Positions 1 through 64,000 of a stretch of DNA of 64,000 nt are shown here, in pieces. The notes below the pieces were generated by a model, which made no database searches, was not told where the DNA came from, and worked only from the letters and a program-made list of their open reading frames with translations. Origin of the DNA: Phycisphaerae bacterium (GTDB taxonomy: Bacteria; Planctomycetota; Phycisphaerae; UBA1845; Fen-1342); assembly GCA_963675745.2 (NCBI GenBank), contig CAXXWX010000027.1, positions 64,001 to 128,000 of the forward strand. The letters are read 5' to 3'. Within the stretch, counting starts at the first letter, position 1; each line of letters starts with the position of its first letter. The translations under genes were made by a program, and so were the position numbers.

Positions 1-329
1 GCACCCACGGCGTGGCCGGGGGCCATCGGTTCGGCATGGGGGATCGACGGCGCGTGTGGCTCAGCGTCGACATGCCCGGAGGCGGCAGCCGCTTCGCTGT
101 GCTGCTCCTCGGCGCCGTGGTGCGGAAAGCCGACGCCGCGAAACTGGTAGTAACACAGCGTAATCACCGCCAGGATGGCGGCGATCAGCAGCTTGCTGGA
201 GTTCTGCTCCCACCAGTGATGCGTCTGCCGCAGCAGTGGGAGTATCGCGATCGCCAACAAGATCGCGACAAATGGCCATACCCATAACAGGCTGGGTACA
301 TATCCATCGGCAGCGAGCATGCATATCAT
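1..329 (-). CDS. Putative sodium:proton antiporter / IT-superfamily (CitMHS-like) transporter, 5' part only (runs off window start)
   Basis: Not in the ORF track. Hand translation from ATG at 329 (GGAG upstream; alternative ATG at 320) gives MICMLAADGYVPSLLWVWPFVAILLAIAILPLLRQTHHWWEQNSSKLLIAAILAVITLCYY followed by a His-rich stretch, open to the window edge. The PF..LLAIA.LPL....HWWE.N pattern is recalled from this transporter family. Confidence 0.7.
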   Translation of the reverse strand, partial: MICMLAADGYVPSLLWVWPFVAILLAIAILPLLRQTHHWWEQNSSKLLIAAILAVITLCYYQFRGVGFPHHGAEEQHSEAAAASGHVDAEPHAPSIPHAEPMAPGHAVG

Positions 330-552
330 GCTTGATTGTCTCCACCCACAGAGTTGCCGTGTAAACGCCGGTTCGGCTCTCGTGTATTCGCGAGGCCCGG
401 TCAGGTTCGATCAGGCGGCGGGGCGCAGACCGCACGCCCACCGACTTGCATTCGGAGGCAAAACATCCGATGCTCCGCGCCTGCGGGAGTTTACGCGACC
501 AACGACGACGTGGCGAGCCACTCGTGTTCGAAACCCGACGAGAAATGTTCAG

Positions 553-1509
553 ATGATGCTCTGGGACATCCTCACGCTGATCGGTGGCCTGATCGTCCTG
601 GGCATTGGCGGCGAAGCACTCGTGCGCGGCGCCAGCGGGCTGGCGCGCAGCCTGGGCATCTCGGCCCTGGTGGTCGGGTTGACCGTCGTGGCGTTCGGGA
701 CATCCGCCCCCGAATTGGCCGTCTCGGTCACATCCTGCCTGAAAGACCAGGACGCCCTGGCCATCGGCAACGTGGTGGGCAGCAACATTGCCAACGTTCT
801 GCTGGTGCTCGGGCTGGCGGCACTGGTCAGACCGCTCGCCATCTCCCTCAACGTGCTGCGCGTCGACTCGCCGGTCATGCTCGGATCGGCGTTGCTCTTC
901 GCGGCATTCTCCCTGGCCGGCGGAGCGGTGCTGCGCTGGCAGGGGGTCGTCCTGCTCGCGGTGCTGATCGCGTATCTATACCTGACCTATGTGCTATCCC
1001 GGCGTGAACCGAGAACCGTCAAGGACGAGTACGATCAAGCTCTCGCACCCGAAGGATCACGCATCCTCCAAATCGTCATGATTCTGGTCGGCCTGGCGGG
1101 TCTGAAGTATGGCGCTGATTTCATTGTCAGCGGCGCGGTCGGGATCGCCGAGCAGTTCAGACTGAGCCCGCGGCTGATCGGCATGACGATTGTGGCCGTC
1201 GGGACCAGCCTGCCTGAGATCGCCACGTGCATCGTTGCCGCCAGGCGCGGTCAGCCCGACATCGCCATCGGCAATATCGTCGGCAGCAACATTTTCAATA
1301 TCCTGTCCGTGATCGGCGTTGCCGCGGTCGTGGCGGCACCGGTCGAAGTAGCGCCGGCGGCGTTGCACTTCGATGTGCCGGTGATGATCGTGACCATGGC
1401 GCTGGCGTGGCCGATGATGTGGACAGGACGCCGGATCACTCGGGGAGAGGGGCTGTTCCTGCTCGCCCTTTATGCCGGCTACCTGATCATGACGGTCCGC
1501 AAGGGTTAA
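553..1509 (+). CDS. Calcium/sodium antiporter (CaCA family, YrbG-like)
   Basis: Two alpha repeats GTSAPEL / GTSLPEI and GNVVGSNIAN / GNIVGSNIFN; about 10 hydrophobic segments. Start moved from 319 to the ATG at 553. Confidence 0.93.
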   Translation: MMLWDILTLIGGLIVLGIGGEALVRGASGLARSLGISALVVGLTVVAFGTSAPELAVSVTSCLKDQDALAIGNVVGSNIANVLLVLGLAALVRPLAISLNVLRVDSPVMLGSALLFAAFSLAGGAVLRWQGVVLLAVLIAYLYLTYVLSRREPRTVKDEYDQALAPEGSRILQIVMILVGLAGLKYGADFIVSGAVGIAEQFRLSPRLIGMTIVAVGTSLPEIATCIVAARRGQPDIAIGNIVGSNIFNILSVIGVAAVVAAPVEVAPAALHFDVPVMIVTMALAWPMMWTGRRITRGEGLFLLALYAGYLIMTVRKG

Positions 1510-1538
1510 CCACGCGGCGCATCGGAACAGCGCTTGCC

Positions 1539-3752
1539 TTACACTGAGTGCTCGAGCGCGCTGGCGATTTCGAGCACCTCGAATTCAACTTCCCGCCCAT
1601 CAATGGTAATCGCCACCCGTTCACCGACGCCGAGGCCCATCAGCTTCTGGGCCACCGGGGCGCGGTAGTTGTAGATGCCCCGGTCGAAATCGGCATCAAA
1701 CGGCCCGAGGAAGGTTATTACCTGTTCGCTGCCGTCGGTGAGGTTGCGCAGCGTCACGCACGTACCGATCTCGATCCGCTCGACGCCGATGCCGCGCGGT
1801 TCGATCGGGACGGCGAGCGACAGCTCGTTGTTGATGTTCGCCAACTGGGCGCGCAGGAAATCTCGCTCCTCGAGCGCGGAGGTGTATTCCGAATTCTCGC
1901 TCAGATCACCCAGGGAGGCAGCATCGCCAATCCGCTTGGCATTCTCGCGCATCTTCACATTGAGGATCTCATCGCGCTCCGCCGTGCGCCGTGCGATGCC
2001 GGCCTCGGTCGCGTAGATGATATTCTCATCTTCCCAGGCCTCGAGACGCCTGGCGGCCGGGCGGACCCACAACGCCGGATGCCGGTCGCGCAGCAGATCG
2101 AGCAACTTCGATAATGTGGTCTCACCCAACCCTTCGATCCGCTCGATCTGACGCTTGAGCGTCACGGCGCGCCCGTAGTCGGTCACGGCAAAGCACTGGC
2201 TGACCTTATCAAAGCGGCGCAGGGCCAAGGCCGCGCGCATGCGCTGGCGGAATTCGCGCACCAGTTTGACATCCGGAGTCAACGAGCGTCCCAAGGCGTA
2301 GAGCGTGTCGAGGATTTCACTGAGGAGAAACTCGTCAGCGTGGACGCGCAACCCCTCACAATCCTGGGGGCCTCTCCAAAGCCAGTACATGATGTCGGGG
2401 TATTGCACTGGGTCATCGAGCGCCCGCTCGATCCACGTCTGGACGGCGTTCAATTCGCCGCCGGCGATGGCATCCTGGGCCAGCCGGTCCAGCATGGCCC
2501 CCGGCGCGGTACCCATGAGTTGCGCCGCATAGCGGGCGCTATCATCCGGATATGCGCTGCGCAACTGCGTCAACGCCGCCTGCCACAGTGCCGCATCGTC
2601 CAGACGGGCGATGAGCTTCACCGGGTCACTGCTGGCGCGCAGCAGCGCCGCCGCTCGCGACCGCGACTCCTCGGTGGCCGGCAAACCCTTGGGCGCCAGC
2701 AGACTGATGATCAGCGCCGCTCCAAGCGCGTCCGACGGATGACGCTGTTTGAGTTCCTCCGCGTTGGCCAGCAACCGCGCGTGCAGGCTCTCCAACAAGT
2801 CGGCGTCTGGCGGTTCCTTATGGCCGGCCTTTTCCCGCAGATAAGTCTCGATGAGCTTCAGCCACTGCCCGGGCTCCCGGGCCCGCTCAAAAGCCTCGAG
2901 CGTCACGTCCTCAACGGTCTGCCCTTCAGCGCACCAACTGAGAATAACCGGCGCGCGGCCCTCCATGTTTATGTGCTTGGCGCGCTTGAGCTTCGCGCGC
3001 GTTTTCGTCCACCACTTTGTCCACGCCTTCGCGTCAAGGTGCCGCGGCACGAGCTCATCCCGCAGCATATCCTGGTCGATGTGTTCGCCGCGCGAGTGCA
3101 ACAAACCGGTGACCAGCGCCACCGGGTCGTGTTCGATCAATTCGACCAGACGCTCGGGCTGCAATTGGCGCAGCACGCGAAAATCGTCGCGATCCACGCG
3201 GTCATAGTTGCGCGCCAGCTCGGCCGCGGGAATCGTCGTCTTACGGGCCTCGCGGTGCAGTGTGAAGAGGCCGTTGGGGCGATCAAGCTCAGCCACCTCG
3301 ACGGCATGATCATCCATCCGGTTGACCAGAAAGTCCCCGACCTCCAGCGTCATGCCCAGATCGAGAATATTGCACGCCACACGATAGGCGCGACCCGTCT
3401 CGAGGCCGGAGGCGGCCAGAATCTGCGCAAACCCCGGGCGGTCGCCATACGCGCGCCGGTAGGCTTCGCACAGCCGTTCGCGCAGCACATTGCTCTGCGG
3501 ATCGCAGGCGATCAGCGCCTTGGCCAGCTCGATATTCCCCAGCGGGTCCGCATCCCAGTTCAGATTCTCAAACACCATCGGACCGAGTGCGACGACCCGT
3601 TGCTGCTCGCCGGCCGCCCGCAGAGCTTCGATAGGCTCGGCGAGATCGCCGGAGCCGAGCTTGCCTTCGGTAAGCAGCTCCAGGCAGCACGTGTCAAAGG
3701 CCCCGTAATCCCCATCCTGGACAAGTCTCAGCAAGCGCGATTTCGACATCAA
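1539..3752 (-). CDS. greA: GreA/GreB-family transcript cleavage factor with long N-terminal extension
   Basis: C-terminal ~160 aa carry AASLGDLSENSEY and the GreA C-domain (IEIGTCVTL...FLGPFDAD...YRAPVAQKLMG), preceded by ~575 aa of other sequence. Confidence 0.85.
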   Translation of the reverse strand: MMSKSRLLRLVQDGDYGAFDTCCLELLTEGKLGSGDLAEPIEALRAAGEQQRVVALGPMVFENLNWDADPLGNIELAKALIACDPQSNVLRERLCEAYRRAYGDRPGFAQILAASGLETGRAYRVACNILDLGMTLEVGDFLVNRMDDHAVEVAELDRPNGLFTLHREARKTTIPAAELARNYDRVDRDDFRVLRQLQPERLVELIEHDPVALVTGLLHSRGEHIDQDMLRDELVPRHLDAKAWTKWWTKTRAKLKRAKHINMEGRAPVILSWCAEGQTVEDVTLEAFERAREPGQWLKLIETYLREKAGHKEPPDADLLESLHARLLANAEELKQRHPSDALGAALIISLLAPKGLPATEESRSRAAALLRASSDPVKLIARLDDAALWQAALTQLRSAYPDDSARYAAQLMGTAPGAMLDRLAQDAIAGGELNAVQTWIERALDDPVQYPDIMYWLWRGPQDCEGLRVHADEFLLSEILDTLYALGRSLTPDVKLVREFRQRMRAALALRRFDKVSQCFAVTDYGRAVTLKRQIERIEGLGETTLSKLLDLLRDRHPALWVRPAARRLEAWEDENIIYATEAGIARRTAERDEILNVKMRENAKRIGDAASLGDLSENSEYTSALEERDFLRAQLANINNELSLAVPIEPRGIGVERIEIGTCVTLRNLTDGSEQVITFLGPFDADFDRGIYNYRAPVAQKLMGLGVGERVAITIDGREVEFEVLEIASALEHSV

Positions 3753-3892
3753 TTACTCTCGAGAACAAGCGGACCAGATAGCGCCCATATAGCCAATGCG
3801 CCCGGTACCGACGTGCCCGCGCGGGTGCGGCACGCGGCACAGGCAAGACCTGTGACCCTACGGGAAATGGTCCCTCAACGCAACCATGCGCG

Positions 3893-6800
3893 CTACGGCT
3901 GGTCGTCCTCGGCCCGGCGTTTTTCCTGGGCGCGGCGCTTTGCCTTGAGCAGACGCGAGGTGTAATCCGCCTCCGTTGTACGAGGAGCCTTGCGCGTCGG
4001 ACGGGCCACGACCGGCTGGTCGGACTCCGAGGCACCCCCGAGCGCCTCGCTCAATTCCTCGGTCACCTTGGCGTCCGGCTTCGGCGCCTCGTAGCGGGCC
4101 GAGCGGTCCGGCGCTGACCCCGCCTCGCTCGTGCCGGCCGCCGCGTGCTCCTCGCGCAGCCTCTCGCGGGCGCCTTTCAGCGTGGACAGCACGGCGGCAC
4201 TCTCCTCCGCCGGCCGACGTCCGCGACCGAGCTCGGCAATCAGACGTCGCCCCTTGCGCGCGATCTCGATCGGGTTGATCGCGATTCGGCGGACGGCCAC
4301 GTCCAGGAGGAACAGCACCAGCATCAGACGCATCAGGTCTTCCCAGACAGAGGTGCGGGACTCGGCCCGCGCCAGCCCCATACGGTCAAACAAGCTCTCC
4401 GGTCTGGCCGAGTCCACCTGCTGTCCGCCGGTTCGCTGCCGCAATTCCTCGAGCAGCGCCAGGTTGGCGGACAGCTCCTTGTATTCAGGGGAGTAAGCCA
4501 CGGCCAGGCCGGTCTGAATCGAGCCGGAGTGCGCCTGGGCTCCCTGACCCATGCTATAGGCGAGATTGACGACGTAGCTGCCGGCGTCGCGCGCGTCGTA
4601 CTCACCCTCATAGCGCCCAGGCCCCGTCTGCACCAGCCGCAGCTGCTCGACCTGGTTACCGGGCGCGATCAAGGTGCCGGTGACATCCATGAAGTTGATC
4701 GCCTCGGCGTTCTTGTCGAGGGCATCAACGCGGATCTTGGCCTTGCCGCCCTGCACGGTCGTGCTGACGTCGAAAGCCGCCGCCTCTGATTGCCGAGACG
4801 CCCAGCGAACGAGTTGGGCCCAGGTGCTGCCGTAGCGCGGCCAGGCGGTCCAGGCTTCGCCCCAGCGGGGCCACATCCCGCTGGTAAACGCGACCGTCTT
4901 GCCCAGGCCGGCCTGCCAGTGAGCCAGCACCGGGTCCTGTCCCTCATCCGTGTCGCGCACCAACGGCACCTCCGCCAACGGCTTGGCGGTCGTCACAACA
5001 TAGCCGCCCAGCTGCGGAATCGTCTCGCCCGCCAGGCCGGACACCACCGGCGTAAGCGCCGTCTTCAAGCGCGGCGTGAATTTGCCCTCGGCGATCAGCG
5101 AGCGCCGCACGATGCGCGCCTCCTTGATGAAAATCTGCGGCAGCTTGCTGAAGTTGTGGCAAGGATAGTGTTTGCCACCGGTGGCAGCGCCGCGCGCGAT
5201 GGCGGCGGCCTTCTGCACGTCGATCGGGTGCCCGCCCCAGCCAATACTGACCGTCGAGCAGGATATGTTGTTCTGCCGCATTTTCGCCAGCAACTTGGTG
5301 CCGCTACCCGCCGGGCTCAGATCAAACGCCGGGTCGAAATCGGACACCACAATCATGTGCCGGGCGGCGGCATCTTTGCGCTCGATCAGCGAGTCGACGC
5401 CCTGCTTCATCACCGCGTATAAGTCGGGCAGATCCCCCATCGACATCTTCTTGATTCGCTGGATCACCGCGGATTTGTTACCAACCGACTGAAGCGGCAC
5501 GGTCCAGTTCCGATTCTCACCGCCGACCCAATCCCAGGCCAGCACACCGACCAGGTCGCGCGTGCTCAGCGTCTTCACGGCGGCGATCGCGACGCGCTCG
5601 CCGATGTAGTTGCCCTGTGGGATTTCGCAGGCGTGCATGACCAGCACCAGGGCGCCCTTGGGAATCTGCTTCTTGGACTTGACGTCGAAGCTGACGGGCA
5701 TGACTTCCTCAACCGGGCTGCCCATCCAGCCACCCGCGCCGAACGAGTCATCACCGCCAATCATCATCAAACCGCCGCCCAACTCGCGCACATACAGCGC
5801 CAGGCTTTCCTGCTCGTCCTCCACCAGCAGGTTGGCGGGCACGTTATCGAGGATCACCAGCGAGTAGGTAATCAGGCGGTCTTGTGTCAGCGGCTGCTCA
5901 CCGGCCAACTCGATCTCGCTCTCGAGCTTTTCACGCTTCAGCGCCGCGCGCAGAATCTCGGACGACTCCCAGTTGCGCTCGGTCGTCACAATCAGCACCA
6001 TCCCCTGTCCCGACACAACCGTGAAGGCACGGCCCTCGTTGTTGGCCGAAATGACGTCGGCGCTGGTGTCGGCGGGTTCGAAAACCGCGCGAAAGCGGTG
6101 CGCGCCGGCCACGCGCAGCGGCACCGGAATCTTCAGTGCGTTGGGGCCGGGGTTAAGCTCAACCGGGTAGCCGGCGCCGAGCGGGCCGAGCGGTACCAGC
6201 CGGCCATTGTGATAAAGGTTGATACGTCCGCGGACAGGCTGCGGCGCGTTCGAACGCAGCACCATCCGCAGGTTGATCGTCTCATCCACCGCGGCGGTTG
6301 GCGGCGCGCGCAACTGCTCGAAGACCACTTCGCGCTCGTGTTCATAGATCAATGGGATCACGTCGATCGGCACGCCGGTCGAGGCCACCTGCTTGACCTC
6401 GTCCATCACCTTGCCGACGTTCTCGTTTCCATCCGAGAGTACGACCAGGCGGCGCATGGTGTCGCTGGTGAACATGGCCAGTGCCAGCCGAACCGCCGAC
6501 GCCATGTCGGTCTGGTCGGGCGCCAGCGGGTCGGCGATGCCTTTGACTTTCACCTCCGGCGCCGGGAGTTGCTCGATAGCGCTGCGCCCGTCGAACGCAA
6601 TCAGCCCGATACGGTCAGCCGGCCGCGCGCCGGCCTGGGACTGCTTGACGAGTTCGAAAGCGCGCTCCTGTAACTCCCGCGGGACACTGCTTGAGCGGTC
6701 GATCAGGAAGATGACCGACAGGTTGTCGTTGGATTTGACGCGCTGCATCCCCGCCAGCGCCAGCGCCATCAGCGCCAACACGACGCACCGCGCGATCAGG

Positions 6801-6937
6801 GCTACAACCCGCCGCGCCGGCCCCAGCCCGGCGAGCGATCGGTATGAGAGCGCGATCAGCACCGGTACCAGCAGCAACAGCAACAGGTATGCCGGCTTCT
6901 CGAACCGCACGAATGCCAACACGAGCCCATCCGCCAT
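3893..6937 (-). CDS. VWA-domain membrane protein with GATase1-like (glutamine amidotransferase-like) domain
   Basis: BatA-like N-terminal helices; MIDAS DRSSS and LSDGNEN; GGGLMMIGGDDSFGAGGW...EEVMPV; second degenerate VWA; WQAGLGKTVAFTS; C-terminal TM followed by DVAVRR. Confidence 0.85.
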   Translation of the reverse strand: MADGLVLAFVRFEKPAYLLLLLLVPVLIALSYRSLAGLGPARRVVALIARCVVLALMALALAGMQRVKSNDNLSVIFLIDRSSSVPRELQERAFELVKQSQAGARPADRIGLIAFDGRSAIEQLPAPEVKVKGIADPLAPDQTDMASAVRLALAMFTSDTMRRLVVLSDGNENVGKVMDEVKQVASTGVPIDVIPLIYEHEREVVFEQLRAPPTAAVDETINLRMVLRSNAPQPVRGRINLYHNGRLVPLGPLGAGYPVELNPGPNALKIPVPLRVAGAHRFRAVFEPADTSADVISANNEGRAFTVVSGQGMVLIVTTERNWESSEILRAALKREKLESEIELAGEQPLTQDRLITYSLVILDNVPANLLVEDEQESLALYVRELGGGLMMIGGDDSFGAGGWMGSPVEEVMPVSFDVKSKKQIPKGALVLVMHACEIPQGNYIGERVAIAAVKTLSTRDLVGVLAWDWVGGENRNWTVPLQSVGNKSAVIQRIKKMSMGDLPDLYAVMKQGVDSLIERKDAAARHMIVVSDFDPAFDLSPAGSGTKLLAKMRQNNISCSTVSIGWGGHPIDVQKAAAIARGAATGGKHYPCHNFSKLPQIFIKEARIVRRSLIAEGKFTPRLKTALTPVVSGLAGETIPQLGGYVVTTAKPLAEVPLVRDTDEGQDPVLAHWQAGLGKTVAFTSGMWPRWGEAWTAWPRYGSTWAQLVRWASRQSEAAAFDVSTTVQGGKAKIRVDALDKNAEAINFMDVTGTLIAPGNQVEQLRLVQTGPGRYEGEYDARDAGSYVVNLAYSMGQGAQAHSGSIQTGLAVAYSPEYKELSANLALLEELRQRTGGQQVDSARPESLFDRMGLARAESRTSVWEDLMRLMLVLFLLDVAVRRIAINPIEIARKGRRLIAELGRGRRPAEESAAVLSTLKGARERLREEHAAAGTSEAGSAPDRSARYEAPKPDAKVTEELSEALGGASESDQPVVARPTRKAPRTTEADYTSRLLKAKRRAQEKRRAEDDQP

Positions 6938-7002
6938 GCTGATAGCTTAACGCCCGGCGCGACTGATAGGGAAGCCGGCGCGCAAAAACGCCGCCTGAGG
7001 AT

Positions 7003-7998
7003 TCAGGGATCCGAAGGTGCAGCCGGTGCCGACAGGTTGGGGTCGGATTCGCCGGTTTGATCCGGCATGGACCAGGTGCGCTGGCGACGACCGGCAATCA
7101 CTTGGGCGCGGTTGTTGGCCGAATCGACGATGAGAATGTCGTCGCCCGGCAGGACCGCCACCCCCCACGGGGCCGCCAACTGCCCCGGTTCGCGCCCGGC
7201 GGTGCCCCAGGTGCCCAGCGACTCGCCTGACGCCGACAGCCTCTGCACGCGGTTGTTCCCGTATTCGGCGACAACGAGCGTGCCGTCCGAGAGCATGTCG
7301 ATGCCGTACGGAAAGCGGAATTCGCCCTGCCGACGGCCCTCATGCCCGAAGGTGCTCAACAAATGCCCAGCGCTATCGAAGCGGCAAATGCGGTGCTGGC
7401 AGGCGTCCGCGACCCACAAAGTGTCATCCGGCCCCATAAGCAGCCCTTGTGGACGCGCCAGCTTCGCATCCCCACCGTCGGGCCCGCCAAAGCTGAAGAG
7501 GTATTCGAGGCCGGGCGTGAACTTGCTGATGCGGTCATTGCCGCCGTACTCACCCACATAGATGTTTCCGTGCGAATCAAATGCGACATCGGTGGGCAGC
7601 AGGAATTGTCCGTCGCCGCGCCCGGATGTACCGAACCGCGTCAGTTCGCGGCCATCCGCATCGTAGACCAGCACGCGTGCGTAGTGTGTGTCGGGCACGA
7701 ATACGCGACCGTCCGGCGCAACGGCCAACCCCACCGGTTTCCCGGCCGAGAACTCCGGTAGAGACCACTCGAGCTGATACCGGCCGCGCAGATCAAAACA
7801 CTGAACGCGGGCCGATTTATCCACGACGTATATGCGTTTACTGTGGGCCGCCGCGGCGCGCGGATAGTTGAACTCACCCGGCGCGTTCCCGCCACGGCCA
7901 AAAACCAGCGTTGGCGCCGCCGCGTTTCCGACGCCGTCACCACAGCCACCCGCCAGCGCGCCCAGCACCGCGGCAAAGGTAAGCCACACAGTTTTCAT
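7003..7998 (-). CDS. NHL-repeat beta-propeller protein, probable lipoprotein
   Basis: Repeated G.F..P..VA...D..N.RVQ units; lipobox-like LAGGC after a hydrophobic N-terminus. Confidence 0.88.
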   Translation of the reverse strand: MKTVWLTFAAVLGALAGGCGDGVGNAAAPTLVFGRGGNAPGEFNYPRAAAAHSKRIYVVDKSARVQCFDLRGRYQLEWSLPEFSAGKPVGLAVAPDGRVFVPDTHYARVLVYDADGRELTRFGTSGRGDGQFLLPTDVAFDSHGNIYVGEYGGNDRISKFTPGLEYLFSFGGPDGGDAKLARPQGLLMGPDDTLWVADACQHRICRFDSAGHLLSTFGHEGRRQGEFRFPYGIDMLSDGTLVVAEYGNNRVQRLSASGESLGTWGTAGREPGQLAAPWGVAVLPGDDILIVDSANNRAQVIAGRRQRTWSMPDQTGESDPNLSAPAAPSDP

Positions 7999-8122
7999 AT
8001 GCGTGATGGCCCGAGTATTTGGCACGGCGCTGGCCGGCAGTCCGGACAACGTTGAACCCTCGCTCGGCGAAACCCTCGGCGTGCCGGACCATGCTCAGCG
8101 GCGAGTCCAGCGCCTGCCGCCG

Positions 8123-8629
8123 TCACGGCGGGTTACCGGCCTCCCGCCGCTCGGGAACCTCGGCCTCCCGCCGCGCCGCTTGTGCGCGCGCGTGCGCCTT
8201 TTCGGAGCTGGCGATTGCGATCAGCAATCGGTCAATCGAGATCTCGCCGAAGGCCGACGCCAGCACGCGTTCCTCGGGATTGAGGATCACATAGCCCGGA
8301 GTCCCCTGTATCCCCCAGCGCTCGGCCAGCGGGCGATCGATCAGAGTATCGCGGTCGAGCCGCAGGCAATACAGGTCTTTGGTGGCAGCCAATACGGCGG
8401 GGTCGCTGAGGACATCTTCCTCGAAGTTCGTGCAGGCCTTGGAATACCAGTTTCGGAAGTATACGAACATCAGCCGATCGTCGCGTTGCGCGTCGGCGCG
8501 AACACGCCCATATGGGTAATCACGCCACGCAATGCCCGGCGTGCAACCAGCACCAAGGACCAAAAGGAGAAACCACGGCGCCGCGCACATCACGCCGCCA
8601 TCTACACCCAAACACCGCCCCGACTTCAT
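8123..8629 (-). CDS. Thioredoxin-fold protein (SxxC variant), probable lipoprotein
   Basis: LMFVYFRNWYSKAC motif, cis-Pro region GIQGTPGYVIL, lipobox-like LGAGC; start uncertain (8629 or 8590). Confidence 0.7.
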   Translation of the reverse strand: MKSGRCLGVDGGVMCAAPWFLLLVLGAGCTPGIAWRDYPYGRVRADAQRDDRLMFVYFRNWYSKACTNFEEDVLSDPAVLAATKDLYCLRLDRDTLIDRPLAERWGIQGTPGYVILNPEERVLASAFGEISIDRLLIAIASSEKAHARAQAARREAEVPERREAGNPP

Positions 8630-8779
8630 ACACTGATCTCCCATCATCCGTTGCCACGTTCCTCGACGGTCGGCGTGGCAGTCACAGCTCGCCTGTGGCC
8701 GCGGCCGACCGCCAATCGAATCCGGGGCATCCATCCCGCCTGCACCCCGCAGACCGCGTACTGCATATCTGACACGCGG

Positions 8780-9436
8780 CTAGGGCTTCAGTTTGAGCGC
8801 ACAGCCGCGATTCTTCGTTTTAGGCGCCGGCACATCCTTGCCGGCGAGGATCGCATCAAGCGCTTCGGCGATATAGTTGCGATCGCCATCCGCCCGCGTG
8901 CCGGTGCCGTTGTCGTGCGCGCCCGCGTAAACCAGCGTGCCCTTGTTGATGATGAAGATGTGCGGCGTGGTTTTCGCGCCGTAGGCCCGCGCGACTTTGC
9001 CGTCCTCATCCTTCAGGATCGGGTACTTAAGCTGGTTCTCCTCGGCGTATGCCCGCAACCGCTCGGCATTCTGGTAGTCTCGGTGCTTGAGATGCGTGCT
9101 GTCAATAGCCAGCCAAACGACATCTTTCTCCACATACCTGGCGGAGGTCGTGCTCATGAGCTCGGCGGCTCCGCGTGTGAACGGACAGCGCGTGTTGAAC
9201 CACTCGAGCACCACGACCTTATCCGCCATATCGGCCAGTTGATAGGTCTTGCCATCGATCCCCTTCAACTTGAAATCGGGTGCCGGCTCGCCGATCTTCG
9301 CCCTGACGGCCTTACCGGGCTTGTCAGCGCGTGCTGCCGACTTCCGTCCGCGGTCCATCTGCGCCCAAGCGGTCGCGGCAACGAACATAATCACCGCAAC
9401 CCCGATCATCCAACCTCTTCGCGTTTGCATATTCAC
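8780..9436 (-). CDS. Secreted redoxin / AhpC-TSA-like thioredoxin-family protein
   Basis: Signal peptide ending AWA; IGEPAPDFKL, VVLEWFNTRCPF, GAKTTPH, YAGAHD, C-terminal GC. Confidence 0.88.
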   Translation of the reverse strand: MNMQTRRGWMIGVAVIMFVAATAWAQMDRGRKSAARADKPGKAVRAKIGEPAPDFKLKGIDGKTYQLADMADKVVVLEWFNTRCPFTRGAAELMSTTSARYVEKDVVWLAIDSTHLKHRDYQNAERLRAYAEENQLKYPILKDEDGKVARAYGAKTTPHIFIINKGTLVYAGAHDNGTGTRADGDRNYIAEALDAILAGKDVPAPKTKNRGCALKLKP

Positions 9437-9585
9437 GCACTCCTAGTGAGAATCAGTTGTCTGGTTACGAAAAACGCTACCGGATTGTAGTAGTCGCGTT
9501 GGCGAGCACGCCGACACCTGGCGACCGACTGGTCCCGGCGGGCCGTCGGCGCGGAGTAGCGCAGACCGGCGTTGCCGACGTTCGA

Positions 9586-9678
9586 CGGCCGGCGAGGCGC
9601 CGGCCGCTACATTTGTGGCACCGGTTTCCAACCGGTCAGCTACGCCGCGACATTTGTGGGACCGGTTTCCAACCGGTC
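9586..9678. repeat. REP-like cluster: GTAG-type palindrome plus two direct copies of acatttgtgg(c/g)accggtttccaaccggtca
   Basis: Seen directly: cggccggcgaggcgccggccgctac, then tandem ACCGGTT-TCC-AACCGGT palindromes. A related copy lies on the opposite strand at ~43407-43429. Confidence 0.75.
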
Positions 9679-9718
9679 ATTTGCGCGCTGTCGTAAACAA
9701 CCTCTGCCCTGAACGGTC

Positions 9719-10645
9719 ATGCCCAATATCGAGCGCGTCGAACCCGAATCACTTCCCGCCACGCTGCGGGTACTTCTGGCCCGTCCGGGTCATAGGCGGG
9801 CGGATGTTGAGCAGGTTCAACAGTTCACGCAGTATCTCGGGCTGCCCGGCGTCGATTGGCGCGCGTGGCGGACCGGGCCACCTGATCAACCGAGCGCCAT
9901 CGCCTTCGTCGTGCTCCTGCCAGGCCGCACGGCGGTGGTGCTGGTCCCCCCCACAACCGGCAGCGGCGTAGACCGCGACGAGCAACGCGATCTGGTGGTT
10001 CACTCATTGGAGCGCTCACGCGGATTATCGCTGCACTACGCCCAGGCACTCGTTGACCCCGTAGACGTCGATCAGGCCGCCCTGTTTTCAGCCGCCGGCT
10101 TCCGACATATCACCACGCTGAACTACCTGGAACGCAAAGTGCGCTACCCCTGGAGCGATCCCCCCGACCAGGCCGGGCTCTCGTGGGTGCAGTACGACGC
10201 AGCCACGCACGCTCGTTTTGGACAGGCAATCCGCGCCAGCTATGTCGACAGCGCTGACTGCCCCGAGCTGTCCAGTTTACGACCCATCGACGATGTGATC
10301 GCCGCTCACCAGGCCAGCGGGGTCTTCACGCCGGCCCTCTGGGAGCTTGCCGTGGTCGACGGTGCCGACGCCGGGTGCTTGCTGCTGGCCCCGCTGTCGC
10401 GCGGCTCAATTGTCGAGCTGGTGTACATGGGGATTGCACCCGCCTGGCGTGGTCGCGGCCTGGGTGAACTGTTCATGCGCCGCGCGCTTGAGCGGTGTCG
10501 CCAGGAGCGGATTCGGCAGCTCACGACGGTTGTGGATAACCGCAACACACGCGCAAAGCGGCTCTACGCGCGCTTTGACATGCGCCTGATAGCGCGGCGC
10601 GATGCGTATCTCTTTCGGTGGTCTGGACCTACGAAAACAGCATGA
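9719..10645 (+). CDS. GNAT-family N-acetyltransferase (tandem GNAT-like)
   Basis: C-terminal ELVYMGIAPAWRGRGLG acetyl-CoA motif and N..A..LY motif. Confidence 0.85.
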   Translation: MPNIERVEPESLPATLRVLLARPGHRRADVEQVQQFTQYLGLPGVDWRAWRTGPPDQPSAIAFVVLLPGRTAVVLVPPTTGSGVDRDEQRDLVVHSLERSRGLSLHYAQALVDPVDVDQAALFSAAGFRHITTLNYLERKVRYPWSDPPDQAGLSWVQYDAATHARFGQAIRASYVDSADCPELSSLRPIDDVIAAHQASGVFTPALWELAVVDGADAGCLLLAPLSRGSIVELVYMGIAPAWRGRGLGELFMRRALERCRQERIRQLTTVVDNRNTRAKRLYARFDMRLIARRDAYLFRWSGPTKTA

Positions 10646-10732
10646 AACAAGCTGCGCATGAGCAGCGCCGTGTTGAGGCGCGCCGGCGAGTTCTGATGGT
10701 CTGGGCATGACCTGTGGACAAGCTGTGAAACC
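10531..10732. promoter_or_regulatory. DnaA boxes upstream of dnaA (possible oriC or autoregulatory region)
   Basis: TGTGGATAA (perfect box, 10531-10539, inside the GNAT gene), TGTGGACAA (10713-10721) and adjacent degenerate TGTGAAACC (10724-10732), followed by a T run. Confidence 0.5.
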
Positions 10733-10941
10733 AAAGTTTTTTTTTGGCGCTCACCGTTTGCCACTGCGCGACTTACGCATGTGACACCTTCGCCGCCGCG
10801 ATTCAGTCGTTGCCACTTCGATCCGGCAGATGTATATTGCCGTTAGCTCAGGGAAGGTTGGGAGGCCTGTCCGGCGTATTTCCTGCCAAGCTTCATCATC
10901 TGTGGTGCAATACGTAAAAGGGCGATCCCCAGGGGTGGCGA

Positions 10942-12357
10942 GTGGATTCTGTGGCCGCGCAAAAGGTCTCGTCGATTCGCGAACACGTATCGGACCGCAT
11001 TGGCGAGACTCGCTTCAATACCTGGTTTGGTTCAACCGTTGAGTTTGACCTGGAACCCGATCGACTTTCGGTCATGGTGCCGAACGCGTTCGTCGGCAAT
11101 TGGATCGCCACCAATTACCTCTCCGAGCTGAAAGCCGCCGCGCGCGCAGTGGCCGGCGAAACCGCAACGGTCGACGTGCGCGTCAATTCGGGTAACGCCT
11201 CGGTCGAATCCGTACCACAAGCTCGTGATGACCGGCAGCGTGGCGCGGCGCGCCCGCAGCCTGTCGTGCGACGAGAACCCCGACGGCGCCCCGAAACGCC
11301 TCGGCTGCGCGGCGAACTGGACTCGTTCGTGGTCGGCGCGTCGAATCAGTTGGCCTATTCCGCCGCCCACAGCGCCGTCCTGACGCCACGCGGCGCATTC
11401 CGCCCGCTGTTCATCCACGGCGGATGCGGTCTCGGAAAAACCCATCTGTTACACGGCATCTGCAACGGCATCGCCACCAACCATCCCACGCTACGCTCGT
11501 GCTATATTTCGGGTGAGGAGTTCACCAACGAGTTCATCCACGCCGTACAGGCCCGTCACATCGACGCGTTTCGCGCCCGTTATCGCCGGGTGGACCTGTT
11601 GCTGATCGACGATATCCACTTCCTGGCCAACAAGAAGGCCACCCAAGAGGAGTTTCTGCACACCTTCAACGCGATCGACGGGTATGGCAACCTGGTGGTG
11701 CTGTCATCCGACCGGCACCCGCGTAATATCGCGGCGTTGTCTGAGCCGCTGCGCAATCGCCTGATCGCGGGAATGGTCGTCGAGATCAAACCGCCGGACT
11801 ACGCCGTGCGCCGCGAAATCCTCCGGCGGCGTTCGGTGAACATGAGCTGCACCATCCCGGAGGATGTGATCGATCTGATTGCCCGGCGCGTGACGCGCAA
11901 CGTGCGCGAATTGGAGGGGGCACTGTACAAGCTGGCCGCCTTGGCCTCACTCACCAAGGAACCCATCACGGCGACAATGGTCGAGATCGCGCTGGAGGAT
12001 TATCTCGCACCCGATGGGACCCAGCCGGGCGTCGACGACATCGCCCGTGTCGTCGGTGATTACTTCGCGGTGCCGCGCGAGCGGATCGACTCATCATCGC
12101 GCGACCGCACCGTGACGCTGGCCCGCGCGATCACAATGTACTTGACGCGCAAACACACCACGATGAGCTTTCCGGAAATCGGCCGCGCCATGGGTAACAA
12201 AAACCACTCAACCGTTGTGATGGCGGTGCAACGCGTTGAGCAGATGGTCGCCGGAGATGCCGCGGCGAGTTGGAAGACGCCACACGGCGCCAGGGAGTGC
12301 CTCGTGCGCCAGTTGCTCTGCGAGGTCGAGGAGAAACTCGAGCGGCGGGAGCGGTAG
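10942..12357 (+). CDS. dnaA: Chromosomal replication initiator protein DnaA
   Basis: FNTWF domain I; FVVGASNQLA; Walker A GGCGLGKTHLL; LLIDDIHFL; QEEFLHTFN; NVRELEGAL; domain IV SFPEIG...NHSTV. Confidence 0.97.
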   Translation: MDSVAAQKVSSIREHVSDRIGETRFNTWFGSTVEFDLEPDRLSVMVPNAFVGNWIATNYLSELKAAARAVAGETATVDVRVNSGNASVESVPQARDDRQRGAARPQPVVRREPRRRPETPRLRGELDSFVVGASNQLAYSAAHSAVLTPRGAFRPLFIHGGCGLGKTHLLHGICNGIATNHPTLRSCYISGEEFTNEFIHAVQARHIDAFRARYRRVDLLLIDDIHFLANKKATQEEFLHTFNAIDGYGNLVVLSSDRHPRNIAALSEPLRNRLIAGMVVEIKPPDYAVRREILRRRSVNMSCTIPEDVIDLIARRVTRNVRELEGALYKLAALASLTKEPITATMVEIALEDYLAPDGTQPGVDDIARVVGDYFAVPRERIDSSSRDRTVTLARAITMYLTRKHTTMSFPEIGRAMGNKNHSTVVMAVQRVEQMVAGDAAASWKTPHGARECLVRQLLCEVEEKLERRER

Positions 12358-12387
12358 AGCGCTTGAGCTACCACCCGCAATGGGGCC

Positions 12388-12425
12388 CGCACGCGCCGGC
12401 GACAGGCCGGCGCGTGCGTTTTATT
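12388..12425 (+). terminator. Intrinsic terminator after dnaA
   Basis: Perfect 13-bp stem cgcacgcgccggc-gacag-gccggcgcgtgcg followed by ttttatt. Confidence 0.85.
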
Positions 12426-12451
12426 GTGCGCCCGGCGACTTGCCGGCGCCC

Positions 12452-12481
12452 TTACCGCCTTGGCCGAATTCCAAGTATAAT
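12452..12481 (+). promoter_or_regulatory. Putative sigma-70 promoter
   Basis: Perfect TATAAT at 12476-12481 with weak TTACCG 18 nt upstream; located just after the dnaA terminator. Confidence 0.5.
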
Positions 12482-12516
12482 GGCACCGTTCCGGGTGGGC
12501 AGAGACGGAGGTTCGC

Positions 12517-12717
12517 ATGAACAAGGCCACGTGGTTGTCACGAACCCTATGCTACGCACCAACCACTGTGTTGCTGTCAATTGGCGGGTGCCTGGCCGGC
12601 GTCTACGATGCGTTCGACATGATCGTGGCGCCCGAAGCCCTCTCCAACGCCCTGCGTCTGCCCGCGAGTGATGTGCTGCCACTGGCCGAGTTATTCACGC
12701 GGTTCTGGATCAGGTAG
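12517..12717 (+). CDS. Small hypothetical protein (66 aa), possible lipoprotein
   Basis: GGAGG SD, upstream TATAAT, LLSIGGC lipobox-like motif; stops 5 nt before the next gene. Confidence 0.6.
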   Translation: MNKATWLSRTLCYAPTTVLLSIGGCLAGVYDAFDMIVAPEALSNALRLPASDVLPLAELFTRFWIR

Positions 12718-12722
12718 TCGAG

Positions 12723-14357
12723 ATGGCGGAGCTGATTATCCGACACCCCGGCGGGCGACAGTCTAGGCTGACGCTGTCACGTAAACCTGTGCGCATCGGC
12801 CGCGGGCTCGAATGCGACCATGACCTCGGCGCTGATGACGCCGAAGTCTCGCGCAAACACGCCGACATCTGGCTCAGTGAAGAGGGTCAGGTGCTGGTGA
12901 CCGATCTTCGCTCCAAGAACGGCACGCGCGTGGACGACGGCGAACCGTTCTGGAACGAGACGCGCGTCGCCCAGCGCGTCGTTCACATCGGTGAACACCA
13001 GTTCGAGATTGTGCGCGACGTCGCCGCCGGCGATGACAGCACCCTGTCGGACATCACCTTCGGTCCCGATCGGCCGCCCAACGCCGGCCCGTTGACGACA
13101 TTCCCGTCCAGCAAGGGCTTCAATCTGGGGCAGGAGCGCCTCATGCTCCTGATGCGCCTGAGCGAACGAATCAGCGGGTCCTTCGAGCGACGGCAGTTGC
13201 TCGAACAGGCGCTCGATTCATGCTTCGAAACGCTCGGCTTTGAGCGCGGACTGGTCGCGGTGAAAACGCCGCGCGGCGATGTTGAGCAACCGGTGACGCG
13301 CAATGTGCAACCCGAAGAGGTCAGCCGCACGCTGATCAACCGCGCGCTGATCGACGGTGAGCGCGCCATCGTCAACGACGTTGCCACCGACCTGAAGGGT
13401 AACCTGACCGACAGCCTGGTGCGCTTCCCGATCTGCTCCGCGCTCTCCGTGCCGATCCTGCACCGTGGCGAGGTGTTGGGTGTGATCTACGGAGACCGCG
13501 TGACTGACACGACCGCGCGCCCCTATCAGCGCGAGGACGTCGACTTCCTGGGTGCCATCGCGCAGCAGGTCGGCGTCGGGCTGTCGAATCTGCGGCTCTT
13601 TGAAAACCGCATGCTGGTCGAGCAATACCAACGCGAGTTGGAGCGCGCCCGGGCCATCCAACGGCGTTTGCTGCCGCGCGCCCCATTGCAGGTCGGTGGC
13701 ATCATGGCCGAGGGTTATAACGAGCCGTCCGCCGGTGTCAGCGGCGATTACTATGACTTCATCGATCTGGGCGATGGGCGTCTCGGGTTTGTGATCGCCG
13801 ATGTGGTTGGCCATGGGCTCGCCGCCGCACTGCTCTCAACCAACTTGCAGGCCGCGATGCACGTGGCCCTGAGTGGTACGGACAATCTGCCCGAGATCGC
13901 GGCGCGCATCAACCGCTGGATCTGCAAAAACACCGAGTCGCACGTGTTCATCACCGGCATTCTCGGCATGGTCGAGGCGAGCACCGGTATGGTGCGATAC
14001 GTATCGGCCGGACACCATGGACCGATCGTCGTCGGTAACCAGCGCATCGAGCCCATGCACTGCGAGGGCGCATTACCGCTGGGTATTGAGCCCAACGAGG
14101 TGTTTGACGAGCACGCCGTCAAACCCGACGACAACACCAGGGTGATTCTCTTCTACACCGACGGGCTTATCGAAGCTTCAATCCCGGACGGCCCCCTGCT
14201 CGGCATGGCTCCCGTCGGCGACGCGCTCGCACAGATGACCGCGCCCACCGGCAGCGAAGTCATCAAGACGCTGCGCGCGCTCGTGCGCGGCCACCTCCAC
14301 GGCGAATCAAACGAGGATGATATGACGCTGCTGACGCTGCAGTACGGCTCGCCGTAG
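12723..14357 (+). CDS. FHA-GAF-PP2C (SpoIIE/RsbU-type) phosphatase
   Basis: FHA motifs IGR, VSRKHA, DLRSKNGT; GAF region; PP2C motifs VSGDYYD, IADVVGHG, YTDGLIE, EDDMTL. Confidence 0.93.
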   Translation: MAELIIRHPGGRQSRLTLSRKPVRIGRGLECDHDLGADDAEVSRKHADIWLSEEGQVLVTDLRSKNGTRVDDGEPFWNETRVAQRVVHIGEHQFEIVRDVAAGDDSTLSDITFGPDRPPNAGPLTTFPSSKGFNLGQERLMLLMRLSERISGSFERRQLLEQALDSCFETLGFERGLVAVKTPRGDVEQPVTRNVQPEEVSRTLINRALIDGERAIVNDVATDLKGNLTDSLVRFPICSALSVPILHRGEVLGVIYGDRVTDTTARPYQREDVDFLGAIAQQVGVGLSNLRLFENRMLVEQYQRELERARAIQRRLLPRAPLQVGGIMAEGYNEPSAGVSGDYYDFIDLGDGRLGFVIADVVGHGLAAALLSTNLQAAMHVALSGTDNLPEIAARINRWICKNTESHVFITGILGMVEASTGMVRYVSAGHHGPIVVGNQRIEPMHCEGALPLGIEPNEVFDEHAVKPDDNTRVILFYTDGLIEASIPDGPLLGMAPVGDALAQMTAPTGSEVIKTLRALVRGHLHGESNEDDMTLLTLQYGSP

Positions 14358-14360
14358 CGG

Positions 14361-17105
14361 TTATTTCGCCTCAAGCCAGTTGGCACCCGCCGCAACATCC
14401 ACTTTCAACGGCACGCGCAGGTTCATGGCCCCGGTCATGGTCTCACGGATGATCTGTGACATCGGCTCGACTTCACCCAGCGGCGATTCACAGACCAGTT
14501 CATCGTGTACCTGCAACAACATGCGCAGTGGCAGGCCCTCGTCTTGAATCCGCCGGTGCAGGTTGATCATGGCGATCTTGATCAGGTCGGCCGCCGAACC
14601 CTGCACGACCGTATTAACCGCCAGTCGTTGAGCTTGCGCGCGGGCGTTCTGGTTGCGCGAGTCAATATCACGAATCGGCCGATGTCGACCGAGAATCGTG
14701 CGCACGCAACCATCCTTACGCGCGGTTTCGACACATTGATCGATAAACGCGCGTATGCGCGGGTAGCGCGCGAAATATCCGTTGATGAACGTCTGAGCCT
14801 CACCACGGTTCATGCCGGTTGTCTGGGCCAGGCCGAAAGCCGTCTGACCGTAGATGATGCCGAAATTCACGGCCTTGGCGTGGGCGCGCATGTCCCTGGT
14901 AACGTCCGCGAGTGCAACCCCATTGACCTGGGCCGCAACCACCGCGTGGATGTCGAGGTCTTCGGCGAATGCCGCCGTCAGCGCCTCATCCTCGCAGAAA
15001 TGCGCTAGCACGCGCAGTTCAACCTGGGAGTAGTCCGCAACAATGAGCCGTTGTCCGGCGTCGCGCGGTACGAACGCTTTTCGTATCCGGCGCCCGAGCT
15101 CGGTTCGCACGGGGATATTCTGCAAGTTCGGGTCGCTGCTGGAGAGGCGGCCGGTGACGGCGCCGGTCTGGTGGTAGCTGGTGTGTACGCGCCCCGTGCG
15201 CGCGCTGCGATTCAGCGGCAGTGCGTCCACGTAAGTACCGCGCAGTTTCTGAAGCTCGCGGTATTCCAGCATCAGTTGCGGGAATTCGTCGCCGGTCTCG
15301 CGGGCCAAAGCTGTGAGCGTGTCGGCGTCGGTCGACCGCGCCGTCTTCGTGCGCCTGACAACGCGGTAGCCGAGTTTGTCGAAGAGCACCTCGGCTAGTT
15401 GCCGCGTGGAATCGAGATTGAACGACGCCTCGGCCAACTCGTGCACGCGCTGTGTCAGTTCTTCCGTGCGCGCGGCGAGTTCGCGGCTCATCTCCGCCAA
15501 GTAATCCACGTCAAGACTGATACCGTTAAATTCCATCTCCGCCAGGACATCGACCAGCGGGATCTCCGTATCCAGAAACAGCCGCTCGACACCGCTCGGC
15601 GCCAGGCGCGGTTCGAGCAGCTCCTTCAGACGCCAGGTATAGTCGGCGTCCTCCGCCGCATACTCGGCGACGTGCTCAACCGGGACCTGGTCCATGCGAA
15701 GCTGCTGCCGTCCCTTGCCGATCAAGTCCGAAATCGGAATCATCGCGTGGCCGAGCAGATCGCGCACCAGCCGGTCCATGCCATACGACATGCGCGCCGG
15801 CTCGAGCAGGAAGGCGGCGATCATGGTGTCAAAAAGCGGTCCGGCGATCGGCATGTCCGCGTTACGCAGGACGATCAGGTCATACTTGATGTTCTGGCCG
15901 ATCTTGCGTTTGGCCGTATCGGCGAGCAGCGGCGCAAGCTTCTCGCGAACCAGCGCTGCGGGCAAGGCTTGACCATACTGCGTCATCGTCGGAATGTAGT
16001 AGCCCGTACCGACCTCCCATGAAAGTGACACGCCGACAAGTTCAGCGTCCACGGGGTCAACGCCGGTGGTTTCGGTATCGACGGCGAACTCGGGCTGCCG
16101 CGCCAGATCCTCGACGAGTGCATCCAGCGCTGCGGGTGTGTTTACGAGCACATAGTCACCACCGTCCGGTTCGCGCAGTCGCAGCGCAAGCTGATCATCT
16201 GGAGCGGGTGGCGTCGGTGTCGGGGCGGACGCCGTGGGCACAGACGGCGCGGTGCCGGGTAACTGCTCCTGCAATTGCCTCAGGTTCAGCTCTTCAAACA
16301 CGGGCCGCGCCGCTGCCCAGTCAAAGCCGGCACAAGCGGCCTCAGTAAGATCCAACTCGACGGGCACGTCGCTGCACAGCGTCACCAACTCCCGTGTCAC
16401 GGCGGCGCGCGGCGCAAACGCCAGCACATTCTCACGCTGTTTCCCGGTCAGTTCGTCGGCATGCTCAATCACACCTTGGGCCGTGCCGTACTTGGCCAAC
16501 AGCTTGGCCGCCGTCTTGGGACCGATGCCCGTCACACCGGGGATGTTGTCGACCGTGTCGCCGGTGAGAATCTGCGCCTCGACGGCCTGATGCGGCGTCC
16601 ATCCCTTGGTTTCGAGCAGGCGCTGCGGTGTTATGACTTCGTCTTTTGCGGGGTCGTAAAGGGAGACGTGCTCCGTCAGCAGTTGTTCGAGGTCTTTGTC
16701 GCGGCTGACTATGAAAATCTGCAAGTCCTCGCCGGCGAGTTGGCGCGCCAGCGTCGCAATGATGTCGTCAGCCTCGTATCCCTCCAGCCGCAACATCGGC
16801 ACCTTTATCGCGGAGAGGATCGACATGATGCGATCCGCCTGCACGGACAGGTCTTCGGGTGGCGGCTCGCGATTGGCCTTGTACTCGGGGTATACCTGCT
16901 TGCGCAGCAGCTTGGATTCATCAGCATCCAGCACCATCGCCAGATAGTCGGGCCGCCGATCGCGAACCAGGTTCATCAGCATGCGGCAGAAGACGTGGGT
17001 CGCGCGTGTCGGTTCGCCACTGGGTGCCGTCAGGTTCCCGAACGGTGCATAATACGCCCGGTAGATTTGAGCGTGGCCGTCAATGATGTAGAGCGTCTTG
17101 GGCAT
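14361..17105 (-). CDS. polA: DNA polymerase I
   Basis: 5'-3' exo (IDG..., YKANR, EADD, GDTVDNIPGV), 3'-5' exo (VDTETT, GQNIKYD, YAAEDAD), polymerase motifs TGRLSSSDPNLQNIP, ADYSQVELR, KAVNFGIIYG, LQVHDEL. Confidence 0.99.
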   Translation of the reverse strand: MPKTLYIIDGHAQIYRAYYAPFGNLTAPSGEPTRATHVFCRMLMNLVRDRRPDYLAMVLDADESKLLRKQVYPEYKANREPPPEDLSVQADRIMSILSAIKVPMLRLEGYEADDIIATLARQLAGEDLQIFIVSRDKDLEQLLTEHVSLYDPAKDEVITPQRLLETKGWTPHQAVEAQILTGDTVDNIPGVTGIGPKTAAKLLAKYGTAQGVIEHADELTGKQRENVLAFAPRAAVTRELVTLCSDVPVELDLTEAACAGFDWAAARPVFEELNLRQLQEQLPGTAPSVPTASAPTPTPPAPDDQLALRLREPDGGDYVLVNTPAALDALVEDLARQPEFAVDTETTGVDPVDAELVGVSLSWEVGTGYYIPTMTQYGQALPAALVREKLAPLLADTAKRKIGQNIKYDLIVLRNADMPIAGPLFDTMIAAFLLEPARMSYGMDRLVRDLLGHAMIPISDLIGKGRQQLRMDQVPVEHVAEYAAEDADYTWRLKELLEPRLAPSGVERLFLDTEIPLVDVLAEMEFNGISLDVDYLAEMSRELAARTEELTQRVHELAEASFNLDSTRQLAEVLFDKLGYRVVRRTKTARSTDADTLTALARETGDEFPQLMLEYRELQKLRGTYVDALPLNRSARTGRVHTSYHQTGAVTGRLSSSDPNLQNIPVRTELGRRIRKAFVPRDAGQRLIVADYSQVELRVLAHFCEDEALTAAFAEDLDIHAVVAAQVNGVALADVTRDMRAHAKAVNFGIIYGQTAFGLAQTTGMNRGEAQTFINGYFARYPRIRAFIDQCVETARKDGCVRTILGRHRPIRDIDSRNQNARAQAQRLAVNTVVQGSAADLIKIAMINLHRRIQDEGLPLRMLLQVHDELVCESPLGEVEPMSQIIRETMTGAMNLRVPLKVDVAAGANWLEAK

Positions 17106-17237
17106 GCGCGTATCGTATTGCGCCGCCGCCCGGTGTGCACGTTGGAGGAAGGGACTGATGGACTAGGGGATTAAGGGAGGGCGTGGTTGGGCTTATAGTG
17201 GCGTACTGTGGACCGAAACTGCATGGGTCGGAGGATC

Positions 17238-17780
17238 ATGATGTCTCTGGAGACCTGGGCGCGCATTGAATTGCATGAAGGTGATATCACGGCATTGAAG
17301 GTGGATGCGATCGTCAACGCCGCCAATGCTCAGCTTGCCGGTGGCGGTGGCGTGGACGGCGCGATACACCGCGCGGCCGGGCCGGAACTGCTCGCGGCAT
17401 GCCGTAAGCTCGGCGGTTGCGCAACAGGAGACGCCAAGATCACACCGGGATTCAACCTGCCGGCCCGCTACGTGATTCATGCCGTCGGACCGGTGTACGG
17501 CGGTGGCTCGCGCAGAGAACCGGATCTGCTCGCCGGCTGTTACCGTCGATCGCTGGAACTCTGCGCCGCCCATGACCTGCGCAGTGTCGCGTTCTCGGCG
17601 ATCAGCACCGGCGTCTACGGCTATCCGTTTGACGAGGCCACCCGGATCGCGTTTCAAACCACGGCGGACTTCCTCAAAGACCACGGCGGAATAGAACGCG
17701 CCATATTCGTGTTCTTTGGGCAAACGGCATATCGAGCGGCCCAGGACATATATGGCGAAATGGCGAAGCCGGCGAACTGA
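17238..17780 (+). CDS. Macro-domain O-acetyl-ADP-ribose deacetylase (YmdB-like)
   Basis: [49 protein letters not shown]. Confidence 0.93.
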
Positions 17781-17807
17781 CCACGGAACGGACGGATCAG
17801 AGGGTGA

Positions 17808-17904
17808 GGGTGCCCCGCGGCTTGCCGTGGGGGACGGACGCCGAGGGATGACTGATCTCGCTCGCCGTGAGGGTCAGTCCCCCACCCCAAGGGATGGGGC
17901 ACCC
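17808..17904. repeat. Inverted pair of GGGTGCCCC-type REP-like hairpins between convergent genes
   Basis: gggtgccccgcggcttgccgtgggggac ... gtcccccaccccaagggatggggcaccc; third copy at 61216-61246. Confidence 0.75.
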
Positions 17905-19163
17905 GCATCCGCGTCGCGGCGGATCAGCACGGCAGTAAGGTCGTCGGATTGCGGGGCACCTTCGCAGAAGCGCAGAACTTGATTGTGCAACATCTGCGTC
18001 AGGTCCTCCAGCGGCAGTGTCGCGTTCTGCTGGATGAGTTCGATTACTCGCTCTTCGCCGAACAGCTCACCATCCGGCGCGGGGGCCTCAAAGAACCCAT
18101 CCGTCAACAGCACAAACATACCGCCCGGCGGCAGATCAAGCCGTACAGCCTCGAACTGCTCACCGGACAGGACCGCCAGCGGCAGGCCCGTTGATTCGCG
18201 CGACTCGACCTCCGCGCCGCGGAACACAAGCAACGGCGCCTGACCGGCCGACACGTAGTCGATCCGATGCTCGCGGGGATCGATGATGCCGACAAACGCC
18301 GTCACGAAACGCCCCTCGCTGATATCCTCTTCGAGCAGGTTGTTTACGCGCGAGGCCACTTCGCCGATATCAGCCGAGAGCGACAACAAGGCGCGCAGCA
18401 GCGAGCGACACTGCGCGATAACCAGTGCCGCACCGATGCCATGTCCGGTCGCGTCGGCAAAAAACACGGCGAGACGTCCATCATCCAGCGGGATAAAGTC
18501 GTAACAATCGCCGCCAGTCTCGTCGGCCGAGCGGTTCCAACCCGTGATCTGGTAGCCGGCAAGTTCGGGGTTGTGCTTGGGCAGGTAGGCCTGTTGGATA
18601 GTGCGCGCGATGTGCAGATCACGGCTCAGGCGCTGCTTCTCGGCGTATTCTTCGAGGAGTCGTCCGCGGTGCAGCGCGACACCCGCCTGGGCACCAAGCG
18701 TCTCCGCCAGGTCAACATCATCCGTGTCGAAGGCACCATCGTTCTTGTTCAGCGTCTGGAGGACGCCGATCAGCTCGCCCGCCAGGTTCTCCAACGGAAT
18801 GCTGAGGATGTTGCGTGTCTTGAAACCGGTGGTCTTGTCGACATCACGGTTGAAGCGCGGGTCGGCATACGCATCCGGAACGTTGACGATCTGGCGAGTC
18901 TGGGCCGCGGCACCGGCGATGCCGGCGGCGGCTGGAAAGCGAATCTCGTCCACGCCAGTGGCAACCTTCGACCATAGCTCGTCGGTCTGGGCGTCATACA
19001 GGAAGATCGACGCCCGCTCGCAGTCCAACACGTCACACGCGGCGCCAATAATCATGTTCAGAAGCACATCCAGGTCCATCGTCGCAGCCATACCGCGCGA
19101 TACGTCGAGGATGCGCTTCAGTTTCACGACCTGTCGGTCTTGTTGAGGCTGACTTACGCTCAT
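17874..19163 (-). CDS. GAF-domain PP2C (SpoIIE/RsbU-type) phosphatase
   Basis: GAF signature VPDAYADPRFNRDVDKTTGFKTRNIL, NK...F...D; PP2C TGGDCYD, ADATGHG, TDGFFE, SDDLT. Confidence 0.93.
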   Translation of the reverse strand: MSVSQPQQDRQVVKLKRILDVSRGMAATMDLDVLLNMIIGAACDVLDCERASIFLYDAQTDELWSKVATGVDEIRFPAAAGIAGAAAQTRQIVNVPDAYADPRFNRDVDKTTGFKTRNILSIPLENLAGELIGVLQTLNKNDGAFDTDDVDLAETLGAQAGVALHRGRLLEEYAEKQRLSRDLHIARTIQQAYLPKHNPELAGYQITGWNRSADETGGDCYDFIPLDDGRLAVFFADATGHGIGAALVIAQCRSLLRALLSLSADIGEVASRVNNLLEEDISEGRFVTAFVGIIDPREHRIDYVSAGQAPLLVFRGAEVESRESTGLPLAVLSGEQFEAVRLDLPPGGMFVLLTDGFFEAPAPDGELFGEERVIELIQQNATLPLEDLTQMLHNQVLRFCEGAPQSDDLTAVLIRRDADAGAPSLGVGD

Positions 19164-19587
19164 TGTCAGGCCTTGGCACAAGAGCGGCGACCCCGCATGT
19201 ACGGCGGAAGCGCGACGCCGCGCTAATGCACCGTTCAATCAGTTGGTGGGGACCAGTCCCGCATCATCAGTTGTCGGCGTTGCGGCCTTCCCAGCCCGGT
19301 TGGCCACCCGCCTCTCGATTCGCCGCCGTAGACTATTTGCCCGGACGCTTGAATGCAACGCGGCCATGCCAATGATTGGCGGACAGCACTGGGCTATCCG
19401 CCCGTGGCTCCAGTTGGCATGGGGCCGTCGCTCGGTTTTGCCGCATCGCGCCGGTGGACAATTGACCGTCTGATTTTCGTGCGGGCGGCACGATAACGTC
19501 CAGATAACTAATCTAGAATACAATCCGCCGGCGGTCAAATCTGCGATTATCGTTGACGCACGGCGGCGAGGTGTGTCCAATAGCACG

Positions 19588-19757
19588 AGCGGCAATGACG
19601 CGTTTCATGGACCAAATTGATCGGTTCATTGTCAGCCTGGCCGGCCGGTCAGCGCAGATGAGCCACTGGCCGGCAAGACTGTGACCCGACTCCTTTCCCT
19701 CCAGAGGCGGTGTCGTGGTTTAACCAGCAAGCCCCGTCCGCAGGCGGACGGGGCTTG
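19588..19757 (+). ncRNA. Candidate structured sRNA or small-ORF transcript
   Basis: TTGACG-N17-TCCAAT at 19553-19581, hairpin 19633-19681, CU-rich ctcctttccctcc, closing 13-bp hairpin 19728-19757. No Rfam family recognised. Confidence 0.35.
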
Positions 19758-19840
19758 TGCGTGCGCTGGCCGCCGCCGGGTAATACACTACACTCGTCGC
19801 GCACCACCGGCCGATGCGAGATGACAACAGGGAAGCAGCC

Positions 19841-21988
19841 GTGACGCATCACAAACCGACGGGATGGAATACGTGGGATTATCGCGGGTTCAACCGGCTG
19901 AGCCTGCTCGCGCGAGGCAAGCTCGTGGTGGCGCTCCACTACGCCATCTGGGATCAGACCGCGCCCCCACCAGCGCCCGACAGCCGACAAATCGGCCGCT
20001 TACACGAGACATTTCGCTGGGAGGATGTCACTCGACTCGGCCCGCACGCGCCGCTCGGGCTGCCGGCCGAGCTCGATTTCAATGTCGTCCAAACCCCCTT
20101 CCGCGCGTCAGCCTGGTGTGTGGATGGCACTCTGCACCTGCATGTAGAGCCCCGAGCGGATACCCACCTGCGTGTTGTGTTCCTGCTCGATGCGCCGCTT
20201 GGGGAGCATCTCGAGATCGCGAGCGAACATGAGGGGCGGTTCGCAAGATGCCGGATTACACTTGAGCACGCGCGCTGGCCCGCCGACTACTTCATCAAGA
20301 CGGCACAGCCGTACGCCATCGCGCCGGCCGGCTGGGGAGCAAAGATCACGGTCGCGCCCGCGGCACGCAAGCAGGACATGGCCGCTGACTTCGATGCCCC
20401 GGGCACGTTTGAGCGCCTGCGCGAGTGCGCGCTGACCGGGCGGGGCGCGCTGGATCAGGCCCCGCAAGCCATGACCGAAGCCGTCATGTGGAACACGCTG
20501 TTTGATTCACGCCGGCGGCTGGTGTCGTCGCCCGTGAGCCGCGACTGGTGTTCTGACTGGGACGGCGTGTTGGTGTTTTGCTGGGACACCTATCTGGTCG
20601 GCGCATTCACCTCGTATGCCTCCAACCGGCTGGCCCGGCTCAACTTCGAGGCGGTAAGCCGCGCGGTCGACGAAATCGGCCACGTACCCAACTACTTCAT
20701 GGCCCACGGAGCGGCCTCGCTCGACCGTTCCATGCCGCCCATCGGTTCGTACATGGTCCTGAAAACGCAGCGAGCGAACCCCGATCTGAAGTGGCTGGGC
20801 GGCGTATACAAACAACTACGCCGCTGGCATGGATACTGGCGGACGCACCGCGACGGCAACGGCAACGGTCTGTTCAGTTGGGGCTCCAACGCCGAACCGC
20901 AATATACCTTCAAGGAAATCGAGCCGTATAACGGGCCGCCCCAACACACGAAGCAGGCCGCGCAGTACGAGTCGGGGCTGGACAACTCACCGCTGTTTGA
21001 CGAAGCGGAGTTCAACCCGCAAACCGGGACGCTTGAGCTCGATGATGTGGCCCTGAGCAGCTACTACGCACTGGATTGCGAGTGCCTGGCGACCATCGCC
21101 GACTTGCTCGGGCGCGCCCGCGACGCCCGCGCGTTTCGCGATGAGCACGCCGCGGTCGCGGAGAGAATCAACGCGCTGCTCTGGGACGATGAGCACGGCA
21201 TCTACTGCAACCGTCATTGGGATGGTCGCCTGTCGAATCGTTGGGCCCCGACGTCGTTCTTCCCGCTGATTGCCGGCGTCGCACCGCAGGCACGCGCGGA
21301 ACGCATGGTGCGCGAACATCTGCTCAACGAACGCGAGTTCTGGGGCAAGTACGTCCTGCCGTCAATCTCCCGCAGCGACCCGGCGTATCACGATAATGAC
21401 TATTGGCGCGGGCGCATCTGGGGACCATTCAACTTCCTGACATGCGAAGGTCTGCGGCGATATCGCATGGACGAGATCGCCAGCGAGCTTTCAATGCGCA
21501 GCCTGGACATATTCATGGATAACTGGCGCCGCGACGGCGGTGTCTACGAGAACTACAATTCCGAAACCGGGGCCGGTGGCGACGTCTGGAACGCCGCCCG
21601 TCTGTACCATTGGGGCGGATTGCTGGCCTTTCTCGGCATGCAGGAGCTGATTGATGTCGAACCGACCGGCGGATTTCTGCGCGTCGGGTCGCTGAAGTTC
21701 CCGGCCGGCGGATTGAGCAATGTGCGTATCAGCGGAGACCGCTATGACGTCGATCTCGGCGACGGCGTCCAGGCCCGCCGCAATGGGAGAGCATGGCTCG
21801 ATTGCAACGCACGGGCCGTCGTCCGCGTTCCGCTGAGCGACAATCCGGCCGAACCGATCCAACTCGTGACGTCCAGACCGGGCCGGCTGCTGCTCGACGG
21901 CGAGAGCGTAGCGCGGCCGATCACGGTTAACTCCGGCGGCCCCAGACCGCCCGAGCGCGTCAACGGACAGATTCGCTATGAGTGGTAG
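19841..21988 (+). CDS. (alpha/alpha)6-barrel glycoside hydrolase, GH63/trehalase-like (MGH1-like)
   Basis: FCWDT, RSMPP, RDGNGNGL, YESGLDNSP, LWD...GIY, YWRGRIW, YENYN motifs; start at GTG 19841 or ATG 19814. Confidence 0.85.
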   Translation: MTHHKPTGWNTWDYRGFNRLSLLARGKLVVALHYAIWDQTAPPPAPDSRQIGRLHETFRWEDVTRLGPHAPLGLPAELDFNVVQTPFRASAWCVDGTLHLHVEPRADTHLRVVFLLDAPLGEHLEIASEHEGRFARCRITLEHARWPADYFIKTAQPYAIAPAGWGAKITVAPAARKQDMAADFDAPGTFERLRECALTGRGALDQAPQAMTEAVMWNTLFDSRRRLVSSPVSRDWCSDWDGVLVFCWDTYLVGAFTSYASNRLARLNFEAVSRAVDEIGHVPNYFMAHGAASLDRSMPPIGSYMVLKTQRANPDLKWLGGVYKQLRRWHGYWRTHRDGNGNGLFSWGSNAEPQYTFKEIEPYNGPPQHTKQAAQYESGLDNSPLFDEAEFNPQTGTLELDDVALSSYYALDCECLATIADLLGRARDARAFRDEHAAVAERINALLWDDEHGIYCNRHWDGRLSNRWAPTSFFPLIAGVAPQARAERMVREHLLNEREFWGKYVLPSISRSDPAYHDNDYWRGRIWGPFNFLTCEGLRRYRMDEIASELSMRSLDIFMDNWRRDGGVYENYNSETGAGGDVWNAARLYHWGGLLAFLGMQELIDVEPTGGFLRVGSLKFPAGGLSNVRISGDRYDVDLGDGVQARRNGRAWLDCNARAVVRVPLSDNPAEPIQLVTSRPGRLLLDGESVARPITVNSGGPRPPERVNGQIRYEW

Positions 21989-22118
21989 CCGCGGGTAACC
22001 GGCTCACCGTGAGCGTTGGTAGTCGAAGGACAGTATGGCGGCCGCTGCCCAGCCGCCGAGATCCACCGTATCCGAACCGGCGGACCTCGTCGGCTGATCA
22101 GAGGCATGGCGCAGGGAC

Positions 22119-22149
22119 TTGACAGATTGGCGTGCAGGGTCGATATAAC
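22119..22149 (+). promoter_or_regulatory. Possible sigma-70 promoter for the membrane operon
   Basis: Perfect TTGACA and TATAAC, but with a 19-nt spacer. Confidence 0.35.
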
Positions 22150-22157
22150 GCTTCATC

Positions 22158-23150
22158 GTGCGTAAACAACGGTCTCCAGTCATGCGCGGACGTCTTGGCA
22201 CAAACGGGTCTGGAATCCTGATTGCTGTGGTTTGCGCCTGTGTCGCGCTTGCTCCATCACCGGCCCGCGCTGACAGCCCCCCCGCCACTGCCAATGACCC
22301 GACGGCAATGGCGACGCCCGACTCTCCAGCCGCTGCTGATCTGCCAGCGGATGCGGAGGAGACCACCAAGGCCTTTTGGCGGTGGCTTGTGCCGCGGATC
22401 GCCCTGCTCGCCATCATGACCGCCGTGCTGATCGGCATCTGGTTCGCTTATCGCGGCAAGACGCTGCCCATTCGCGACATCGCGGGGTTCCTCGCGCTCG
22501 ACGAGGCGGTTGAGCGCGCCACCGAGATGGGGCGGCCATCGCTGTTCACCTGCGGCGGCGCCTGCGATCTCAAACGCGTCCAACTCTTCGCGTCGATGCC
22601 GCTGCTGCGGCGCGTCGCCGAGCTCAGCGGTGAACTGGGCAACCGGTTGATCGTACCCGTGTGCTATCCGGAGACGATGTCCGTACACATCAACGCGCTC
22701 AAGGACGGCTATTCGCAGTCCGGCACAATCGAGATGTACCGCGCCGAGGATGTGCGGTTCTTTCCCGGCGGGCAATTCTTCTTCGCAATCGCATCAATGG
22801 GCTGGATGCTCGAGGAGAAACCCGCGACCTGCTTCTACTTCGGACATTGGGAGGCCGACTCGCTGCTGTTTGCTGAGACCGGCCAGACGATTAACGCGAT
22901 GCAAATCGCCGGCACCGACCAGCTTTACCAGATTCCCTTCTTTGTGGCATCGTGCGATTACACCATCATCGGCGAGGAATTCTGGGCAGGCACGGCGAAG
23001 ATCAGCGGGAACCCATACCTGCTCGGCAGTCTGGGAGCACAGGATGTATTCAAGCTGTGCGTTCTGGCATTCATCGTGATCGGATCGGCGTTATATGGCG
23101 TTCCGTGGATTGCGCGCGGACTTCAGTACGCGCAGGCCGTAATGAAATAA
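22158..23150 (+). CDS. DUF6754-like membrane protein
   Basis: IRDIAGFLALDEAVERATEMGRP, ADSLLFAETG, QIAGT...QIPFFVASCDYTIIGEEF, LGSLGAQD; family assignment from recall. Signal-like N-terminus and two TM segments. Confidence 0.75.
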   Translation: MRKQRSPVMRGRLGTNGSGILIAVVCACVALAPSPARADSPPATANDPTAMATPDSPAAADLPADAEETTKAFWRWLVPRIALLAIMTAVLIGIWFAYRGKTLPIRDIAGFLALDEAVERATEMGRPSLFTCGGACDLKRVQLFASMPLLRRVAELSGELGNRLIVPVCYPETMSVHINALKDGYSQSGTIEMYRAEDVRFFPGGQFFFAIASMGWMLEEKPATCFYFGHWEADSLLFAETGQTINAMQIAGTDQLYQIPFFVASCDYTIIGEEFWAGTAKISGNPYLLGSLGAQDVFKLCVLAFIVIGSALYGVPWIARGLQYAQAVMK

Positions 23151-23159
23151 GGTGGACGA

Positions 23160-24014
23160 ATGCGTTCACGATTGATCTGGCTGGCGATTTTTGTTGTCGC
23201 GGTCTTCTATCTCGGCGTGTACATCGTCGGGCACCAGACCGCCGCCGGCCAATACCTGCGCCTCGAGCACGCCGAGACCTCGCTCGCGCAGGCGATCAAT
23301 ATCGTCGCCACCATGGCCATCGGCCTGGGGATCATCAATCTCTTCCACGTTCACGGCAAGAATATCGCCGGTCGCAAGAAAGACTGGATGTTCTCCGTCG
23401 TGGTTTTCATAACGTTCTTCACGGTTGCCGGCTTTCTAGCCTGGGAGTCGCGCATCGACGCGACGGAGCGGGCGCTTGAGAGCCGCACCGCCGCCGCCGT
23501 CACCGAATACCGGCAGGCGTGTGAGATCGCCGACCCGGTTGAGCGTGATCGCGCCATCGGCGCTTTGCCGGCGTCGCAGATGAGTCTGGCACGAGAGTTT
23601 TACGAGCACCAGGCGGCCTATCACTTCCGCCCGCGCGAGTTCTACCTGACGAGCTTCATCAACCCCCTGGCTCAGACGGTCATGGGGCTGCTGGGGTTTT
23701 ACATTACGTACGCGGCGTATCGCGCGTTCCGGGTCCAATCGCTGGAAGCCTCAGTGATGATGGTCTCGGCCGCGATTGTGATACTGGGCAGCGACGCGAT
23801 CGGCGGCTGGTTCAGCGCCGTGTGCAACGGCGTATTCGGCGGAAACCCCATCGTCGATCTACCACGCTGGGCCGATCTCGACAACCGCGTGGCCAACTCG
23901 GGCATGCAGCGCGGACTGTGGATCGGCATCTCAATCGCGATCGTGGCGGTGAGCTTGCGCACACTGCTGGGCTTCGAGAAGGGCATGATTGAAGTTCGGC
24001 GGAGCGGAGATTGA
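23160..24014 (+). CDS. Hypothetical polytopic membrane protein (operon partner of the DUF6754-like gene)
   Basis: About 6 hydrophobic helices; PL..T..GLLGFYITYAAYRAFRVQSLEA and QRGLWIG...LRTLLGFE motifs; 9-nt gap upstream, TTGA overlap downstream. Confidence 0.85.
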   Translation: MRSRLIWLAIFVVAVFYLGVYIVGHQTAAGQYLRLEHAETSLAQAINIVATMAIGLGIINLFHVHGKNIAGRKKDWMFSVVVFITFFTVAGFLAWESRIDATERALESRTAAAVTEYRQACEIADPVERDRAIGALPASQMSLAREFYEHQAAYHFRPREFYLTSFINPLAQTVMGLLGFYITYAAYRAFRVQSLEASVMMVSAAIVILGSDAIGGWFSAVCNGVFGGNPIVDLPRWADLDNRVANSGMQRGLWIGISIAIVAVSLRTLLGFEKGMIEVRRSGD

Positions 24015-25921
24015 GCGTGTTTCAGGTGATCCGCAAACTGCAGATGATCGACCGGCGCGTGGTCTATCTGTGCATTGCGGTCGTGCTGAGCCTGCCGTTT
24101 CTGGTGTCATACAGCCTGCCGATTTACCCCGACACGTACACGCGGCGCTACTTTGACCAGATCGAAACCATCGCCAACGACCCCGTCGAGCGTGAAAAAG
24201 TCGTGCTGGTGCTGCACAACTGGGGCCCGGGCACATCCGGCGAAAACGAGCCGCAATTCGACGTGATCATTCGTCACCTGCTGCGACGAGAGCTGAGATT
24301 CATCCTGCTCTGCTCCATAGCGGACCCGGTGTTTCACGACACGGCGATTGCGGCGTTTGAAAAGGCCAAAGCCGCGGAGATAAGTCGCGCGGCGCGGGCC
24401 GGCGAGAAACCCCCGAGTTGGGAATACGGGGTGCATTACCTCGATTTCGGCTACAAGAACGCGCCGGTGTTCGCCCCACTGGCGCGCACGATCATCGCCA
24501 GCCCGCGCGAGTTCTACCGACAGGACTACGTCAAACGCAAGGATCTGACCCAGGACAGCAGCTATCCGCTGCTCGAAAGATACCACGGTTTGGAGGACGT
24601 TTCGGCGGTTCTGGTGGTCTCCGCCGGGGACGAATCGAAGTACATCGCCGGCCGGGTGCGCGGGGATTATCCCAACCTGCTGATCGGCCCGGCCACGATG
24701 GGGATCGTCGCCAACGACCTGTACCCGTACGTGAAGTCCGGGCAGATGTTCGGGCTGCTCAACTCGGCACGCGCCGCCAGTGAGTATCGCAGCCTGCTCG
24801 ACCCCGAAGCGCGCAGCACAACCAACCTCGATAACTCGATGAGCGCGGGCAAAATGCTGCTGCTCGTGCTGGTGATCGTCGGGAATCTGGCCTACCTGGC
24901 CTCGCGGCGCGCCCGGCTCTCCACCCAAACGGCCGCGATCGAGCAACCGGCACGCGCCCCGCTGCCGCCCCTCCCGGCGTGGTTCATGTGGTCCCTGTTC
25001 GCACTCTTTGCGGTCGGGTTTGGCGGCATGATCGTCGTCGATTGTGCGCGCGGCTTGAACGATGGGAAGATTACGCGGAATCGCGTGGCGCGCGCTGATG
25101 ACGATCCCACGGTCGACTACCCGGTGTATGAACGAGTCGGTGTGGAGCGGCTAACTCGCGAAGCGCAGGCCGACGCCGACCTGGCTGGTGATCGCCTTGC
25201 CGCCGAGCTGGCTGCCGCACGCGCCGAAGCAACCATGGCGACGCTGATCGAACGGCGCATCGGCGAGTTCTTCATGGCCTTCTGCACGCTGGGCGTGTTC
25301 GCCTTTGTGCTCGGCGACAATCGCTTCTACCGATTCATCGAGGCGATTATCGTCGGCGGCGCCATGGCCTACCTGCTGGACCAGTGGGACAAGATCATCC
25401 AGCCGGACTGGATCGAGCCCATCTGGCACGGGATAACCGGGGCGGCTCACTGGACAAACATCTTCTGGGTGTTGCTGGCGCTGCCGGGCATCCTGTGGTA
25501 CTTCGCGTACTCGAAGAAACACCGTTGGCTCAACCAACTGATTGTTGCGGCCTTCCTCGGTGCCGCCATCGGCCCCGAGTTCGAGAACCAGATCAACCTC
25601 GTCGTGCCGCAAATCCTCGATTCGATCCAGCCAATCTGGCCTTGGGGACCGGACCCAATCACCGGGACCGACAGCTTTCGCCCCGAACGTGTCGAGCACC
25701 TCTGCTTTCTGATCGTCATGGTGCTGTCACTCACCTATTTCATCTTCTTCTTCCGCCCCAAGGGGCGGGCCGGTAATTCGGTGCTCGCCGCGGGCCGGTT
25801 GGCAATGATGGTCGGGTTTGGCGCGATGTTCGGAAACACGGTCAATACACGGCTATCCTGGCTCGCGCCGCGCTTCGCTTTCTTGTGGGATGACTGGCTG
25901 GGCAAGCTGGGCGGCGCCTAG
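24011..25921 (+). CDS. Hypothetical membrane protein, probable fusion of two subunits
   Basis: N-half: IDRRVVYL, TM, soluble domain, LYPYVKSGQMFGLL..AASEY, TM. C-half: FVLGDNRFYRFIEAIIVG...MMVGFGAMFGNTVNTRL, multi-TM. TTG start overlaps the previous stop. Confidence 0.85.
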   Translation: MSVFQVIRKLQMIDRRVVYLCIAVVLSLPFLVSYSLPIYPDTYTRRYFDQIETIANDPVEREKVVLVLHNWGPGTSGENEPQFDVIIRHLLRRELRFILLCSIADPVFHDTAIAAFEKAKAAEISRAARAGEKPPSWEYGVHYLDFGYKNAPVFAPLARTIIASPREFYRQDYVKRKDLTQDSSYPLLERYHGLEDVSAVLVVSAGDESKYIAGRVRGDYPNLLIGPATMGIVANDLYPYVKSGQMFGLLNSARAASEYRSLLDPEARSTTNLDNSMSAGKMLLLVLVIVGNLAYLASRRARLSTQTAAIEQPARAPLPPLPAWFMWSLFALFAVGFGGMIVVDCARGLNDGKITRNRVARADDDPTVDYPVYERVGVERLTREAQADADLAGDRLAAELAAARAEATMATLIERRIGEFFMAFCTLGVFAFVLGDNRFYRFIEAIIVGGAMAYLLDQWDKIIQPDWIEPIWHGITGAAHWTNIFWVLLALPGILWYFAYSKKHRWLNQLIVAAFLGAAIGPEFENQINLVVPQILDSIQPIWPWGPDPITGTDSFRPERVEHLCFLIVMVLSLTYFIFFFRPKGRAGNSVLAAGRLAMMVGFGAMFGNTVNTRLSWLAPRFAFLWDDWLGKLGGA

Positions 25922-26014
25922 GCAAAGCCCCGGCTTTCCACTGAACGCACTTGTCGCCACTACCGGCGGTTTCCCATACTTCACATACGCCGCGCCTGAT
26001 CGACAGACGCGGCG

Positions 26015-26479
26015 GTGTGGGTCAAAGGGAGCGTCAGCGTGCCAGGTAAACCATGCGAGTCAGTTGCCAATACGGCGGAGTTGGATGGGCTGAGTGCTGA
26101 GATTCTCGCACGATTACGCAGCACCAAAGGCCCCGCCCCCCTCACACGCCCCCGTTTCTGGCCACGCCATGGTTGGCGCGTGGGGTTGCGTATCCGGGTC
26201 GCCCCGATACGCGGCGTCAACCAGCACCTCATCCAGCAGTTGACTGTTGACACAATAGACATGAGCGCCGGAGGTCTTTCGTTTCGCACGCGGCACCCAC
26301 TGGTTACCGGACAACCGGTGGAAGTCGAGTTACCGGTCGCCGGTCACGTGGTCGTGGATGGCGTGGTGCGAAACTGCACGCGTGTGCGTCAAGACCAATA
26401 TCGTGTTGGCGTCGAATTCACCGAGGCTGCCAGCGACGCGCGCGTGGTGACCGCCGAATCCCCGGAATCCGCGAGGTAG
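26015..26479 (+). CDS. PilZ-domain protein
   Basis: RFWPR (RxxxR) and DMSAGG (DxSxxG), YRVGVEF; start uncertain. Confidence 0.8.
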   Translation: MWVKGSVSVPGKPCESVANTAELDGLSAEILARLRSTKGPAPLTRPRFWPRHGWRVGLRIRVAPIRGVNQHLIQQLTVDTIDMSAGGLSFRTRHPLVTGQPVEVELPVAGHVVVDGVVRNCTRVRQDQYRVGVEFTEAASDARVVTAESPESAR

Positions 26480-26562
26480 GCTTGTCGGCGCACGAATTGC
26501 TTTGAACGCTATATACCGGGACAGATGGCCGCGATCGCGTGTAAACCGGAGGGTCTGATGCC

Positions 26563-26961
26563 ATGCCTGATTCAGTGGGCCCAGTACGCAATGACCGGCA
26601 CACGCAGGAGACCGATATGGCGCGTCTGCTGGAGGCGATGCGCGAGCGCATGGTCGGGGCGTACGCCCGCGACACCCGCGCGGACAAGCGTCACGCGTGG
26701 CGGGTCAAGGCGGTTGTCGAAACGCAGGAACACGGCCGCGACGGCCGCCCCTTGCGTCGCGCCGAGGCGCCGACGCTCGACATCAGTGAGCACGGCGTCG
26801 CCTACCATTCAGCCCGGCCAATCGCCAGCGGCACAACCATTTTCGTGACGCTGCCGCTGCCGGGTAAGCCGCGTATCGAGGGCATCGTGCGCCACTGCAC
26901 ACACGTGCGCGGCTCGACACACCATGTCGGCGTGGAGTTTGTGAACACCCCCGCCAGTTGA
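26563..26961 (+). CDS. PilZ-domain protein
   Basis: RADKR (RxxxR), DISEHG (DxSxxG), HHVGVEF; GGAGG upstream. Confidence 0.82.
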   Translation: MPDSVGPVRNDRHTQETDMARLLEAMRERMVGAYARDTRADKRHAWRVKAVVETQEHGRDGRPLRRAEAPTLDISEHGVAYHSARPIASGTTIFVTLPLPGKPRIEGIVRHCTHVRGSTHHVGVEFVNTPAS

Positions 26962-26996
26962 TGCTTGGCGCGCTGCGGCCGGTTGCCGTTACGAAC

Positions 26997-27350
26997 CTAT
27001 GAGCGCCGGCGGTTACGCAGGATCCGTCTGGCACGCCGCCGAGCAGCCGCGCGTCGCTGCCGCTTGCGTGCCAGATGCTCGGCGCGTGCGGCGTCCAGTT
27101 GTTCGATGCGCAGCACCAGCCTCTCAATGTTGTCAGCCTCGCGCATGAACGCGGCCAACTCGGTTACGTCCAACCTCACCAGCGGGGTGATCAGTGGCTG
27201 AAACGCAAGCGTCGCGTGGGCGCCGAGCCCCGCCAGCGGCTTGTGGGCCTCGAGCAGGAACACGGCGGCGGTGCCCAGGCCGCGATGGACGATCCTGCGA
27301 GCCCAGGACTCGACAAGCTCGTCACGCCGTTCGTCACTCAGCTCAAACAC
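26997..27350 (-). CDS. Conserved hypothetical small helical protein
   Basis: ERRDELVESWARRIV...AVFLLEAHKPL...QP...NIERLVLRIEQ; protein-like amphipathic composition; co-directional with the upstream genes. Confidence 0.75.
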   Translation of the reverse strand: MFELSDERRDELVESWARRIVHRGLGTAAVFLLEAHKPLAGLGAHATLAFQPLITPLVRLDVTELAAFMREADNIERLVLRIEQLDAARAEHLARKRQRRAAARRRARRILRNRRRS

Positions 27351-27411
27351 GCCGAAGGGCCAACCAACTCAATGCGCACAGCGCGAAGGTGAAGGCGCGC
27401 GGTTGTCACGG

Positions 27412-28140
27412 TTACGCCGTGCCGTCCGGAACGGCCAGGCCGCGCACGCGCATGGCCGCGATGATCACCGCAACAGCGTCATCGACACTGTAGTTCCTCA
27501 GGCTGATGATCAGGTCATGGCGCGCCGGGTCGCCGGCCGACACGCCGAATTGATTACGGATGTACTCTTCGCGGTCCCCCTGGATACGGTTAATCTCGTC
27601 TTCCGCCCGCTCGGGTGAGCACTGCGCGCGGGCGGCAACGTTGCGCACACATTGCTCGCGCGGGGCGATAATCCGCACACGCAGGCCGCGAGTTGCCGGG
27701 AGTATCAGATCGGCTCCGCGCCCGAGAAACACGGCCGGTCCCTGTCGCGCGATCGCCAGCACCGCCTCCGACAAACGATGGAAGTAGTCGTGGCGCGGCA
27801 TCTTGCCGTGGAGAATCCAGCGCAACGCCTCCTCGATCCAGCTCGTGTCGCGCTCGTCCATGTGCTCGTAGAGGCGCTTGCGCACGGCATCGTCCCCGGC
27901 CATGCTCTGAAGAATCTCACGATCGAACACCGGCCAGCCCAGGCGGGCCGCCAGCGCTCTCGCAACGGCTCCCCCACCCGATCCCACAAGCCGCGAGACG
28001 GCGACGAAGTCCGCCACCTCGGGGGCCGGCTTGCCCGCGGCCGGCGCGACCTTCTGCGTGCGGGCCAGTTCCCAGTTGCGCATCTGGCGCTCAACAACTT
28101 TGGCCAGTTCACCGCGATTGCCAGCGTGGCCGGTAGCCAT
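27412..28140 (-). CDS. Cytidylate kinase-like family protein (Cytidylate_kin2)
   Basis: VSRLVGSGG..VARALAARLGWPVFDREIL, VFLGRGA, HDLII; GGAGGT SD. Confidence 0.88.
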   Translation of the reverse strand: MATGHAGNRGELAKVVERQMRNWELARTQKVAPAAGKPAPEVADFVAVSRLVGSGGGAVARALAARLGWPVFDREILQSMAGDDAVRKRLYEHMDERDTSWIEEALRWILHGKMPRHDYFHRLSEAVLAIARQGPAVFLGRGADLILPATRGLRVRIIAPREQCVRNVAARAQCSPERAEDEINRIQGDREEYIRNQFGVSAGDPARHDLIISLRNYSVDDAVAVIIAAMRVRGLAVPDGTA

Positions 28141-28366
28141 GGGTCACCTCCGGGTGGGAGTATAGCGGGTCGCCATGAAAAGGGCAGCGTGCGCCGCGCG
28201 GACAGATCGGCGGATACCCCGGATCGCCGGCACGGTCGTGCCCTCCATGTGCCTGAGTCCACGCGCGCAAAACCGCCGCTTTGGGCAACAAAGCGGCGGC
28301 GCGCCGATTGTGGTGAATGGGGCAGCGGTCGCACGGGAGCCGGCGGCACGCCGCGGTAATCGCTGA

Positions 28367-29359
28367 TCAGGTGTACGTGTTCAGAGCTTTCATGTAGTTG
28401 GCACGTTCAAACGCGCCCGGCTCGGCGCAGGATTTCTGGCTCATGCTGCCCTTGAGCTGCTCGACCGATTCGTACTCGCGCTCGGTCATCCAGGCCTGCA
28501 TGTCGTTCAGCATGGTCGACATGTGCCCGACACCCTGGCGCAGCAAAATCGAAGCGACCTGGGCCACATCCGCACCAGCCATCAGCGCCTTCAGAACATC
28601 CGCCCCACTGCCGATCCCCGAGTTCGCCGCCAGGCTGGTCTGGTCAAGATTACCGTGCAGTATCGCTATCCAGCGCAACGGCAGGCGCAGCTCGTGCGGA
28701 CCACTGAGCACCAGGCTCGGCTCGACCTCGAGCGTCTCGAGATCGATATCCGGCTGATAGAACCGATTGAAGAGCACCAGTGCGTTCGCGCCGGCCGCTG
28801 ACAGCCGCCTGGCCATCGCCGCCAACGCGCTGAAGAAGGGGCTGAGCTTAACCGCCACCGGGATGGTGACCTCGCGCTTCACCGCCGTGAGGATGTCAAC
28901 GTAAACGCGATCCACGTCCTCCGCGAAAAGACGTTGGTTGGTGGCGATGAAATAGACGTTCAGCTCGAGCGCGTCGGCCCCGGCCTGCTGCATCAGCTTG
29001 GCATGTTCGACCCAGCCGCCCAGCGACACGCCGTTGAGACTGGCGATGATCGGAATGTCAACGGCTTCCTTGGCCTTGCGGATGTGCTCTATGTACTCGT
29101 CGGGCCCCTTGCGAAACTCGTCCGGCTCCGGGAAGTACGTAAGCGCTTCAGCAAAGCTGCCGGTGCCCTGCGTGAGATAGTGATCCAGCTCGTCGGCCTC
29201 GAAGCTGATCTGCTCCTCAAACAGAGAGTGCAGCACGACAGCCGCGGCACCGGCGTCCTCCATCTGCTTGATCGTGTCTATATCCGTTGAGAGCGGACTC
29301 GCCGCGGGCACAAGGGGATTCTTGAGCTTGAGCCCCATATATGTCGTCGAAAGGTCCAT
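28367..29359 (-). CDS. Dihydroorotate dehydrogenase-like flavoprotein (PFOR-associated)
   Basis: MDLSTTYMGLKLKNPLV, SLFEEQI, VAVKLSPFF, LFNRFYQPDID, FERANYMK; ELNVYF instead of the catalytic ELNxSCP. Confidence 0.9.
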   Translation of the reverse strand: MDLSTTYMGLKLKNPLVPAASPLSTDIDTIKQMEDAGAAAVVLHSLFEEQISFEADELDHYLTQGTGSFAEALTYFPEPDEFRKGPDEYIEHIRKAKEAVDIPIIASLNGVSLGGWVEHAKLMQQAGADALELNVYFIATNQRLFAEDVDRVYVDILTAVKREVTIPVAVKLSPFFSALAAMARRLSAAGANALVLFNRFYQPDIDLETLEVEPSLVLSGPHELRLPLRWIAILHGNLDQTSLAANSGIGSGADVLKALMAGADVAQVASILLRQGVGHMSTMLNDMQAWMTEREYESVEQLKGSMSQKSCAEPGAFERANYMKALNTYT

Positions 29360-29409
29360 CGGTCTCTAGCTTCCTTTCGTGCCTAGTGGGTCAGTGCTGC
29401 CCGGAAATC

Positions 29410-32400
29410 CTACTTACCGTTCGCATCACCGCCAAGATACGGCCGCGCCGCAAGGTGCTCGTAGAGCTCCCAGCGAGAAGTCACGTCGTTCTGGGCGGCT
29501 TCCAGAAGCCGTTTGGCCGCGTCAGGATTGCTCTTGGTCAGCATCTTGAAGCGATTCTGCCGATACGCGTATTCCTCATACCGCAGCGTCGGCCGCTTGC
29601 AGTCGAGTTTGAGCGGGTTTTTGCCTTGCTTGGCCAGATCCGGATTAAAGCGGAACAACGGGAAGTGCCCGCTCTCGACGGCCTGTTTGTGCGTCTGCAA
29701 CCCGGTTCGCATGTTGATACCGTGCGCGATGCAGTGGCTGTAGGCAATGATCAAGGATGGTCCCGCATACGCCTCCGCCTCGATCAACGCCTTGACGGTC
29801 TGCTGGTCGTTGGCCCCCATCGCAACCTGGGCCACGTAGACCGTGCCGTAGGCCATTGCCATCAGCGGCAGGTCTTTCTGGGCCTGCGGCTTGCCACCGG
29901 CCGCGAACTTGGCGACGGCGGCCCGCGGCGTGGCCTTGGACATCTGCCCGCCCGTGTTCGAATACACCTCCGTGTCAAGCACCAGAACGTTGACGTCCCG
30001 GCCCTGGGCCAGAACGTGATCGAGCCCGCCGTAGCCGATGTCATAGGCCCAGCCGTCCCCGCCGACGATCCACACGCTCTTTTTCACCAGAAAGTCTGCG
30101 ATTTCGCACAGGTGCTTGGCTTCTGGGCTGTCAACGCCGGCCAGCTTTTCGCGAAGTTGAACAACGCGCGCGCGTTGGGCGTCGATTTCCTCGTTGGTGG
30201 TCTGCGGCGAGTTGCACAGGGCAGCAGCCAGGTCGCCGCCGATCTGATCACCAAACCGCCCCACCAACTCGCAGGCGAATTCGCGTTGCTTGTCGATGGT
30301 CAGGCGATAACCGAAGCCGAACTCGGCGTTGTCCTCAAACAGCGAGTTACACCACGCCGGCCCCCGCCCCTCCTTATTGATCACCCATGGAGCCGTCGGC
30401 AGGTTTCCGCCATAGATCGATGAGCAACCGGTCGCGTTTGACATGATCGCCCGGTCGCCGAAAAGCTGGCTGACGAGCTTGACGTACGGGGTCTCGCCGC
30501 AACCCGCACAGGCCCCGGAGTACTCAAAGAGCGGCTGGAGAAACTGCGAACCCTTGACCGTTGCGATGTTAATCTTGCTGCGATCGGTCTCCGGCAGTTT
30601 GAGGAAGAAGTCGTAGTTGTTTCGTTCGCGCTCGCGGATCGGCGGCTGAAACTCCATGTTGATGGCGCGCAGCCGTGTTTCCTGCTTGTTCTTGGCGGGG
30701 CAGACTTCGATGCACGCGCCGCACCCGGTGCAGTCTTCGGGGGCCACCTGAATCGTCACCACCAGCCCGTCAAGGCCTTTGCCGATCGCCTTGCGGCTCT
30801 TGAAGGTCTCGGGCGCATCCTTCAGCTCACTCTCGTTGTAGAGCTTCATGCGGATCGCGGCGTGCGGACAGACCAGGGCACACTTGCCACACTGGATGCA
30901 GGTCTGCTCATCCCAGACCGGGATCTCGAGCGCGATGTTGCGCTTCTCCCACTGGGTCGTATTGGTCGGGAACGTACCATCGCACGAAAAGACGCTGGTC
31001 GGCAGGTCGTCGCCGCGAAAGGCGATCATCTCTCCAACCACCTTCTGTACGAATTCGGGCGCCTGTTCGGGTACGGCCGGGAGCATCTCCGCAGTGCTGG
31101 TCGCGGCGGCGGGCACGTCGATCGAGTACATGTTTCCGAGCGCCTGATCCACCGCGTTCCAGTTGCTCTTGACGACCGCCTCACCCTTACTCGAATAGGT
31201 CTTCTCGATCGCCTTCTTGATCTTTTCGATGGCCTCATCTCGTGGCAAGACACCCGAGATTGCGAAGAAGCACGTCTGCATGATCGTGTTGATCCGGGCG
31301 CCCATGCCGGTGCTCTTGGCCACGGCATAGCCATCGATCCCGTAGACCTTGAGTCTCTTGTCGATGATCTGCTGCTGCACCTTGCGCGGCAGCCGATCCC
31401 AGGTCTCTTCTTTCGGGAACGGGCTGTTGATCAGAAACACGGCGCCTTCGACGGCCGGCGCGAGCATGTCGAACTTCTCGATGAACGCCCAGTTGTGGCA
31501 GGCCACGAAATTGGCGCTGGTGATCAGGTATGAAGAGCGGATCGGCCGCGGACCGAAACGCAGGTGCGAGACGGTCATTGAGCCGGCCTTCTTCGAGTCG
31601 TAAACGAAGTAGCCCTGGGCGTAGTTATCCGTTCCCTCACCGATGATCTTGATCGAGTTCTTGTTCGCGCCGACCGTGCCGTCCGCACCCAACCCGTAGA
31701 ACAACCCGCGGACAACGTCGTCGCCTTCGGTAACCAGGCCGGGATCGCAGTCCAGGCTGGTGCCCGACACGTCGTCTTTAATCCCGACCGTGAAATACCG
31801 CTTGGGCCGGTCCTGCGCAAGGTTGTCAAAGACAGCTTTCACCATCGGCGGTGAAAACTCCTTGCTGGACAGACCGTAGCGGCCGCCGACGATCTTCGGC
31901 AGCTCGGGCATTCCCAGCGTGCCGTCGGCGTGCGCCAGGGCCAGCGCCGTAAACACGTCCTTGTAGAGCGGTTCCCCGTCGGCGCCCGGTTCCTTGGTGC
32001 GATCGAGCACGCCGATGGACTTCACGCTCTTGGGCAAGGCGGCGATGAGGTGCTCGGCCGAAAACGGGCGATACAGGCGCACCTTCAACACGCCGACCTT
32101 CTCGCCGTGCGCGTTGAGATACTCGACGGTCTCGTGGGCGACCTCGGCCCCCGATCCCATCATGACGATGACGCGATCGGCATCCGGGGCGCCGACATAG
32201 TCGAACAGGCGGTACTGCCGCCCCGTGATCTTCGCGAACCGGTCCATGCACTTCTGCACGATCGCCGGGCATTTCTCGTAGAAAGGCGTGATGGTCTCGC
32301 GCGCCTGGAAGAATACGTCCGGGTTCTGCGCGGTACCCTTGATCGTGGGCCGATCGGGAGTGAGAGACCGGGCCCGGTGGGCGCGAACCAGCTCCGGGTC

Positions 32401-32988
32401 GATCATGGCCCGCATGTCGTCGTGCGTCAGTGCCTCGATCTTCATTACCTCGTGCGAGCTGCGGAAGCCGTCGAAGAAGTGCAGGAACGGCACGCGCGCT
32501 TCGAGCGTTGAGGCGTGGGATATCAGGGCCATATCCATGATTTCCTGGATAGAGCCCGAGGCGATCAGTGCATAGCCGGTCGAGCGGACCGCCATCACAT
32601 CGCTATGGTCGCCGAAAATGCTCAGCGCGTGAGTGGCGATCGTGCGGGCGGTAACGTGAAAGACGGTCGGGGTCAGCTCGCCGGCCATCTTGAACATGGT
32701 CGGGATCATCAACAGCAGACCTTGCGACGCCGTAAACGTCGTCGTCAAGGCGCCGCTCATGGCGGCCCCGTGAACGGCGGCCGATGCTCCGCCCTCGCTC
32801 TGCATCTCCTGAATGAGTGGAACGGTGTTCCAGATGTTCTTCTCGCCAGCCGCCGACCACTCATCCGACCATTCCCCCATCGGTGAGGACGGCGTGATCG
32901 GATAGATGGCGATCACCTCGCTGAGGGGGTGGGCTACGTGCGCGGCGGCCTGGTTGCCGTCAATCGTGACCATGCGCCGGTTGCTCAT
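29410..32988 (-). CDS. nifJ: Pyruvate:ferredoxin (flavodoxin) oxidoreductase
   Basis: IYPITPSS, EMQSEGGA, GTAQNPD, GLGADGTVGANKN, 2x[4Fe-4S] CIQCGKCALVCP / CTGCGACIEVCP, GACAGCGET, GGDGWAYDIG. Confidence 0.98.
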   Translation of the reverse strand: MSNRRMVTIDGNQAAAHVAHPLSEVIAIYPITPSSPMGEWSDEWSAAGEKNIWNTVPLIQEMQSEGGASAAVHGAAMSGALTTTFTASQGLLLMIPTMFKMAGELTPTVFHVTARTIATHALSIFGDHSDVMAVRSTGYALIASGSIQEIMDMALISHASTLEARVPFLHFFDGFRSSHEVMKIEALTHDDMRAMIDPELVRAHRARSLTPDRPTIKGTAQNPDVFFQARETITPFYEKCPAIVQKCMDRFAKITGRQYRLFDYVGAPDADRVIVMMGSGAEVAHETVEYLNAHGEKVGVLKVRLYRPFSAEHLIAALPKSVKSIGVLDRTKEPGADGEPLYKDVFTALALAHADGTLGMPELPKIVGGRYGLSSKEFSPPMVKAVFDNLAQDRPKRYFTVGIKDDVSGTSLDCDPGLVTEGDDVVRGLFYGLGADGTVGANKNSIKIIGEGTDNYAQGYFVYDSKKAGSMTVSHLRFGPRPIRSSYLITSANFVACHNWAFIEKFDMLAPAVEGAVFLINSPFPKEETWDRLPRKVQQQIIDKRLKVYGIDGYAVAKSTGMGARINTIMQTCFFAISGVLPRDEAIEKIKKAIEKTYSSKGEAVVKSNWNAVDQALGNMYSIDVPAAATSTAEMLPAVPEQAPEFVQKVVGEMIAFRGDDLPTSVFSCDGTFPTNTTQWEKRNIALEIPVWDEQTCIQCGKCALVCPHAAIRMKLYNESELKDAPETFKSRKAIGKGLDGLVVTIQVAPEDCTGCGACIEVCPAKNKQETRLRAINMEFQPPIRERERNNYDFFLKLPETDRSKINIATVKGSQFLQPLFEYSGACAGCGETPYVKLVSQLFGDRAIMSNATGCSSIYGGNLPTAPWVINKEGRGPAWCNSLFEDNAEFGFGYRLTIDKQREFACELVGRFGDQIGGDLAAALCNSPQTTNEEIDAQRARVVQLREKLAGVDSPEAKHLCEIADFLVKKSVWIVGGDGWAYDIGYGGLDHVLAQGRDVNVLVLDTEVYSNTGGQMSKATPRAAVAKFAAGGKPQAQKDLPLMAMAYGTVYVAQVAMGANDQQTVKALIEAEAYAGPSLIIAYSHCIAHGINMRTGLQTHKQAVESGHFPLFRFNPDLAKQGKNPLKLDCKRPTLRYEEYAYRQNRFKMLTKSNPDAAKRLLEAAQNDVTSRWELYEHLAARPYLGGDANGK

Positions 32989-33290
32989 TGTGTCAGTTCT
33001 CCATAGTGCGTCGCTTGCGACTCATCCAAATCAGGGCTCACGGGAATCGCGCGTCTCGGCCACGCCGGGCCGGCGCCCAGGCCTGTTCCCGCTACCGTAG
33101 CGGCCCACCCGAGTGTTGACAACATGGACCGACCGCTACGCCGGCGGCTACTCCAGGCCATGGGCATGGCCCGGGGTGGTGCGGGCATCCAACCAGCGCG
33201 GCCGACCTTTGAGAAACATCGGTGAGCATCAAAACGCCGCCGATGGCAGCCTCGCAGCCTGCGCGCACACTGTTCCCAATGAGCTCATCT

Positions 33291-33306
33291 AGCAATCGGC
33301 GTTCCG
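33291..33306 (-). promoter_or_regulatory. Putative sigma-54 (-24/-12) promoter of nifJ
   Basis: Minus strand reads CGGAACG-CCGA-TTGCT, keeping the invariant GG and GC at consensus spacing (TGGCACG-N4-TTGCW). Confidence 0.6.
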
Positions 33307-33595
33307 TTCGCCATGTCACGCACTAGCTCCCGTGAAACAAGAGGTTATGCAAGTGGGCGCATCTCCAACCTCCCGGCGCGCCGGCGATTTGGGGATTATC
33401 GCGCAGTCGTCTGGGCGTGATTGCATCCCCGAAACAGCTCCCGCGCGCCACGGCGCGCGCGTTCATATCAGCTTTGACTGCGTGCGGACTCTACAACGCG
33501 ACGCAAATGTGATATCTTCCTCGATTCAACGCGGGTGACATATGCGCCATCCGACGGCGGGTAAAGACTCGATACGACTCAATCGGAGATGGAAC

Positions 33596-35296
33596 ATGAG
33601 CCAGGCTAAGGCATCGGTGGGCAAGAAACGAGTAACCGTCTCGCTAACCGGGCGACTGTTAATGAGCTGCCCGCTACTCAACAAGGGCGCCGCTTTCACC
33701 AAGGGCGAACGCGATCGCGGTAAGCTCCGCGGCTTGCTGCCGTCCAGCCCGCTCACCATCGAACAGCAGGCCGAGCTCGAGATGGAGCACCTGCGCCAAA
33801 AGGGAACCGACCTCGAGAAGTACATCGGTCTCGCCGCTTTGCAGGACCGCGCCGAGACACTTTTTTACCGCGTGCTGATTGAGAACACGGCCGAGCTGCT
33901 CCCCATCGTCTACACACCGACGGTCGGTCACGCCTGCCAGCAGTACAGCCATATTATTCGCCGGCCGCGCGGCATCTGGATTACGCCGGACGACATCGAG
34001 TGCATTCCGGATGTCTTGCGCAACGCGCCGAACCAGGACGTGCGCCTGATTGTCGTGACAGACAACGAGCGCATCCTCGGCCTCGGCGACCAGGGGGCCG
34101 GCGGAATGGGCATCCCGGTCGGAAAGATCGCTTTGTATTGCGCCGGCGCCGGCATCGATCCGGCCAAGTGTCTGCCGATCAGCCTCGACGTGGGTACCAA
34201 CAACGCCGACCTGCTGAACGACCCCTACTATCTCGGTTGGCGCCACCGGCGGCTGCGCGACGAACCCTACGAGCAGTTCATCGAAGCGTTCGTGGACGCC
34301 GTTCAGGAGGTGTATCCACGTGCCCTGGTCCAGTGGGAGGACTTCCACAAGAACATCGCATTCATGGTGCTTGACCGCTACCGCAAGCGCATCACGTGCT
34401 TTAACGATGATATCCAGGGCACGGCCGGCGTCGCTCTCGCCGGCATATACGGCGCGCTGCGCATCACCAAGCAGAAGCTCGCCGACCAGCGCATCGTCTA
34501 CGCCGGGTCCGGAGCTGCGGGTGTCGGCATCGGGCGTTTGATACAGGCGGCGATGTATGAAGAGTGCGACGATCAGCAGAAGATTCGCCGCGCGCAGGTT
34601 TTCACCGACAGTCGCGGGCTGGTACACGACGGCAAGAAGATCGCCGATCCGCACAAGCGGCCCTTCGCCATGACGCAGGATGACATGAAGCACTACGGCT
34701 TCGAGGCCGGTCAGGACCACGACCTGCTGTCGGTGGTCAAGCACGTCAAGCCCACGGTGCTGCTCGGCACCACGACGGTACCGGGCACCTTCAGCGAAGT
34801 GATCATCCGCGAAATGGCCAAGCACGTGGAGCGTCCCATCATTCTGCCGTTCAGCAATCCGACATCGAAGGCCGAGTGTACGCCGCAGGAGGCCTTCGAC
34901 TGGACCGACGGTAAGTCGATCGTCGCCACGGGCAGCCCGTTCCCGCCGGTCGAGCACGGCGGCAGGAAGTACGAGATCGGGCAGGGCAACAATGTATTCA
35001 TCTTCCCGGGAGTGGGCCTGGGCACGATCCTGTCCGAATCGCGCGAAGTGCCGGAGACGTTCTTTATGGTCGCCGCCAACGCGTTGGCCCATTGCCTGAG
35101 CGATGAACGCCTGGCGACCGGATCGATCTACCCCGATCAGAATGACCTGCGGACCGTCAGCAACAAGATCGCCTGCGCGGTCATTCGCGAAGCCAAACGT
35201 CTTAAGATCGGGCGCCTGATTCCCGACGACGATATCGAGAAGGTCGTCGACGATGCGATGTGGTACCCCGAGTATGCCGAGTACTCGTTTGAGTAA
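33596..35296 (+). CDS. maeA: NAD-dependent malic enzyme (MaeA/SfcA type)
   Basis: [65 protein letters not shown]. Confidence 0.95.
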
Positions 35297-35319
35297 CCGG
35301 CCGGGCAGTGGGTGAGTAA

Positions 35320-35742
35320 TTACTCGGAAGGCGGCGGCGCGGCAGGCGCGTCGCCCGGTGGATCATCGCCGAGATCCTCGAGTTCGACCGCTGGCACACC
35401 CAGCAATTGGGCGAGGTCGCGGAGCCTGAACGGCTTTTCGAGTTGCCGCGTGCTGGGGCACGGTCGCTTGGTCGCGCGCATGTTGGCCACGGTCCGAATC
35501 GTCTTCACGGCCGGGTTCCTGGCACGCGCATGGGCTTCGACCTCGTCGATCTGATTCCCCGGCAGCGCCCCCGAGACAACCACCGCCGCCACGTCGCGCG
35601 CGTCCAGCAGCCGCATGGCTTCATCCAGCGATGCCGTCGCATCGACAGTAAACCAGCGCTTCAGGTAGGTGGATAACGACCAGCGCGCCAGCGGGTCGCC
35701 ATCGACAATCAACACGCGTTTGGGCAAAGCGGTTTCCTGCAC
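35320..35742 (-). CDS. Atypical single-domain response regulator (pseudo-receiver)
   Basis: RVLIVDGDPLARWSL...LEKPF receiver fold; Ser at the expected phospho-Asp position (AVVVSG). Start uncertain. Confidence 0.7.
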   Translation of the reverse strand: MQETALPKRVLIVDGDPLARWSLSTYLKRWFTVDATASLDEAMRLLDARDVAAVVVSGALPGNQIDEVEAHARARNPAVKTIRTVANMRATKRPCPSTRQLEKPFRLRDLAQLLGVPAVELEDLGDDPPGDAPAAPPPSE

Positions 35743-35813
35743 GCCACAGCTTCTCAGTTTCCGGTGATTGCAGCGCATTGCCGAAGACCCTCGCAATCGG
35801 CAGGCGGTGCCAT

Positions 35814-35829
35814 TGCACGCGCCGTGCCA
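35814..35829 (-). promoter_or_regulatory. Putative sigma-54 promoter of the pseudo-receiver gene
   Basis: Minus strand reads TGGCACG-GCGC-GTGCA, one mismatch to TGGCACG-N4-TTGCA. Confidence 0.65.
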
Positions 35830-36010
35830 TAACAGCCCCGCCCACCTGAGAATCCATATGCGGACGTCACGGTAATCTGAGCCGCGCGCGGCTATCAATG
35901 GACACGCGTGGCCCTGGCGGCTGTGCATCTATGATCGGCGTTTCTGTCGCAAAATCCTCACCGGATGCGCCAGAATCCACATCCCTCACCCCGCCAGTGC
36001 GTGCCGGGTC

Positions 36011-37276
36011 GTGAGTTTTCCCGGCAAAGGCAGTACGATGCCCGACATGCCAGCGGCGGTATTCCAGGCGTTGATTCGCTACATCGGGTTCACCAAAACC
36101 GACGCGGATAATGTGCGCTCTCTCGCCTCCATCGTCACGCAACACACGTCGGACATCGCCGACGCCCTGCATAAGCGCATCGCGCGCCATCTGGGAACCG
36201 GGCGCACCATGACCGGTGGCGCGCGGCAGGCCGAACATGTCCGCGAGGTGATGCGCAGTTGGCTCGACCAGCTCTTCCAGGGGGCCTACGACGACGACTA
36301 CGCCCGGCAACGCCTGCTCATCGGAGAGCAGCACGCGGAAAACGGACTGCCGCAGTATTACCTGGTCGCGGCCCAGGAACTGGCCTGGCGGTTTATCGAG
36401 TCGCACGTCCGCGCGGCCAACCTGCCCAAGACCGACGCCAGGCTCGCCTCGCTACGCAAGCTCCTGGCGATCGACCTCGCGCTGATCCTCGAAAGCTACC
36501 GGCAAAGCTACGCGAACCGCGTCCGCCAGACCGAGCGCGCCGCCGTGCGCCAGCGCCTGTACGAGGCCGAGCACCTGGCACACATCGGCCATCTGGCGGC
36601 GTCACTGGCACATGAGATCAAGAACCCGCTGGCGGGCATCAGCGGCGCCGTGCAGGTGCTGCGTGAACCGATGCCCGCCGATCATCCACATCGGCCCATT
36701 CTGACCGAGGTTTTGCGGCAGATTGACCGGCTGGATGGAACGGTGAAGGATCTGCTCGTGTACGCCCGGCCGCGGGCGCCGCGCTTTCAACGCTGTAGCC
36801 TCAACAAGCTGATCGAGCGCGTGCTGGCGTTCCTGCGCGGGGAGCCGGACGTCCAACGTGTCCGCATCGAGTACGTTGACAGCCAGAAACTCGATCTCTA
36901 CGCCGACGAGGGCCAGCTCGAACAGCTTCTGATCAACCTCCTGCTCAACGCCGCGCAGGCTTCGGACGAGGGCGATGTGGTGGGTTTGTATGTCACCTCG
37001 ACAACCGAAGGGCTGCGGTTGACCATCACGGATGAGGGGCAGGGCATGGATGAGGAGGTCGTGCGACAGGCCTTTGAGCCGTTTTACACAACCAAGGCGC
37101 GCGGCACCGGCCTGGGACTCCCCATCTGCCGTAAGATTGTCGAAGCGCACGGCGGCGTGATTTCGATTCAAAGCGTGCCGGGACTACGCACAACCGTGGC
37201 GGTGCGGCTGCCGCGTTTCCCGCCGGCATCAACTGGAGGCCAGAGCCCCGATGAGTATCCGCGTCCTGATCGTTGA
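36011..37276 (+). CDS. Globin-coupled (protoglobin) sensor histidine kinase
   Basis: N-terminal YIGFTKTD...WLDQLF.GAYDDDY...IGEQH...GLPQYY sensor-globin pattern; AHEIKNPL, NLLLNA, DEGQG, FEPFYTTK, GTGLGL; no TM segment. Start may be 36038. Confidence 0.88.
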   Translation: MSFPGKGSTMPDMPAAVFQALIRYIGFTKTDADNVRSLASIVTQHTSDIADALHKRIARHLGTGRTMTGGARQAEHVREVMRSWLDQLFQGAYDDDYARQRLLIGEQHAENGLPQYYLVAAQELAWRFIESHVRAANLPKTDARLASLRKLLAIDLALILESYRQSYANRVRQTERAAVRQRLYEAEHLAHIGHLAASLAHEIKNPLAGISGAVQVLREPMPADHPHRPILTEVLRQIDRLDGTVKDLLVYARPRAPRFQRCSLNKLIERVLAFLRGEPDVQRVRIEYVDSQKLDLYADEGQLEQLLINLLLNAAQASDEGDVVGLYVTSTTEGLRLTITDEGQGMDEEVVRQAFEPFYTTKARGTGLGLPICRKIVEAHGGVISIQSVPGLRTTVAVRLPRFPPASTGGQSPDEYPRPDR

Positions 37277-38630
37277 GGATGAGAGCCTCATCCGCTGGTC
37301 CCTGCGACAGAAGCTCGAAGAACGGGGCTTTGTCGTCGCCGAGGCCGGCGACGGGAAGACCGCGCTCGCGGAGTTCTCCGAGGTCGAGCCGGACCTGGTA
37401 ATGCTAGATTACCGGCTGCCCGATACGACCGGCATCGAGCTGTTGCGCGAAATCCGCGACCGGCAAACCGACGCCGTCGTAATCATGATGACTGCCTACA
37501 GCACCATCGAGACGGCCGTCGAGGCGATCAAACTCGGCGCATTCGACTACCTGGCCAAGCCCTTCCAGATGGACCAGTTGATGTTGACCGTCGACCGCGC
37601 GCTCGAAACCACCAAGCTGCGCCGCGAAGTGCGCGAACTGCGCCGGCAAATGCAGCAGCAGTTCGGCATGGACAGCATCATCGGCCAGCACGAGCTGATG
37701 CGCGCCATGTTTGACATCGTCAAGCAGGTCTCCCGCACGGGCGTCTCGACGGTCTTTCTGCGCGGCGATACCGGCACCGGCAAGGACCTGGTCGCACGCG
37801 TCATCCATTACAACTCGGACCGCGGCGCCAAGCCGTTTGTGAATATCACCTGCACCGCGCTCTCCGAGAGCCTGTTGGAGAGCGAGCTGTTCGGACACGA
37901 GCGCGGGGCGTTCACTGATGCGAAGTTGCAGAAGAAGGGGCTCTTCGAGATCGCCGACGGCGGCTCCGTATTCCTCGACGAAGTCGGTGACATGCCCGCC
38001 GGACTCCAGGCCAAGCTGCTGCGTTTTCTCGAGGAGCGGCGCTTTCGACGAGTGGGCGGGACGCGTGAAATCCGCGTCGACGTCCGCGTGATCGCCGCCA
38101 CCAATCGCGATATCGACCAGGCGATTGAGCGTGGCGAATTCCGCCGCGATCTGATGTATCGCCTGAACGTGGTGACCATCCACCTGCCGCCGCTGCGCGC
38201 CCGCGGGGATGACGTCAAGCTGCTGGCCCGGCACTTCCTGACGCGTTTCGCCGAAGAGTTCAAGAAGCCCATCATCGGCATCGACGACAGCGCATATGAG
38301 CGCCTGGCGTCCTACGACTGGCCGGGCAATGTGCGCGAGCTGCGCAACGTGATTGAGCGGGCGGCACTGCTCTGCCACGGCGAGATGATATCCGCCGAGG
38401 ACATAGCGGTGGGCCGTTCGGGCGAACAGCCCTGGGACTGGGATATCGAGCGTATCGCGCTGCCGCCCGAAGGATTCGACTTCGAAAAGCTGCGTGTGCT
38501 CGAGTACCACCTGCTGCGGCAGGCCCTGGAACGCACCAATAACAACCAAACCCAGGCGGCCAAGCTGCTTAACCTGTCACGCGATCGGCTGCGGTACCGG
38601 TTGCAGCGGCACAATCTGTTGGAGAAGTGA
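37251..38630 (+). CDS. Sigma-54-dependent response regulator (NtrC/AtoC family)
   Basis: Receiver (VEDE, LDYRLP, KPF); AAA+ GDTGTGKD, ESELFGHERGAFTDA, FLDEVG, WPGNVREL; Fis-type HTH. Confidence 0.96.
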   Translation: MSIRVLIVEDESLIRWSLRQKLEERGFVVAEAGDGKTALAEFSEVEPDLVMLDYRLPDTTGIELLREIRDRQTDAVVIMMTAYSTIETAVEAIKLGAFDYLAKPFQMDQLMLTVDRALETTKLRREVRELRRQMQQQFGMDSIIGQHELMRAMFDIVKQVSRTGVSTVFLRGDTGTGKDLVARVIHYNSDRGAKPFVNITCTALSESLLESELFGHERGAFTDAKLQKKGLFEIADGGSVFLDEVGDMPAGLQAKLLRFLEERRFRRVGGTREIRVDVRVIAATNRDIDQAIERGEFRRDLMYRLNVVTIHLPPLRARGDDVKLLARHFLTRFAEEFKKPIIGIDDSAYERLASYDWPGNVRELRNVIERAALLCHGEMISAEDIAVGRSGEQPWDWDIERIALPPEGFDFEKLRVLEYHLLRQALERTNNNQTQAAKLLNLSRDRLRYRLQRHNLLEK

Positions 38631-38632
38631 CG

Positions 38633-38653
38633 ACGGGGAACGGGGAACGGGGA
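38633..38653. repeat. Heptamer tandem repeat (ACGGGGA)x3
   Basis: Seen directly between convergent genes. Confidence 0.7.
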
Positions 38654-38676
38654 GCGGACCTGATGGCTGAGGGGAG

Positions 38677-38964
38677 CTAGTTCTCGGGTTTCTCTGTCTG
38701 CTCGGGTTCAGCTTCGGGTTTAGGTTCATGCTCCGGCTCGGTCGAACGCGCGACAGATTGCGCGCCGGCGTCATCCTTGGGCGGATGCAGCCGATGCCGA
38801 TCGTCGCCGTCCAGGTCCATGTCGTCACCGACCTCGCGCAAGCCGCGCTTGAACTCGTTCATCGCCCGCCCCATCGAGCGCGCAACTTCCGGAAGACGGT
38901 TGCCGAAGAGCAGCAACGCCACAACCAGAATGAGTAAGATTCCCCAGTGACTAATCCCAAACAT
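38677..38964 (-). CDS. tatA: Twin-arginine translocase subunit TatA/E
   Basis: ILLILVVALLLFGNRLPEVARSMGRAMNEFKRG, acidic/Pro tail; AAGGA SD. Confidence 0.93.
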   Translation of the reverse strand: MFGISHWGILLILVVALLLFGNRLPEVARSMGRAMNEFKRGLREVGDDMDLDGDDRHRLHPPKDDAGAQSVARSTEPEHEPKPEAEPEQTEKPEN

Positions 38965-39067
38965 GATTCGTTCCTTCAGGCGCCCGGCAACGGCGCGCGC
39001 CCCAGGTATCCATAACCAACCCGCGCGGCGAGCAGGCCCCGAGCGACCGTAACCATCACTCTATTCT

Positions 39068-39096
39068 ATTCTTGCGGCAAATGGCGGCGGTGTCAA
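39068..39096 (-). promoter_or_regulatory. Putative sigma-70 promoter for tatA
   Basis: TTGACA-N17-AAGAAT on the minus strand. Confidence 0.55.
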
Positions 39097-39115
39097 AGCT
39101 GTCACGCCCCCCGCT

Positions 39116-39147
39116 GCCTCGTGGCCTTGTGGCCTCGTGGCCTCGTG
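39116..39147. repeat. Octamer tandem repeat (GCCTCGTG)x4
   Basis: gcctcgtg gccttgtg gcctcgtg gcctcgtg, intergenic. Confidence 0.7.
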
Positions 39148-39198
39148 CCCTCATCGCCCCCCCTCTTCCCATCTCCAACAAGCCGCTACACTACCCGG

Positions 39199-40593
39199 AT
39201 GCGACCGTTCCAGCAGTTCCTCCGCACCGACCGCATTCCTCCCGCTGCGCGCCCGAACTACCACGCCGAGTTCAAGCACTACTTCTTGTGGGTGATCTTC
39301 GCCGGCGCGATCGACATGAACCTCAACGGCATCGTCGCCAAGAAAACCTTTGGCGCGTCCGATCACCTCACCACTTTCATCTGGGCAATCCCCGTCCTGG
39401 CCAACATACTCAACGTGTTCTGGGGCGTGATCTGTCGCGGGCGCCGACGCATCCCGATGATGATTGTCGTCAGCAGCGGGATCGTGGCGTGCGTGGCGTC
39501 AATAGCACTGGTGCCCCGCGCATGGCAACCCTGGGCCGGCTGGGTTTTCGCACTGCAGCTTGCGGCGACTTTTGTGCTGTGGTCCGGATTGCTGACCCTG
39601 CGCGTTTCCCTCTGGCAGGCCAACTACCCGGCGGCGAAACGCGCCCAGATCGCCGGTCGCTTCCAGATCCTGCGGCTGCTGAGCATGCTGGCGGTGCCGG
39701 TCAGCCTGGGCTGGCTTTACGACCGCGCCCCGGACTCCTACCGGTTCGTCTATCCCGCCGCGGCACTGATTGGCCTGATCTCACTGATTCCCCTGCGGCG
39801 TGTCCGGGTCAAGGACGAGCACGCGGAGATCAAGAGCTTTCGCGAGCGCCAGGTTGCGCACGGACACGAGTCGCATCATACGCTCGCGGGGCTCTGGAAA
39901 GGCGTAGCCGAGGCGTTGCGGATCTTTCGCGATGACAAGCCTTTCAGAAACTATCAGGTGGCCCAGTTTCTGCTGGGGTCGGCAAACTTCTTCACCGAGC
40001 CGATCCTGATCCTGGTGCTGACGACCGAACTGCGGCTCGGTTACTTCCATTCGACGCTGATCATGACCCTGGTGCGCGCGTTCGTCATGTTGCTGACGAC
40101 GGCGACCTGGTCACGGTTTTTTGATCGCGTGGGGATCTTCCGCTTTCGTGTCTACAACAGCGCCTTCTGGTGTGTTTCCTACGCACTCGTGGCCACCGCC
40201 ATGATCATCCTGGTAACTCGTGACGCAAGCTGGTCACCGGTCGTCATTGGACTGATCGTCACGAGCCGCGTCGTGAGCGGACTCGGCGCCGCGGGTGGCA
40301 TGCTCGCCTGGCCGTTGGGACATCTGGCCTTTGCCCGCGAACACCAGGCGAACCTATATCTCGGCCTGCACGTGGCCCTGACCGGCGTGCGCGGGCTGAT
40401 AATGCCGCAAGTCGCCCAGGCCGCCCGCGCCGCGTACGGCAACTTGGTCGTGATCACGGCCGTTGTGCTCGCCACCACGGCGCACGTGCTGTTTCGCCGC
40501 ATGAAGCACCACGATCGCCGACTCGATGCAAGCCGCGCTGCCAACCCGGATGACGGCGCGGACACGCCTGAACCGCCGCCAACACGCGGATAG
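39199..40593 (+). CDS. MFS transporter
   Basis: About 12 TM segments with a central hydrophilic loop; NYP...RAQIAG and FFDRVG motifs. Confidence 0.85.
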   Translation: MRPFQQFLRTDRIPPAARPNYHAEFKHYFLWVIFAGAIDMNLNGIVAKKTFGASDHLTTFIWAIPVLANILNVFWGVICRGRRRIPMMIVVSSGIVACVASIALVPRAWQPWAGWVFALQLAATFVLWSGLLTLRVSLWQANYPAAKRAQIAGRFQILRLLSMLAVPVSLGWLYDRAPDSYRFVYPAAALIGLISLIPLRRVRVKDEHAEIKSFRERQVAHGHESHHTLAGLWKGVAEALRIFRDDKPFRNYQVAQFLLGSANFFTEPILILVLTTELRLGYFHSTLIMTLVRAFVMLLTTATWSRFFDRVGIFRFRVYNSAFWCVSYALVATAMIILVTRDASWSPVVIGLIVTSRVVSGLGAAGGMLAWPLGHLAFAREHQANLYLGLHVALTGVRGLIMPQVAQAARAAYGNLVVITAVVLATTAHVLFRRMKHHDRRLDASRAANPDDGADTPEPPPTRG

Positions 40594-40728
40594 CGTCGGA
40601 CACTCCCCCGCCTAGAGTTGCCCACCCCGCGGGCCCGACCACCCCGCGGCCCTTTGCCCTCGGAGCGCCGGCGGCTAACATGTGCCCGCGGTCGGTGCCC
40701 GCGCGAGCCGCGCGACGAGAGACGCGCT

Positions 40729-41772
40729 TTGATCAGGCGACCCAGACAGAGCATCCTGCAACGATTGACACCCGGGCTCGTGGCCTTTGTGGGCATTACG
40801 CTGCTCGGCACGCTCGGCATATATTTCATCGAGCTCGACAGTGCCGAGCCGTGGACCTTCATCGATGCGCTTTATCAATCCGTAATCACGGTGACGACCG
40901 TCGGGCTGACCGAGGCTCACGAGCTTGACCAGGCCGGCCGCCTCTTCACAATCATCCTGGCGATCGTCGGCTTCGGCATATACACGTATATTGCCGCGTT
41001 CATCGCGCAGTACCTGATCACGGGGGAATTGCAGGGCATCTGGGGCAGAAGACGCATGCAACGCAAGATCGACTCCGTAACAGACCACTTCATCGTGTGC
41101 GGCTACGGGCGGATGGGGCGGCAAGTGGCCGATGACTTCAGGCGCGAAAACCACAACGTGGTCGTAATCGACCAGTCAGAGGCGGCCCTGCAACGCGCCG
41201 TGGACAGTGGCCATCTCGCCGTTCAGGGTGACGCGGGCGATGATAACATCCTCCGCAAGGCCGGCGTGGCCCAGGCGCGCGCCCTGCTGACCGTCATCGA
41301 CGACGATGCCAGCAATCTGCTGGTCACGCTCTCGGCCCGGGCGCTGAACGAGAAGCTCTTCATCATTGCCCGCGCCAATGCTGAAATGACCGAATCAAAG
41401 CTCGTATCCGCCGGGGCCAATCGCGTGCTGTCGCCCTACGGCATCAGCGGGCGCCGCATGGCGCAAATGGCCCTGCGGCCCAGCGTGGTCGAGTTCCTCG
41501 AGGTTGTGACCCATGATCGCGAGCTGGAGCTCTGGCTCGAGGAGCTGACCGTCGCGTTCGGCTCGCGTCTCGATGACAACCAGATCGGCGGAGCGGCGAT
41601 CCGCGAAAAAACCGGGGCCAATGTGGTGGCGATAAGGCTGCGCACCGACGAGATGGTGGTCAGCCCGCCACCCGAGACACGCGTACACGCCGGCGACATC
41701 CTGATCGCCCTGGGCACGCGCAAGCAACTGGCCGAATTGCGCAAACTCGCGTTTGAACCGGTCACCGAGTAA
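40729..41772 (+). CDS. Potassium channel protein with RCK (TrkA-N/TrkA-C) domains
   Basis: DALYQSVITVTTVG pore helix/filter, HFIVCGYGRMG, QGDA, TrkA-C tail; start uncertain. Confidence 0.92.
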   Translation: MIRRPRQSILQRLTPGLVAFVGITLLGTLGIYFIELDSAEPWTFIDALYQSVITVTTVGLTEAHELDQAGRLFTIILAIVGFGIYTYIAAFIAQYLITGELQGIWGRRRMQRKIDSVTDHFIVCGYGRMGRQVADDFRRENHNVVVIDQSEAALQRAVDSGHLAVQGDAGDDNILRKAGVAQARALLTVIDDDASNLLVTLSARALNEKLFIIARANAEMTESKLVSAGANRVLSPYGISGRRMAQMALRPSVVEFLEVVTHDRELELWLEELTVAFGSRLDDNQIGGAAIREKTGANVVAIRLRTDEMVVSPPPETRVHAGDILIALGTRKQLAELRKLAFEPVTE

Positions 41773-41825
41773 GCTCGCCGCGGCCGTTGTGGTTCTCGCG
41801 GGCCGATTCCGCTAGAGTAGAGACC

Positions 41826-43361
41826 ATGCAGTTATTTGCCCCCGATTTCGAGCACGTCAAGCGCCTGCGGGCCGAGTACAACCGCGTGCCGATCACCGCC
41901 ACGCTGATCTGCGACGAGTTGACGCCGGTGAGCGCGTTTGCGCGCCTCGAAGCCGGTGCCGAGCACGCGTTTCTCCTCGAGAGCGTCATCGGCGGGGAGA
42001 AGATTGCGCGCTATTCGTTCATCGGCACCAACCCGTCCATGACCTTCGAAGCACAGGGCAAGCTGGCCCGCTTCATCGACCACGGCAACGGCGGCGCGGT
42101 GCGCGAGGTGCCGGCCGACGACCCGCTGCGCGTCTTCGAGGAGCATCTCACCCAATACCGCGTCATGCACCTGCCGGGCTTGCCGCGGCTGCTCGGCGGA
42201 GCCGTGGGCTACGCGGGCTACGACGCGATCCGCTATTACGAAAACCTGCCCAACGCTCCCACAGATGACCGCGGCCTGCCCGATTTGCTCTTCAACGTCT
42301 ACGACACGATGGTCATCTTTGACCACGTCTTCAAAACCGTGCTGGTCGTGGCCCATGCCGATCTGACGGAGTGTGCCGACGAGACGGCGATGCGGGTGGC
42401 GTACGACGCGGCCACGCGGAAAATCCGCGCGCTGGTCGAGCAGATGTCACGCCCACACCCGATGGAGCCGGTTCACGTCGCGCTGCCGATGGAGCCGCTG
42501 ACACGCTACACGAGCAACTTCCAGCGCAGCGAGTTTGAAACGGTCGTCGAGCGCTGCCAGGAATACATCCGCGCGGGTGACATCTTCCAGGTCGTGGTCT
42601 CACAGCGCTTGCTGGTCGAGACCGCGGCGCGCCCGTTTGATATCTACCGCGCGCTGCGCGTCATCAACCCCTCGCCGTTCATGTTCTACCTCAAGTCGCC
42701 GCGGACCATGCTGGTGGGAGCCAGTCCCGAGATCATGTGCCGTGTCGAGGATGGTATCGTGACCAATCGGCCGCTGGCCGGCACGCGCCGCCGGGGTGCA
42801 ACCGAGGAGGAAGATCTACGGCTGCGCGACGACTTGCTCGCCGACCCCAAGGAGCGGGCCGAGCACGTGATGCTGGTTGACCTGGGCCGTAACGACGTCG
42901 GCCGCGTGGCCCGGCCGGGCACGATCGAGCTCAGCGAAGTGATGTCGATCGAGTATTACAGCCACGTCATGCACATATGCAGCAATGTCACGGGCGAGCT
43001 TGCCGAAGGACGCACGGCTTTTGATGCGTTGCGTGCCACCATGCCCGTCGGAACGGTGACCGGCGCGCCCAAGGTCCGCGCCATGGAGATTATCGATGAG
43101 TTCGAGCCGCAGCGCCGTGGTCCATACGCCGGCGCGGTGGGCTATATCGATTTCAGCGGCAACATGGACACTTGCATCGCGCTGCGCACGATGGTGATAC
43201 AGCCGGCCGCGGGCGGCTTGTACAAGACGTACATCCAGGCGGGCGCCGGAATCGTCGCGGATTCCGTGCCCGCCAGCGAATTCGAAGAGACGCTCAGCAA
43301 GGCCAAGGGGATGCTCACGGCGATCAACGTCGCCGAACAACGCTTTCACAAACCCGTGTAG
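41826..43361 (+). CDS. trpE: Anthranilate synthase component I
   Basis: FLLES, ARYSF, AGDIFQVVVSQR, NPSPFM, PLAGT, EHVMLVDLGRND, GAPKVRAM, QAGAGIVADS. Confidence 0.95.
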   Translation: MQLFAPDFEHVKRLRAEYNRVPITATLICDELTPVSAFARLEAGAEHAFLLESVIGGEKIARYSFIGTNPSMTFEAQGKLARFIDHGNGGAVREVPADDPLRVFEEHLTQYRVMHLPGLPRLLGGAVGYAGYDAIRYYENLPNAPTDDRGLPDLLFNVYDTMVIFDHVFKTVLVVAHADLTECADETAMRVAYDAATRKIRALVEQMSRPHPMEPVHVALPMEPLTRYTSNFQRSEFETVVERCQEYIRAGDIFQVVVSQRLLVETAARPFDIYRALRVINPSPFMFYLKSPRTMLVGASPEIMCRVEDGIVTNRPLAGTRRRGATEEEDLRLRDDLLADPKERAEHVMLVDLGRNDVGRVARPGTIELSEVMSIEYYSHVMHICSNVTGELAEGRTAFDALRATMPVGTVTGAPKVRAMEIIDEFEPQRRGPYAGAVGYIDFSGNMDTCIALRTMVIQPAAGGLYKTYIQAGAGIVADSVPASEFEETLSKAKGMLTAINVAEQRFHKPV

Positions 43362-43377
43362 AATCTGTCCCAATGTC

Positions 43378-43517
43378 GTGGTACAGGTCTGTAACCTGTG
43401 ATACTCACCGGTTGAAAACCGGTGCCACGGAACTATCCACGGCTGACAATGAGCGGTACGGTGCGGCTCGCCGCACCGGCAACCTGCATCAGCCGTAGGG
43501 TGCGGCTCGCCGCACCT
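43378..43517. repeat. REP-like palindrome cluster between trpE and rlmN
   Basis: gtggtacaggtctgtaacctgtg / caccggttgaaaaccggtgccac inverted pair, plus two copies of gta(c/g)ggtgcggctcgccgcacc. Confidence 0.75.
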
Positions 43518-43548
43518 GCTGACTGCATCAGACAATGAGTGATCGACC

Positions 43549-44649
43549 ATGACCGACGCGTCCGACAACGCTGCACACGAACCCTCCGGTTTGCCGGACG
43601 ATGACCGCCTGCATCTTCCCGGCGTTGACCTGCCGACTCTGCGCCGCTGGATCGTCGAGCGCGGCCAGGCGCGCTATCGCGCCGAGCAGATCTTCGACTG
43701 GATCTTCAACAAGCACGCCGACTCGTTCGCCGCGATGACCGTGTTGTCCAAGGAGCTGCGCGCCTGGTTGGCCGAACACGCCGACATCTACCGATCAACG
43801 ATCGTGGACGAGGCCTCGGCCGGCGATCTGACGCGCAAGCTGCTGCTGCGCTGGCCCGACGGCGAGTGCGTCGAAACCGTCTGGATTCCGGACGGCCAGC
43901 GCAACACGGCCTGCCTGTCTTCACAGGTTGGCTGCCCGGTCGGCTGCGCGTTCTGCGCCAGCGGAATCGACGGCCTGAAACGCAACCTGACCGCCGGTGA
44001 AATCGTCGAGCAGGCCCTCCGCGTGCAACGCATCATCGAACCCATGCGCGCCACCGACCCGGCCGCCCGGCTGACCAACATCGTCATGATGGGCATCGGC
44101 GAGCCGCTGGCCAATTACGATCAGGTTATCAAGGCGATTCGCATCATCAACGCCCCCTGGGGCCTCAACATCGGCGCACGCCGTATCACGGTCAGCACGG
44201 TCGGCCTGCCAGCGCAAATCCGCAAGCTGGCCAAGGAAGAGCTTCAGCTCAATCTGGCGCTCTCGCTGCACGCGCCCGATGACGAACTGCGCCGCAGGCT
44301 GGTTCCCTGGGGCAAGGTGCCGATTCAGGAGTTGCTGGACGCCTGCAGCTTCTACTTCCAGGAGACCGGGCGCGAGATCACGCTGGAGTACGTGCTGCTC
44401 GCCGGTGTGAATGACCGCTCGACGCACGCCGCCAAGCTCGCGCGGATCGCCAAGCAGTTGCGCGCCAACGTCAACTTGCTGCGTTACAACCCCGTCGCGC
44501 GCTTGTCGTTCGAACGCCCGGATACCGAGAGCTCGCAACGCTTCCTTGAACAGCTCCGCGACCGCGGTGTCAACGCTCATCTGCGCCGCTCGCGCGGGCG
44601 CGACATCAATGCCGCCTGCGGCCAATTGCGTCGGATGCAACAGCGTTAG
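43549..44649 (+). CDS. rlmN: 23S rRNA A2503 / tRNA A37 C2-methyltransferase RlmN
   Basis: CLSSQVGCPVGCAFC, MGIGEPL, TVSTVG, LSLHAP, DINAACGQL. Confidence 0.97.
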   Translation: MTDASDNAAHEPSGLPDDDRLHLPGVDLPTLRRWIVERGQARYRAEQIFDWIFNKHADSFAAMTVLSKELRAWLAEHADIYRSTIVDEASAGDLTRKLLLRWPDGECVETVWIPDGQRNTACLSSQVGCPVGCAFCASGIDGLKRNLTAGEIVEQALRVQRIIEPMRATDPAARLTNIVMMGIGEPLANYDQVIKAIRIINAPWGLNIGARRITVSTVGLPAQIRKLAKEELQLNLALSLHAPDDELRRRLVPWGKVPIQELLDACSFYFQETGREITLEYVLLAGVNDRSTHAAKLARIAKQLRANVNLLRYNPVARLSFERPDTESSQRFLEQLRDRGVNAHLRRSRGRDINAACGQLRRMQQR

Positions 44650-44677
44650 TGCCACTTCCAATTCAATTGTCTGCACT

Positions 44678-44755
44678 GTAGCGGCCTGCGCCCCGCAGGC
44701 CGTCGCTGTAGAATCTGTTCCCGACAACAGCCGGCCGGCGAGGCACCGGCCGTCA
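44678..44755. repeat. GTAG-type REP-like inverted pair
   Basis: gtagcggcctgcgccccgcaggccg ... cggccggcgaggcaccggccg; same family as 9586-9610. Confidence 0.65.
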
Positions 44756-44869
44756 CGCGTTGGGCAAGGCGCAGCGCGAAACACGAGACGCCTCCGGCGG
44801 AAACGGCACTGGTACCCGTCCAGCCGGGGATGCCTGCCGGGCGGCACGTCTGTTACACTACGACACGCC

Positions 44870-45808
44870 ATGCGACACCGTGTGCTATTGGTCGGGGGGC
44901 TGGATTCGCGCGCCGAACAGCGCCTCAGCGCCGGCGCGGATGTCGTGCGCGCCCAAGCCGACGATGAGGAAACGCTGGCCGCCGCCATCGTCGATGCTGA
45001 CGCGCTTGTTGTGCGAACGAATGTGCGCGTGACGCGCGCCATCCTCGCGGCGGGCCGGCGTTTGCGCGTCGTGGGCGTGGCCGGCGTCGGCACTGACAAG
45101 GTGGACATGGCCGCCGCAAACGAGCTGGGCATCGTGGTCCTCAACCGTCCGGGCGCCGCCACCGACGCCGTCGCCGAGTTCACCATCGCCCTGATGCTCA
45201 ACCTGCTGCGTCCCATGGCACGTCTGATGGACCAGTACCGCGCCGGCGGGTTTCGCGCCGCGCGGGCCGCAGCGCACGGCGTCGAGCTGCGCACGCTGAC
45301 GGTTGGCATCGTCGGCATGGGACGCATCGGGTCGGCGGTCGGGCGGATTCTCACCAACGGGTTCGGCGCTTCCGTGTTGTATAACGACATCATCGACGTC
45401 GGCCCGTTCGACTTCGACGCCAGGCGCGTCGACAAACCCGCAATCTGGTCGCAATGTGACATCATCACCCTCCATGTGCCGTTGACCGATCTGACTTACC
45501 GCCTGGTTGATGAAGGCGTGCTGCGCCAGATGCGCCCCGGCGCATTCCTGATCAACGCCGCTCGCGGAGCCGTTGTGGACACCGACGCGCTCGTGCGGGC
45601 GCTACGGGAAGGCTGGATCGCCGGGGCCGGGCTTGATGTCACCGACCCGGAGCCTCTGGCGGCCGACCATCCCCTGTTTGCAATTGAAAACTGCCTGACA
45701 ATGCCACATGCGGCCGCTCGAACGCACGGCGGAATCGAGCGCATGTACGCGGTCGTCGACGATGTGCTCGCATTCCTCCAAAGCGATCGGCCGGAATCCC
45801 GTGGTTGA
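44870..45808 (+). CDS. D-isomer-specific 2-hydroxyacid dehydrogenase (SerA-like, no ACT domain)
   Basis: GVGTDKVD, GIVGMGRIG, LHVPLT, LINAARG, GLDVTDPEP, PH. Confidence 0.92.
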   Translation: MRHRVLLVGGLDSRAEQRLSAGADVVRAQADDEETLAAAIVDADALVVRTNVRVTRAILAAGRRLRVVGVAGVGTDKVDMAAANELGIVVLNRPGAATDAVAEFTIALMLNLLRPMARLMDQYRAGGFRAARAAAHGVELRTLTVGIVGMGRIGSAVGRILTNGFGASVLYNDIIDVGPFDFDARRVDKPAIWSQCDIITLHVPLTDLTYRLVDEGVLRQMRPGAFLINAARGAVVDTDALVRALREGWIAGAGLDVTDPEPLAADHPLFAIENCLTMPHAAARTHGGIERMYAVVDDVLAFLQSDRPESRG

Positions 45809-45888
45809 CACGCGACACACCGAGCGACACTCGCCGACATTCGACTTGGAGTTTTCGCACCGATCATGACGACTCCCGCAAGCAGAAG

Positions 45889-47616
45889 ATGACAATGCCC
45901 CGCCGGCTCGGCTCCCAAGTACTGACGGTCTTTCTGCTCGCGATACTCGCGCTGGTGCTGATCACGCCGATCGTGACGGTGTTGCGTCAGGGCTTCATAT
46001 TAGACGGCCGCTTCACGTGGTTCTGGGTCGAGGAAGTGACGCTGGATCGGCTGTATCGCGATGGGTTGCTGAACAGCGCGCTGATCGCCGTCTGTACCAC
46101 GACGCTGTGCCTGGTCATCTCGGTTCCCCTGGCACTGCTGGCCAACAACCTGGAGTTTGCCGGCAAACGCTGGTGGCTGGCACTGATCCAGGTGCCGCTG
46201 ATCATGCCGCCTTTTGTCGGGGCGCTGGGCCTCAAGGCGCTGCTCTCGCGCAACGCCGGCGTCAACGACGTGCTGGCGGACATGGGGCTGATCGACCCGG
46301 CACACCCGATCGACTTCATGAAATACCCGCTCGCCGCCTGCATCGTGCTGGAAGCCCTGTATCTCTATCCGATCACGTTTCTCAACGTTCAGGCGGCCCT
46401 GGCAAACATGGACCCCGCGCTCGACGAGGCCGGACGAAACCTGGGCGCCGGGGCGCTGCGCCGTTTCTTCCGCATCACGCTGCCGCTGATGCGTCCCGGG
46501 TTGTTCGCCGGCTCGACGATCGTGTTTATCTGGTCATTCACCGAGCTCGGCACGCCGCTGATGGTCGGGCTGGAGAAGGTTACCGCCGTCCAGGTATTCC
46601 GCAGTCTTGAAACCACCAATCCCAGCGGCGACGCGTACGTGCTGGTCGCCGTCTTGTTGGCCAGCAGCGTGCTGCTCTATCTCGTGGGCAAGCTGGTGCT
46701 GGGGCGTCCTCTCGTCGGCATGATGGCCATGGCCACCGTCGCGCCCGAACCGACCAGACTCGGCCGGCTCGGTACACTGGCCGCCACCGCCCCCTTCGCA
46801 ATTGTTTTCTTTATCGCCGTGCTGCCACACATTGGCGTGATCCTCAACAGCGTGTGCCCGGTGGGCGAGCTTACGCTCGACCCCCGGCACATGACGGTCG
46901 GCTATCACGTGGAACTCGCCAAGGATGTCCTCGCCGGGCGCGGCGTTGCGGCGGGCAGTGTGGTCAACAGCTTCAAATACTCTATTACCGCCACACTGAT
47001 CGACATCGTGCTCGGGTTTGCGATTGCCTACCTGATCGTGCGCCGGCGTAGCTGGCTCACCGGACTGCTGGACAACCTGGCGATGCTGCCCCTGGCGGTG
47101 CCCGGGCTGGTATTGGCCTTCGGCTACTTCACGATGACCCAGCCGCACTCGATTTTCGGCGACACCTTCAGCGGGCTGAATCCGCTGAAGAACGACCCGA
47201 CCATGTTGCTGGTGATCGCCTACGCCACACGGCGGCTGCCGTTCATGGTGCGTGCGTGCGCCGCCGGGCTCGAACAGGTCTCGGTGGCGCTCGAGGAGGC
47301 GGCCCTCAACCTGGGCGCGGGGCCGATTCGAACCATCCTGACTATCACGGTGCCGCTGTTGGCGGCCAACCTGATCGCCGGCAGCCTGCTTGTATTCAGC
47401 CGCAGCATGCTCGAAGTTTCGGACAGTCTGATCCTGGCGTTTGACGCAAACACCTACCCGATGACCAAGGCGATCTACGACCTCGCCGACCTGCCGGGGT
47501 CCGGCCCCGAGACGGCGTCGGCGTTGGGCGTCTGGGGCATGGCGATACTGACAATCACCATCGTCGGCGCCTCGCTGGCGATCGGCAAACGGCTTGGCGC
47601 GCTGTTCCGAATCTGA
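45889..47616 (+). CDS. Fe3+/thiamine-type ABC transporter permease (FbpB-like, fused two halves)
   Basis: PLIMPPFVGA, two EAA loops (LDEAGRNLGA, LEEAALNLGA), PLAVPGLV. Confidence 0.92.
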   Translation: MTMPRRLGSQVLTVFLLAILALVLITPIVTVLRQGFILDGRFTWFWVEEVTLDRLYRDGLLNSALIAVCTTTLCLVISVPLALLANNLEFAGKRWWLALIQVPLIMPPFVGALGLKALLSRNAGVNDVLADMGLIDPAHPIDFMKYPLAACIVLEALYLYPITFLNVQAALANMDPALDEAGRNLGAGALRRFFRITLPLMRPGLFAGSTIVFIWSFTELGTPLMVGLEKVTAVQVFRSLETTNPSGDAYVLVAVLLASSVLLYLVGKLVLGRPLVGMMAMATVAPEPTRLGRLGTLAATAPFAIVFFIAVLPHIGVILNSVCPVGELTLDPRHMTVGYHVELAKDVLAGRGVAAGSVVNSFKYSITATLIDIVLGFAIAYLIVRRRSWLTGLLDNLAMLPLAVPGLVLAFGYFTMTQPHSIFGDTFSGLNPLKNDPTMLLVIAYATRRLPFMVRACAAGLEQVSVALEEAALNLGAGPIRTILTITVPLLAANLIAGSLLVFSRSMLEVSDSLILAFDANTYPMTKAIYDLADLPGSGPETASALGVWGMAILTITIVGASLAIGKRLGALFRI

Positions 47617-47678
47617 CATAAACTACACGTTCACGATGCGCCGTACCGCAGTCAGGCGTAGCGTGCGGAGGTTGACCC

Positions 47679-48794
47679 GTGTCCGAAAAGCCGCCCGAAG
47701 GTGTAGTTGCCCTGGTCGATGAGCTGGTTCGCCGCGCTGTAGCCGCGCGAGCCAGCGACCTGCACTTCGAACCCGCCGACGACGGCCTGCGCGTGCGCCT
47801 GCGCGTCGACGGCCTGCTGCAAGATGATCAAACGCTACCGGCCGGCGTGGCGCCAAATGTGATCGCGCGCCTCAAGGTGCTCTCGGGTCTGCTGACCTAC
47901 CGCACCGACATCCCCCAGGAAGGCGGTATCGAACGCGGGCACGGTCAGTATGCTTGCGATATTCGCGTGGCAACCTTCCCCACCGTGCGCGGCGAGCGCG
48001 CCGTGTTGCGCCTGATGGGCAACGCGCGCAGGCTGCTGGACCTCGACGAACTCGGGCATAGCGCCGAGCTAACCGCGCGCTTCGCCGAGTGTCTGGAGCA
48101 ATCGCAGGGGCTGCTCGTCGTGTGCGGACCCGCCGGCAGCGGCAAGACCACCACGTTGTACGCGGCCTTGAATCACCTGCGTGCGCGGCTGCCCGGCGCC
48201 AGCATCCTCGCAGTCGAAGACCCGGTCGAGGTGCGCATGGACGGGATCACACAGATCCAGGTGACGCCCCACCGCAACCTGACCTACGCGGTCGCGCTGC
48301 GCAGCCTGTTGCGTCAAGACCCACAGGTTTTGATGATCGGCGAGGTGCGTGACGCGGAAACGGCGCAGGTTGTCGTCGAAGCCGCACTGACGGGGCATCT
48401 GCTGCTGACCACGATGCACAGTGGGTCGCCCGCGGCCGCGATCATTCGCTTGCTGGAGCTGGGGATACCGGCTTATCAACTCACGAGCACGCTGCACGCG
48501 GTCCTGGCCCAGCGCCTGCTGCGCACCTGCTGCACGCACTGTGCCGGCGCCGCTGGTAAGACGGACTGCACGTTCTGTCTGGGCACGGGATACGCCGGGC
48601 GATCGGCAATCGGCCAACTGGTCACACTTCACGACGCCCTGCGCCAGGCGATCATGGGCGGGGCGGATGCCGCCGAACTGCGAGAGCCGTGTCGCGGCAC
48701 CGGGACGCTGGCGGATGACGCGCAGCGCCTCATCGCCGCCGGCCATACGACGCAGGCTGAGGCGGAGCGGGTGCTGGGCGGGCCCACTGGCTGA
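47679..48794 (+). CDS. GspE/PilB-family secretion ATPase (short, no N-terminal domain)
   Basis: ASDLHFEP, RLRVDG, GPAGSGKTTT, VEDPVE, LRQDP..MIGEVRD, TGHL..TTMH, CxxC...CxxC.GTGY.GR. Confidence 0.93.
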   Translation: MSEKPPEGVVALVDELVRRAVAARASDLHFEPADDGLRVRLRVDGLLQDDQTLPAGVAPNVIARLKVLSGLLTYRTDIPQEGGIERGHGQYACDIRVATFPTVRGERAVLRLMGNARRLLDLDELGHSAELTARFAECLEQSQGLLVVCGPAGSGKTTTLYAALNHLRARLPGASILAVEDPVEVRMDGITQIQVTPHRNLTYAVALRSLLRQDPQVLMIGEVRDAETAQVVVEAALTGHLLLTTMHSGSPAAAIIRLLELGIPAYQLTSTLHAVLAQRLLRTCCTHCAGAAGKTDCTFCLGTGYAGRSAIGQLVTLHDALRQAIMGGADAAELREPCRGTGTLADDAQRLIAAGHTTQAEAERVLGGPTG

Positions 48795-48855
48795 ACGTGG
48801 CGGCCGCTGCCGAAGCGTGTGCCACCGCTCTCGCGCAGTGCGGTCCAGCGCAAAA

Positions 48856-48906
48856 TGTTAGAAAATTAACTGTTGCAAACCGGTATCCTGTGTTAAACTA
48901 TTAACA
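48856..48906. promoter_or_regulatory. Tandem palindromic operator sites overlapping a putative promoter
   Basis: TGTTAG-AAAA-TTAACT (48856-48871) and TGTTAA-ACTA-TTAACA (48891-48906) flank TTGCAA; TG-N-TAAACT overlaps the second site. Confidence 0.6.
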
Positions 48907-49014
48907 TAAGAGCACCGGAGTGCCGATGAGGTTCTGCGGGGGCGCGGACACAATCACGCGCCCCAACCGGCTGCGACACCGCCCGGCGCCTACGCGATCG
49001 AGGAGTCTTGCATC

Positions 49015-50199
49015 ATGCCGTTATTCGATTACACCGGACAACTCGAATCGGGAGCGGCGTTTCAAGGCACGCTCGAAGCTCCCTCGCGCGAGGCGGCCGA
49101 GAAGCTGCTGCACGAGATGCACGTACGCGTGACGGCGCTCCGCGCCGCGCGCCGTCTGGCCTATGTCGCACCGCTCTCGCTTGACGACTTCCTTTTCCTC
49201 AACGAGCAGATTGCGGCCATGGCGCAGGCCGGCGTTCCGTTCGAGCGCGGCCTGCGCGAACTGGCCGCCGATGTCGGCTCGCGCAAGCTCAAACGGTTGC
49301 TGCTCGACCTCGCCGACGACCTCGAAGCGGGCACCTCGATCGACGATGCGCTGGAGCGGCAGAAACGGCGCTTTCCAACCAACTACGCCGAAGTGGTGCG
49401 CGCCGGACTCCAGACCGGCGACCTCGGCGGAGCCCTGTACGGGCTGACGGCCCAATTGCGGCTGAAAAGCTCGTTTCAGCGCTCGCTGATCGAGATGACG
49501 GTTTACCCACTTGTGGTGCTGGTGCTCATGTTCTGCGTGCTCTCGTTTGCCATGCGCCAGATTGTGCCGCCGATGGCTGAGGTGTATCTCGATTTCGGCG
49601 CAAAGCTCCCCACCGCCACCAGCCTGCTAATCAGTGCGGCGCGGTCGTGGCCGGCCATCGAAATCGGCGTGGGCGTCGTGGCGTTGGTGTTCGCCGTATT
49701 CGTGATTATTGTTCGCCGGACGCCGGCGCTGCGCGAGGCGGTGGTCAGTAGCATTCCCGGGATCGGGCGCGTGTACTGGGCCAGTGTGCTGTCGCGTTTT
49801 GCGCACACGACGGCGCTTGGGGCCTATTCGGGCACGCCGCTCCCGGAGCTGATTGCCGCCGGCGGGGCCGGTTCTGGCAGTGGGCGACTGGCCGCCGCCG
49901 CCCGCCGATTGGCCGAGCGTCTTCAGTCGGGCATGGGGCTCGAGGATGCCGCCCGTGAGGAATCGCGCATCCCCGCCCTGTGGGTCTGCGCCGTGGCGAC
50001 GGCCGCCCCGCGCGGGGATCTGCCGTCCGCGTTGCAGGAGCTCGCGCGGGTCTACGAAGAGCAGGCCCAGCACTGGGCGAGCGTCGTGCGCATCATGCTC
50101 GGGCCGTTCCTGCTGGCGTTTGTCGGTTTGTTCCTGCTGTTCGTTGTATTGAGCCTGTTCCTCCCGCTGATCAGCCTGGTTCAGTGCCTGTCGGGGTAG
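49015..50199 (+). CDS. GspF/PilC-family inner-membrane platform protein
   Basis: MPLFDYTG..GTLEA, AGVP, VRAGLQTGDL, YP..., SLFLPLI; GAGGAG SD. Confidence 0.92.
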   Translation: MPLFDYTGQLESGAAFQGTLEAPSREAAEKLLHEMHVRVTALRAARRLAYVAPLSLDDFLFLNEQIAAMAQAGVPFERGLRELAADVGSRKLKRLLLDLADDLEAGTSIDDALERQKRRFPTNYAEVVRAGLQTGDLGGALYGLTAQLRLKSSFQRSLIEMTVYPLVVLVLMFCVLSFAMRQIVPPMAEVYLDFGAKLPTATSLLISAARSWPAIEIGVGVVALVFAVFVIIVRRTPALREAVVSSIPGIGRVYWASVLSRFAHTTALGAYSGTPLPELIAAGGAGSGSGRLAAAARRLAERLQSGMGLEDAAREESRIPALWVCAVATAAPRGDLPSALQELARVYEEQAQHWASVVRIMLGPFLLAFVGLFLLFVVLSLFLPLISLVQCLSG

Positions 50200-50201
50200 C
50201 C

Positions 50202-51353
50202 ATGGTAAACGTGCTGTACATCCTGCTGCTGATCGCGCTGCCGCTGCTGCCGGTCCTGTCGATCTGCGCGCTGTGGGCCTGGTTGCGCGCGCGGCGTGAA
50301 CGCGTCCGCATTGTCGTACACACGCTGGCGGCGATTGTGGGGCAGAATCTGCCGCTCACCGCCGCACTGCGCGCCGCGGCCATGCAGGAACGCGGCGCGC
50401 TGCGCCGAATCTTCCGCAGTATGGGCCTGGTTATTGAACAAGGACACACGCTGGCCACGGCGTTGCGGCTGGCCTTCCCGGGTTGTCCAGGGCACGTGGT
50501 TGGCGCCGTCGATGGCGCTGAACGTGGCGGCACGCTGGGTAGCGTATTGCGCTCGCTTTCCGCAGATCTGCGCCGCGGGCGCGGTCAGCCCGGCGTGGGC
50601 GGCACGCTGATCCCCTATTGCGTGATGATGCTGATCGTCGCGCCGACGGTCGTACTGTTCTTCTGTGTACGAGTGATGCCGAAGTACAAAGAGATCTTCC
50701 GCGACTTCGGCACACCACTGCCACCCATCACGGTCTGGCTTTTGAATGCGACGCGCTGGCCGGCTGAATCGCCATGGGCGGTCATGCTCGTTTTTGCCGT
50801 GTTACTGACCGCGCTCTATCACTGGTTCTTCGCGCGCAACTTCCTCGTCCGGGCACCGCAACGCGTGCAGTGGTCTTTGCGCCTGTGGGATGCGCTTGTC
50901 TGGCACGTGCCACTGGCACGGAACGTGGCCAGCACGCGCGCTCTCGCGCGGCAGCTCCCGCTCGTGCTCGCCGGGCTGCGAGCGGGAGCTGATCTGCCTG
51001 AAGCGCTGCGTCAGGCGGCGTGCGTAGGCGTGAATCACCACGCACGCGTGCGGCTGCGCCGGTGGGCCAGCGCTATCGAACGCGGCGCCGAGCCGATCCA
51101 GGCCGCTCGCCTGGCACGTGTGCCTCATCCTGTGCGGGCGGCCCTGGCCGGCGCCGATGACTCACTGGCCATGCGACTCGAGTACCTCGCTCTCTATTAC
51201 CGGGGACTGTGGACCCATTGGGATCAGGTGGCCGCATCCATCCTCGCCCCGCTGGTCGTGATGGTCTGGGCGCTTTGTGTCGGGTTCATCGCGCTGGCCC
51301 TGTTTTTGCCGCTGATCGCGTTGATCCGCGCTGTTTGTGAGACGATCGTCTGA
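50202..51353 (+). CDS. Second, divergent GspF/PilC-family protein
   Basis: LP.TAAL, GAERGGTL, VMPKYKEIFRDFGTPLP, ALFLPLI; extra N-terminal TM. Confidence 0.85.
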   Translation: MVNVLYILLLIALPLLPVLSICALWAWLRARRERVRIVVHTLAAIVGQNLPLTAALRAAAMQERGALRRIFRSMGLVIEQGHTLATALRLAFPGCPGHVVGAVDGAERGGTLGSVLRSLSADLRRGRGQPGVGGTLIPYCVMMLIVAPTVVLFFCVRVMPKYKEIFRDFGTPLPPITVWLLNATRWPAESPWAVMLVFAVLLTALYHWFFARNFLVRAPQRVQWSLRLWDALVWHVPLARNVASTRALARQLPLVLAGLRAGADLPEALRQAACVGVNHHARVRLRRWASAIERGAEPIQAARLARVPHPVRAALAGADDSLAMRLEYLALYYRGLWTHWDQVAASILAPLVVMVWALCVGFIALALFLPLIALIRAVCETIV

Positions 51354-51358
51354 CCGCC

Positions 51359-51793
51359 ATGGAGTTACGGATGTCTGACACAACGGCGGAACTGGTTCGA
51401 TCCGATGGCCCAGCGCGGCGCCCGCCGCGCCACCGCCGCGCTTACCTCCTCGCCGAATTCCTTGTCGCCCTGACGCTCGCTCTTGCCCTGCTGGCGCTCA
51501 TCGCCGCAACGATGGTCGAGTATCAGAAGATGCGGCGTTTCAACGACACGCGGCAGGTGCTGCGCATGGCCGCCGAGGCCCAACTGAACCTGCTGCGCGC
51601 CGGGGTCGAATCAACGCCCGAAGACGTGCGCTTGCCGCGCAGCGCGAAGCTGACTGTTCAGAGAGAGCCGGGCGAAGGTGTTTGGGCGGACTTTACCCGC
51701 GTCACGGTCCGGGCCACCAGGCCGGCGCCACCGCGTGATGATGTAGTCATCGAGCTGTCCACGTACATTCCGACCGCGGAGCTTGCGCCATGA
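51359..51793 (+). CDS. Type IV minor pilin / pseudopilin-like protein (GspI/PilV-like)
   Basis: RRA|YLLAE followed by a hydrophobic helix; Glu+5 retained. Confidence 0.75.
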   Translation: MELRMSDTTAELVRSDGPARRPPRHRRAYLLAEFLVALTLALALLALIAATMVEYQKMRRFNDTRQVLRMAAEAQLNLLRAGVESTPEDVRLPRSAKLTVQREPGEGVWADFTRVTVRATRPAPPRDDVVIELSTYIPTAELAP

Positions 51794-52293
51794 CCGCCCG
51801 TAAAACAAAGCGCCGAGGCTTCGCATTGACCGAGCTCCTGATCTTGCTGGTGAGCGTGACCGTGGTCGTGTGGGCGTTGGGACAGGCTTCGATCCACATG
51901 ATCCACGGTCAGCGGATGGTGGCCAATTGTGCCAATCGCGCGGCGATGATGCGGTCGATAGAAGATCATTTGCGACGCGATTCCGGAAACGCGCGCAGTT
52001 ACACCTGGGACGGGTGTGTGCTGTCGCTCACGTGTCTGACGCCGGACGGCCCGAGTGCGATCGAGTACGAAATCACCGACACCCGGATAACGCGCCACGT
52101 CGATACGACGGTGCGGGATACCTGGGAAGTTCGACGGCTCACGTTCAGCGCTCGCACATCGCACGGGCGCAGTGCCGATCTGTTCTGGATCGAGTTCACG
52201 GAAACGCCATCGGCGGGTGCGCGTCATCTGTCGTCACGGACACACCCGCGTTCTTTCCTGCTGCCATCGGCCGTCACGGAGGGTGACGCATGA
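51790..52293 (+). CDS. Prepilin-type protein (GspJ/PilW-like)
   Basis: KRRG|FALTELLILL class III signal; L.RD motif; ATGA overlap. Confidence 0.82.
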   Translation: MTARKTKRRGFALTELLILLVSVTVVVWALGQASIHMIHGQRMVANCANRAAMMRSIEDHLRRDSGNARSYTWDGCVLSLTCLTPDGPSAIEYEITDTRITRHVDTTVRDTWEVRRLTFSARTSHGRSADLFWIEFTETPSAGARHLSSRTHPRSFLLPSAVTEGDA

Positions 52294-52706
52294 GACATCG
52301 GTTGCAACAGCGTCGCCGGGGCATGATCCTGCTGATGGTCGTCGTGTGGTTTGGCGTGTTGGTGATTCTGGTGTCGGTTATCGGTCGCTACGCATTCGAC
52401 GAGATCCACCGTGAGCGTTACGCCGGCCTGCGCGCGTGCGCCGAACAGCTCGAGCACAGCGCCCGCGCATGGGTGCAACTGCACGGCGCGGAGCTGACCG
52501 CCGGCGAGCCAGTCAAGCTGCCAACGGCCGTGCTAGTACCGGGTGGGTTCACGGCCGGACTGACGGTGCAGCGCATGGCGGCCGAAGCTGAGCCATGGGT
52601 GACCTGCCGGGTGAGAGTCTCGCGCGGACCGCTCAACATCGACTGGCACCGCTCGTGGCCACTCGCCAGCGCCACGAAACAGCCCGAAATGCCGCCCACC
52701 CCGTGA
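52290..52706 (+). CDS. PilX/GspK-like pseudopilin
   Basis: RRRG|MILLMVVV lacking Glu+5; ATGA overlap. Confidence 0.7.
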   Translation: MRHRLQQRRRGMILLMVVVWFGVLVILVSVIGRYAFDEIHRERYAGLRACAEQLEHSARAWVQLHGAELTAGEPVKLPTAVLVPGGFTAGLTVQRMAAEAEPWVTCRVRVSRGPLNIDWHRSWPLASATKQPEMPPTP

Positions 52707-52937
52707 TTTTTCCGTAAATCCACCGCACACGTCCATTTCGCGTTCCCGCACCGACCGGCACGGCGACGCGGTCATCTCGGACGTTGCCCGGTAACCGCTG
52801 ATTATCGACCGCGCCGCCGTCAGGGCGTCGCAGCCGCTTCCACATCTCGATTTGCCTTCGCGCCCCAACACTTTCCATGCTGACAGAGGTTCGTCTGATC
52901 CGTCAATAGGTTTCCTGGCAGCGATGGAGCACTTGAA

Positions 52938-54335
52938 ATGGCGCTGACAATCAGCAATCCCAACGCGATCACATTGATCAACATTCTCAATCGGACATCG
53001 TCGGCACAGAGTGATGCGCTGACGCGTATGTCGACCGGCTCTCGGATCAACAAGGCAAGTGATGATCCGGCCGGTCTTATTGCTTTGCGCAGCGTGGACA
53101 CCGAGATTACCGCGGTGGCCGCCGCCCTCTCGAACAACCAACGCACCGATGCGATGCTCGGCGTGGCTGACAGCGCCATGAGCGAAATCGCGTCGATGCT
53201 CAACGACATTCAGGACCTGGCCCAGAAGTCAACGAACTCCGCCGGGTTGAGCGCGTCGGAACTTGCGGCCAACCAGGCCCAGATCGACAACGCGATCACG
53301 GCGATTGACCGAATCGTCGCCACCACGCAGTTCAACGGTAAAAACCTGATCGATGGTGCTCTGGCGTTGAACACCAGCACCACCAATGGCAGTAGCCGCG
53401 TCACCGACATCAACGTCTTCAGCCGTGGTTCCTCGACCGGGTCCAAGACCCTGACCGTCGAGCTCGACAGCGTGGCCAGCCAGGCCGGCACCAGCGCCAC
53501 GACGTCGACCTACAACGGCGCCGTGACACTCTCGATCCAAGGTACGCTCGGGACGGCGATCATTGAGGTCGCTTCCGGCGCCACAATCAGCGCGGTCGCC
53601 CAACTGATCAACGATGCCGCGGCCCAGACCGGTGTATCCGCCGCTTCAGCCGCCGGCGCCACACTCATGGTTTACAGTCAGGACTATGGCGCCAACGCGT
53701 TCGCGCGCGTCGAGGTGCTCTCCGGAGGTGGCAGCACTTATACCGGCGGCTATGATGCCGGTGTTGACGCTGGTGTGAGAGTTGACGGTCAGGCCGCCGC
53801 GACTGACGGCCTGGAGGTCAGCTATTCACGCGGTGGCTACGACCTGACATTCAACTTGAACTCCGCCTGGGCCACGGCCGGCCAGACCGAAACGATCACA
53901 ATCGCGGCTGATGGCGGCGCAACCTTCCAGCTTGGCACAGATTCGACGACGGTCCAGACTCTCGGCCTGTCGGGCCTTCAGTCCAACCGGCTCGGATCGG
54001 TCAACGACGGATACCTGTCTTCGCTGAAGTCGGGTGGCGGAAACTCGCTGTTCGACAACCCCGGCAACGCCGCCCAGATTGCCGCCGCCGCCTCAAACAT
54101 GCTGTCGATGGCCCAGGGCCGCATCGGCGGGTTCCAGAAGTTCCAGGTACAGACGTCGATCAACGCCCTGGAGGCGACCAACGCGGGTCTCCAGCAGGCA
54201 CGCAGTACCATCGCTGACGTGGACTATGCAACCGAGTCGGCCGAGCTCAACAAGCAGAATGTGCTGATGCAGTCGGCCATGTCGCTTTTGGGTCTGGCGA
54301 ACCAGCAGAGCACGCAGATCCTCAATCTGCTGTAA
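52938..54335 (+). CDS. fliC: Flagellin
   Basis: RMSTGSRINKASDDPAGL, TQFNGKNL, FQLG, STIADVDYATE...VLMQ...LANQQ...ILNLL. Confidence 0.93.
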   Translation: MALTISNPNAITLINILNRTSSAQSDALTRMSTGSRINKASDDPAGLIALRSVDTEITAVAAALSNNQRTDAMLGVADSAMSEIASMLNDIQDLAQKSTNSAGLSASELAANQAQIDNAITAIDRIVATTQFNGKNLIDGALALNTSTTNGSSRVTDINVFSRGSSTGSKTLTVELDSVASQAGTSATTSTYNGAVTLSIQGTLGTAIIEVASGATISAVAQLINDAAAQTGVSAASAAGATLMVYSQDYGANAFARVEVLSGGGSTYTGGYDAGVDAGVRVDGQAAATDGLEVSYSRGGYDLTFNLNSAWATAGQTETITIAADGGATFQLGTDSTTVQTLGLSGLQSNRLGSVNDGYLSSLKSGGGNSLFDNPGNAAQIAAAASNMLSMAQGRIGGFQKFQVQTSINALEATNAGLQQARSTIADVDYATESAELNKQNVLMQSAMSLLGLANQQSTQILNLL

Positions 54336-54372
54336 CAAGCAACGTGCAATCCGGTAGGGGTTCGCATGTCCA

Positions 54373-54414
54373 GGCGGGTCGCGCGGCATTGGCCGCACGG
54401 CCCGCCGCCTCTTT
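54373..54414 (+). terminator. Putative terminator between convergent flagellin and motB
   Basis: ggcgggtcg-c-gcggc-attg-gccgc-a-cggcccgcc hairpin followed by a weak U tract. Confidence 0.5.
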
Positions 54415-54496
54415 GAGTTCGCATTGAACCGACGACCCCGCGCGCAACGTGAGCCTGCCCGGACCATTGTCTCCGCCAGTCCCCAACCCGCCTTAT

Positions 54497-55219
54497 TCAG
54501 TCCTGGACATCCGAGACGGTGAGCGAGAGCTGTACGATCTCGACAATGTCGTTGCGATTGCGTTCGAACTCGCGGTAGGCCTGGGTGGCAATCGGTTCGT
54601 TAGTAGCCGCCGCCACGATGATCAGCCGCTTACGGTCGATGCCGGATCGCACCAGGGCTTCGGCCACGCAACGGGCGCGGGCGTACGCCAGGTCGGTATG
54701 ATCCACAAACTCCGTGCCGTTGACCGGCTTCGCGTTGCAGTGCCCCCGCACTTCTATTTGCGTCCGAAAGCCCCGCAGGTTGGCGGCCAGGCTCGCGAGC
54801 GCCGCCTCCTCGCTGGCGGGCAGCTCGGCCGACAACTCGGCAAACTGTAGTGGCGACCCGACACAGAACCGGTCCGCATCGCGAATCTGGCGGACCTTGT
54901 CGCGCGTGCCGACGATCCCCTCATCTTCGGCCTTGCCCTCGTTTCTGGGGTCGATCGGCACGGTCAGAAAGCGGTCGATGGGGGTGTTTTTCGGCGGGTG
55001 GACCAGGTCTTCGAGCGGTGTCTGCTGCAAGCCGCCCTTATAGCCGAAGGCATCCCGAATCGCCTCCATGAAATCCATCAGCTTATCGTCCTGCTTCATC
55101 TCGCTCATGGAGAGCAGCAGCACGAAGAATGTGAGCAGCAGGGTCACCAGGTCGCCATATGTGACCATCCACTCCGGCGCGCCGCCCCCGCCACCTTTTT
55201 CTTTCTTCGCGATGGCCAC
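54497..55219 (-). CDS. motB: Flagellar stator protein MotB/PomB
   Basis: APEWMVTYGDLVTLLLTFFVLL with conserved Asp; OmpA-like C-terminus (IEVRGH, LAYARA, NR). Confidence 0.9.
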   Translation of the reverse strand: MAIAKKEKGGGGGAPEWMVTYGDLVTLLLTFFVLLLSMSEMKQDDKLMDFMEAIRDAFGYKGGLQQTPLEDLVHPPKNTPIDRFLTVPIDPRNEGKAEDEGIVGTRDKVRQIRDADRFCVGSPLQFAELSAELPASEEAALASLAANLRGFRTQIEVRGHCNAKPVNGTEFVDHTDLAYARARCVAEALVRSGIDRKRLIIVAAATNEPIATQAYREFERNRNDIVEIVQLSLTVSDVQD

Positions 55220-55269
55220 TTTTTCAACCTTGTGCTTGTGCGGGAATCTTCAGCAGCTTGAGTTAGCCC

Positions 55270-55351
55270 GTAGCGTCCGACCCCGAGTCGGACGTGTTCA
55301 GCGAGCGTAGACTCTCCTGAGGTCACGGCCAACTCGGGGGTCGGCCGCTAC
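55270..55351. repeat. GTAG-type REP inverted pair between motA and motB
   Basis: gtagcgtccgaccccgagtcggacg ... cggccaactcgggggtcggccgctac. Confidence 0.75.
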
Positions 55352-55361
55352 GCTAAGCGCT

Positions 55362-56138
55362 CTAGCCGGCCGCCTGTTCGGCCACCTGACGCTGCTGGGC
55401 GTTGAGGAAGGCGGTCAGCTTCTGGGCGACAACGCGCGGGTTGTCGCCCGCCTGGATGCTCATGACACCTCTGACAATCAGGAGCTTGGAGGCCACCTCC
55501 TGCTCGCTGCGCAGCCCCAGCTTATCGGCGACCGGCATGGCGAAAAGATTCGCGACGACCGACCCGTAAAACGTCGTGATCAGCGCGACCGCCATCGAGG
55601 GCCCCAGCGCGTCCGGGTCGCTCATGTTCTGAAGCATGATGACGAGCCCGATCAGCGTTCCGATCATGCCGAAGGCCGGCGCGTATTTGCCAACCGTGTC
55701 GAATATCGCCTTGCCGCCCGCGTGTCGGTCGACGAGCGCCTCAACCTCGCGCTCCATCGCATCCTGGATCACCGCCGGGTCCTGCCCGTCGATCGCCATG
55801 CGCAATCCGCGTGCCAGGAACTCGTCGTAGTCGCTCTCCTGCAACTTGGATTCGAGACTCAGGATTCCGTCGCGCCGGGCGCATTCGGCCAACTGCACCA
55901 GCGTGTTCACGTACTCGACCGGGTCGAGCGGTTTGCTGAAGAAGGCGTTCTTCACCACCCCGAAGACTTTGAGCACATTGCCCAGCGGAAACGCGATCAA
56001 GGTGGCTGATATGGCCCCGCCGACGACCACGGCCAGGGAGGCCGCGTCGATAAACGGCCCGAGCGACGATTTCATCATAATCGCGCCGCAGATCAGCCCG
56101 AGGCCAAGCACAAACCCGATAACAGTGGCGATATCCAT
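55362..56138 (-). CDS. motA: Flagellar stator protein MotA/PomA
   Basis: MDIATVIG, ARRDGILSLE, APAFGMIGTLIGL, MAVALITTFYG, IQAGDNP. Confidence 0.95.
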   Translation of the reverse strand: MDIATVIGFVLGLGLICGAIMMKSSLGPFIDAASLAVVVGGAISATLIAFPLGNVLKVFGVVKNAFFSKPLDPVEYVNTLVQLAECARRDGILSLESKLQESDYDEFLARGLRMAIDGQDPAVIQDAMEREVEALVDRHAGGKAIFDTVGKYAPAFGMIGTLIGLVIMLQNMSDPDALGPSMAVALITTFYGSVVANLFAMPVADKLGLRSEQEVASKLLIVRGVMSIQAGDNPRVVAQKLTAFLNAQQRQVAEQAAG

Positions 56139-56218
56139 GATGACTCACACGGGTCTCGGTGGGCGCACGGGCCTCTCGGCGTGCTTCTGAGCGACGTCCC
56201 AATGCGTCCTTGCAAGTC

Positions 56219-56246
56219 TCATCGGTTGGACCGAAAACCCCGTTCA
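56219..56246 (-). promoter_or_regulatory. Possible sigma-28 promoter for motAB
   Basis: Minus strand TGAA-N16-ACCGATGA versus consensus TAAA-N15-GCCGATAA. Confidence 0.3.
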
Positions 56247-56507
56247 ATAGGGGCATGCTTGTGTCCGGGTCGGCTCGAGGTCCGCGCGCATCCGGCGGGT
56301 TCACAGGCCGGCCGCAGCGTCCGCCATTATCCGCGACCTCTCGTGGGGTATATCGACAGACACCATCGGGCGCATCAACGCGGCCGAAGGGGCATTCTCA
56401 CGTCATTCGGGGCAGCCGAGCACTGCGGCTGGCAGAGGCCTGGCTACAGGTGGCTCAGGCGTGACATGCCGACGGCAGTTGTGATATGGGACCAGCGCGA
56501 GCGCGTG

Positions 56508-57710
56508 TCAGTTATCGGGCATACCAGACCCGCCCGTGCCGGACGCCAGCCGCGCCGTCGCGTCGCGGATTTCCTGCGCGGCCAATTCCCGGTGCGACCG
56601 CGCAGCCAACCCCTCCGCCGCCTCACGCAGAAACTGGATCGCTTCAGCGGGGCGGTGTAGATAGCGGCTCAGGATCAGGCCGATCAGGAGCTTGACCTGG
56701 GTCGTCTCGGGGGACGTCGGATAGGCCTCGAGCAGTGCTGTGTACGCCGCCACCGCACGTACATACTGCTGGGTGTGGTTCAGGTAATTGGCGACGTCCA
56801 GTTGCTGCCGGCGCGGCAATACATGACGTGGATCGTCGGCAACCAACTGCTGATAAAGCGCGCTGGCCTGTTCGAGATTACCCACGGCGGCCGCATCGAG
56901 GATGCGCTCGCGCAATCTCTCCGCCGGTGTGAGTTGCATTTGCCCCATCGGCGTGGAGCCGAGATCCTCGGCGTGAACCGGCCGAGCCGTGCGCGGGTGC
57001 GTCTCGGCAGCCGGGATGGTGAGCCCGCTGCGGCGTCTCCAGCGGTTCCAGAGGGCCAACAGGTCAAACTGGTTGCGCGGCAGCGCGCGGATTGCCAGCA
57101 TCGACATCGCCACGGTGAACCCGAACAGGTATCCGCCAAGGTGAGCGGAGTAGGCCACGTTGGCCGCCATGCCGTGCTGGGAAATCGAGGGCGCAAGGAT
57201 GTTGTCCCATAACACGATCTTGAAAACGATGATGATCAGCGACGGAATCTGAAACCAGGTGATGATTCCGAAGAACAGCAACATCGTGATGTGTACGCGC
57301 GGATACAGCACCAGGAACGCGGTGGTCACGGCGGCAATCGCGCCGGACGCGCCCAGGATCGGGTTGTCGGCCGCAGAGGAAAATACGACGCCGGCGAATA
57401 TTCCGCCCGCCAGATAAAACAACAGGTATACGCGCCCCCCCATCCGATCGCAGACCGCATTGCCGAAGATCCACAGAAACAGCATATTGCCCAGCAGGTG
57501 TGTCAGGTCGCCGTGCAGGAACTGGTAGGTGATGTACTGGTACGGGGACGGCCAGGCGGCGTCCAGCATGTAGAGGTCTTTGAACTCGTGCCCCCATACG
57601 CCGCCGGTGACGTCCGTAATGATGAACACCAGCACATTCAAGGCGATCAGGATGTAATTCGCGTGCGGCGGTTTGCGCGTGCGGACTTCGGTTCCAATCG
57701 GAATAAGCAT
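56508..57710 (-). CDS. Rhomboid-family intramembrane serine protease with C-terminal TPR-like domain
   Basis: FLHG..HLLGNMLFLWIFG, GASG (Ser), AHLGG (His); helical-repeat tail. Confidence 0.93.
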   Translation of the reverse strand: MLIPIGTEVRTRKPPHANYILIALNVLVFIITDVTGGVWGHEFKDLYMLDAAWPSPYQYITYQFLHGDLTHLLGNMLFLWIFGNAVCDRMGGRVYLLFYLAGGIFAGVVFSSAADNPILGASGAIAAVTTAFLVLYPRVHITMLLFFGIITWFQIPSLIIIVFKIVLWDNILAPSISQHGMAANVAYSAHLGGYLFGFTVAMSMLAIRALPRNQFDLLALWNRWRRRSGLTIPAAETHPRTARPVHAEDLGSTPMGQMQLTPAERLRERILDAAAVGNLEQASALYQQLVADDPRHVLPRRQQLDVANYLNHTQQYVRAVAAYTALLEAYPTSPETTQVKLLIGLILSRYLHRPAEAIQFLREAAEGLAARSHRELAAQEIRDATARLASGTGGSGMPDN

Positions 57711-57762
57711 GTTGTCCCTGAGGTACAAGCCGCACCGGGCGGCCGCAGGTTGTGGCCGGCGG

Positions 57763-59727
57763 CTAGTCCGATCCGGCCTGGTGCGCGGCACGTATCAGAC
57801 GCTCGCGCCACTCGGATGATAGTGGCGCAGGCTGGTAGTCGCGCAGGCGCTGAATCATCGGCTCTCCACCGGCGGCGAGAACACGGCCGAAATAATCCCA
57901 TTCGGGGGCCTGTGTGGCAAGCTCCACAAACGCCGCGTTCTCCAGGGAGGCCGGCCAGCCGCTGGGCCAGGTCGGTCCGGGCGCATCGAGCGCGCCGAGG
58001 ACGGTGTGGGCCATGCTGCGCACCCACGCCGGCTGATCGGGGGCATGCTGCCACAGCTCCAGCGCACGCCGTGCGCTGCGGGCCTGATTGTCAGCCACAA
58101 TCACCATTGCGGCCGCCAGGAGACTGCTGTTCGGGTTGCGCTGGGTTGGGTCGAGCGCCGCGCGCACGCGATCGGTGAACCCGAGTCGGGCGTCGCGCCA
58201 ACGGTCGATGGCCGGTCCGGCACTTTCCCACCCCCGAGCGAATTCTTGCAGCAGCTCGTTCTCAAGCACGCGACGAGCAGGCACGGTTTCGTAGCTCAGT
58301 TCCGTCCGAGCCGGATAGCGGCGTGGCCGGTAATCTTCGGCGCCCTCCGCAAAACCCCTCTCGCGCATCCACCCGAACACGGCGCGCACCTCCGCCGAAC
58401 CCACTTCGAATGGCTGCCGGTCGTCTGAGTAATCACCGAATCGGCGCCCGGTGATGCGAGCCAATGCCCAGGTCAGCCGCTGCTGATCGCGCGGCGTACA
58501 CTCGGCAAACTGACCGGCCAGGACGCCTTCGATGCGATCACGCGCGCTCTGGTACTGCGGCGCACCGCTTACCAGGGCAATACCGGCCGCAGCCACCGCC
58601 AACGGAGATTGCGCCGTGGCCAGCCGGTCCAGCGCACGCCGCGCGGCGCGGATGTTCTCGACGGTTTCGGCTTCGTCGCGCGCCACCACGCTCGCGCGAC
58701 CGGGGCGAAACGGTTGGGCCAGCGTGAACAACGCCTTGGCATAAGCCTCGCCACGCTGTTGGCCCAGCCACGACCAACTGGGCCAGTAGTCTTCGGCCAG
58801 TGGCGCCAACACGCCGTTGCTGTCTTGCCGGGCCAGCCGCTGAATCGCCCGCGCGTAGCGCTCAACATCCCGCTGGGCATCAGCCAGCGCCGCCTGGGCC
58901 CCGGCATCCTGCGATGCCTTCGCCGCCCTCAACGCGCGCTCGAGAAAGGTCTGGCGACGCAGCGACTCCTCCCAGAGCCCGGCGAGATCGCCGGCCACGT
59001 CGCGATCGCCCAACAGCGCTCGCGCCGCGGTCGCCGCGTCCGCCAACTCATTGTCATGCTGGCAGCGCTCAAGCACGGCCAGCCAGGTGACCTGATCGTT
59101 GTCCGCGTGGTGCGCATGCGCAGCCAGAAACTCGATCGCCACAAGCTGGTTCTGCGTCCGCGCCGCGGCGGATGTCGAAGTTTGCAGCGAGTCATCGAGC
59201 GCGGCGGCGACCGCTGGTATGCACTGCGCGCCCAATTCCACCAATTCCGCATACACGGCGCGGCGCGCGGCAAGATCCTCCGAAGCGAGCAAAGCTGCGG
59301 CCAGTTCGTCGAGGGGCACGGGCGGTGCGGTGGCCACGCCGGCGCCGGGCGGTGAATACTCGTGCGCGCGGCGATGGCTGTCATACAGGCTCGTCACCAT
59401 AACCGCCGCGATCAACAGCGCGATGAGGGCCCCGGCCGAAATCGCCCACCGTTGCCACGAGATAAGCGCCAGCCTGCCGGTCAGCGATGGACGTTTGCCG
59501 CTTTCGATATCCGTGCCACATTTGCGACACGTTTCCGTGCCCGGCGCGTTCTGGTGCTTGCAATGCGGGCATTGGACGGTCACGTCGGTTGGGAGTGGGG
59601 CCTTGCCCATTGGGACCGGTACGCGCAGCACGGTGCCGCACGCCGGGCAGCTCGTCGTGCGGCTGGCCAGCTCGTCGCCGACCACCATCACGTGTCCACA
59701 TGTCAAACAGCGGATTTTGATTGCCAT
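57763..59727 (-). CDS. Zinc-ribbon membrane protein with helical C-terminal domain (hypothetical)
   Basis: MAIKIRCLTCG...CPACG, CPHC...CRKCG, one TM, then an Ala/Leu-rich helical region. Confidence 0.8.
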   Translation of the reverse strand: MAIKIRCLTCGHVMVVGDELASRTTSCPACGTVLRVPVPMGKAPLPTDVTVQCPHCKHQNAPGTETCRKCGTDIESGKRPSLTGRLALISWQRWAISAGALIALLIAAVMVTSLYDSHRRAHEYSPPGAGVATAPPVPLDELAAALLASEDLAARRAVYAELVELGAQCIPAVAAALDDSLQTSTSAAARTQNQLVAIEFLAAHAHHADNDQVTWLAVLERCQHDNELADAATAARALLGDRDVAGDLAGLWEESLRRQTFLERALRAAKASQDAGAQAALADAQRDVERYARAIQRLARQDSNGVLAPLAEDYWPSWSWLGQQRGEAYAKALFTLAQPFRPGRASVVARDEAETVENIRAARRALDRLATAQSPLAVAAAGIALVSGAPQYQSARDRIEGVLAGQFAECTPRDQQRLTWALARITGRRFGDYSDDRQPFEVGSAEVRAVFGWMRERGFAEGAEDYRPRRYPARTELSYETVPARRVLENELLQEFARGWESAGPAIDRWRDARLGFTDRVRAALDPTQRNPNSSLLAAAMVIVADNQARSARRALELWQHAPDQPAWVRSMAHTVLGALDAPGPTWPSGWPASLENAAFVELATQAPEWDYFGRVLAAGGEPMIQRLRDYQPAPLSSEWRERLIRAAHQAGSD

Positions 59728-60020
59728 CCCGGTGTTCGCCTGCCCGACAGCATTCTTCGCGGGCGGTCCGCATGAGCAGCCCGCCACTTGTGTGGGACCG
59801 GCGCCCGGCCGGTCAACACGGCCGACTTGGGCGTCGGCCGCTACGTTTACGCGCCAACCACGGCACAATCTGTCGCCGTGCACAACTTCAGCCAACGGCT
59901 ATGATATTTGTAAGGCTCGCCACGCGCGCTGACAAGCCCGCCAGCAAGCAACCGGCGGCACGCCGGTGCCGCCTGACACAGCAAAGGAGATTCGCGGTGC
60001 CGCGATCAGCCCCGGCTTTC

Positions 60021-61184
60021 ATGGATATGTTGTCTCCCGACTTCTTCCAGCTTTCCGAGCTGCTCACCGACGAAGAGCGCCAGGTGCGCGAATTGGTCGG
60101 ACGATTCGTGGACGAGCGCGTGATCCCGATCATCGCCGACTGCTTCGAAGAGGCGCGCTTTCCCGCCGAAATCGTGCCCCAGCTTGCCGAGTTGGGGTTA
60201 CTCGGCCCGACCTTGCACGAGTACGGCTGTGCCGGACTGAGCAACGTGGCGTATGGTCTGATCATGCAGGAACTCGAACGCGGCGACAGCGGCATCCGCA
60301 GCTTCGCCTCGGTCCAGAGCGGGCTTGTGATGTTCCCGATCGAGGCCTATGGATCGGCCGAGCAGAAGAAACGCTGGATGCCGCTTTTGGCGCGCGGCGA
60401 GGCGATCGGCTGCTTCGGCCTGACCGAGCCGGACGGCGGATCAGACCCCGGGGCCATGAAAACACACGCCAAGCGCGACGGCACTGACTGGATTCTGAAC
60501 GGTTCGAAGGCCTGGATCACGAATGGCACGATCGCCGACGTCGCGGTCGTGTGGGCGCGCACCGACGAAGGTGTGCGCGGATTCCTCGTTGAGCGCGACG
60601 CGCCCGGATACACCACGAGCGAAATCAGGCACAAGTTTTCCCTGCGGGCGTCGGTGACGTCGGAGCTGTTCTTGGACGGGGTGCGCGTGCCGGAGCACAA
60701 TCGCCTGCCGGGGGCTGACGGGTTGGCGGCCCCGCTGAGCTGTCTGACACAGGCCCGCTTCGGCATCGCATGGGGCGCGGTCGGCGCCGCGCAGGCCTGC
60801 TACAGGGCCGCGGTCGAATTCGCCGGACAGCGTGTGCTGTTTGGCGAGCCGCTGATCAACAAGCAAACCACGCAACGCCGCCTGGCGGACATGCTGCGGC
60901 GGATCACCGCCGCACAGTTGTTGGTTTGGAAGCTGGCGCGTATGAAAGACCAGGGCAACCTGCATCACGCCCACGTGTCAATGGCCAAGTGGAACAACGT
61001 GCGCGCTGCACTCGACATCGCCCGGGAGGCCCGTGACCTGCTCGGGGCCGGCGGCATCAGTGTCGAATGTTGCCCCATCCGCCACATGCTGAACCTCGAA
61101 AGCGTGGTGACCTACGAGGGCACGGAGACCATCCACGAACTGATCGTCGGCCGCGAAATCGCCGGTGGTCAGGCAGCGTTCTAA
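60021..61184 (+). CDS. gcdH: Acyl-CoA dehydrogenase, glutaryl-CoA dehydrogenase-like
   Basis: ELERGDSGIRS, GCFGLTEPDGGSDP, KAWITNG, KFSLRASVT, ARFGIAWG, NLESVVTYEGT. Confidence 0.88.
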   Translation: MDMLSPDFFQLSELLTDEERQVRELVGRFVDERVIPIIADCFEEARFPAEIVPQLAELGLLGPTLHEYGCAGLSNVAYGLIMQELERGDSGIRSFASVQSGLVMFPIEAYGSAEQKKRWMPLLARGEAIGCFGLTEPDGGSDPGAMKTHAKRDGTDWILNGSKAWITNGTIADVAVVWARTDEGVRGFLVERDAPGYTTSEIRHKFSLRASVTSELFLDGVRVPEHNRLPGADGLAAPLSCLTQARFGIAWGAVGAAQACYRAAVEFAGQRVLFGEPLINKQTTQRRLADMLRRITAAQLLVWKLARMKDQGNLHHAHVSMAKWNNVRAALDIAREARDLLGAGGISVECCPIRHMLNLESVVTYEGTETIHELIVGREIAGGQAAF

Positions 61185-61215
61185 AGCGCCGTCAATCCAA
61201 CCGTGGCAGCGTGCC

Positions 61216-61246
61216 GGGTGCCCCACGGCTTGCCGTGGGGGACGGA
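61216..61246. repeat. GGGTGCCCC-type REP-like hairpin
   Basis: gggtgccccacggcttgccgtgggggacgga, nearly identical to 17808-17838. Confidence 0.75.
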
Positions 61247-61467
61247 AGCACGCATGAAAACACCCGCCACCGCAACCGCGGTCACGCGGCGGCGTCACAC
61301 AAGCGCGAGAATTGGCTCCAAAGCCAGCACAAAACCAAGCATTTTCTCCCCGCCCACCACCGTTTTCGCCGAAGAAATAGCCAGTGCGCGCTGAGTGCGC
61401 CCACTGGGGCTTGCGCTATTGCCCGGCCGCGCCGGCCGCGCGCAGTTGTCAAGGAGGATCTCACGGC

Positions 61468-62856
61468 ATGAGAGTGCTGCTGGTGGCGTACGATAACGAC
61501 TCGTTCATTCACTGGTTTCCGATGGGATTGGCGTATCTCGCGGCCGCCCTGCGTGACGCCGGGCACGACGTCACGATCTACAACCAGGACGTCTATCACT
61601 ATCCCGAGACGCACCTGACGGAGCATCTGGGCGACACCCACTATGACGTCGTCGGCGTGGGCGTGATCGGCGGGTACTACCAGTATCGCAAGCTGCTCCG
61701 CATCTCCGATGCGATCAACAGCGTCCCCGACCGGCCGCGCTACATCATCGGCGGGCAAGGCCCCTCACCCGAACCCGAGTACTTCCTAAAGCGAACCGGC
61801 GCCGACGTAGTGGTCATCGGCGAAGGCGAGCAGACAACCGTTGAGTTGCTGGATGCCTGGCAGCGCGATCGGGATATCGCCGGCGTCAACGGAATCGGGT
61901 TCTTCCGGGAAAGCACGTTCATCCAGACCGCGCAGCGCCAGGCCCCCAAGGACCTTAGCGCAATGCCGCTGCCGGCGTGGGATCTGTTCCCGATGGACTA
62001 CTACGCGTTGCTGCGCATGCCGCACACGACGAACAGCGACCGCGTACTGCCGGTACTCGGTGGCCGCGGCTGCCCGTACAAGTGCAACTTCTGTTATCGC
62101 ATGAGCAAGGGCATCCGCCTGCGCACGCCGGAGAGCATCGTGGACGAGATCCGGATTCTCAAGCAGCGCTACCAGGTAACCTACATCGCCTTCATGGACG
62201 AGCTGTTGATGTGTTCGGCGGCGCACACCAAGCGTCTGTGCCAGGCGATGATCGACGCGCGGCTGAACGTCAAATGGTGTTGCAACGGCCGACTGAACGT
62301 CACGACGCCCGATGTGCTTGCCATCATGAAGCAAGCCGGCTGCGTGTTCATCAACTACGGCATCGAGGCGATGGACGACCGGATTCTCGAGGTCATGAAC
62401 AAGCGTCTCACGACCGAGCAGGTTGTAGCGGGCATCGAGGCCACGCTCGCGGCCGGCATCTCGCCCGGCTACAACATCATCTTCGGCAACATCGGCGAAA
62501 ACCGCGAGACGCTCAGGAAAGGGGTCGAGTTCCTACTCAAGTATGACGACCACGCGCAACTGCGCACCATTCGGCCCGTGACACCATACCCCGGCTCACC
62601 GCTCTACGAGCACGCGATCGCGCAGGGCATGCTCAGCGGGCCGGAGGAGTTCTATGAGTCGCGACACGTGAACTCAGATCTGCTGAGCGTGAATTTCACG
62701 GAACTGAGCGACGCGGAGTTTCACAAGGCGCTGCTTGAAGCCAACAAGACGCTGCTGGAAAACTACTACGCCTATCAACTGGCCGACCAGTTGAAGGTCG
62801 CCGAGCGCCTCTACACAAGCGGCGACGCAACGTTCCGCGGCTTCCGCCAAACCTAA
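61468..62856 (+). CDS. Cobalamin-binding radical SAM protein (class B methyltransferase-like)
   Basis: PMGLAYLAA, IGG..P, IGEGE, RGCPYKCNFC, GIE, TPYPGSPLY; AAGGAGG SD. Confidence 0.93.
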   Translation: MRVLLVAYDNDSFIHWFPMGLAYLAAALRDAGHDVTIYNQDVYHYPETHLTEHLGDTHYDVVGVGVIGGYYQYRKLLRISDAINSVPDRPRYIIGGQGPSPEPEYFLKRTGADVVVIGEGEQTTVELLDAWQRDRDIAGVNGIGFFRESTFIQTAQRQAPKDLSAMPLPAWDLFPMDYYALLRMPHTTNSDRVLPVLGGRGCPYKCNFCYRMSKGIRLRTPESIVDEIRILKQRYQVTYIAFMDELLMCSAAHTKRLCQAMIDARLNVKWCCNGRLNVTTPDVLAIMKQAGCVFINYGIEAMDDRILEVMNKRLTTEQVVAGIEATLAAGISPGYNIIFGNIGENRETLRKGVEFLLKYDDHAQLRTIRPVTPYPGSPLYEHAIAQGMLSGPEEFYESRHVNSDLLSVNFTELSDAEFHKALLEANKTLLENYYAYQLADQLKVAERLYTSGDATFRGFRQT

Positions 62857-62864
62857 CCGCTTAT

Positions 62865-62889
62865 TTCTGACTTCTGACTTCCTACTTCT
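62865..62889. repeat. Heptamer tandem repeat (TTCTGAC-like) x3.5
   Basis: ttctgac ttctgac ttcctac ttct between convergent genes. Confidence 0.6.
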
Positions 62890-62892
62890 CTT

Positions 62893-64000
62893 TCAATACA
62901 GCGCCATCGGGTTGATTTCGGTGTCGAGATTGTGTCCGGCGGTCCCATTAGTGGCGGACGTGGGCATCACGGGCATTCCCGGAGCGATCGAGCCGCCGTT
63001 ACCACCGGTGCCGCCTGATGCGCCGCCGGCGCCACCGGCGGTACGCAACGTGCTGGTGATGTCGCCGACGATTGTGCCGGCCGCACCGCCGTTGACGTTT
63101 CTGGTGCCCGAGTCGGCGATTGCGGGTGCGATGAAGTGGATGATTCCACCGCTACCGCCGCCGCCGGGTGCGACCGCGCTGCTGCTGTTTCCGCCCTGCC
63201 CTCCATTGGCGATGACGCCGCCGGTGTTTATGACTTGCGTGAACGAGGAGAGCACGATGAATCCGCCGCCACCGCCACCCGCGCCGGGTGCATCGACCGG
63301 GCTCTGCCCATTGGCCTCGATGGTGCCGGCGTTGTTGATGTTGCTCATTGCGATGACGACGAAGGAACCGCCGCCAAGGCCGCCGTTGGCAGTCTCGCCG
63401 GGGCCGCCGCCACCGCCGCCATACAGACCCGGTTCCAGTAGTTGACGTGCCTGAAACGGCTCGAGCCCCTCTCCGCCGGCGCCACCGTCCAGAAGCTGCG
63501 AGGAATCACCACGATCGCCGGCCGTTGCGGGCACCGCGGCGACGCCTGGGTTGGCGGTGATCATCTCCGTGGCGCGTCGTCCACCGGCGGCCGCCGGCAA
63601 CACGACGATTCTGCCGTTGTTGACGAACGTGCTGCTGCAACGAATCACTGCGCCGCTGGGAACCTCCAACGTTGCTCCCGCGTCAACCACGAAGCTGGTG
63701 TACTGAAGATTCGTATCGTCCAGCAGAAGATCGTCGGTGACATGTCGCTCGCCGGCGGAACCATCGCCGAAGATGCGCAGTTGCCCATCAGCACCGGCAG
63801 GCCCCTGCGGGCCCGTCTCACCCTGTGGCCCGGTTTCACCCTGTGGCCCGGTCTCGCCCTGTGGGCCGGTCGCGCCCTGGGCACCGGTGGGGCCGATCGG
63901 GCCCTGCTCACCTGCGACGCCCTGTGGCCCCTGCGGTCCGGTCGCCCCAACCTGACCAGCAGCACCGGGCGCCCCCTGACTGGAGTCGTCCGGCGATGTT
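62893..64000 (-). CDS. Collagen-like / glycine-rich surface protein, 3' part (start beyond window end)
   Basis: The frame of track ORF 62893-63690 stays open to the window end: TSPDDSSQ-(Gly-X-Y)22-RIFGDGSAG..., then a domain rich in GGGGGG, ANG and GGSGG. Confidence 0.85.
63778..63975 (-). repeat. Collagen Gly-X-Y repeat, 22 triplets including (GPQGET)x3
   Basis: Hand translation: [66 protein letters not shown]. Confidence 0.9.

Follow-up and report, generated by a model that had tools for sequence, protein, structure and literature searches.

Group II ECF transporters work with one energising unit and several scattered, divergent membrane modules. Besides these, the described systems closest to the one reported here are the Rnf and Na+-NQR complexes, the GlmL/MutL protein of glutamate (methylaspartate) mutase together with the Or-4 protein of ornithine degradation (PF13941; NF040745, NF040744, TIGR01319) and the Pfam family DUF6754 (PF20539), whose entry gives no function and covers a single subunit, here termed A. 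In a figure legend of PMC4682846, MutL/GlmL is described as a chaperone that serves to reactivate glutamate mutase, and a passage of PMC5597319 places 'glutamate mutase', diol dehydratase reactivase and hydantoinase in the actin superfamily. The literature searched contains no paper that names DUF6754 or PF13941 and none on the present system; a term search in PMC5898192 and PMC4158269 returned no relevant text. No solved structure or characterised family matching the system was found. It is an uncharacterised system of seven components (A, B, C, D, S, G and F0) that fits none of the described families and has a predicted mechanism, and the locus described here is a divergent three-gene variant of it.

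The locus sits in a stretch of 64,000 nucleotides (the window; G000:C27:64001-128000, G000 being the genome under study), whose nearest named relatives are Phycisphaerae/Planctomycetota MAGs. Its features are as follows.

22119..22149, + strand: TTGACA and TATAAC, resembling a promoter and 19 nt apart, read from the sequence only
22158..23150, + strand: ORF1, subunit A (DUF6754), 330 aa; PF20539 match, structure model and positive-inside counts
23160..24014, + strand: ORF2, subunit B, 284 aa; polytopic membrane protein of no known family
24011..25921, + strand: ORF3, C-D fusion, 636 aa
24011..24901, + strand: subunit C, N-terminal half of ORF3; C profile and structure model
24983..25039, + strand: putative spacer membrane helix (hydrophobic 19-mer), residues 325-343, in the C-D linker
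25253..25921, + strand: subunit D, the second half of ORF3; D profile, polytopic membrane domain
26997..27350, - strand: small protein S, 117 aa; S profile, E 1.9e-21

All three coupled genes exist as intact reading frames. Their coupling is as the earlier note described it: the sequence has 9 nt between the first two and the TTGA overlap (24011-24014) between the second and the third, and the five motifs quoted there (RATEMGRP, SCDYTIIGEE, DNRFYRF.E and FGAMFGNT..R among them) are all found in the translations. For ORF3, GTG 24017 is as good a start as 24011 and is the one chosen in database protein P0121, and ATG 22182 is a possible alternative start of subunit A. The TTGACA box reported ahead of the operon is present (22119-22124), with TATAAC 19 nt after it (22144-22149). 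Its role as a promoter is unproven, because of the 19-nt spacer and because the promoter scanner, which accepts spacers of 16-18 nt only, returned 0 promoter-like sites on this sequence against a shuffle mean of 1.1.

Judged by its profile matches, ORF3 is two subunits in one chain: C, a spacer helix and D, of which C and D are separate genes in most relatives. Profiles built from the homologous loci collected in this analysis cover ORF3 residues 10-264 (C, E 1.7e-58) and 415-631 (D, E 3e-59). Fifty-three further full-length fused proteins (589-655 aa) were found among 57 matches, the fusion occurs in 6 of 37 searched genomes belonging to this family, and the strain differences in ORF3, known from one study that possibly includes the source sample, contain no indels and are synonymous in 21 of 27 cases, linker included. 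On these grounds the fusion is real; the number of full-length fused proteins and the mostly synonymous, indel-free differences also point to coding constraint on the frames. Of 37 fused proteins, 36 have the hydrophobic 19-mer in the C-D linker; it would bring the chain back to the outer side of the membrane ahead of D. The fusion shows that C and D are able to work as a single chain, and the fused three-gene form is simpler to express and to take to cryo-EM.

ORF1 belongs to DUF6754, as had been suspected, and matches PF20539 with 244 bits against a cut-off of 27 (E 1.8e-72). Its N-terminus looks by eye like a signal peptide and is followed by a short Pro/Ala linker; there is no Fn3-like outer domain. 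Helices at residues 79-97 and 300-318 flank a domain that is predicted, from the structure model (pLDDT 93.8) and a topology taken from positive-inside counts, to be cytoplasmic and Rossmann-like. Subunit C has the same arrangement, with helices at 17-35 and 279-297 (pLDDT 94.8), and its intervening domain, also Rossmann-like in the model, is predicted to be periplasmic. The two soluble alpha/beta domains noticed before are thus both predicted (pLDDT 94-95), and A and C appear in the models to share one alpha/beta fold placed on opposite faces of the membrane, A inside and C outside. By title, 26 of the top 50 matches in the fold search of the C outer domain are solute-binding proteins, and none of the top 50 for the A domain are. 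RCK matches of the A domain are level with unrelated Rossmann folds, which speaks against a transmembrane sensor or gated channel in which C would sense an outside ligand, B and D relay the signal and an RCK-like domain of A form a nucleotide switch together with G. A K-channel filter motif is not seen in either B or D, the common operon contains no regulator or kinase, and the PilZ gene found downstream in 9 of 27 loci is linked to the module only among close kin; we regard this reading as distinctly unlikely.

In the window, 53 of 69 conserved A positions and 27 of 33 conserved D positions are kept. Subunit B, with five strongly hydrophobic helices called and more likely present, has the invariant residues R188, F190, R191 and G256. 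D carries two membrane-embedded arginines, R614 and R621, in a GxxFGxTVxxR motif, conserved in 100% and 98%, respectively, of 150 distant D-family members. The D family comprises 2,941 clusters at 50% identity and has no Pfam family; B, C, S and F0 likewise have no family of their own in Pfam or NCBIfam, and ORF2 and ORF3 give no Pfam match above cut-off and no NCBIfam match. The suggestion that the module belongs to no known transporter family holds for A-D, which have no Pfam or NCBIfam transporter match. No ABC domain is found in A-D, S, G or F0, and, with Pfam searched at E 0.1, none of 40 B, 43 C and 39 D sequences matches EcfT, S-components or ABC permeases. Unlike an ECF transporter, the DUF6754 system has soluble domains on both membrane faces and an actin-fold ATPase.

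That the three products make up the whole system, and hence a secondary transporter that lacks an ATPase, is not supported. In a neighbourhood set of 45 hand-picked loci (43 with A), the recurring order is S-G-F0-A-B-C-D, often with an unnamed gene, F3, ahead. A-B-C-D is whole and ordered in 38 of the 43 A-containing loci, which bears out the proposed conserved cassette; three others are cut by contig ends and two have A and F0 only. The cassette normally has four module genes and S, and it follows a GlmL-type ATPase (G) and the partner protein F0 almost without exception, frequently sharing an operon with them. DUF6754 is present in 64 of 251 sampled Planctomycetota genomes, a quarter, and in none of 14 control genomes. 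With GlmL counted as a match above cut-off, and in a sample of one phylum whose related members are not independent, 62 of the 251 have DUF6754 and GlmL, two DUF6754 alone, three GlmL alone and 184 neither; in 38 of the 62, G and A are no more than 10 kb apart. The exceptions are G061 and G087 (fragmented), with A and D present and G and F0 not found; G200, with S-G-F0 present and A and D not found; and G047 and G162, which have a GlmL match and lack both F0 and D. A, F0 and S are found in the identical 18 of 61 close relatives. The long form of G is found in 17 of these 18 and is absent from G286 (87% complete). Two relatives, G272 (100% complete) and G281, have only the fused module and retain G and F0; in G281, F0-G-S lies about 5-7 kb upstream of it. 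Taken together, A, B, C, D, S, G and F0 very probably form one functional system.

The window operon is one of two module copies in G000. Contig C5 carries the other DUF6754 gene, followed by genes of 364, 302 and 369 aa; ORF2 matches the 364-aa protein, and the N- and C-terminal halves of ORF3 match the 302-aa and 369-aa proteins. S is also present twice, ahead of the C5 module and in the window, where it lies 1 kb downstream of the operon on the opposite, convergent strand as the last gene of a PFOR / DHOD-like / cytidylate-kinase-like run; S is downstream and convergent in 10 of 27 loci. G and F0 are each single-copy and unlinked, on contigs other than those of the modules.

G000:C17:8909-10732: long GlmL-type ATPase G, 607 aa; profile match
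G000 C1:250443-251843: partner F0; profile match

In five relatives with two modules, S is doubled in four, and G and F0 in none. Of 20 genomes of the phylum with more than one A, 12 have one G, as in the single energising unit of Group II ECF transporters, seven have two or more matches and one has none. The scattering of G and F0 in G000, the inverted pseudo-symmetry of A and C and the buried arginines, the latter two typical of ion-coupled carriers, would suit a secondary transporter complete in A, B and C-D, G and F0 then being mere fellow travellers or part of a downstream pathway. A secondary transporter had been the earlier note's first suggestion. The near-perfect co-occurrence with G and F0 and the shared operon order speak against it, B and D match no TRAP, TTT or other carrier-family profile, and a search for symmetry between B and D detected none; we consider it highly improbable.

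G matches PF13941 across all 450 positions, shares 27-32% identity with annotated GlmL proteins and has about 120 additional C-terminal residues. Its motifs DCGSTTTK and DIGGATTD, which we take to be the phosphate-1 and phosphate-2 motifs of actin/ASKHA ATPases, are invariant in 27 of 27 sequences. From its sequence, G appears to be an actin-fold ATPase with both phosphate motifs intact, and hydrolysis itself is predicted.

As a glutamate mutase accessory protein of the GlmL type, G was rejected: it falls below the cut-offs of NF040745 (246.5 vs 475 bits) and TIGR01319 (185.5 vs 204.05), as well as that of the Or-4 family NF040744 (226.9 vs 600 bits), and the mutase E gene is found in none of 18 DUF6754-positive relatives, compared with 2 of 43 others. 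Whereas GlmL and Or-4 share the family PF13941 with G, the genes that accompany G encode F0, S and the subunits of the membrane module. In genome G305 the mutase E gene adjoins a short GlmL. The aminomutase PF09043 was not found in G000, in a search that matched in no control genome either.

F0 shows weak matches to biotinyl/RnfC_N, RraA and KOW domains. Its match to the RnfC_N / NqrA_N barrel-sandwich is below cut-off and about 45 residues long, and, as in Rnf and Na+-NQR, it precedes several membrane subunits; yet B and D match no Rnf/Nqr membrane family, and no RnfD/NqrB or RnfA/E-type subunit and no Fe-S or flavin domain was found in any component. The F0 matches, the PF13941 membership of G with its Hydantoinase_A match above cut-off (24.6 bits vs 22.9), the description of GlmL as a reactivation chaperone in a legend of PMC4682846 and the invariant polar residues of A (Q249, Q258, C266, D267, E274, D296 and K299, window numbering) are features that a membrane-embedded enzyme might have, with G-F0 supplying an ATP step or upkeep. 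The chemistry could be hydantoinase/oxoprolinase-like, with a substrate linked to lipid or peptide, or G-F0 could be a reactivase by which a cofactor or subunit of A-B-C-D is exchanged. This is unlikely: no motif for catalysis or cofactor binding from any known family is seen in A-D, no enzyme stood out in the fold searches of the A and C domains, and the variable outer domains and module duplication would fit a receptor or transporter better.

The neighbours of the locus point to no particular cargo. In 27 loci, the genes upstream of the module include GH63 in three and tatA, directly 5' of A, in seven. ABC-like genes are present in no more than 5 of the 45 loci, and rhomboid-like and protease-like genes (named by eye) in three each. 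In many A proteins the outer part is extended, by as many as 1000 residues, and the extensions have no Pfam match. The extensions, tatA and the rhomboid-like and protease-like genes could belong to a machine for export or envelope remodelling that the actin-fold ATPase pulls and that is engaged in protein dislocation or in polymer or lipid movement. We think this very unlikely, as tatA is neither upstream in the window nor recurrent in the 45-locus set and no outer-membrane or substrate gene is conserved.

The reading that we favour, though just short of an even bet, is that the module is the plug-in part of an undescribed ATP-driven importer of some solute. Its likely energy source, missed in the earlier note, is G with its partner F0. 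The subunits A, B and C-D, together with S, would dock onto G-F0 encoded elsewhere in the genome. The outer domain of C would capture the solute outside, and B and D, including the buried arginines of D, would form its path. The inner domain of A would be the handle on which G-F0 pulls in the ATP cycle; attached through S and this domain, G-F0 would reset or drive the cycle, in the manner proposed for GlmL-like chaperones, which would remodel the enzymes that they target. Both modules of G000 would rely on a single G-F0 pair, and the divergent fused module would have a cargo of its own. If an actin-fold ATPase drives the system, this is a new mode of coupling ATP to membrane work, and if the proposal is true a large misannotated 'glutamate mutase L' group gains a function. 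Taken to its full extent, the proposal is a tentative one: a new class of primary-active transporters may exist in which an actin-fold, chaperone-type ATPase takes the place of an ABC, P-type or rotary motor and acts with an inverted pair of single-domain Rossmann subunits, C as outer receptor and A as inner coupling handle, and in which G-F0 serves interchangeable, cargo-specific modules, the Phycisphaerae fusion clade being a specificity variant.

In a tree of A (82 rows; L115, L157 and L158 left out as duplicates), the 17 fused-type rows, grouped by us and including three with ORF3 truncated by a contig end, come out as one clade (100/100), distant from the C5 copy, and a shorter fusion, L123, falls just outside it. 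C-D fusions are also present in two of the top 150 D-family representatives; at only 23-24% identity to ORF3, they suggest that the fusion arose more than once. Two clade-wide swaps flank the invariant R614 (M to N612 and L to W617) and mark candidate specificity residues that can be tested.

Directly upstream of the gene for A, the DUF6754 subunit, a glycoside hydrolase gene is found in only three of 27 loci (the window, L001 and L004). tatA occupies this position in seven related loci (L154, L003, L110, L112, L120, L155 and L160), several of which also carry a divergent MFS gene. Downstream of the fused module (A, B and C-D), a PilZ gene is present in 9 of the 27 loci. The run that ends in the small-protein gene S is interrupted in relatives by a UroD-like gene.

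Window 19814-21988 (+): GH63/MGH1-like glycoside hydrolase, directly 5' of A
L154:7348-7671: tatA, adjoining A
Window 26015-26479 and 26563-26961 (+): tandem pair of single-domain PilZ genes, separating the operon from S
Window 27412-32988 (-): PFOR, dihydroorotate-dehydrogenase-like and cytidylate-kinase-like genes, one run with S last

A further membrane protein, F3, is encoded before S in 11 of the 45 hand-picked loci. It has no match in Pfam or NCBIfam and is a possible eighth component of the system.

L009:14748-15287 (G000:C5:40747-41286): F3, ~160 aa, preceding S

The GlmL-type ATPase gene G also occurs in an operon with S and F0, its RnfC_N-like partner, in a 99% complete genome (G200) that yielded no gene for A or D. 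This operon encodes either an orphan motor or the remainder of a system whose A and D genes fall in an assembly gap.

L107:6499-10204: S-G-F0 operon of G200

At L086:10371-12231 (G240) and L092:8583-10250 (G081), G is split into two or three pieces, reflecting either frameshifts or assembly errors; the adjoining modules are intact.

The loci L071, L095, L084 and L070 include A proteins extended on the outer side by 1000 residues and B proteins 600-800 aa long; neither the extensions nor these B proteins have a Pfam match. D-family proteins (e.g. P0309, P0317) carry insertions of 250-350 residues. P0237 and P0240 are separate C-D fusions, 598 aa long, with only 23-24% identity to the window's ORF3.

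Elsewhere in the window, two GAF-SpoIIE phosphatase genes, one encoding an FHA domain, lie on either side of polA and a macro-domain gene.

Window 12723-14357 (+): GAF-SpoIIE phosphatase
Window 17874-19238 (-): GAF-SpoIIE phosphatase
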